From assembly GCA_016906335.1 (NCBI GenBank), contig JADEYG010000006.1, forward strand, positions 1 through 64,000: 64,000 nucleotides of DNA, in the 5' to 3' direction. The notes under the pieces are model-generated. The model made no database searches, was not told the origin of the DNA, and saw only the letters and a list, made by a program, of their open reading frames with translations. Below, piece after piece: positions 1 to 64,000 of this stretch (position 1 is its first letter; each line of letters begins with the position of its first letter). This DNA comes from Novakomyces olei. Taxonomy: Eukaryota. The translations under genes and the position numbers were made by a program.

Positions 1-2197
1 TTTTTATATTTTATATTTTATTTTTATTTTTTATTTTATCATAAATGTATTTTATATTATATATCTTATCTTATTATAACTTATTATATTTAATTATATT
101 AAATTATATCTAATTATATATTTGTGATAATAAATTAAGTATTATATGTATATATTTATGTATATATAAATTATAATAATTATTATAATATAAATATAAA
201 AAATATAAAATATATATCATACATTTGATATAATTTGATATATATATATAATCTATAGAGTATAACATCTGTAAAAATATTTGTTTTTTTACTAATATAA
301 TATTATTAATTAATATTAGTAAAATATAATTAAATAAAAATTTAATTATAAAATGTTTTATAAAGGAATAATTAATTAAAGTATGCGAATTTATATAGAA
401 TATAGGTGTATAATATTTCAAATATTTTATATATTAAAATTATAATAAATTAATTTATTATAAATAATTAATAAGATAAAAATATAACCTAAATGTGAAA
501 ACATATAAATAAACTTATTGAATTGAAATATCTTAGTAAATAAAGGAAAATAAATCAAAATATAAGAGATTATAATAGTAGTTAAGAACGAAATTATAAT
601 AGCCATTATAATATATATTTTATATATATTATAAATTAATTAAATTTGCTAATAATTAGTGGATTGAATAAAAGGTGAACTATCATCAAAGGCTAAATAC
701 TATATAAATATCGATAGTGAAAAGTACTGTGAAGGAAAATACTAAAAAAGTTATTCTATAAGCATATAAAGATTATAATAAAATTATAATTGATATAGTA
801 ACTTTTGTATAAGCGGTCAATAAATCTTATATTTATGCAAGATAAAATAATAAATAATCAATATAATAATATATATATAAGTATAAATATAAGAACGCGA
901 AACCTAATGATCTTAATTAATATAAGAGTTAAGTCTGAACCGGTGATTGTGGCAATAATCTCGGATAATATTAGTTAAGTAGTGAAATGTTAAACGTATT
1001 AGGTTATAGCTCGTTTACAGCGAAATATATCTAAGTATAGTAATAATATTTATAATTAATAATGATAATGCTATTTATTATATTAGGCTTTAATATAAAA
1101 ATTACTATTATAATATAATCAATGAATTATAATTAATTTAATTTATTATTAATCAGGTTATTAGTGATAAGGTTAATAATCAAATTGGAAACAACCAAAC
1201 ACATATAATAAGGTCCTTAAAATATTATTAAGTGTTTTTAAAGAATAATTATAGTTTATACAATTTAAATATTAGCTTGGAAACAGCTATTATATAATGA
1301 ACACGTAATAGTGTATAAATCCATTTATCTTATATATATATATTATTATATATATATAATTAATATTATAATTAACTGAAAATTTATCGGGACTAAAATA
1401 ATATACCGAATTTATGTATATTATTTTAAATATAAATAAAACTATTTAATTTAATTAATTTAGTTTAAATAATAATATATTTATTATAATATGGTAGCTG
1501 TATATACAATATATGTATGATGTATAATAATTATAATATTATATTGACATATTTGTAGAAAGAATTTTGACATGAGTATTGCATAAAAGATTAATATATA
1601 TAATATATATATAATTATTATAAATAAAAAAAAATAAATAATAATTATAAAATAATCTTCACCTAAACTCTAAAGATTTAATAAGAAATGTTAAAATCAT
1701 TTAAAGATAACAATAAACGGTATCTAAGTATAATATCGATAGATATATACGATGATAAAATATTTTATTTATAAAATTATATAAAATAAATATATAATCA
1801 GGAAAAATTAAATAAATATAAACCGTACTTTAAACCGACACAGGTAGAGTAAAAAGCATAAAAGTGCAACGGTGTTCAGATAACTATTATAAAGGAACTC
1901 GGCAAATTAAGGACGTAACTTCGGGAAAAGTTCTGATTATTATAATAATATATTATATTATATTTTATTTTATTCTATTATTATAATGGTTTCAATAAAG
2001 CTTGTTTATACAACTGTTTATAAAAACATAGCACTTTGCAAAAAAGTTAATTTTTAGTATAAAGTGTGATACCTGCTCAATGCTATTAAATAATAAATAT
2101 ATTATATAAATTTATATCTATTTATTTATATATAATATTTATGTAATATATATTAAACAATAGTAAATGGCAGTCTTAACTATAAGGATTCTAAGGT

Positions 2198-3227
2198 AAA
2201 TTAGATTATCGTTGCCTTAATTATAAATTCCACTATATGCTAAGAAAATCTTATAAATATATATATACAATAAATTTATTTTATTATTATATTAAATATA
2301 ATATATTATTAAATATAATATATTAACTTAAACTATTATATTTTACAATAAATATATTATTAAATATTAAATATATTATTATATATTATTAAGTATATAA
2401 TACTAAAAGTATATAATTAAATGTTTAATATAAATATTATATAATAATTATAGTTATTAATAATATATTTAATAATGTATAATAATTTATGATAATAATC
2501 ATAATCATAATAATAATAATAAATTATATAATAATATAATAATATAAATAAAATAATAACAAATATTATAAATGTTAACTGTATATTAGGTGCAAAAAAT
2601 TTTAAATTTTTTTAATAAGATATTTGTTATATTTATAATATTAATATTATTAATTATTATTAAATATTTAATTTAATTAATATCAAATAATATATAATAT
2701 ATTTATTTAATATAAATAATATAATAAATTTAATATTTATAAATCAATTAGCAGGAAACTTATAATAATATAATAAAGATATAATATATATTTAATAATA
2801 ATATTTTATTAATATATATATGTATATAAGTTATATTATATATAAGGATCCTCAGAGACTATACGTGGATAATATAATATATATATAAATTAAATAAATG
2901 TTTTTATATTATAAATAAAATAATAAAGTAAAGATTATAGATATATTATATTATATTAAGAAATAGTCCAAAATATTTAAAATAATTATTTATTTGATAT
3001 TTTATTTATAAATAAGTTATTAAATTTCTAGTGCAAAAATTTTAGTTTTAATTTTAATTTTAATTTTAATTTTAATTTTAATTTTAATTTTAATTTTAAT
3101 TTTAATTTTAATTTTAATTTTAATTTTAATTTAAAATCTAATTTAATTTAATCTAATTTTTTTGCATGGTAATAGCATTTAAATAAATGAAATAATTAAA
3201 CCAAAAATAATTTAAATATTTCACTAG
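2198..3227 (+). mobile_element. Group I intron in rnl at the E. coli L1931-equivalent site; no ORF
   Basis: Exon ...ctaaggt | agcgaaatctcttgtc rejoins the conserved LSU sequence; 5' exon ends in T and intron ends in G; core motifs cactatatgct, ttagcaggaaac, cctcagagactatacgtgga, aagaaatagtcca. Confidence 0.9.
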
Positions 3228-4038
3228 AGCGAAATCTCTTGTCCACTAATTATGGTCCAGCATGAATGGCGTAATGATATAAACACTGTCTCTATAATAG
3301 ACTGAAAGAAATTGGAATGGTTGTGAAGATACAATCTTATTACGGTTAGACGAGAAGACCCTAAGCATCTTAAATACTAATAAAGATTGATTATTTAATA
3401 TATTTATTAACTTATTCATAATATTATATTAATATAGATAAAAATCTTTAATTTATCATTTAATTTAATATTTCATAAGTTATTATTAGTAATCTTATTG
3501 TTAAAGATTTTAATTAAAAATAATAAAATATTTTTAATAGTTTTGTTTTTAACATAAATATTAATAGTTATATTTTATTTAATATAATAAATAAAATACT
3601 ATGACAATCTTTATGAGGTATTTTAATTGGGGCAATTGCTTCATAAAAAGAAATTGAAGTTACCAAATAATTCATATATATTATATTAATATTTATATTA
3701 ATATAATACAATATAATAATATTAGTATTATTATATATATTAATATATATTATGATAAGATATAGTATAAATAAAATGGTAATTTATAATTAATAATCTT
3801 AATTTAATAAATTTAAGATATTATCAATATAATTAATTGATAAAGATAATTAATAATATTTAATTGTAGAACTATGTCTAACTTAAAGATTGACAAATCG
3901 ATAAGATTCGTAAGGATGGAATAATAAACCTAAACTAATAAATAGAAATGGTTTAGATAAAGATATAAGATACGCTAGGGATAACAGCCTAATTGCTTAA
4001 GATAGTACATATTGGCTATAGCAGTTTGGGACCTCGAT

Positions 4039-4780
4039 TTGAATATAAATATTAATATAAATATAAATATAAATATAAATATAAATATAAATATAAGAGT
4101 TAAAGTTGAGGTAAATATTATATATAAATAGAATATATAATAATAAATTGGGTTAATTGACAAGAATAACTTATTATTTATATAAATATAATAAGTCAAC
4201 TTGCAGCGAAACTATATATAATATAAATATATAATAACTTTGTATATAAATATATAATATAATATAAATATATAATAACTTTGTATATAAATATATAATA
4301 TAATATAAATATATAATATAAATATAAATATAAATATATAGAACGTTCAACGACTAGTTAATAAATAAAATTAACCATGAAATCCAATAATTAATAAAAG
4401 TTTGGTTTGATAAATAAATAAATTTATTAATTAAATACATAGTCTGAACCTTTTAGTGATAAAAGGAAATAAAGATTAAAATTCTTTATGATAACAAAGA
4501 ATTATTTAGTATAGAAATAAGTATAATATTGTTAATAAAAATAAAAATATTTAAATAAACAAAAATCATTAATAGATCATTTATTTAATATATTTGATTC
4601 TTATACTCTAAGGATAAGGGATAAGGGATAACAAAATGTATTATTATTTAATAATAAATGATTATAAAAAATTAAATGACTTTGCTTATTATCATCAAAT
4701 ATTTTTATTTTTATTATTATTATTATTATTATTTTTATTATAATTTAAATATAAATTTTATACTAAATAATAAATAATTG
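4039..4780 (+). mobile_element. Group I intron in rnl at the L2504-equivalent site; no ORF
   Basis: Exon ...acctcgat | gtcgactc rejoins the conserved PTC sequence; core motifs gttcaacgactag and tacatagtctgaacc. Confidence 0.88.
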
Positions 4781-4860
4781 GTCGACTCTACGTAACCTAT
4801 TGGTGTAGTAACTAATAAGGGTATGTTTGTTCAACATTTAAAACGTAACGTGAGTTGGGT

Positions 4861-6282
4861 TAATTCTTAGCCCCATATATATATATATATATGTTAACTG
4901 GATAAAAACGGTGAAGGTTATAATAAAGATTATAAATAACACCGTGGTAATCATAATAATAAATAAATATGACACTGTAACGACTAAATAAAATAAAATA
5001 AATTTGACTAACAAGTTATATATAATATATTATATATAAAATAATAGTTGGTAATACTTCCAGCAACAATATAATAATATGGTTATTTATATATTTTTGA
5101 ATATATATATCCTTATTAATTGTATATAATATAGATAATTAATAAATAAAAAATAATAAAACAAATAATGATAAAACAAAGAATATTAGAATATTAGAAG
5201 ATTTAATAAAATTAAGATTAATAACACCATTAAAACCATTATCAAATGATATTTTAAAGATAATAGAAAAAAACTTATTAAAATATAAAATATTAAATGT
5301 AGATAATATAAATGATGAGTATATAAGTGGTATAATACAATCAGATGGTAGTTTTTCATTAACTATAAGAAAAACAAGAGATTATATACATATAGTACCA
5401 AAATTTACATTAAGATTAAATAAGAATAATAAAGATTTGATATTAAAAATTAAAAGTGTATTAGGTGATGTAGGTAATTGAAGTTTAAATAAGAAAGATA
5501 ATACAATATGTTATGAAGTGACAAAATTAAAAGATTTAGATCAAGTAATAATACCTTTTTTTACAAAAAATGATTTAAAAAGTAATAAACATTTAAATAG
5601 TTTTATAATATTAAAATACATTGTATCAATAATGAAAAGAAAACTTCATATTAAGGATAATAGATTATTGTTAGATATGATAATATTAGGTAGTAAAATG
5701 AATGATAATTATTTGTATAAAGATATACATAAAAAATCAATAAATATAATTCATAATGATGAAAAATATAAAAAAGATATGATGAAATATGTAAGATATT
5801 TAAATAAAAGTCAACAAGATATTGTAATAGATCAATTATTAACAAAAAATACTGAATTAGAAATAAATAATATGATGTATAATTATAATCCTACATCATT
5901 TAACGCAATGTATTTGCATGGTTTAATAGATGGAGATGGATCTATTATAATATATAACTCTTTATCTAAATATGTAAGATTTACTATAAGTATAGCACAA
6001 GATTATACAAATTTAACATTACTTAAAGATTTATATAAATATTTTGGTGAAATAGGTAGTATAACTAAAATATCAAATAAAGGTTATAGATATGATATAA
6101 AAAGTAAAAAGGATATTATAGAAAAAGTAATACCTTTATTAGAATACAAATATAATAATAATATTCATTTAGGTGTATTAAAAGGTTATAAATTAATATT
6201 AATGAAAATAATATGGGATATAAAAAATATATAATATATATAAATAATTTATATATTGTTGAAGATATAGTCTAAATAAAAG
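4861..6282 (+). mobile_element. Group I intron in rnl at about the L2584 site, carrying a LAGLIDADG ORF
   Basis: Exon ...gagttgggt | taagaacgtcgcgagacag; core motifs aaaacggtgaagg, aacaccgtgg, ctgtaacgactaa, gaagatatagtcta. Confidence 0.88.
5146..6234 (+). CDS. Double-motif LAGLIDADG homing endonuclease (intronic); start codon uncertain
   Basis: Frame open from 5146 with TGA 5479 read as Trp; motifs YISGIIQSDGSF (~5320) and YLHGLIDGDGSI (~5911); no in-frame ATG upstream of motif 1. Confidence 0.8.
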
Positions 6283-6756
6283 TAAGAACGTCGCGAGACA
6301 GTTCGGTTTCTATCTGCCGTAATATATATAATAAAATATCAAATTTTCCTTTAGTACGAAAGGACCAAGGTAAAATTAACCAATGGTGTTATTGTTATTT
6401 ATATTTAATATTAATAAATTAATTATTATTATTATATCTATAAGTATCTCGCAATAAAGCTAAGTTAATAATAAATAATTATTGAAAGCATATAAAATAT
6501 AAGAAGTTAATTGATGGATTATTTATAAAAATACATTATAGATTATAATGAATATAATATATATATATAAAATAATATATATATATATAAATAGGTAATA
6601 ATTGTAAATATAAAATCTATAAAATATAGAAATTATAATTGTTTATAATTAATAATAATTATAAATAATAAAGATATATTATACTAATTTATAATATTTT
6701 AACTAAAATATCACAGATTGTTATCATAAATAAAATATAAAATATAAAATATAAAA

Positions 6757-6829
6757 GTCTAATTAATTTAATTGGTAAAATGCATATCTTGTAAATATGT
6801 TACTAATAGTTCGATTCTATTATTAGACA
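6757..6829 (+). tRNA. trnT: tRNA-Thr(UGU)
   Basis: Acceptor gtctaat/attagac; anticodon arm catat-cttgtaa-atatg; T-loop ttcgatt. Confidence 0.92.
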
Positions 6830-7059
6830 ATATAAAATATAAAATATTATAAAAAATAAAAATATTAATATTTTTTAATATTGGATAACTTATATTTATA
6901 AATAAAAGTTTGATAAATATTTCATATTTATTTTCTAAGAAATAATAGTTTAATAAATAAAAAGATTTTAATTTTTAATAAACAAAGACAAATATAAAAT
7001 ACAAATCAAAGTCTTTAATAAAATATTAAAAATATTAAATTTTAAGTTAATAACCAATA

Positions 7060-7149
7060 GAACAAATGACCGAGTCAGGTTTAAGGTGCTATACTTGAAA
7101 TATAGTGTAATATAATCTATTACCACGTGTTCGAATCACGTTTTGTTCG
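7060..7149 (+). tRNA. trnS: tRNA-Ser(UGA)
   Basis: Acceptor gaacaaa/tttgttc; arm ctata-cttgaaa-tatag; long variable arm. Confidence 0.92.
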
Positions 7150-7349
7150 TTAATATAAATTATATAATAATATTTATCATTAAATATAATATAATATCAT
7201 TAAATATCATTAAATATCATATTTTTAATAGATATTATAGATTTAATATTTTATTTTATTTTATCTATCGACTTTGGTTTTAATATACAATTAATAAATA
7301 TTAAATATATTATATATCTTATATAATAATAATAATAATATAAAATAAG

Positions 7350-7422
7350 GGGGATATAATTTAATAGGCTAGAATATTGTAATTGCACTACAGTTATATG
7401 GGTTCAAATCCCATTATTTCCA
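7350..7422 (+). tRNA. trnA: tRNA-Ala(UGC)
   Basis: Acceptor ggggata/tatttcc; arm ttgta-attgcac-tacag. Confidence 0.9.
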
Positions 7423-7503
7423 TATTAAATAATATAAATTTTATTTACCATAAATAAACATAAACAATTAATAACTACTATTAATATTAATATAATAAAA
7501 TAA

Positions 7504-7575
7504 GCCTGATTAACTTAATGGTTAAAGTGTGATATTGAAGATGTTAATATAGTGGTTCAATTCCATTATTGGGCA
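7504..7575 (+). tRNA. trnF: tRNA-Phe(GAA)
   Basis: Acceptor gcctgat/attgggc; arm tgata-ttgaaga-tgtta. Confidence 0.9.
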
Positions 7576-7610
7576 TAATAATAATAAATTTAATATAATA
7601 TATAATATTA

Positions 7611-7698
7611 ATGGTTATGATGAAATTGGTAGACATGTATAATTTAGGATTATATAATAATAATAAATATTATATGGGTTCAAATCCCATTAACCATA
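7611..7698 (+). tRNA. trnL: tRNA-Leu(UAG)
   Basis: Acceptor atggtta/taaccat; arm tataa-tttagga-ttata; long variable arm. Confidence 0.9.
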
Positions 7699-8313
7699 AT
7701 TATTATTAAAATAATATAAATATAATTATAATAATAATAATAATATAAAAGTTTAAAATAAAAAATATAAAAGTTTTTAAAATAAAAAATATAAAAGTTT
7801 TTAAAATAAAAAATATAAAAGTTTTTAAAATAAAATTTTTTCACTAGAAATCTTTGTTTATTGGTAAGATTATATTAAATATATAAAATATATGTATATA
7901 TAAATATATTTGATAATATTTGATAAATATCATATAAATATATTATATAATATTTTATAAATATAATATTTAATAATAGGTATCAATTATATAATATTTT
8001 ATAAATATAATATTTAATAATAGGTATCAATTATATAATATTAATAATAAGTATTAATAATAAATATAAATATATAATAAGTTAATATGACATTGTTTTA
8101 TTTTATAGAATACTTATAGGTGCAAGCACCTTAACATCAGTTATATATTGAAATTAATATTTTAACTACTTTATTTATAATGTTAAATATATATATATAT
8201 ATCTTAATACATATTATTAAGTTAATAACTAAAATAATTTATAATATTATATATATCTTATTATAATATAAATATATATATCTTATTATATTATTATATA
8301 ATAATGTATAGTA

Positions 8314-8385
8314 GCAGATATAGGTTAATTGGTAAACTCAATGATTTCCATTCATTTGTTGTCTGTTCAAGTCAGATTATCTGTA
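8314..8385 (+). tRNA. trnG: tRNA-Gly(UCC)
   Basis: Acceptor gcagata/tatctgt; arm aatga-tttccat-tcatt. Confidence 0.92.
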
Positions 8386-8587
8386 AATATTATTATTAAA
8401 TATTTAAATTTAATATAATTTCTTTAAATTGTTTATTAAATAATATTATTAATTGTTTAGTTTACTAAAAGCTAACTATTATATAATATATGAAATATAT
8501 TATATCTATTATTTAATAATAATTTGATATAAAACATTTTATTTAATTGTATTAAATATATTATTTATATATTATCACAATATTTTA

Positions 8588-8660
8588 GGGTTAATAACTT
8601 AATTGGTAAAGGGTTTATTTGTCAGATAAATAGATGCTCGTTCGAATCGGGTTTAGCTCG
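8588..8660 (+). tRNA. trnD: tRNA-Asp(GUC)
   Basis: Acceptor gggttaa/ttagctc; arm tttat-ttgtcag-ataaa. Confidence 0.9.
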
Positions 8661-9059
8661 ATTAATATATATTATATATTATATATTATATATTATATAT
8701 ATACTTATATCTATATTATATATATGCTGCTTATATTTATATTATAAATATCTAATTATATTTAAATATAAATAATTAATAATTAATAATTAATAATATG
8801 ATATTAAAATTACTTTAATTAATTAAATATTAAAATTTTTATTGCAAAAGCTTTATATTTTATTAATTAAAATAAAAGCATATTATTTAATTTAATATTA
8901 AAGATATTTGAATATATCTTATTTAATATTTGAGATATATAATATTATATATATATTGTTTATCAAAGTATAAACTATTAAAATATATTGTATTATATAA
9001 TATTATAATTAATAATATATTTATATATATGATATATGATATAATATTATTATATTTAT

Positions 9060-9131
9060 GTTACCATAGCTCAACGGTTAGAGCATGATACTGTTAATAT
9101 TATGATATTGGTTCGATTCCAATTGGTGACT
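9060..9131 (+). tRNA. trnN: tRNA-Asn(GUU)
   Basis: Acceptor gttacca/tggtgac; arm tgata-ctgttaa-tatta. Confidence 0.92.
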
Positions 9132-9196
9132 TAATTTTAATATATTATTATTTAATATATAGAATAGATAAATATATTTAAACTTAATAAATATTA

Positions 9197-9279
9197 ATCT
9201 ACATGCAGAAATTGGTAGACTGGCTAATCTTAAGATTTAGTATTGTATAAATATATGGGTTCAAGTCCCATTGTAGATA
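9197..9279 (+). tRNA. trnL: tRNA-Leu(UAA)
   Basis: Acceptor atctaca/tgtagat; loop cttaaga; long variable arm. Confidence 0.9.
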
Positions 9280-9605
9280 TTTTAATATATATATTACATA
9301 GATATTATATTTAATATATTTGATAATATAATATAATATAATATAATATAATATAATATAATATAATATAATATAATATAATATAATATAATATAATATA
9401 TCAAAGTCTTTAAATAAGTAATATATAATAATAATTTATTATTATATAGATAATATATATATATATATATTTAATAATAATATTAAATATTATAATTATA
9501 ATAGTGTGTTATAATAATAATAGAAAGTTATATTTCTATGAAATAATTATATATGTAATATAAAATAATATTATATATATAAATAAAAATAAATAAAATA
9601 ATAAA

Positions 9606-9830
9606 ATGTTACAAGCAGCAAAATTCATAGGATCAGGTTTAGCAGCTATTGGTTTAGCTGGAGCAGGTATTGGAATTGGTATAGTATTTGGTAATTTATT
9701 ATCAAGTACAAGTAGAAATCCAGCATTAAGAGCTCAATTATTTAGTTATGCTATATTAGGTTTCTCATTAGTTGAAGCTACAGGTTTATTCTGTTTAATG
9801 TTATCATTCTTAATATTATATGCAGCTTAA
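9606..9830 (+). CDS. atp9: ATP synthase subunit c (9)
   Basis: 74 aa; [13 protein letters not shown] loop, catalytic Glu in LVEATGLF. Confidence 0.98.
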
Positions 9831-10420
9831 TTTAATTATATAATTAAATTATCTAATAATAATATTAAAAAACAAAATATATATTTAATATTTATTGTAA
9901 ATGATATAATAACTTTTATATATAATAATTAATTAATAATAATTTAATTGTTTATTTAAATTGATATCTATATCTAATCAATATATATGTATTATTATAT
10001 ATTAAATTAATAAGCCCTATTTATATAATTAAATATTAAAATTTTATATAAATAAAAAAATAAAAAAATAAAAATAAATTAAACTAAATAGATAATATAT
10101 AATTATATTTATAATATATTGTAATTAATTTAATTAAATTATATTATATATAATAATAAATAATATAATATCTATAAATAATAAATAGTATAGTTTAAAT
10201 ATATATATATATATATACAAATTATATAAATAAAAGTTTATTTTAGTTTATAAATTAAAAATAATCTATTTTATTTAATTTAATTTAATTTAATTTAACA
10301 AACTTTTATAATAAATAAAATATATTTATATAATTTAATATACATAAAATATAATAAAACTTTTATTATAATTATAATCAAACTTTTATTATAATTACTT
10401 ATAAATAAAAATATAATAAA

Positions 10421-10693
10421 ATGAATACAGGTATATTATTATATATAATTGGTTTATATGGATTTATTAGTAATAGAAAAAATATAATAATTATGTTAAT
10501 AAGTATAGAAATTATTTTAATATCAACTACTTTTATGTTATTATTAAGTAGTTATTATTATGATGATATATTAACACAATTATATAGTATATATATAATA
10601 TCTATTGCTGGTGCAGAATCAGCTATAGGTTTAGGTATTATTGTTAGTTATTATAATATTCATGGTAATGTTATAATACAAAAATATCAATAA
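10421..10693 (+). CDS. nad4L: NADH dehydrogenase subunit 4L
   Basis: NRKNIIIMLISIE and IAGAESAIGL motifs. Confidence 0.97.
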   Translation: MNTGILLYIIGLYGFISNRKNIIIMLISIEIILISTTFMLLLSSYYYDDILTQLYSIYIISIAGAESAIGLGIIVSYYNIHGNVIIQKYQ

Positions 10694-11678
10694 ATATTAT
10701 TTATAATTTAATATTATATATATATATTTATATATATATTATTATCAAATATTTAATATTTATTATATTATCAAATTATTTAATTAAAGTATATATATGA
10801 TTATGATTATGATTATGATTATAATTATCATTATTATTATAATTATGATTAAATATATTGTATATTAATATAAAATAAATTATATATAAAATATAAATTT
10901 ATAATAATGAAGTTTGTAATATAACTTAGGTTTATAAATAAAAAAATTAAAAATTTTTATTTAATAAAATATTTAACTCATTTATTGATATAAATATTAA
11001 ATATATTTAGTATTTTATTAAATGTTATATATTTAATATAATTTAATATAATTAAATATGAAATATATTAAATATAAATGATATATTTGATTTGATATAA
11101 AAGGATATATTATATATTAAAATATATCTAAGTTATTTTTATTGTTATTTTTATTGTTATTTTTATTGTTATTTTTATTGTTATTTTTATTGTTATTGTT
11201 ATTAAATTAAATGAAATAATAATATTATTATAATTAAAATTTTAATTTGTATTTTTGTAGAAAGAATTAATAAATAAAATATTAAATAAATTAATTTAAT
11301 TAAAAGTAAAAGCTTTTATTATTTTTATTATATTTAATTATTATAATATAATATACAATATTAATAACATATATAAAAGTTTGTAATATATAATATTAAT
11401 AATATATATGATATAAAAGTTTGTAATATACAATATAAATAATATACCATATTGATTTGATAATATAATAAATATTAAATATTAGATAATAATATATATT
11501 ATATATATAATATTAAATTATAGATAATAGGTTGTTATATATTAATATATAATAAATAAGAGTTTGTAAAATAAATATACTAATTTATAAGAATAATAGT
11601 TTACTTTATATATATGTATATATATATAATAAATATATTATAATTATATGATAATAAAATAAAAATTTTAAAGAATAA

Positions 11679-13682
11679 ATGTATTTATGTATATTATTAT
11701 TACCATTATTAAGTTCAATATCGAGTGGATTATTAGGAAGAAAGATAGGTATAAGAGGTAGTCAGATATTATCAAGTACATTTATGATAATATCAATGTT
11801 AATAACATTATATACATATAAACATATAGTAATTGATGATAATATAATAACAATAAATATAATAAATTGATTAAATATAGAATCATTAAATATAAATTAT
11901 TTAATATTATTAGATTCTTTAAGTATATCAATGTTAATACCAATAACAATAATATCAACATTAGTACATATATATACAATATCATATATGAGTAGTGATC
12001 CTCATCAACAAAGATTTTTAAGTTATATATCATTATTTACATTTTTTATGATGTTATTAGTAACAGGTTCAAGTTATTTAATAATGTTTATAGGATGAGA
12101 AGGTATAGGTGTAAGTTCATTTTTATTAATAAATTTCTGGTTTCAAAGTATAGAATCAAATAAATCAAGTATTAGTGCTATATTAGTTAATAGAGTTGGA
12201 GATATATTTATAACAATATCAATAGCTTTAATATATTATACTTATGGTAATCATAATTATAATACAATTAATAGTATAAGTATTTATATAAATAATAATA
12301 CAATATTATTTACAATAGGTTTATGTTTATTATTAGGTAGTATGGCAAAATCAGCTCAAGTACCATTAAATAAATGGTTACCAGAATCTATGGTAGCACC
12401 AACACCTACATCTGCTTTATTACATGCAGCTACTTTAGTTACTGCTGGTGTATATTTATTAATTAGATCTTCTTATATTATAGAATTAAATGATACTTTA
12501 TTAATTATTATTATGTTTGTTGGTGGTTTAACAACTATTATTAGTGGTTTAATTGGAGTATTACAATATGATGTAAAAAGAATAATAGCATATAGTACTT
12601 GTAGTCAAATTGGTATGTGTTTTGTTTCTATAGGTATATCTAATTATAATTTATCTTTATATCATTTAATTAATCATAGTATGTATAAAGCTTTATTATT
12701 CTTATGTGCAGGTATAATAATTCATTCATTAAATGATGAACAAGATATTAGAAAAATGGGTGGTTTAATAAATTATTTACCATTTACTTATAGTTGTATG
12801 TTAATAGCTAGCTTTTCTTTAATGGCTATACCATCTTTAAGTGGTTATTATAGTAAAGATTTAATTATAGAATTAACTTATGGTAAATATTGTATAAGTT
12901 CAATAATATGTTTTTATTTAAGTTTAATTAGTGCTATAACAACTAGTTTATATTCTATGAAAATATTATATAATATTTTTTTAAATATACCAAATAATAG
13001 TAGAAAATTTAATTATATTAATTGTTTAGAAAGTGATATATTTATGATAATACCTTTAGTTTTATTAACTTTATTAAGTATATTTATTGGATATTTAACT
13101 TCAGATATATTTATTGGACCAGGTTCAATATTATATTCAGATACTTTATTTAATAAACCTTTTAGTAATAATATATTAGATTTAGAATTTAATATACCAA
13201 TTTATATAAAATTATTACCATTAATTGGTAGTATATTTTTTAGTTTATTATTATTATATTCATATGAAATATTACAAAATAAATTTATTAAAAATAAATA
13301 TAATAATATTGATATAAAATTAAGTAATATAAATTATATATTAAAAAGTAATAAATTAATATTAAATATTTTTACATTTATTAATCAAAGATTTTATCAT
13401 GATATTATATATAATAGATATTTAACTATTACACCTTTAAATTTAGGTTATGTATATTATAATATATTTGATAAAGGTATAATAAATAAAATAGGTCCAA
13501 ATGGATTATATTATACTTTAAAAAATTATTCATCTAATATTATTTATCTTAATAATGGTAAATTATTTAATTATATTATTTACTTATTATTATTAATTAT
13601 ATTAAGTTTTTATATAAGTTTCTTTAATATTTCTGATCAATTATTCTTATTATTCTTTATTATATCTTTATACTTTATATAA
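11679..13682 (+). CDS. nad5: NADH dehydrogenase subunit 5 (TGA at 11868 and 12096 read as Trp)
   Basis: Single continuous frame: GRKIG, DPHQQRF, G(W)[34 protein letters not shown]. Confidence 0.97.
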
Positions 13683-13812
13683 TTATTATTATTATTACTC
13701 TTTTATTTAATATTTAATAATATAATATAATATTATTTAATAATATTTATAATTAAAGTATATAAATATAATATTTAATAATAATTATTAATGGTAATAA
13801 ACCATAAACACT

Positions 13813-13884
13813 TATTTTATAGTTAAATAGGTATAACATAATACTTCTAATATTATATTATAGGTTCGAGTCCTATTGAAATAA
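13813..13884 (+). tRNA. trnR: tRNA-Arg(UCU)
   Basis: Arm taata-cttctaa-tatta; T arm atagg-ttcgagt-cctat. Confidence 0.9.
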
Positions 13885-14095
13885 GAAATAAGAAATAAGT
13901 AATAAATACCTTTAACTATATTAAATATATTAATATATAATAATTCATAATAAATAAATATATTAATTATATATTAAAAATACTAAATATATTAATAATA
14001 TATCTTATTATTTATTTATATAATATAATATAATATAATATCAAAGTCTTTAAAATACATATAAATATATATATAAATATCAAAGTCTTTAAAAT

Positions 14096-14180
14096 ACATA
14101 TAACATATAACATATACATATAACATATAACATATACATATAACATATAACATATACATATAACATATAACATATACGTA
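14096..14180. repeat. 20-nt tandem repeat (taacatataacatatacata) x4
   Basis: Directly visible periodicity. Confidence 0.85.
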
Positions 14181-14399
14181 TATTATACTTAATATTATAT
14201 TAATTTATAGTTAGTTATAATAGTATTAATAATAATATATAATAATATATGAAATATATAATTATTATATACAAATATATAAGATATGAATATATATAAA
14301 TATATAAATATATTTAATATAATATATTTACTTTACAGTAGGTATATAATATATAATTAATAATTTAATATTGATAAATATAAATATTAAATAATATAA

Positions 14400-17300
14400 T
14401 ATAATATATTGCATATATTATATTCACTATATTAAAGTTTATAAAATATAAAAACATTAGATTTATTTATACATTTATATTATAGTTTATAATATCAAAT
14501 ATCTAAATATAATATATATATCTTATAATATCAAATATCTAAATAATATATATATATATTAACTATATAATAGTAACATTTAATATACATATACATATAA
14601 TATTTAATACTTATATAACATTTAATATACATATAACATTTAATATAAATATTAATATCAAAGTCTTTAAAATACATTTAATATACATTTAATATACATA
14701 TCTACAATATATAATATAGTTTATTTAATAATATAGTATATTTAATAATATAGTATATTTAATATAATATATTTTAGTTTATTTAATATATTATTATATT
14801 TAATATAATATATAATACTTTTAAAATAAGTATATTACTATTAATAATAACTTATAAATAATATTTAATATTAAATATATGGTATTTATTATATAATAAA
14901 AAATGTACTATTCTATTAAGTAGGATATATCTATCCTTTGTAATCAATAATGTATAATATTAGTAAAACATTAATATAATCTTGATAAACATAGCATAGC
15001 ATAGGTAAAAACTTGTTAAATATTAGTATAATATATAAATATATTGATATAGATATATAAATATATAAATATATAGGTATAGGTAGATATAGATATATAA
15101 TATATATATAATAATAATAGATATAGATAGATAGATATAGATAATAATATATAATATAGATATAGATAATAATATAATAATATATATAAATAATATAATA
15201 TATAATATAAATAATATAATATATAATATAAATAATATAATATATAATATATATAAGTATAATAATATATAAATATAATATCTACTGATATAATAGAATA
15301 TATATATATATTATATAATAATTATACATAATATAATATCTAGTAATATAATATATTACATATATTATATCTAATAATAATAGATAAATATAAAACATTA
15401 GATAATATTATACTTAATAATTAATATATATAATATAATAATATACCCTTATAATTAATATATTATAATATAATATATCTTATATATATATATAATATCT
15501 TATAAATAAATAATATAAGTATAAGTATATAATAATAAGTATATATACATTACTATAATAAGTATATACATAAATATATAATAAGATATACATATAATAG
15601 ATATAAATAATATATTAAATATATAACCAATATATATTAAATATAAATAATATTATAATAAATATAATATTACATGTATAATATAAATAATATATAAACA
15701 TATAAATATATAAATATATAAATATAAAGTTTATATGTTAAACATCATTTAACCATACCTGAACTATAATATTAAAGAATATACAATATATTTATTTATA
15801 GTAATAATATTAAAGAATATACAATATATTTATTTATAGTAATAAAATAATTAATTATATATATATACAACATATACATATATTAATTTATATATATATA
15901 CATATTAATTTATATATACATATTAATAAATAATATATTTAATATAATAATATATTCTTAAATATAAAAGTAATATATATTAAAATAATTAATAATTATA
16001 GTTATAATAATAATAATTAATATTATTATAGTAATAATTTAAAGATAATTATAATAAATAATATCAAATAATATAATATATGTAATATATTATATCTAAT
16101 AATAATATATAAAGTATAAAACATTTGTTATTATAATTAATTATATCTATAAATTATAAATATATTATTAATAAAATAATAATAATTTATATAAATTATA
16201 TTTATATATAATATACATATACATATAATATACATAGTTAATATTTTATATACATATATAATATCCATAGTTAATATTTTATATACATACTAAATATTTA
16301 GTACATATATATAATATAGATATATTTTATATAGATATTAATATATAATATAGATATATATATATATAATATATATAAAGATATAAAGATGTAATATACA
16401 TATATAAATATAATATAGATATATAAAATATTAAATAAATATATTAAATATAGTATATATATTAAATATAAATCTAAATATAATATATTAATATAATCCA
16501 GTAAATATAATTCAACCATACTTGAATAATAATATTAAAGAACTTATTAAATATAATAATATATTAAACATAATAATTTATTAAATAATATAATATAGAT
16601 AAATATATAAAATATATTAAATATCATAATTTATATATATAATTATAATTCTAATTGTTATAATTATAATTTATATTGTTATTATATAAATTATCCATTA
16701 ACTATAATTATATAATAAATCTAATAAAATAATATAATATATTGCATATATTATATCTAATAATAATAAATAAATATAAAAACATTTGATATTTTATTTA
16801 TTAATAATATTTATATTTATTAATAATATATAATTTAACTATAAATATATAAATATATAATATAGATATATAAATATGATATATGATATATAATATATAT
16901 ATATATAATATTAAAATAAATATATCTTTTCTATTATTTACAATAGATAAATATATTAAATATAATAAATATAAAATAATATAAAATAAATATAAATAAA
17001 AAATATAAATAAATTTAAAGTCTTTGATTATATTAATAAGAATCAATATATAATTTAAAAGATCTTAGATTATATATAATATATATAAATTATAAATTAA
17101 CATTACCTTTCCTTTATAGTAAATTATAAACTATATTAAATAATATATATTATAATATACTTAATATAATATACTTTATATTAAATATTAAATATAATAT
17201 ATTAAATATTTAATATTTAATAATATAATCTAATATAATCTAATATACATATACTTTTATATTAAATAAAATAATATAAAGTTAATATCTAATCTAATAT

Positions 17301-18440
17301 ATTAAATAAAATAATATAAAGTTAATATATAATATATATAATAATAATGTATATTAAATATATATATATATAATATTTAGATAATATACTTTATCTATAA
17401 AGTTAATAAATATAATATCAAATAATATAATATATTGCATATATTATATCTAATAGTTATAGATATATGTATAAAAACATTAGATATTTTAATAAAATAT
17501 ATAAATAATATATACAAATATATATATACATATAAATAATATATTTATAAATATAAATATAATATCTATAAACTAATAAATATAAAATATAAATAAATTT
17601 AAAGTCTTTGATATAATATAAAATATAAATAAATTTAAAGTCTTTGATATAATATTAATTATAAATAAATTTAAAGTCTTTGATATAATATTAATAAGAA
17701 TCTATATATTATTTAAGAAATATTAAATTAGATTTAATATAATAAATAATAATATATAATATAATATAATATAATATATTAAATATAATATATATAAGAT
17801 AATATTAATAGTATAAATAACATTATATAAATATAATATATATATATATTTTAATAAGTAATAAATAATAAATAATAAATAATAATATATAAATATTAAA
17901 TATATATAAAGATATAAATATTATTATTCTATAAAGATAGAATGATAGTAGGAGCAAAAATAATAACTATAAAAATAATAGTTATGTAAATAATTATATA
18001 AATAAAAATAATTATATAAATAAAAATAATTATATAAATAAAAATAATTATATAAATAAAAATAATTATATAAATAAAAATAATTATATAAATTTTTTGC
18101 ACCATAACTTATGTTTATATTAAAACTATATTTTATAGACTCATCATATATTTTATAGATTTATCTATTATCATATATATATTAAATATATATATATATT
18201 AATTATTTATATTTATAATATTATACTTTATATAATATATTATTAATATATCAAATCAAATACTTAATATTTTATACAATATACAATATAACAATATAAT
18301 ATAACAATATATTTAATATTAAATAAAATAATATAATACTTAATATAAGTTAAGTTATATATATTATAATATATATAATATATTACATATATTATATCTA
18401 ATATCTATATAAAGATATATAAAAACATTAGATTTATTTA
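14400..18440 (+). repeat. Six degenerate units spaced ~660-950 nt apart, marked by atattgcatatattatatctaata...taaaaacattagat
   Basis: Motif pair at ~14406, 15353, 16078, 16739, 17432, 18379. Confidence 0.7.
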
Positions 18441-19402
18441 ATTAAATTAAATTAGATTAATAACTTATAAAACTATTAATTAAAACTATATTAATATTTT
18501 AAAGTTATTATTAAATATAATAATATATAATAATATATAATAATATATAATAATATTTAATAATATATAATAATATTTAATATAAGCTTATTATTATATC
18601 ATAATAATATATTTGATATATATATATATATATATATAATTATTATAATAATATAATATATAATAATAATATATTTAATATAATTATAATATAAGATATA
18701 TATATAATAATGATAGTAATAATATATAAGTTTATAAAATAATACATATATTAAATATATGTATATGTATATAATATAAATATAAATATAAATATTAATA
18801 ATTAATATATAAATATAAATATAAATATTAATATAAATATAAATATAAATTATAGAGATATATAATTAAATATATAAATATAAATATAAATATAAATTAT
18901 AGAGATATATAATTAAATATATAACTTGATATCTGGTGAAAAAAATTTATATCTAAAATTTTTGCACCTACTTTAATATAACATTTATAATATTTTATTC
19001 ATTAACTATATACAAATATTTTATTTATTATTTATTAAACTTAATATAAATACTTTATTAAAACTTAATATAAATACTTAATTAATAATTAACAATGATC
19101 AATTTATATAATTATTTATTTTTAAAATAAAATAAAAGTTTTTAAAATAAAATAAAATAAAATAAAAGTTTTTAAAATAAAATAAAATAAAATACAATAA
19201 ATACATTATCATTATCATTATCATTATCATTATCATTATGATTATCATTATTATTATCATTATGATTATCATTATGATCATATATATAATATATATATAT
19301 AATTTAATTAAATAATAGGTTTTAAATAAAAATATATATAATTATTTATTAATTTTAACAATAAATTAAATACAATTACTAATAATTATATTTAATACTA
19401 AT

Positions 19403-20660
19403 AAATAAACATTATAGTATTAATTAATCTTTAATTATGGTGCAAAAAAATATTTATTATTTTTTAATATTATTTATAATAATCATATTATTTATAATAA
19501 TCATATTATTTATAATACTAAACTAATATCATTAATTATATTAAATATTATCCATTAATTATATTAAATCAAATATTATCATTAATTATCATTAATTATA
19601 TCGAATATATTATAATTATTATATATTTAATATAATATATAATATATAACTTATTTTAAAATAAAAGTTTTAATATTTAATAATGGTTTTAATTAATAAA
19701 TAAAATATAGTAATTTATTTTTTTATAATATTTTAAAGAAGTCTTAGTCTATAATATATTTAATATTTAATATAATATATTTAATATAATATAATATAAT
19801 AAAATAAACATTATAGTATTAATTAATCTTTATTTAAAAGCATTAAGTATATTTATAATTATAATTATTTTATAATCTTATTAAAATATTATTATTTATT
19901 ACTATGATCTAATACTAGATATTATTAATATTATTTAATAATATAATATTATCCAATTATTATATATAATATAATAATAATAATAATCTATTTAATAATT
20001 TAATGATATTATATTTTTACAAACTAAACTAAAATAAAATAAAATAAAATAAAAGTTTTTAAAATAAAATAAAATAAAATAAAATAAAATAAAATAAAAT
20101 AAAATAAAATAAAAGTTTTTAAAATAAATTAAATTAAATTAAATTAAACTTTAATAAATTTATATTAATAATTTAAGATATGTTTAAATAAACATTATAT
20201 TAATAATTTAAGATATGTTTAAATAAACATTATAATATTAATTAGTCTTTATTTAAAAGCATTAAGTATTTATTTATATTATATATAACTTATATTAAAA
20301 TTAAAAAGTAGATTATATTAAATATAATATAATATAATATAATAAAGTTTATACAATTATATATATATATTAATATAAATATAAGATATATATTAAACTA
20401 TAGATAATTTATTAATATTATTGTTAATATATATATTATATTAAATATTAAATATTAAATATATTATATGTATATTATATTGTAATTAAATATTATGAAA
20501 TATTATTAAATATATTATTAAATATTATGTAATATTAAATATTATCATTAAATATATATATATATATATATTTAGTATAATATAATATATAATAAACATT
20601 AAATATTAATTAATCTTTATATCTGGTGCAAAAAATTTAAAATTTAAATTTTTTATATTA
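19403..20660 (+). repeat. Four units spaced ~400 nt apart, marked by aataaacattatagtattaattaatcttta
   Basis: Copies at ~19405, 19803, 20222, 20591. Confidence 0.7.
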
Positions 20661-21075
20661 TTTATATATTACAAACTTTTATATCATATATATAATATAT
20701 GTAATATATTATATATATCCATTATATCTTTATTTATTGATTGGTTAATATACAATATTATTAAATATACATACATATCTATAATAATAATCTATTATTA
20801 TATTATTATACTATTTCAATATATATATATATACACATATATATAATATATCTATATTATATAATTAATATTTTATTTATAAGATTTTATTAAATATATT
20901 TATAATTAATTATTTTATATATATTTTTCTATAACTATATAATGGTTTATATTAAATATTATTATTATTAAAGATATTATTATTAAGAATATTATTATTA
21001 AAAATATTATATAATATTAATTGTTATTATTATTATTATCATTTATTTAATATATTTTAATATGTATATATAGAA

Positions 21076-21151
21076 GAGAAATTAGTCAAGTTTGGTTTAA
21101 GGCATTATCTTTACACGATAACATACATAGGTTCAAATCCTGTATTTCTCA
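21076..21151 (+). tRNA. trnV: tRNA-Val(UAC)
   Basis: Acceptor gagaaat/atttctc; arm ttatc-tttacac-gataa. Confidence 0.92.
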
Positions 21152-21568
21152 AATATTATAGTTAATTTTATTAATTATAAATTTATTATAATACTTTAAA
21201 ATATAATAAATATAATTAATAATTATAATAAATTATAATGTTAAAATAATTAATTAATAATAGTAGCTTATATTAAAATTAATATTATATGATATTTTAT
21301 CATTTAATATTTAATATAAAAGTTATAAATTATATATTATTATTTTATATTATTAAATAAAAATATAGAAGGTTTTATAAGTTAATAAAAACAAAACTTA
21401 TATATTTTAAAATATATATTATAGATATATATATTATTATATTATATTTAATAATATTTAATAATAATTATATATTTTATTTAGAAATGTTTAAAATAAT
21501 AAAGTATAATATATTTATATTTTATTTATAAAACAATTCAATTATTATAAAATTTATAAATAATTTAA

Positions 21569-21715
21569 ATGCCACAATTAAATCCAGCATATTTTAATAA
21601 TTTAATTATATTTGGTTTATTATTATTATTATTATTAGTATATATTAGTAGTTATTATATTTTACCATCTATTTTAAAATTATATTTAAGTAGAAAATAC
21701 ATTAGCAAATTATAA
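21569..21715 (+). CDS. atp8: ATP synthase subunit 8 (48 aa; too short for the ORF track)
   Basis: MPQLNPAYFNNLIIFGLLLLLLLVYISSYYILPSILKLYLSRKYISKL; diagnostic MPQL start; lies upstream of atp6. Confidence 0.96.
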   Translation: MPQLNPAYFNNLIIFGLLLLLLLVYISSYYILPSILKLYLSRKYISKL

Positions 21716-22014
21716 TTAATTTATAATTATTTTAAATAAAATTAATAAAAGATTTAATAAAGTTAATATAAATCTTTTTCTATATAATTATTATTATATA
21801 ATATAATTATAATTATAATATATAATTATAATAATATATAGTTTTTAAATAAATAAAGTTTATAAAATAAAAGTCAATAATATTATAAAAATATTATTAT
21901 TATAATAATTATAATAATTATAATAAATATAATTAAATATATAATAATATAAAATATATTATAATATAATATTAGATAATTTTATAAATAAATAAATAAA
22001 TAATATAAATAAGA

Positions 22015-22815
22015 ATGTCAAATAATATAATAATAAGTTCACCATTAGAACAATTTGAGATAATAAATTATATAGGAATAGATGCACCAATATTATTTAA
22101 TCAAAGTTTATATATAACAAATTATAGTTATCATTTAATATTAAGTATAATATTCATAACATTTTTTAATATGATATATACAAGTAATAATAATAAATAT
22201 GGATTATATAATCATAATTTAATAAGTAATAAATTAAGTATAGTAAATGAATCAGTATATATGACAGCAGAGAACTTAGTTACAGGTCAAATGGGAAATA
22301 ATAAGAAATATACAATATATTTACCATTAATATATTCATTATTTACATTAATATTAATTGGTAATTTTGTAGGTATGATACCATATTCATTTAGTATAAG
22401 TTCACATTTAATATTTACATTAGGTATGAGTATAACAATATTAATAGCAGTAACTATAATTGGTTTTGAAACTCATGGTATAAAATTCTTTTCTTTCTTT
22501 GTACCATCTGGTACTCCTTTAGCTTTAGTACCTTTATTAGTTTTAATTGAATTTGTTTCATATATTGCTAAAGGTTTAAGTTTAGGTATAAGATTAGGTG
22601 GTAATATTATTAGTGGACATTTATTATTACATATTATTAGTGGGTTTATTTTACAATTTATGAAATCAGGTATAATTGGTTTCATATTTAGTTTATTACC
22701 TTTAACTATTTTAATATTAATGTTTGGTTTAGAATTAGCTATTAGTTATATGCAAGCTTATGTTTTCGCTATATTAACTAGTATCTATATCTCTGATTCT
22801 ATTAATTTACACTAA
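22015..22815 (+). CDS. atp6: ATP synthase subunit a (6)
   Basis: SPLEQF, PSGTPLALVPLL, LGIRLGGNI, QAYVF. Confidence 0.98.
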   Translation: MSNNIIISSPLEQFEIINYIGIDAPILFNQSLYITNYSYHLILSIIFITFFNMIYTSNNNKYGLYNHNLISNKLSIVNESVYMTAENLVTGQMGNNKKYTIYLPLIYSLFTLILIGNFVGMIPYSFSISSHLIFTLGMSITILIAVTIIGFETHGIKFFSFFVPSGTPLALVPLLVLIEFVSYIAKGLSLGIRLGGNIISGHLLLHIISGFILQFMKSGIIGFIFSLLPLTILILMFGLELAISYMQAYVFAILTSIYISDSINLH

Positions 22816-23159
22816 TTTATTATCTTATTTATTCTCATATATTATTATTATTATTAAAATATACTAAATATAAATATAAATATTAATATAAATATATATA
22901 ATATAAATAAATATTATTTAATATTATATTAAATATTAAATATAAAGTTTTTAAAATATATTTAAATATAATAATAATATATAATTTATAGATAAATCTA
23001 TAAAATATTAAATAATATAAAATATATTTTAATATAAAACATTAGATAATATAAAATATATTTTAATATAAAATATTAAGTAATATAAAATATATCAAAG
23101 TCAATAAAAATAATATCTATTATTTTTAATTTAACTTAACTTGCTAAAATAGCAAAATA

Positions 23160-23233
23160 GGTAATTATAGTTAAATAGGTTATAACAATCAATTGTGGTT
23201 TGATTATTTACAGTTCAAATCTGTATTTTTACC
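23160..23233 (+). tRNA. trnH: tRNA-His(GUG) with encoded G-1
   Basis: Arm atcaa-ttgtggt-ttgat; T arm tacag-ttcaaat-ctgta. Confidence 0.88.
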
Positions 23234-23251
23234 CTTAATAATTATAATAAT

Positions 23252-23309
<58 letters not shown>

Positions 23310-23541
23310 TTAAATATACTATATTATATGATATCATATCATATGATATCATATCATATCATTAAAAAGTATATTAATATATTAATAATATTATAGATAA
23401 TATATAATAATAATAATAATAATAATAGTTAATATATTTAAATCAAATCAAATCAAATCAAATCAAATCAAATCAAATCAAAGTTTTTATATTATAATAA
23501 TAATAATATATAATAATATATAATAATATTATAATATATTA

Positions 23542-23613
23542 GACCTTATCGTATAACGGTAAATACTTTGTACCTTCAATGCAAAAATCTCGGTTCAACT
23601 CCGAGTAAGGTTA
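23542..23613 (+). tRNA. trnE: tRNA-Glu(UUC)
   Basis: Acceptor gacctta/taaggtt as in yeast mitochondrial tRNA-Glu; arm ttgta-ccttcaa-tgcaa. Confidence 0.88.
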
Positions 23614-23615
23614 TA

Positions 23616-23649
<34 letters not shown>

Positions 23650-23741
23650 TATATATATATATTTTATTTATATAAAAGTTTTAGTTATTATAAAAACTTT
23701 ATATTTTTATAAAAAATAAAAGTATAAGCTTGTCTATTTAA

Positions 23742-23774
<33 letters not shown>

Positions 23775-23803
23775 ATATTATATAAATAATATATAAATAG
23801 ATA

Positions 23804-23878
23804 TGCAACTTAGTGTAATTAGGTATAACATAATTAACTCATTATTAATAGATTTAGGTTCAAATCCTAAAGTTGTAT
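23804..23878 (+). tRNA. trnM: tRNA-Met(CAU), probably the initiator
   Basis: Acceptor tgcaact/agttgta resembling yeast mitochondrial fMet; arm attaa-ctcatta-ttaat. Confidence 0.85.
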
Positions 23879-23954
23879 TATATATAATAATAATAATAAT
23901 AATAATAAATATATAAATTATATATATGTATATATTATAATTAAATATAAAATA

Positions 23955-24026
23955 AAAGGTATAATTTAATTGGTAGAATAAATGATTCCAAATCTTTTCG
24001 TGATAGTTCAAGTCTGTCTGCCTTTG
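23955..24026 (+). tRNA. trnW: tRNA-Trp(CCA)
   Basis: Acceptor aaaggta/tgccttt, G discriminator; arm aatga-ttccaaa-tcttt with CCA at 23988-23990. Confidence 0.9.
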
Positions 24027-24179
24027 TTAATTATAATTAATTATATTATTTCTTTAATATATAAATATAAATATATTTAATAATGTATTTAATAATAATA
24101 AAGAGATAATAAATAAATAAAAATACTTTTTTTTGTATTATTATTATTATTATAAATAAAATAGATTAATAAATCTATA

Positions 24180-24251
24180 GATTATTTAATTTAATGGTAA
24201 GAATGTTAACTTGATAAGTTATTAGCATTGGTTCGATTCCAATAATAATCA
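24180..24251 (+). tRNA. trnI: tRNA-Ile(GAU)
   Basis: Acceptor gattatt/aataatc; loop ttgataa. Confidence 0.9.
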
Positions 24252-24648
24252 TAATAATAATTATAATAATAATAATATATAATTTATAAAGATATATAAA
24301 TATAAATATCAAAGTTTTTAATAAAATATAAATAAATTTATTAATTAAATTAATATTATTATTTTCTTATATTTATTTCATTTTTATAAATAATATATAA
24401 ATATTAATATTTATATTAATATAATAATAAATTATTTAATATTAATATAATAATAAATTATTTAATATTAATATAATAATAAATTATTTAATATTAATTG
24501 TACTGTAGTCTATGTCTTATATTATAATAATTATTTTAATAATATTTATAATATATGTATATGTATATGTATATATATATATCTAATCTATATAATAATT
24601 ATAGTATATATATATATATATAAATAATATAAATAATATAAATATAAA

Positions 24649-25335
24649 ATGGAAAATATATTAACATTAGTAAATCATGGTATAAATAATTCAATATTAA
24701 TATTATCAATAACATCAATAATATTTAGTTATTTAGTAATAAGTACAAAGAATTCAGTAATATCAGTATTATATTTAATAGTATTATTTACAAATATAAG
24801 TATATATTTATTATTATTAGATTATACTTTTATAGGTTTAAGTTTAATAATAGTTTATATAGGTGCAATAGCTATATTATTTTTATTTGTAATAATGTTA
24901 TTAGATATATCTAAATTAGATATAGATATTAATAATGATAATAATAATATAAATATAAAAAAATCAAATGTAATAATATCTATATTATTATTATTAGTAT
25001 TAGCACCATTATATTTAATATTAAATTATAATTATAATATTACAAATATTAATAATCTATGGTTTTTATTTATATTAAATTTACCACTATTATTAATATA
25101 TAATATAAAAAATAATAGTTTATCTTTATTTAATAATTCAGATATATTAAATAATAATAATAATAATATATTAGATAATATTGATTATATATGAAATAAT
25201 AGTTTTATATCTATTATTGATTTACAATCTTTAGGTTATGTTATATTTAATATTTATCCTATAGCTTTCTTTATTATAGGTTTATTATTATTAATAGCTA
25301 TGATTGGATCAATTATTATAGTTAATAATAAATAA
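24649..25335 (+). CDS. nad6: NADH dehydrogenase subunit 6 (TGA at 25192 read as Trp)
   Basis: KNSVISVLYL, VYIGAIAILFLFVIMLL; after the TGA, LQSLGYVIF...LLLIAMIGSI. Confidence 0.95.
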
Positions 25336-26351
25336 TTAATATTATATAATAATAATAATAATTATATTTAATATATATAAATAATCTTTAATATAAATAA
25401 TCTTTAATATAAATAAATATATTTATATTTATATTTATACTAATATTTATATATATATATATATATAAATAGTTGAAAATAAATTAAATTAATATTTATT
25501 AAATACTTATTAATAAATTAAATAATATAATATATTATTAAATATACTCTTATTTATAATTTATTATTTTATATATAATTAATGATATTATAAATATAAA
25601 ATACTTTTCTAGTGAAAAAAAATAATATTTAATTTTTTTATTTATTTATATTTATATTTATATTAAAATAAATTATCTTTGCTTTGATATACATTTAGAT
25701 TAATAGCAGCAGCTATGATTTATTAATAATATTCTAATTAATATTTTATAAATATATATTTTATTTAACATTTTATATTAAATATTAAATATTATATACA
25801 TATATACAATAATATATTAGTAAATATTTGATAGTGTTTGTTAGATATTATAAGATATATAAAATAATATATTAGTAGATATTTGATAGTATTTATTAAA
25901 TATTATAAGATATATAAAACCTTATATATTTATATTAGTATTTAATAATATTAAATATTTATAATATTAATTATTACTACTAAAATATAATATTAAATAT
26001 ATTTATAATTCAGTATATATTTATTTATAATTAAGTATATATTTCAAAGTCAATAAGTAGTATATATAAATATAAAATATTAAATAATAAATATTATTAT
26101 AAATGTTTTTATAATGTTAAATAATAAATAGTATAATAAAAGTTAAATAATATAATAAAAGTTAAATAATATAATAAAAGTTAAATAATATAATAAAAGT
26201 TAAATAATAAATAGTATTATAAATGTTAACTACTTATTGGTGCAAAAAAATTTAATTATTAAATTTTTTCACCGGAACCTGTACTTACAAATTAGCTATA
26301 GATTTATATAAATATTATAGAATATTATATTAAATTATCAAATGTTTTAAT

Positions 26352-26383
<32 letters not shown>

Positions 26384-26817
26384 TAAATAATAATAATAAA
26401 ATATTTATAAATAATATTCAATAATAAATTTAATTTAAAAGTATAAAATATTTAATTTAATAATAATATATATATATATATAACCAATATATAAAATTAA
26501 ACATAAAATAAAATATAATTAATAATACTTTATATTAATATTATATTTATTAAATAATTATAATTATAATTTAATTAAATTTAATTATATTATATTATAT
26601 TATATATATGATAAAGTAATTAAATATCAAATAAAATAATAATATATTTATATTTATATTTATTTTATAAATTAATTATAATATTTAAGAATAAATATTA
26701 AATATATAGAATTTATTAATTATATATAATAATTAATAATAATAATAATAAATAATAATAGTTTATAATTTTTATTATTAAATTTAATAATAAAATAAAT
26801 AAAAGTTTGTAAAATAA

Positions 26818-27837
26818 ATGTCAATAATATTAAATATAATATTAGTATTAATAATATTTGTCCCATTATTGTTAGGAGTAGCATTTGTAACTATAGGAGA
26901 GAGAAAAGAGCTAGGTTCAATGCAAAGAAGATTAGGACCAAATTATGTAGGATATTATGGTTTATTACAAGCAATAAGTGATGCATTAAAATTAATATTA
27001 AAAGAGACAATATTACCAATTCATGCGAATAAATATTTATTTGTAATTGGACCAATATTAACATTAATATTTAGTTTATTAGGATGGTGTGTAATACCAT
27101 TAAATAATGGTATAACAATGTATGATTATAATTATGGTATATTATATTCAATAGCTATAAGTAGTTTATCAGTATATGGTATATTAATAGCAGGTTGGTC
27201 ATCAAATAGTAAATATGCATTTTTAGGTTCAATAAGATCAACAGCTCAATTAATAAGTTATGAATTAGTATTAAGTACTTGTATAACTATATTAATATTA
27301 ATTAATGGTTCAATAAATTATAGTAATATAGTTAGTTATCAATTTGGTATATATTATTATTTACCTTTATTTCCTATATTTATAATTTTTATGATTGGTG
27401 CTTTAGCTGAATGTAATAGAACACCTTTTGATTTACCAGAAGCTGAATCTGAATTAGTATCAGGTTTTAATACTGAACATAGTAGTACTATATTTGTATT
27501 CTTCTTTTTAGCAGAATATAGTAATATATTATTAATGAGTACTATTATGAGTATATATTTTATTGGTGGTTATTTAATACCTCATAACTTATTATTTATA
27601 TTAAATACTATATTACCTAATAATTATATATTATATAGTTTAATTCATAGTACTATAATTGGATTTAAAAGTTGTTTATTTGTTTTCTTTTATATTTGAG
27701 TTAGAGCTAGTTTCCCTAGAATTAGATATGATCAATTAATGTATACTTGTTGGTCTATATTCTTACCTATTGTTTTTGGTTTCGTTACTTTATATCCTTG
27801 CTTAATTTATATTTTAGCTAATCCAGTTCAATTATAA
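26818..27837 (+). CDS. nad1: NADH dehydrogenase subunit 1 (TGA at 27697 read as Trp)
   Basis: ERK.LGSMQRRLGPN, PFDLPEAESELVSGF, I(W)VRASFPRIRYDQLM. Confidence 0.98.
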
Positions 27838-28053
27838 TTATATCTAATATTTAATATCTATAATTATTATAATTATATTTATATTTATATCTAATATTAA
27901 CTATGATAATTATATACTTAATTATATATTAATAATAATATAAAGTAAATATAATAAATATTAAATATTTAAATATATATAATAAAAATAAATATATATA
28001 AATATAATATATATATATATATAATATATATATAAAATATATATGTATATAAA

Positions 28054-28125
28054 GTTGATATAGTATATTGGTTATTACAATAATCTCATAAGTTATAGAA
28101 AATAGTTCAATTCTATTTATCAACT
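28054..28125 (+). tRNA. trnM: tRNA-Met(CAU), probably the elongator
   Basis: Acceptor gttgata/tatcaac; arm ataat-ctcataa-gttat. Confidence 0.82.
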
Positions 28126-28743
28126 AATAATAATAATAAAATAATAAAAGTTTGATAAATAATAATATTAATAAAAGTTTGATAAATAATAATATTAATT
28201 GTTTATTATATAAAGATATTTAATATAATAATTAAAAGTTTACAAAATTATATTAAATTATATTAAATTATATTAAATTATATTAAATTATATTAAACTA
28301 TATTAGATAATCTTATATATATATAAATATAGGATAATAAAATAATAATGTTAATTATATTATAGATATTGGTATTATAAATATCTAATTATATTAAAGA
28401 AAATAAAAAATTTAAATTTTTTATTTTGGGAAAACAGTTTATATTATATATAACATTTTAATTAATCTTATTTAATATTTATTACTTATATTTACTTATT
28501 GTAAAGCTATTATACATTTAAATAAATATTATTAAATATTATATAAGTATTATAAAGTAATATTATAATTATAATATAATATTATAATATTATAATATAA
28601 ATATATATATATATAAGTAATATTAATATAATAATATATATAATATATATACCAAATTAATAAATATATAATAATAATATATACAATTTATAATTGATAT
28701 AATATAAGTATAAATATATATATAATATATATGTATATATCAA

Positions 28744-28777
<34 letters not shown>

Positions 28778-28839
28778 GTTATAGTAATATTAATAATATT
28801 AATAGTAATAATATTTAAATAAATAGTAACTGAATAATA

Positions 28840-29365
28840 TTATAAATGTTAACTACTTATGGAATTTATGCTTTAGATTTATAAATATATATTTTACTAA
28901 TTCTTATTCTTAATCTTAATATAACTTTGCTTTATATTTATTTTATTATTAAGATATAATACTTATTATTATTAAATACATTATTAATTATATATAATAA
29001 TATATATATATATATACTAAAAATAAGATAATGCTAATGGTATATATATCATTATTATTTAATAGATATGTATAATTAACTATAATATAATAATTATAAA
29101 ATTATATACATATATATTATAATAAATAAACAATATATAAATGTTTAAATATTTAATATAATAATATTATTATAAATGTTAACTACTAGTTGGTGCAAAA
29201 AAAATTTAATTATTTTAATTTTTTTATAAGAATTAAAGTTATATTTATATTAATAATATCTCTTTTTATTTTATCTTTATATTTATATTTATATTTATAC
29301 TTATATTTATCAAATTATTTTATAATATTTATTATTATTATTATTATTAAATACATTATTAATTT

Positions 29366-29396
<31 letters not shown>

Positions 29397-30103
29397 TATT
29401 AATATAATATCTATATAAAATAAGAGATATGTATAATTAACTATAATATTTATAATAATTATTAGATATTGTATTTTGTAAATAATATTGTATTTTGTAA
29501 ATAATATCATAAATGTTAACTATATGTTTGGTGCAAAAAAAATAAATAAATTATTATTTTTCATGGTAATAGTATTTTATATTTATAATATCATTTACAC
29601 CGTTAAAAAGCTATTGGTATTTTTAAATAAATATTATTAAATAAATATTATTAAATATCATTAGAATTATTAATATAATTAATATTATTATTATTGTTAT
29701 TAATTATCATATATATATAATTATAATACTTAATAGATAAGATTTATATAATATTTAATAATATTTAGATAATATAATATAAGATAAGATAAGATAAGAT
29801 AATATTATTTTAAATTAGATAAGATGAATGTATTTTATAAATGTATACTAAGGTTCAATAAGTAGTTAACATTTATAATATCATTTATACTATATTAACT
29901 TATAAAAAGATTATTATATATTATTATCATTATCATTATTATCATTATTATTATTATTAATTATCACGTATATATAATTATAGTAATTAAACTTTATGAT
30001 ATTATTAAATATAATATAATATTATTAACTATATTACTTTTAGTAATAATATATTACTTTTAGTAATAATATATTACTTTATAATATTTATAATATTTAT
30101 TTA

Positions 30104-30134
<31 letters not shown>

Positions 30135-30780
30135 AGATAAGATAAGATTAGATAATATTATTTTAAATTAGATAATATTATTTTAAATTAGATAAGATAA
30201 ATGTGTTTATAAATCTAAAGCATAGATTCCTGTGCAAAAATTTTAAAATTAAAATTTTTTGCACCAACTTAACAGTTAACATTTATAATAATATTATTAA
30301 ATTAAATATTTATTATTTATTATTATATTAAATATATTATATTTCAAATAATTATATATATATATATACATTATTATTATTATTTTATATAAGTTAATTA
30401 ACTATAATAATTATAAATAAATATTTATAATAAATATAAATAATATTATATACTTTTTAAATAAATATATTATATATATAAATATATTAATATTTAATAA
30501 TATATTATATATTATTTAATTTATTAATTATAGTACTTAAACTTTATTATATTATTAAATATAATATAATACTATTAACTATATTAAATATAATATAATA
30601 TAATATAATATCAATATAATATCAATATAATATTTAATAATATATTACTTTATAATACTAATACTTTTATAATATAATATAATATAATATAATATCTAAT
30701 AATATTTATTAATAGATGAATGTATTTTATAAATGTATACTAAGGTTTAATAAGTAGTTAACATTTATAATAATATTCCT
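28840..30780. repeat. Head-to-head cluster: three + and three - copies of the tataaatgttaact motif unit
   Basis: + copies at ~28841, 29171, 29509; reverse-complement agttaacatttataa at ~29864, 30274, 30756. Confidence 0.75.
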
Positions 30781-31217
30781 TTATTATTTGTAATTTATAT
30801 CAACAATTGATTATATTTTATATTATATTATATATATTAAATATATATATATATTATATATTACATGTAAATTATAAATTATAAATTATAAATTATAAAT
30901 TATAAGTAAAATCTTTTATATATTATAAATAATATTAATTTATATTAAATAAATAAGGGTGGGTGCAAAAAAAATAAAATATTAATTTTTTTTCACAGGA
31001 ACTACTGTTATATATTTATTATTAATTCACTTATATACAATACAATATATTATATATATATGCATTATATATATATGCATTATACATCTTTTAATATATT
31101 ATTATATATTATTAAATATTATATTTTATACATAATATATATATTTATATTTATATATCTATATTTTTATTAGTATAGTAAGTATATATAGAGAATATAT
31201 ATTATATATAATATAGT

Positions 31218-31256
<39 letters not shown>

Positions 31257-31814
31257 TATGATTATAATTATAATAATTATTATAGTAAATATATTTATTA
31301 TTATTTAATATATTTTAAAAACTTTAATTATAAATATCTATAAATGTTTATAAATTTAGTAGATATTTTTATTATTCTATAAATAAATATATATAATTTA
31401 ATATATATATCTATTGTAATATATTATATAATAATAAATATTATTATAGGTTAATAATATATTCATTAAATATTATAAAATGAATACTTATATATATATA
31501 TATTAGTTTTAATATATATATAATATTTTATATAAAATTATTAAGTAGAGATACATTAACTATATAATATATATATATTATATATTTATAGTTAAATATG
31601 AAATATATATATAAAATAATTAAATATTATAAAATTATATTAAAAGTAATTACAAATTTATACAGAATATTTCCAATATTATAAATATATATAATATATT
31701 ATAGTTAATATTATAATTATTATTATTATAATTATTATAATTATTATAATAATTTATATAATAAAGTATATGATATAATTCTCTATTACAATATTAAGAT
31801 TACTAAGAATTTAA

Positions 31815-33683
31815 ATGTTATTTATTTCGATAATATCAATATTATATTTTATATCAAATATAGATAAAAATATAAATCAAATACAAATAAGTAGAATATC
31901 TATGATAGTAGTATTATGGTTAATATTTTTAATCTTAAATAATTATATATCATTAAATTTTAATAATATTATAGATATGAATTTATATAATGGTTTATTT
32001 CATATATCAAATGTTTTATTAACTTTAATTTTATTTATATTTATTATTAGTTTAATTTTATTAAGTATTAATAGTATTCAAATTTATAATAATTTTATTA
32101 ATAATTATATTTTATTAGTTAATAATATTTTATATAATAATAATAATAATAATATTAATAATAATAGTTTTAATATAAAAGAATTATTAATAAATAAATT
32201 ATCTATAAATAATATAATATATCCTTATACTTATAAATTAACAGATGATAATGATACATTTAATATAAATAATACAGATTATATATCTAAAACAAATAAA
32301 TTAAATATAAAATTAGATAGTTCTAATGAATATAATTTAATATTATTATTAAATATATTAAGTTTTATATTATTAATATGTAGTTATGATTTATTAAGTA
32401 TTATAATATCAATAGAATTAGTTAGTTTTAATTTATATATAATTACAAATAAGTTTACAGGTTTATTAAATAAAAATAAAATAACTTCTAATATGGAATC
32501 ATTAAATATAGATAATAATAATAATAATAATAATACTATAAGTTATTCAGTAATAAATTCAACAATATTATATTATTTATATAGTAGTATAGGTTCAAGT
32601 TTAATAATATTAGGAAGTTTTATAATATATTATTTATCAGGTTCATTAAATATATCATCAATAATTATGTCAAATAATATATATTATTCATATAATAGTA
32701 TATTTATAGATAAATCATTAGGTTTATATTTATCAATAATAATATTATTAATAGGTTTATTTTTAAAATCAGGTATAGCACCATTACATTTTTGGAGTCC
32801 ATATGTATATAGTAATAATTATATGCCAACAATATCATGGTTATATATAATAACTAAATTAGGTATATTACCAATAATAATATTTTTATTATATTATATA
32901 AATTTATTAGATAATAATATTATAGATAATAGTAATAATAATAATTTATTAAATATATTACCAATAAATGATTATATAAAATCTATAAGATATTTTATAG
33001 GAATAATAGGTATATTAAATTTAATAATAGGTACATTTAATGCATTATTAGAAAAGAATTTAGTAAGATTATTTGTTTATAGTTCAATATCACATTTAGG
33101 TTATATGTTATTATGTATAGTAAATATGAAAAATATGTATAGTATGTATTCAATAATATTTTATTTAATGCAAAATACAATTACTTCATTAACAATAATT
33201 TATATGATTTATATAATTAGTAATATTATTTGTAATAATTCATATAAATTTAATGATATATATAATATCAATATATTAAAAGGTTTTTATAAATATAATA
33301 AATATATATCAATATGTTTTATATTAAATATATTATCATTATTAGGTATACCACCATTTATAGGATTTTATGGTAAATGAAATTTATTAACAACTTTAAG
33401 TTATAATAATTATTATATCTTAATGTTAATAACTATTTTAATTAGTATAATAACTTCATTATATTATTTATATATAATAGAATTAATTATTATTAATGAT
33501 AAAAATAATTATAACTATTATATAAATAATATTATTTATAATAATTCTAATTTAATATCAAAATATAGTTATATTATAATTACATTATTAACAATGTATC
33601 AAGGTTTATATATATTTAATATAAATAATATTATAAATTTACAAATAGAAATGAGTATATTAAATTATTATGAATTAATATAA
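31815..33683 (+). CDS. nad2: NADH dehydrogenase subunit 2 (TGA at 33378 read as Trp), with Asn-rich insertions
   Basis: SIELVS, KSGIAPLHFWSP, RLFVYSSISHLG, GIPPFIGFYGK(W); both ORF-track pieces share one frame. Confidence 0.95.
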
Positions 33684-33697
33684 TAAAATAAAAATAA

Positions 33698-34063
33698 ATG
33701 ATAAATTTAATAAATAATTTTTATATATATTTAATAGTTGTTATAGTAATAGGTTTATTATTATTAGTATTAAACTTATTATTAAGTACACATCAACCAG
33801 ATATTAATAAATTAGTACCATTTGAATGTGGATTCTTAAGTTATACACAAACTAGAACTCCTTTTAGTATAGCTTTCTATTTAGTTGGTATATTATTTAT
33901 GCTATTTGATCTAGAAATACTTTATATTTATCCTTACTCTGTTTCTTCTTATCACTTAGAATTATATGGTTTAACTACTTTAATTATCTTTATTTGTATT
34001 TTAACTTTAGGTTTTATATTTGAAATTAATAAAGGTGCACTAAAATTAACTCCACAAAAATAA
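33698..34063 (+). CDS. nad3: NADH dehydrogenase subunit 3
   Basis: PFECGF, LFDLEI, KGAL; 14 nt after nad2. Confidence 0.98.
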   Translation: MINLINNFYIYLIVVIVIGLLLLVLNLLLSTHQPDINKLVPFECGFLSYTQTRTPFSIAFYLVGILFMLFDLEILYIYPYSVSSYHLELYGLTTLIIFICILTLGFIFEINKGALKLTPQK

Positions 34064-35675
34064 TATTTTATTATATATTATATAATATATATATATATAC
34101 AATAACATTATATATTATAATATTTAAATATATAAAAACATATATATACATATATAATATTAATATAATGTTAATACAAATTAACACTAATAATATATTA
34201 TAATATATAATAATATATAAATATATAAATAGATAAATATTATTATAGTATTTAAAGATTTTAATATTTGTATACTTTATAATATAATTAATATTTATAT
34301 ATACTTTATAATACAATTAATATTTATATAATTTAAGATATAATTAATATTTATATAATTTAAGATATAATTAATATTTATATAATTTAAGATATAATTA
34401 ATATTTATATAATTTAAGATATAATTAATATTTATACTTTTGTTTTTAATAAGCCTTATATATAATATTCTTCATATATATATATATATCTATTTATAAT
34501 ATTAGATATTTAATAATAATATTTATATATAGATATAATAGTATAATAATATAATAATATATAAATATAATAATATCTAAATATCTAAATATATTTAATA
34601 TATATAATCAAAGTTAATTAACATGAATTATTAATTAATATGAATTATTAATTAATATTTTGATATTATAGTAGCAGATTATATTTAATGATTTTAAGTT
34701 AATATAAAATCTTTAATATTATTGATTAATAATTATTGATTAAAAATTAATAATTTAAATAATAATATAATATTAAATCAATAATTAAATAAATATTTAA
34801 TAATAATAATAATAATAATTATAATTATTATAATATTAATATACTTTACTAAAACTTATGAATAATATATATATATTATAATCAAAGTTAAATAAATAAA
34901 GTATTATATAATAATAATATATATGATGTTTATTGTTATATATAAATATAAATATAAATATATCAATTATCTTTACTTTTAAATATAATAAAATAATAAT
35001 AATAAATAATATGAAAATAATAATAAATAATATTATAAATATTAACTGTTAAGTTGGTGCAAAAAAAAATTAATTTAATTTTTTTTCACTTGAAAAGCAG
35101 TTTACTCTTAAGGAAAATATAAATTATTAATAAAATCTAATAATAAATAGTTATATATATATATATATATATATTATATTTTAATATTAAATATTATTAA
35201 ATATTATTATTTATTATAAAATATTATTTAATATATTATAAACTTTTATAATATATAGTTTAGTTTATTGATTTATATTTATTATTTAAAAGTTAATAAT
35301 TATAATAATATTTATTATTATAATCAATATATATTTTATTATATTATAAAGTAAATACTTATCTTATCTTACAAACTTTTATCTTATCTTATCTTATCTT
35401 ATCTTATCTTATCTTATATATAATTTTATATGATTATTATTATAAATAAAGTTATAAATATCATAGCTTTAAATTCTTATAAAAAAATTTAAAATATAAA
35501 ATTTTCTATTTTATTTATAATTATTAATAAATGTTATATAGATATATTTATTTATAGTATTAAATATATTTATATATATATATATATTTATTATATTATA
35601 TTATATTATATTATATCTTATTAAATATATTTTATTAAATGTCTAATATATTATATATATATTATATATATTATT

Positions 35676-35749
35676 GGATAATGTTACATAATGGTTTATG
35701 TATTGGATTGCAAATCTAATTATTTAGAGTTCGAATCTCTCATTATCTT
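35676..35749 (+). tRNA. trnC: tRNA-Cys(GCA)
   Basis: Arm ttgga-ttgcaaa-tctaa; T-loop ttcgaat. Confidence 0.88.
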
Positions 35750-36029
35750 TAAATATTATATTTTATTTAATAATAATATTTATTATTTATAAATTATTTA
35801 TATTGATATTTATATTTATATTGATATAATAAAGTTTAAATACTATCAAATATTATATTATATTATATTATAAAGTATTGATATTATAAATAATTTATAT
35901 TTATATTGATATTTATATTGATATTTATATTTATATTGATATAATAAAGTATTTATATTAATAAAATATCAAAGTTTTTAAAATAAATAATAAATAATAA
36001 ATAATAAATAATAAAGAATAAAGAATAAA

Positions 36030-36115
36030 GAATAGATTAGTCATATTGGTTAGACTGACAAGCTGTAAACTTGTTGATTTATATATCATTGTAGGTTCAA
36101 TTCCTATTCTATTCA
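36030..36115 (+). tRNA. trnY: tRNA-Tyr(GUA)
   Basis: Acceptor gaataga/tctattc; arm acaag-ctgtaaa-cttgt; long variable arm. Confidence 0.92.
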
Positions 36116-36155
36116 ATATATTAATAAAATTTATAAATAAATTATAATAATTAAA

Positions 36156-36227
36156 GAAACTATAGCTCAGTGGTTAGAGCGTGTTACTCATAATAACAAG
36201 ATATTGGTTCAATTCCAATTAGTTTTA
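36156..36227 (+). tRNA. Third CAU-anticodon tRNA, probably tRNA-Ile(CAU) reading AUA
   Basis: Acceptor gaaacta/tagtttt; D arm tagctcagtggttagagc; arm tgtta-ctcataa-taaca; amino-acid identity is inferred. Confidence 0.7.
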
Positions 36228-36652
36228 TATCTTTCTTATATAATATCTAACAATAATATAATATTTTATAATATTTAATAATAATACATTATTTATATTT
36301 AATATAGTTTTATATCTATTGACTTTGCTTTACTTTACTTTACTTTACTTTACTTTACTTTGATAAATATATTTTATATTTAATATAATAACAATATATA
36401 ACTTTACTTTATATATAATATATCTTTATATATCTTTTCTTTATACATATTATATATTATATATTATATATAATAAAAGTTTATAACAATATATAATAAA
36501 ATATTAATTTATTATCATATGTTTATAGTTTTAATAAGTAGTTAATATTTATAATATAATTTATTTTAAAAACTTTGATATTTTATTATATTTATACTTA
36601 TATTTATATTTATATAAACAGATTGTTGTATTTATATTTATATTTATATAAA

Positions 36653-36727
36653 CAGATTGTTGTATTAATTGGTTAATATGCTTAATTTGGGTTTAAGTGA
36701 TTGTCAGTTCGAATCTGACCAATCTGA
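36653..36727 (+). tRNA. trnP: tRNA-Pro(UGG)
   Basis: Acceptor cagattg/caatctg; arm cttaa-tttgggt-ttaag; its 5' end is duplicated 34 nt upstream. Confidence 0.92.
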
Positions 36728-37473
36728 TTAATTATATAATATTAATAATAAATATTATATAATTTAATATAAGTTAATTTAATTTAAGTTAAGTTAGGTT
36801 AATTTAGGTTTAGTTTAAGGTAAATTATAAAGACTATAATATATATTAAAATATAATATATATATAAAAAGTCTATTAAATTAATCATATTTTATTCACT
36901 TATAATATACTTATTGATTATCTATCTACTTTTATAACATTATATATTTTATTTATATCTAAATATAAGTAAATAATAATAATAATTATTATAATTATAA
37001 TAATAATTATAATATATATATATTATAATATACTTTTATAATATATCTTCATATACTTTTACAATATATGATGATAAGATAGTATAAGTTATATTTATAA
37101 TTATTGATAGTATAAGTTATATTTATAATTATTAATAATAAAAATAATATTTTTATTTTTATAATAAAAAATACATATACATATACATATACATATTAGT
37201 AGTTATTTTATATAATAATTATAATAATATTTTATAAATAAATAATATAAGTATAGGTATATAATAATAAGTATATAAGAATAATTAGATTAATATAATC
37301 AATTATAGGATTATAATATTAAATAATAATTAATTAAGGAAGTGTGTACTTTAACAATTAATAATATTAATTATATATTTATATATATATTTATATTTAT
37401 ATATATATATAATATAATAGATAATATATCAGATAATTAAATAATAGTTAATTTAAATATAATAAATAAATAA

Positions 37474-38304
37474 ATGACAATAATAAATAGAGAATATTTA
37501 AATGTATTAAAACAAAGATATCAGAAATATCCATTTCATATAGTATATCCAAGTCCTTGGCCATTTTCATTAAGTATGTCATTATTATATATGGCAATAA
37601 GTGGAGTATTATTTATGCATGATTTCAATGGAGGTATAATTTATTTAATAATAAATACGATATTATTATGTTTATCATTTTTCTTTTGGTTTAGAGATGT
37701 AAATATAGAGTCAGATTTTTTAGGGGATCATACATTTAGTGTACAAAAAGGTATAACAATGGGAACAGCATTATTTATAACTACTGAAGCTTTATTTTTC
37801 TTTGGAATATTTTGGGCTTATTTTCATAGTAGTTTAAGTCCAACAATAGAAATTGGTGCATCATGGCCACCAACAAATATAGAACCTATAAATGCTGCAG
37901 AATTACCATTATTAAATACAATAATATTATTAAGTTCTGGTGCATATGTTACATATTCACATCATAGTTTAATATTAGGTAATAGAATTGCAGCTATAAA
38001 TGGGTTAATTATTACTTTAATTTTAGCAGTAACTTTTACTATATGTCAATATATTGAATATACTAATGCTTCTTTTACTATTAGTGATTCAGTTTTTGGT
38101 AGTTGTTTCTATTTAGCTACTGGATTCCATTCTGCTCATGTTATTGTTGGTACAGTTTTCTTATTAGTTGGTTACTTTAGATTATTACATTATAAATTAA
38201 CAGATAATCATCATATTGGTTATGAATCAGCTATATTATATTGGCATTTCGTTGATGTTGTATGGTTATTTGTTTTAATTAGTATTTATTTCTGGGGTAG
38301 TTAA
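37474..38304 (+). CDS. cox3: Cytochrome c oxidase subunit 3
   Basis: PFHIVYPSPWP, PLLNTIILLSSG, ATGFH, YWHFVDVVWLF. Confidence 0.99.
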   Translation: MTIINREYLNVLKQRYQKYPFHIVYPSPWPFSLSMSLLYMAISGVLFMHDFNGGIIYLIINTILLCLSFFFWFRDVNIESDFLGDHTFSVQKGITMGTALFITTEALFFFGIFWAYFHSSLSPTIEIGASWPPTNIEPINAAELPLLNTIILLSSGAYVTYSHHSLILGNRIAAINGLIITLILAVTFTICQYIEYTNASFTISDSVFGSCFYLATGFHSAHVIVGTVFLLVGYFRLLHYKLTDNHHIGYESAILYWHFVDVVWLFVLISIYFWGS

Positions 38305-38432
38305 ATTTATTAATTATAAATTAATAAAAAAATAAAAAAAAAATAACACTAAATTATTAAACTTATTTTAATTTTTATAATCTCTATTAATTTAATTATA
38401 ATATAAATATAAATATAAATATAAAAATAATA

Positions 38433-38507
38433 ATGGGATTACTAAGATGAGAATTTATATTCTGTTTCTCTACTGGTTTATATATTGGTTATTTATGGTT
38501 CTGGTAA
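38433..38507 (+). CDS. Putative 24-aa hydrophobic micro-protein MGLLR(W)EFIFCFSTGLYIGYLWFW
   Basis: Complex-sequence island bounded by ATG and TAA TAA inside near-pure AT spacer; host-like codons. Confidence 0.5.
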
Positions 38508-38749
38508 TAATATATAAATATATATATTAATAATAATAATAATAATATATATATATATTTATTATATAAGTAAATAAATATAAACTAATCTAATATATAA
38601 TACTTTGTTTTATTATAGAATAAGATATAAAATAAATAAAATATATATTTATCTACTTTAACTTAAGATTATTGTAGTTAATTATATAGGTATTATAAAT
38701 AATATATAATAATAATAATAATAATATATATATATATAATAATACCGAA

Positions 38750-38823
38750 TGGATTTTAGACGAATAGGTAAAGTCATTGAAATTTGAGTTCAATATCTGC
38801 AAGTTCAAGTCTTGCAAATCCAT
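38750..38823 (+). tRNA. trnQ: tRNA-Gln(UUG)
   Basis: Acceptor tggattt/aaatcca; arm ttgaa-atttgag-ttcaa. Confidence 0.92.
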
Positions 38824-38854
38824 AATTAAATAAAATATATAAAATAAAAATAGT

Positions 38855-41800
38855 TTGGATAAACGTTAACAGTATTTATAAAAAATTTAAAATATAAATT
38901 TTTGCACCTAAACATCATATAATATTTATAAATCTTATTTATTAAATAGTATATATAAAATATTAAGTATTAAATGTAATAAATAGATTATATATATATT
39001 TTATACAATCATTAACTACTATCAAATATCATATAATATTTATAAATCTTATTTATTAGATTTGAGATATTAAATATCATAATATATTAAATACTAAATA
39101 TTAAGATAGTATATATTAAATATTATATATATAAATATAAATACAAAATAAATAAATTATATATATATTATTTATATAATCATTAACTACTATCAAAAGC
39201 ATTATATATTTATAAATCTTATTTATTAGTTATTAAATATTAAGTATTAAATGTAATAAATATATATAAATATATATAAATACAAGATAAATAGATTATA
39301 TATATATTATTTATACAATCATTAACTACTATCAAAAGCATTATATATTTATAAATCTTATTTTAAAGATATTAAATATTAGATTAAAGATATTAAATAT
39401 TAGATTAAAGATTAAGATAGTAGATATAAAGTATTTAATATTAAATACTAAATATTATATATTATAGATATTTAATATAAAATATTAGATATTATATATA
39501 ATCATTAACTACTATAAAACATCTCAGCTTATATTTATAAATCTTATTTTAAAGATATTAAATATTAAATGTTATATTAAAGATATTAAGATTTGAGATA
39601 TTATATATAAAAATAATATTAAATATAAAATACAAAATATTGTAATATTGTAATATTGTAATATATATATATAAAGTTATTATATACATATTATTTATAC
39701 AATCATTAACTACTATAAAACATCATATAATATTTATAAATCTTATAACTAAGCTAAGATATATTATATAATATTTTATTATATTTAATAATAATATAAT
39801 AATGATATAATAATATAATATCTAATATCTTATATATATAAAATTATATATAATAATATTTGGATATTATTGTTAATAAGTAAATATTATTTTATAATTT
39901 ATATATTATTATATCAAATATTTTAATATAGTTATTATAAAATAATAACTATTTATTACTTATATATATATAAAATATATAAATAAATTATATATAAAAT
40001 ATTATTTATATAAACATTAACAGTATTTCTAATTTCTAATTTCTAATTTCTAATTTCTAATTTCTAATTTCTAATTTCTAATTTCTAATTTCTAGTGCAA
40101 AAATTTAAAATATAAATTTTTTTCACCTAAATATCATATAATATTTATAAATATTATTTATTGAAAAATATTAATATAATATATTATATTATATCTTATA
40201 TTTATATATTATATACATTATAATTAATAACAATATTATATTATATAGTTTATCATAAAATATAATTAATTTATATATATTATATTCTCTAAGTATAATA
40301 AATATATAATTATATTAAATATATATATTAGAATAAAAATAATATCTATAAATAATTATAATTATAATTATAGTTATAGTTATTTTATAATTATTAAATA
40401 TTAGTTTGATATAACCCTTTGGAATATATATATATATATATATAAATATTAAGTTAATAATTTATATTTAAGATATTATTATCATAAACATTAACAGTAT
40501 TTCTAGTGCAAAAAATTTAAATTTTAAATTTTTATTGCACCTAAACATCAGTTTATATTCTTATTAATATTAATCTAATCAATTTGATATTAAATATTTA
40601 TTAATATTAATATAATCACTATTTTAATATATTATATTTTATATTCTATATTTAAATATATTAAATATTATATATATTGTTAAATATATTTAAATTTTAG
40701 TTAATATTTTATACATTTAATAATATTTTATAAATTTAATAATATTTTATACATTTAATAATATTTTATACATTTAATAATATATATTTAAATATATTGT
40801 TATATATATTATAATAATATTAAATATTAAATATCTAATGTTTTATATATAAATATATATATAAATATATAATAAATAGATTGATTATATATAGTTTTAG
40901 TTTATATAAATATTAACTGTATTCAATAGCATACAATATTTATTTATACTATAACTAGGATATTATATATTATATACTATAATATTATATCTTATATAAC
41001 TATAATATAATTTATTTATTTATTATATATAATATTGTAATATATTTATTTATTATATATAATATTGTAATATATTTATAAGATTTATAATAACTATTTA
41101 TTATTTATAGTTATTAAATATAAAATATTGTTGTTAATATATAAATATAAATATAAATATAAATATAGATATAAAATTAATAATTTATATATAAATAGTT
41201 TATAAATATTAACTGTATTGATGGTGCAAAAAAATTTATATTTTAAATTTTTTGCTCCTTAAAAGCATTAAATATTTATTTATATTATCTATTAAAAGCA
41301 TTAAATATTTATTTATATTATATTATATTATATTATATATTTTATCATATATAATTTATTTAATATGTTATTTATTTTATTTTATTTTATTTTATTTTAT
41401 TTTATTTTATCATATATAATTAATTTAATATATTATATCTTACATTTTTATATATATATTTATATAATATATTATATATAACATGTATATATATATATAT
41501 ATATATTATAGTTAATAACAATATTATATTCTATTATATAATTTTATATAAAGTTTATTTTATTATAATATATTTTATTAAAAATAAATTGTATAATAAA
41601 TATATAATTATATCAAATATATATTCTAATAATATCTATAAATAATTATATTTATATATAGTGTTTATATAAGTATTAACTGTATTATATATAAAATAAA
41701 TATATTATATATATATAGTTTGTATAATCATTAACTACTTATTACTTAACAGTTAATATTTATAAATATTATTTATTAAATTTGAGATATAAAATATAAA

Positions 41801-44800
41801 ATATTAAACATAAAATATTAAATGTTTTATATAATATATATATATATATATAAAGTTATTATATATATAAAGTTATTATATACATATTATTTATATAATC
41901 ATTAACTGTTCTGTTATCATGAAAAATTTAAATTTTAAATTTTTTGCTCCTTAAAAGCATTAAATATTTATATTTATATTATCTATTAAAAGCATATTTT
42001 ATATTTATTAATATTTAAAATATATATCTAAATTAAATATCATTAAATATTATTTTATATTTTATAAATAATAAATATATTATATATATTATTAATAAGC
42101 TAAATATATAATATAAGTATAAGTTATATAAGTTGTATATATTATTTATATAATCATTAACTGTATTCCCATCAGCAAATATTCTTAATAACATCATATA
42201 ATATTCTTAATAATATTTATAAATATATATTTAATATTAAATATTTTACATAATATATTATATATATAATATAATATATATAAGATATTATAATTTTATA
42301 TAGATATATATAAGTATTAACTTTTATTAATTATTAAATATTAAATATTAACTTTTAAGCAAATCTTTGATATTTTATTTTACAAACTTTTATAAAAGTT
42401 TATTAAATAATATAAAATATGTATATATAAATTATATAAGTTGTATATATTATTTATATATATATTAACTGTATTCCTGGTGAAAAAAATTTAAATATTA
42501 AATTTTGCACCTAAACATCAGTTATATTTATATTTATATTTATATTTATATTTATATTTATATTTATATTTATATTTATATTTATATTATCTATAAAAGA
42601 TATTAAATATATTGCAACAATATTATTAAATATTTTTACTAAATATATTAAATATGATATTATATTAAGTATATTATATTATATATAATAAATATAATAT
42701 ATTTATAAGATTTATAATATTTATAATATTTATTTGAAAATAATCTTTATAAATTTTTACAAACTTTTATAAATATTGTTGTTAATATCTTTAATATAAA
42801 TATAAAGTTATTATATATTATAGATATAAATATAAAGTTATTATATATTATAGATATAAATATAAAGTTATTATATATTATAGATATAAACATTAACTGT
42901 ATTCCCGGTGCAAAAAATTTAAATATTAAATTTTGCACCTAAACATCAGCAAATATTCTTAATATTATAGTATATATATTATAGTATAAGATAGTATATA
43001 TTTTACATAATATTTGTATTTAGTAGATATTATTAAATATATTGTACATAATATAATATTAATATTAATATTAATATTAATGTTAATATATATTCTAATA
43101 TATTATATTATATTATATTATATTATTTAATAGATATCATATTAAGTATAATTATAACTATAATAATAATTATAAATATAACATAACTTATTTATTTATT
43201 TATATATTTATAAAGTATAAAATAATTAATACTAAATATTATATATATTATTTATAATTTATTAAAAATATATTATAAACATTAACTGTATTCCTGGTGC
43301 AAAAAAATTTATATTAAAATTTTTGCACTAGAACATCATCAAATATTTATAAATCTTATTTATTAGTTAATTTATTATATTATATATTATAAAATATTAT
43401 ATTATGTTAAGTATAAATATGTATTAATATTATTATATTAAGTATAAATATGTATTAATATTATTATATTAAGTTTAGATATGTATTAATATTATTATAT
43501 TAAGTATAGATATGTATAATATTATATATATAACAATAATAAAATATATTTATTATATATAATATTTAATATTTATTTATTAATTAAATAATATATAATA
43601 TATTCAATATAATTTATAAATTATATATATATATATATAATTAAATCTTTTATATTATTTAATAAACTTTTATAAAGTTTTATAATAAATAATATTTATA
43701 ATATTTTTATATTAAATATACTATAAACATAATCATTAACTGTATTCCTGGTGCAAAAAATTTTATATTTTAAATTTTGCACTAGAACATCTGTTTATAT
43801 TCTTAATATTATAGTATATATATATTCTTAATATTTTAGTATATATATTATAAGATTGTATATATTGTACATAATATATTTATTTAGTAAATATTATTAA
43901 ATATATTGTACATAATATTAATATTATGCATATTGTAAAATATTATATTATGTAATAGAGATATCATATTAAGTATTTATATGTATAATATTATTTTATA
44001 TTATATTATATTAAATAATTATAATAATTATAATATAATTTATTTATTTATATATTTATAAAGTTACTATTAATAATAAATATATATATATATATCAAAT
44101 TAATAATTTAAATTATATTATTAAATTTATTATATTATATTATATTATATTATATTATATTATATTATATTATATTATATTATATTATATTATATTATAT
44201 TATATTATTGTAAAGTTTTATTTTTATAATAAATATTATTTATATTGTTTATAATTTATGTGTATATAATATAAATATAAATGTTAACTGTATTCCCATC
44301 AGCCTATATTTATTAATACTATCTATAATATATATATTATTATAAGATAGTTTGATATATTTTTAATAATATATTTATGTTTGATATATTATATCAAAGT
44401 ATATATTATATCAAAGTATATTTAATATTAAATAAGATATTATATTAAGTATTGATATGTATAAATAATATTATATTATATAAAATAATTATAATAATAA
44501 GAATATAATTATTTAATAATATTAAATACTGATTATAAAGTATAAAATAATATAATATAATTAAATTATTTAGATAGATTATTATAAGTTTTTATAATAA
44601 ATATTATATATAGTTTATGTATAAAATATGAATATAAATATTATATATAGTTTATGTATAAAATATGAATATAAATGTTAACTGTATTCCTATTATATAT
44701 AGTTTATGTATATTAATATGAATATAAATGTATATAATATGAATATAAATGTATAAAATATGAATATAAATATTAACTGTATTCCTGTTGAAAAAAATTT

Positions 44801-44850
44801 AGATATAAAATTTTTGCACCTAAACCTCAGTTTATATTCTTAATATTATA
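38855..44850 (+). repeat. Degenerate tandem array; units marked by (c/t)attaactgtatt with or without a GGTGCA...TGCACC hairpin
   Basis: Hairpin units at ~38880, 40093, 40503, 41223, 41920, 42479, 42907, 43296, 43750, 44787; hairpin-less units in between. Confidence 0.85.
42906..42943. mobile_element. Representative copy of the dispersed GGTGCA-An-(AT loop)-Tn-TGCACC palindromic element (about 29 copies or half-copies in the window)
   Basis: ggtgcaaaaaatttaaatattaaattttgcacc; identical flanks lacking the element at 42155-42190. Confidence 0.7.
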
Positions 44851-45349
44851 TCTTATATTATAATTTATAAACCTATCAAATATTATTTATTTATCAATAA
44901 TTTTATTTAATTATTTTTAAATATATATATATGGATAGATATACATACATAAATTATTAAATATTATATATAGATTAATATTAAGATATAAAACTATTAA
45001 AAATATTTTATTAAGTATATTATGATATATAGAATAAGATAATATTTATACAAAATATATTTATATTAGATATTAATATTATTAATTGTTAATTATATAT
45101 ATATATATATTTATAAAATATTTGATATATAGTATAGTAATAATGTACATTTATAAATAATAATAATATAAATATAATTTATTATTATTTAATATATATA
45201 TATAATATAATACTAATATTATATAATATAAATTATATATAATATAATATAATATAATATAATATAAATTATATATAATATAATATAATATAAATTATAT
45301 ATATATATAATAATAAAATAGTTTACAAGAACATATAATATATATGTAA

Positions 45350-47105
45350 ATAAATTTGAGAGTTTAATTCTGGCTCAGTTTGAATACTATCTATATAAAT
45401 TAACACATGCTAATCAAATGATATATATTAAATATATTATAAATTAATATATAAATAATATATTCATGGTGTAAAGGTGAGTATAATAGATATAGTTACC
45501 TATTAGTTATAAATAATTTATTAATATATTATTAATTTAATTAATTAATAAAAAATGTATAATAATAATATATATAATATATATATTATCTAAAGATATA
45601 AATAATAAATAAAAAACCTTTGATATTAGTTATATTTATTATAAATATGTAAAATATTAATATAATTATAATAAATTATTATTATTTAAATAATAAATAA
45701 TAAAATAATAATATATATAAATAGTATCTAATATAAGGAATATAAAATTATATTGCTAATAGATATAATCTATAATGAAGAATTAGTTTTAGTGGTAAAA
45801 TCTCTAATAAGATGTAAGGATTCATAATCATTATTGAAAGATATAATGATCACAATAATTATTAATAAGGTTATAGGATAATTAATATTATAAATAATAA
45901 TATTAAATCTTCAGCAGTGATGAATATTAGTCAATGTATGAAAATATGAACTAGTAATATAGAAGATATATATTAACTTAATATATCGATAATATAAAAA
46001 TAATAATGATATAATTATATTATAATAAATATTGAATAAATATAGTGCCAGCATTCGCGGTGAGACTATAAATATTAGTATTAAACGGTTTTAATAGGTC
46101 TAAAAAAATATAAGGTTGTTATAATTATAAAATAATAAAATATTATATTATATTATATTATAAACTAGAATTTAAAATAATTTTTATATATGAATTCTTT
46201 GTGTAAGGTTAAAATCTTTTGATTCAAAGAGGACAGCTATTAGGCGAAAGCATAAAAATATTAAAAATTGACACTAAATATTGAAGGTTTAAGTAGTGAA
46301 CAGGATTAGAGACCCTTAGTAATTTAAACTGTAAACTATGTATGCTATATATAATTATTATTTAATTAAATTTATTATATATAAATGAAGATGTAAGCAT
46401 ACTACCTGATTAGTAAATACGCAAGTACGAAAATCAAAGAATTAGGCGGCCGAATATAGAATAAGTGGATTGTACTATTTAATTAGATAATACGCAAATA
46501 ACCTTACCAAATTTTGCATATTATATATTATTTAATTTAGTTTTATTATTTTATATATATATATATTATTTATATAATATATAAATTATAAGATATATAA
46601 TACAGGTTTTGCATGGTTGTTTTTCAGAGCATGTTTTGAAATTTTGGTTAAATCCTTTAATGCTCGTAAGTCTTTGAGTTATTTTAATAAAATAATAAAA
46701 ATCATAAAAATTTTAATTATATTAATAAATAATTGTTAACTTAAATAATAAGTGATAAACAAAGAGTAAAACAAATCAATATGAACTATATAATTTGGGC
46801 TATAGGTACAATACAATAATTAATACAAATTTATATATATTAATATAATATAATAATTAATAAATAAAATTAATTTTAGTTTGGATTATTATTTGTAACT
46901 CAATAATATGAAAATGGAATTTATAGTAATCGTTAATCAGTATGAAACGGTGAATTCATAGAATTCGGTGCACTAATTATCCATCAAGTAATTATAATAA
47001 TATCACTATAAAAAAACTATAATATTAGTATTAATAGTAGATTTATGATAAGTATTAAGTTGTAGTAAAGTTGCCTTATATGAATATGAGGCAGATAGAT
47101 GATTT
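45350..47105 (+). rRNA. rns: Mitochondrial small subunit rRNA; ends approximate
   Basis: gagagtttaattctggctcag, taacacatgc, gtgccagcattcgcggt, aacaggattagagaccc, aaccttacca, gcatggttgt, gaatttatagtaatcg, cggtgaat. Confidence 0.95.
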
Positions 47106-49532
47106 CGATAATTTAATTTAAATACAGTTAACTCCCTATATAATATAATATAATAATAATAATATATTTAATATTTTAATTATATATATATCTTATATTA
47201 TTATTATATACTTTTATATATAATATATTATATTATTTTATTTTAAATAATACCTATTTAAATATATATATATATATATAAATATAATATATATAAATGT
47301 AAAGTAAATTAAGTAATATATATATTTAATAATATATTTAATAATAAACATTAATTTTATTTGAGATATATATAAATATAAACATAAATATAAATTTTAT
47401 ATATAAATATAAATATATGTTTTTATAATTTTATATATAAATATAAATATATGTTTTTATAATTTTATAAATAATACAATATTTAATTATATTATTAAAT
47501 ATATAATAAATGTAAAGCAAGTATATATATTAAATAATATAATAATTTTATTATCTTTATAGATAATTTAAATATAATAAATATTATTTACAATTAATAC
47601 ATATCATATATTTGATCTAATTTAATTAAAATATATGATATACATATAAATATAAATATATATAATATATATAATCATACATCATCATATATATATAATC
47701 ATATATCATATATATAATAATATATATTTTAAATTAAAATATTAAATATAATTGGTAGATGTTATTATTATTATTATTAATTATTTAATATAATAAATGA
47801 TTAAAAAGTATAATAAATAATATTAAAATATAAAATTTATATATTTTATTATATTTAAGGAATTAAATCTTATAATAAATGTTATTAACTAAATTAAGAT
47901 TAGCTAATTTTTATATTATATTTATTATATTATATTAGTAGATATTATATTATATTATTAAATATTATATTTATAAAAATAATATTATATTTATAAAAAT
48001 AATATTTATTTGAACCTCATCTATAGATCTAATAATATTTAATAATATTTATATACAAAGTTAGTATATATTTATATTTATATTTATATTTAATATATAT
48101 ATATTGATACAATAAATAAAATAAGTATATTGATATAATAAATAAAATAATTATATTAAATTTATACTATGATTATTTATTATAATAATTATAATTATTG
48201 TATGTTTTTATAATTATTATAGTTATTAATTATTATAATAGTTACATTAAATATATTTTTATTTAATTTAATTTAATAATATTTAATGTATTTATAATAT
48301 ATATTATAAATAAAGATATTTAATATTTAATTTAGATGTTTAATAATATAATATTTAATAGTAATATATATATATATATATAAATATAATTTATATAAAT
48401 TATTGTTAAAATAATGTAATAAGATTATGGTGCAAAAAATTTAATATTAAATTTTTTGATTGCACCTATTAAATTTATTTATAAAATAAATAAATTTTAT
48501 CATATTAAACATTATAATATAATTAGAAATTATAAAATATATACTAAATTATAAAATATATACTAAATTATAAAATATATATTAAATTATATACTTTACT
48601 TTAACAATTAATATTATTTAATAATATTTTATATATAATATAATATAATATAATATAATATAATATAATACAATGGTTTTATTGTTAATTAAATATAAAA
48701 ATATTTATATTAAAAGATATATATATATATATTATTTTATAATAATTTGATATTTCTATGTTTATATTAGTATAATAGATGATTATATATATTATACATA
48801 TAAATATTATTTAATATATTATTCAAAGGTATGCTTTTCTTTAATATGAAAGGTTATCTTATAAAAATAAAAATTTTTATTATTTTTTATAATAATTTAA
48901 TATCTATTATTTAAAATAATATTAAATAAATATATATTTTATATTATATTATATTATATTATATTTTATTTAAATTTATAAATTATTATTTATATAAAAT
49001 ATATAAATATTATATATATATAGATAATAATCATAATAATAAATAGTAGTAATTATATATTATTTATATAGATTATCTAATAAACTATAACATATTGTAA
49101 AATAAAATATAAATATAAATATATATTAAAATATAATTTAATTATTAGTTTTAATATAATAAATATATTTTATATATTAACTATATCAAATTATTATAAT
49201 AATATATAATTAATTATAGATATAGTTAATAATTAATAATTAATAATTAATAATTAATAATTATCATAATAATCATAATAATCATAATAATCATAATAAT
49301 CATAATAATCATAATAATCATAATAATCATAATAATCATAATAATCATAATAATCATAATAATATTTAGTATTAATTATTTAATATCTTTATTATATATA
49401 TATAAAGATATAATAATAATAATAATATTAATTATAATATATATATATATATATATTGATATAAAAAATATTATTATATATAATATATAAAATATATAAA
49501 TATAAAATATAAATATATTAATATAAAAATTA

Positions 49533-59045
<9,513 letters not shown>

Positions 59046-59950
59046 TTTATATATTATTATACATAATATACATATATAACTTTATATAATATAAATTAAT
59101 AAATTAAATAAAATAAAAGTTTTTAAAAATAATAAAAGTTTGTAAAAATAATAAAAGTTTGTAAAAATAATAAAAAAAATATTTTTTAATTTACTAATTA
59201 AAGTTTATATAAAAATTATTTAATAATGTTTTATTTTTATTAAAATATTAAAAATATATTAAATATTATATTTGATATTTGATATGTATATATAATAATA
59301 TATATAAAATATTTTAGTATTTTAACATAGGATAAAATTTAAACTTATTTTATATATTAATTTTAATATATTTAATTTGTTTTTATTTAAAATTTAATAA
59401 GCCATAATTAATATAAATAATATTTATATTAAATATTAAATATTATATTAAATATATTAGTTATTATATATTATTTATTAAATATTATTAATTTATATTA
59501 TACACTTTATTATTATTGTAAATATAGTAAAATAATAATAAGATTAAATATAATAATAAGATTAAATATAATAATAATAATAATAATAATTTGTTTTTAA
59601 AAGTAAAAGTAAAAGTAAAAGTAAAAGTAAAAGTAAAAGCTTTTAATAATAAATGATAATAAATATATTAAAATATATGAAAGTTTTTAAAATGTTTAAG
59701 TTTAATTTAATAATATTTTAATATTAATAATTTAATAATTTGATTGATTTTTTGTTTATAATTAATTGTTAAAATATAAAATATTTAATTGTTTTAAAAA
59801 TATAAATAGGATATTAAAAAGTATATATATATTAAAATATTTAATATAAAATAACTTTTTTTTATACTTATTAATCAATATTTTTTATATACATTTTATA
59901 AAATTTTATAAAAGTTTAATTTTAGTTTATAAAAATAAGATAAAAATAAA

Positions 59951-61846
59951 ATGAATATATTTACAAATTATATAGATAATATATATTATTATATAGATAA
60001 TAATTATATAAATTATATATATAATATAATATTAATGTTATATATATTACCAATAATAAATATAATGTTAAATCAATTATTAATTAAGAGTGAATCATTT
60101 GAATTAGAATTAAATAATATTAATAATAATAATATTTTAAATATATATACAAAAATAAATAAGAGATATATAATAAATAAAAGTATATTATATATATCAA
60201 TAATATTTAGTATAATAGTATATTTATTAGTATTATCATTATTATTAATATATAATACAAATTTAGGTTTAATAGAATATAATATAAATATATTAGATAA
60301 TAATTTATTAAATTTTGATATAGGTTTAAGTTCAATTAGTTTATCATTTATATTATTAAATAGTTTAATAATAGTATTAATATTATTATATAATTATAAG
60401 AATTATAATAATTTCCAAAGTAATATATTAAGTAATAATTCAATAACAATAAATAATAGTATAATGCATACATATATATTTATATTATTATTATTATTAA
60501 TAAATTCAGTATTTATAGTAAGAAATACATTATTATTCTATGTATTTTTTGAATCATTTTTACCAATATTATTTATATTAGTTGGTATATATGGATCATA
60601 TAATAGAATAACAGCAAGTTATTATTTATTTATATATACATTATTTGGAAGTATGTTTTTATTAATAGGAATATGTATGTTAAAATATACAACAAATTCA
60701 TTTAATTATAGTTATATAAGTTCAATGATAATACCGTTACATACACAATATATAATATGATTATGTATATTTATAGGATTTGTAGTAAAGATACCATTAT
60801 TTCCCTTTCATATATGGTTACCATTAGCACATTCAGAATCAGTATTAAGTGGTTCAATAATATTAGCAGCATTAGTATTAAAAGTTGCAATATATGGAGT
60901 ATTAGAATTTTTAATAAATTTATTACCATTAGCAAATATATATTATAATAATTTATTAACATTTTTAAGTATAATAACATTAATTTATTCATCAATAATA
61001 ACTTTAAGACAAATTGATAATAAAGTTATAATAGCTTATAGTTCTGTAGCACATATGGCTATAGTTATAATAGGTATATCATCAAATAATTTATTAGGTT
61101 TAAATGGTTCAATATTATTAAGTATTAGTCATGGTTTTGTTAGTCCAGCATTATTTATTATATTTGGTGGTATATTATATGATAGATATCATACAAGATT
61201 ATTAGATTATTATAGAGGTATTAGTACTTATTATCCTTTATTATCAATATTATTCTTTATTTTTGCTTTAGGTAATATGGGTACACCTACTACTTTAAAT
61301 TTTGTAGGAGAATTATTCTGTATTATTGGTTCAATGAATAATAATATTATTATATCAGTTTTAGCTTCAACTACTTTAGTTCTTAGTGCTAGTTATACTA
61401 TATGGTTATATAATAGAATTACTGGTGGTTATATTACTATATCAAATATTATTAATAATTATAAATTATTTAATTATAATTCAAATAATTTAAAATCTAT
61501 TAAAGATATAATAAACTTAAAATATGATATAAAAAATAATAAAAATAATAAAAAAAATAAAAATAAAGTAAATAATAATTTAAAAACTTTAAATAATAAA
61601 ATAGTTAATAATAATAAAATAGTTAATAATAAAAAAACAAAAACTTTAAAAAATAAATTAATTAATTCTTTACCTCAAATGATTATTAATAATTATAATA
61701 ATAATATACTAAATATATCTTATGATATTAATAGATGTGAAGGTTATATATTATTAACATTATTATATTTAACTATATTATTAGGTTTATTACCTAATGT
61801 TTTAATTAATATATTAAATAATGATTTATCTTATTATTTATTCTAA
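59951..61846 (+). CDS. nad4: NADH dehydrogenase subunit 4 (TGA at 60758 read as Trp)
   Basis: FYVFFES, YTLFGSMFLL, KIPLFPFHIWLPLAH, KVIIAYSSVAHM, SHGFVSPALF, LYDRYHTR. Confidence 0.96.
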
Positions 61847-63828
61847 TTTATTTAATATACTTTTATTTTTATACTAAATATATTTATAATCATTAATTTA
61901 ATATATAGTAATTAATAATTATAATTATAATTATTATAATAATAATAATTATAATAATAACAATAATATTATTAAGATATATAATAATAAACATAAATAT
62001 AAATATCAAATTATAAATAAATAAATATAAATATAAATATCAAATTATAAATAAATATATATATATATATTAATAAATATCTATTTAATATTTAATAAGT
62101 AAATATTATATAAATAAATCTATAATTATATTTAATAAATTAAGATGTAAAATATTAAAAATTAATATAAAAAATGTAATGTTTTTAATTATTATTAAAT
62201 ACGATAATTAAACTTTGTATGTAATATCAAAGTTTAATAATATATATATATATATTTATCAAATACTTATTATTTAATATAAATATATATAGTATATTTA
62301 TTTATCAAATGCTTATTATTTAATATAAATATATATAATATATTTATCAAATGCTTATTATTTAATATAAATATATGTTTATTTAAACACCTATCATTAT
62401 CTATAACTTATTATATATTTATAATTAATAATATACTTATTAATATATAGTTAGTATAAATATAATATATTAATTTAGTTAAATATTAAATAAATAACTA
62501 ATATTATAAATGTTAACTGTTAAGTTGGAGCAAAAAAATTAAATATTATTTTTTATTTAAAGTAAATATAAATATACTTAAATATAAATATATTTAGACA
62601 TAAATATACTTAAATATAAATATATAAAATATAATATTTAATATATCTAATATTTAGTATATAATTTAATATTTTATATATATAATTTAATTTCTTGTAA
62701 ATATAATTTAGTATGTATAATAAATATATTATAATTTATAGCTATAAGTATATATTATTAAATATATTATATTAATAATAAATAGAATATATATATATTA
62801 TATTATAATATAAATATTTATATGTTTATTAACTTTCTATTACATAGAAAGTTAACTAATTTAATATAAATTAATTAAAAACTTTGATTAATTTATTTAT
62901 TAATCATTTGAAATATTATTAAACATTATATTATAATATATTTCAAACTTTTATATATATTTTAGATATTAAATATATTATATATACATATTATATTAGA
63001 TAGTAGATAGTAGATATTATATAGTAGATATCATATAGTAGATATTAAAGATAGTAGATATTATATTTTATATATTTATATTTTTGCACCGGAACCTGTA
63101 CCAACTTAAAATATTTAAAATATTTAAAATATTTAAAATATTTAAAATATTAAGCTTGTCGATTTAATATCATTAAATTTTATTAATTTATTAATTTACT
63201 TATCTTTACTATTATTATAATATATTTAATAATATTTATTTAATAAATACTTATAAATGTTATAAAAGATTTATTTAATATTATATTTTATTTATAAGAG
63301 ATTTATTTTATTATATTTTATTTAATAGATTAATAATATTGTATCTTTATTTACTTATTTATTCATTATTATTATAATAATTATTATAATTTTATATATA
63401 TATATATATTAAATATCTAATAAGATATTAAATAAATATTAATATGAATTGTTTTATAATATAAATAATTATTTAGTGAATATTAAATATACTTTATATT
63501 AATATTAATATTAACTTTCTATTACATAGAAAGTTAACTAATTTAATATATATTAATTAAAAACATTTACTATTTACTATTTACTATTTACTATTTACTA
63601 TTTACTATTTACTATTTACTATTTACTATTTACTATTTACTTTAAAGTATATTTAATATTAATATAATTTAATATTATATTTTATAAACTTTTATATAAC
63701 TTTTAAAGTTGATATTATATTCTTTATATATAACTAATATTATATATATATATATTATTAAGTATGATATAATACATATATTATCAAGTATAATATAATT
63801 TATATATTATTAAGTATAATATATAAAA

Positions 63829-63902
63829 GGGTTGATCGAATAATAGGTTAATTCATAGATCTTTTAAATCTATAAATATAAGTTCAAATCTTATTCAACC
63901 TA
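63829..63902 (+). tRNA. trnK: tRNA-Lys(UUU)
   Basis: Acceptor gggttga/tcaacct; arm tagat-cttttaa-atcta. Confidence 0.92.
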
Positions 63903-64000
63903 GTTAATTAATTATTTATATATAATATAATATAATAAAATATAAAGTAAATGTTTTAAATTATTGTATATAAAATAAAATATAAAGTAAATGTTTTAAA

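Follow-up and report, generated by a model that had tools for sequence, protein, structure and literature searches.

How UGA codons that appear to specify tryptophan may be decoded in a mitochondrion whose only visible tRNA-Trp carries a CCA anticodon is the question raised by the tRNA gene described here. The window, meaning the whole 64,000-base stretch of DNA that was analysed, has a G+C content of 11.95% (about 12%) and covers part of a fungal-type mitochondrial genome, an assignment based on the adjoining genes nad4L-nad5, nad2-nad3 and atp8-atp6, together with best matches that are fungal complex I chains of solved structures. Every recognised gene lies on the + strand. The order begins with rnl (whose intron has an ORF), a tRNA cluster, atp9, nad4L and nad5, followed by trnR(UCU), trnV, atp8, atp6, trnH, trnE, trnM, trnW and trnI; it continues with nad6, nad1, trnM, nad2, nad3, trnC, trnY, trnM, trnP, cox3 and trnQ, and ends with rns, cox1 (interrupted by one intron of group II and several of group I), nad4 and trnK. 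A search of 5.8 billion proteins, in which the COX3 of the window itself was not among the matches, gave a best COX3 relative of 62-63% identity. Neither cob, cox2 nor trnS(GCU) was found within the 64-kb window, yet AGY codons occur 180 times in the core genes, which indicates that the genome is larger than the window. The positions of all the features discussed are collected in Table 1.

Table 1. Features of the 64,000-base window, numbered from its first base
Feature	Positions	Strand	Observation
tRNA-Trp, anticodon CCA	23955-24026	+	72 nt; ARAGORN; Rfam RF00005, 52.3 bits
TGA, nad5 codon 64	11868-11870	+	Trp in 3 of 4 homologues listed, Tyr in 1
TGA, nad5 codon 140	12096-12098	+	Invariant Trp of GWEG, 4 of 4 homologues listed
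TGA, nad6 codon 182	25192-25194	+	Variable region, not alignable
TGA, nad1 codon 294	27697-27699	+	Invariant Trp of IWVRA, 4 of 4 homologues listed
TGA, nad2 codon 522	33378-33380	+	Position not conserved, Leu or Gln in homologues listed
TGA, cox1 exon 2	52751-52753	+	Invariant Trp of GTGWTVY, 3 of 3 homologues listed
TGA, nad4 codon 270	60758-60760	+	Trp in 2 Yarrowia-type chains, Phe in the third listed
cox3	37474-38304	+	TGG 7, TGA 0
rnl intron LAGLIDADG ORF	5146-6231	+	TGA 1, TGG 1
cox1 group II intron ORF, maturase domain	49788-52115	+	TGA 4, TGG 2
cox1 intron LAGLIDADG ORF	53105-54112	+	TGA 2, TGG 0
cox1 intron LAGLIDADG ORF	57188-58423	+	TGA 2, TGG 0
First cox1 intron, group II	49788-52571	+	Maturase ORF in frame with exon 1
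Domain V/VI match of that intron	52495-52571		59.6 bits
Apparent cox1 micro-exon TYYVVA	~57170-57187	+	Six codons; borders placed by eye from translation
tRNA-Gly(UCC)	8314-8385	+	Anticodon stem perfectly paired
trnC(GCA)	35677-35748	+	Rfam, 46.8 bits
tRNA, anticodon CAU	23803-23879	+	77 nt; D arm irregular in the ARAGORN parse
tRNA, anticodon CAU	28053-28126	+	
tRNA, anticodon CAU	36156-36227	+	
trnR(UCU)-trnV spacer	13917-18921		~5 kb; low-complexity AT-repeat DNA
nad2	31815-33683	+	622 aa (469-571 aa in solved homologues)
nad4	59951-61846	+	631 aa (470-542 aa in solved homologues)

UGA codons in the core genes

The initial annotation had placed seven in-frame TGA codons in the core genes, several of them at Trp residues described as invariant (in the motifs GWE, IWVRA and GTGWTVY), and all seven were located and found to be in frame: two in nad5 and one each in nad6, nad1, nad2, cox1 and nad4. 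The frames continue across each TGA without any shift, with homology to solved structures on both sides wherever the sequences can be aligned. At the three motifs, Trp is present in every homologue listed, and two further sites are mostly Trp, so that homologues carry this residue at four or five of the seven positions; codon 522 of nad2 and codon 182 of nad6 give no information on the inserted residue. These alignments indicate that UGA specifies Trp in this mitochondrion, an assignment that is well supported at five sites. As for termination, TAA is the stop codon in 11 of 11 intronless genes. A possible rule on the base that follows UGA was also considered and rejected, since the seven core sites have T, G, A, G, A, T and A in that position, where the base after the cox1 TGA is deduced from the Thr that comes next.

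The Trp codons of the core genes comprise 27 TGG and 7 TGA (20.6% TGA), counts that are approximate, resting as they do on cox1 exon borders placed from peptide landmarks. An earlier count by hand had given about 27 TGG and had described this number as the opposite of what AT pressure predicts, which is borne out by the behaviour of the remaining codons: the other two-fold A/G pairs in the 3,924 core codons include 858 that end in A and 23 that end in G (97.4% A), GC3 is 5.9% over the same codons, and the binomial probability of finding seven or fewer TGA among 34 Trp codons is 8e-37. The preference for TGG over TGA is thus strong and runs counter to the AT bias. A TGA share of 20.6%, as compared with 97.4% of A-ending codons elsewhere, indicates that TGG is actively held by selection and that UGA is a poor codon in these genes.

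The four intron ORFs show a different usage, with nine TGA and three TGG against the seven and 27 of the core genes, so that UGA is enriched in the intron ORFs (Fisher p = 0.0013). Among the core genes themselves, every nad gene with Trp has one or two TGA, and Trp codons are lacking in nad3, nad4L, atp6, atp8 and atp9. The initial annotation had set the nad genes against cox3 and read the difference as a possible sign of translational tuning. Its counts are correct; the tuning does not follow from them, since the contrast between nad and cox genes (6 of 17 Trp codons as TGA in the former and 1 of 17 in the latter) is not significant and can be taken as suggestive only (Fisher p = 0.085).

The tRNA-Trp gene

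The gene is mitochondrially encoded and has a CCA anticodon, and ARAGORN and Rfam agree with the earlier statement that it is the only tRNA-Trp visible, within the 64-kb window. Its acceptor stem has seven pairs, one of them G-U, followed by the discriminator G73, and the T arm is regular. The anticodon loop reads UUCCAAA and thus contains the A36-A37-A38 motif. The D stem includes U11-A24 and U13-G22, whereas the anticodon stem is formed by A27-U43, A28-U42, G30-C40 and A31-U39, with an internal U29.U41 mismatch at its third position. A 50-nt stretch of the gene gave no match in viral_contigs.

Both U11-A24 and the U29.U41 mismatch had been pointed out in the initial annotation as suppressor-like, the former for its resemblance to the Hirsh UGA-suppressor change and the latter for its resemblance to the shortened anticodon stem of Blastocrithidia. 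Both are present, but neither comparison is supported. U11-A24 occurs in 8 of the 22 tRNAs found by ARAGORN, more often than any other combination at 11-24, and is therefore more likely to be the local default than a derived change of the Hirsh type. Regarding the mismatch, tRNA-Trp is alone among the 22 ARAGORN tRNAs in having, inside the anticodon stem, two opposed bases that form neither a Watson-Crick nor a G-U pair, and terminal U.U pairs are found in two others, Leu-UAA at 31:39 and Ile-GAU at 27:43. The nearest-neighbour energy of the tRNA-Trp anticodon stem-loop is +1.1 kcal/mol, which ranks 16th of 23, with seven tRNAs being weaker, so that by the standard of this genome the stem is of no exceptional weakness. 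Thermodynamic folding of tRNA-Trp alone gave z = -0.6, with the D and anticodon arms not formed, a measure that is uninformative for tRNAs as AT-rich as these. The U29.U41 mismatch is real but unexplained, and it is not evidence of suppressor design. As a separate observation, tRNA-Gly(UCC) and tRNA-Trp(CCA) have the same 5′ strand in their anticodon stems (AAUGA); the 3′ strand is UCAUU in tRNA-Gly and UCUUU in tRNA-Trp, where it gives rise to the mismatch.

A second tRNA able to pair with UGA was sought across the window. No tRNA with a UCA anticodon was found in the 64 kb by ARAGORN in its standard, intron, mitochondrial and moderately relaxed modes, nor was any found adjoining trnW(CCA). 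Rfam, taken down to E = 10, returned 23 tRNA matches, which correspond to the 22 ARAGORN genes plus trnC, and no further tRNA in the window. Very relaxed ARAGORN settings, which gave 282 and 925 candidate rows in all, did include a few candidates with a 'tca' anticodon; these were discarded either as AT-only noise of 6-10% G+C lacking a tRNA signature or for lying inside nad4 or an intron ORF. The trnC(GCA) gene itself is missed by the standard ARAGORN run and found in mitochondrial mode. The window also contains three tRNAs with a CAU anticodon, and ATA is used 468 times in the core genes; presumably, one of them is a tRNA-Ile in which a modified C34 allows AUA to be read.

Comparison with known systems

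The combination of a single trnW(CCA) with rare UGA(Trp) codons reportedly goes back to the work of Bullerwell et al. in 2003 on the mitochondria of Schizosaccharomyces. In the accounts cited here, TGG is favoured in these mitochondria for lack of an efficient TGA reader (PMC7200024, PMC10085805). An encoded C34 in mitochondrial tRNA-Trp is described in plants and Schizosaccharomyces, and it is accompanied in S. pombe by a UGA(Trp) codon in rps3 (PMC7200024), where the tRNA is listed with i6A37 (PMC7200024, PMC10085805). The genome studied here is similar in its encoded C34, in its A36-A37-A38 loop motif, in the use of UGA for Trp with TGG strongly preferred against the AT bias, and in the concentration of UGA in accessory or intron genes. 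On the other hand, it encodes complex I (nad1-6 and nad4L), which means that it does not belong to a fission yeast. Moreover, the fission-yeast case as cited names only rps3 as a gene with UGA (PMC7200024), whereas here the codon is found in complex I subunits and cox1, that is, in six core respiratory genes and three times at invariant Trp. The presence of UGA at invariant Trp of core respiratory genes, together with the 12% G+C background, is what is distinctive of this genome.

Basidiomycetes often keep trnW(CCA) and avoid UGA, as reported for Phlebia radiata (PMC4019555). Two of the genomes described carry a second tRNA: Hericium has trnW-CCA and trnW-UCA (PMC7800198), and Ganoderma has trnW-CCA and trnU-UCA, with UGA reported only in an intron protein and as absent from core genes (PMC3753355). 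The present genome resembles them in keeping trnW(CCA) and in having UGA in intron ORFs while it is rare in core genes, a codon absent or rare in those of basidiomycetes. In the basidiomycetes compared, core genes contain either no UGA or a single one in a non-conserved region, as opposed to 7 of 34 core Trp codons here, and the location of all window genes on one strand is a further difference from those genomes. UGA reassignment among fungi has been both repeated and incomplete.

In a survey of Saccharomycotina with codes 3 and 4, TGA is reported as the major Trp codon, at about 4:1 to 97% (PMC9154068). The genome described here agrees with code 4 or 3 with a trnW(UCA) in that UGA stands for Trp and does not serve as a stop, and departs from them in having TGA as the minor codon (7 of 34) and in the absence of a UCA tRNA from the window, so it does not have the features of code 4 with a cognate trnW(UCA). 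Editing of C34 to U in an imported tRNA-Trp is the solution of kinetoplastids, for which Alfonzo et al. in 1999 are said to be the source. There, a nuclear-encoded tRNA-Trp(CCA) is imported into the mitochondrion and edited at that position (PMC8677022). The likeness lies in a CCA anticodon in the gene combined with UGA as a Trp codon in the organelle; the difference is that the tRNA-Trp of the present genome is mitochondrially encoded.

A further group is formed by tRNA-Trp(CCA) with anticodon stems of 4 bp, described in Blastocrithidia nonstop, Condylostoma magnum and bacterial counterparts and defined by an unpinned 27:43 pair (PMC13092985). As in these tRNAs, a CCA anticodon faces UGA and the anticodon stem is imperfect. 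Unlike them, the tRNA-Trp described here has a Watson-Crick A27-U43 pair and its mismatch is internal, at 29:41, and UGA is disfavoured instead of freely used; with 27:43 intact, it is not of the Blastocrithidia type.

Decoding of UGA

On balance, we judge it probable, although only modestly so, that UGA is here a rare and disfavoured Trp codon whose decoding falls to the tRNA made from the single mitochondrial trnW(CCA). This fits a reassignment of UGA that is at an intermediate stage and relies on an inefficient decoder, which is the part of the interpretation offered in the initial annotation that stands once the suppressor-like features of the tRNA are set aside. Fungal mitochondria presumably have no RF2-type release factor, so that UGA would never terminate translation; the lack of a UGA terminator in fungal mitochondria agrees with the distribution of mtRF2a, a factor whose consistent presence is reported for streptophytes, red algae, dictyostelids and some stramenopiles only (PMC3472500). 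A ribosome that pauses at UGA would in time receive tRNA-Trp(CCA), either through a third-position C34-A mispair, possibly aided by a modified A37 beside the weak A36-U pair, or through a putative chemical change of C34. Such a decoding would be slow or costly, and selection would retain TGG at most Trp sites of the highly expressed core genes, while the weakly constrained intron ORFs could drift to TGA or arrive already with it. We infer, in addition, that a second tRNA is absent from the part of the genome that lies outside the window.

The most direct alternative would place in that same part of the genome a second gene, trnW(UCA), recent or weakly expressed, whose product reads UGA by ordinary pairing. 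We regard this as possible, if on the whole unlikely. More genome and more tRNA genes do exist, as follows from the location of cob, cox2 and trnS(GCU) outside the window with 180 AGY codons in use, and there are precedents in fungi, such as Hericium coralloides and Ganoderma lucidum, which have both CCA and UCA tRNAs (PMC7800198, PMC3753355), and Wolfiporia cocos, with two Trp tRNA genes whose anticodons differ and are unnamed in the source cited (PMC7417453). Ganoderma has a UCA tRNA and core genes described as being without UGA, which indicates that the rarity of TGA alone does not exclude a UCA tRNA. However, an efficient UCA tRNA reads both UGA and UGG, and the retention of TGG at 27 of 34 Trp sites would then have no cause where GC3 is 5.9% and 97.4% of the other two-fold A/G codons end in A; the budding-yeast mitochondria with codes 3 and 4 are reported to prefer TGA strongly (PMC9154068), and the 64 kb contain no UCA tRNA, either beside trnW(CCA) or elsewhere. 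Given the extreme codon bias, any unseen UCA tRNA would be inefficient. A different possibility is that the tRNA-Trp(CCA) of the window is itself edited from C34 to U in the organelle, in a kinetoplastid-like manner, and exists as a mixed CCA/UCA pool, which we consider very unlikely. Partial editing would account for a UGA codon that can be used and is nonetheless disfavoured, but the DNA carries nothing that bears on editing, and we know of no case of C-to-U tRNA editing in fungal mitochondria. The mechanism does occur in kinetoplastid mitochondria (PMC8677022), whereas the account cited for S. pombe reports a primer extension with no difference at C34 (PMC7200024), a result that leaves a C34 modification without experimental support even in the model case.

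The body of the tRNA could also be regarded as a structural UGA suppressor, acting through its internal U29.U41 and A24 as in the Hirsh mutant or the 4-bp stems. The changes G24A, A9C and an unpinned 27:43, which lie outside the anticodon, are reported to raise UGA reading (PMC13092985), and the internal mismatch is unique to tRNA-Trp among the 22 ARAGORN tRNAs. Against this, U11-A24 is shared by eight of those tRNAs and so is not specific to tRNA-Trp, 27:43 is a normal A-U pair and the stability of the stem-loop is that of rank 16 of 23. As efficient UGA reading would moreover leave the strong retention of TGG unexplained, we find this explanation highly improbable. A related proposal is that the complete genome has no UCA tRNA and that tRNA-Trp(CCA), with U29.U41 and a modified A37, constitutes a natural organellar structural suppressor sustaining UGA at invariant Trp in six essential respiratory genes despite the most extreme AT pressure, which in our estimation is improbable. 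If this proposal were true, the principle that an imperfect anticodon stem lets CCA read UGA would apply not only to the top pair of the stem but also to an internal one, and a mitochondrion would join the nuclear and bacterial systems that follow it. Finally, UGA might never be translated, being either edited to UGG at the mRNA level or the product of nuclear copies or assembly errors. The frames that hold the 16 in-frame TGA (7 in core genes and 9 in intron ORFs) are otherwise unbroken, and the 11 intronless genes use TAA exclusively, which together fits a feature of the code, not scattered errors or decay; to our knowledge, there is no case of A-to-G editing in fungal mitochondria, and this last explanation seems scarcely credible.

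Decoding of UGA by the trnW(CCA) product thus remains the preferred reading, and its interest would lie in the stage of reassignment that it represents. The change of a stop codon to a sense codon is usually reconstructed afterwards; here, the intermediate state would persist, with UGA readable but costly and occupying 21% of the core Trp codons. This genome would offer a sharper natural test of how CCA reads UGA, whether by mispairing, by C34 chemistry or by effects of the tRNA body. Its value is that of one more, stronger example, and not of a new principle.

Other features of the window

The introns of cox1 include, in first place, a group II intron with a match to domains V/VI at its end and a maturase ORF in frame with exon 1. 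Further downstream, what appears to be a micro-exon of six codons lies between two introns and is in frame with the next LAGLIDADG ORF. The intron ORF of rnl matches a LAGLIDADG endonuclease and not rps3, a gene that was not recognised anywhere in the window. The core genes contain no CGN codons (0 of 3,924) and the window has no trnR(ACG), both of which would fit a loss of the CGN family. The long spacer between trnR(UCU) and trnV, which has neither an ORF nor an RNA match, is occupied by arrays with periods of 2 to 59 (Tandem Repeats Finder). Lastly, the nad2 and nad4 products, much longer than their solved homologues, contain long insertions rich in Asn, Ile and Lys, and nad4 has in addition a low-complexity stretch near its C-terminus.
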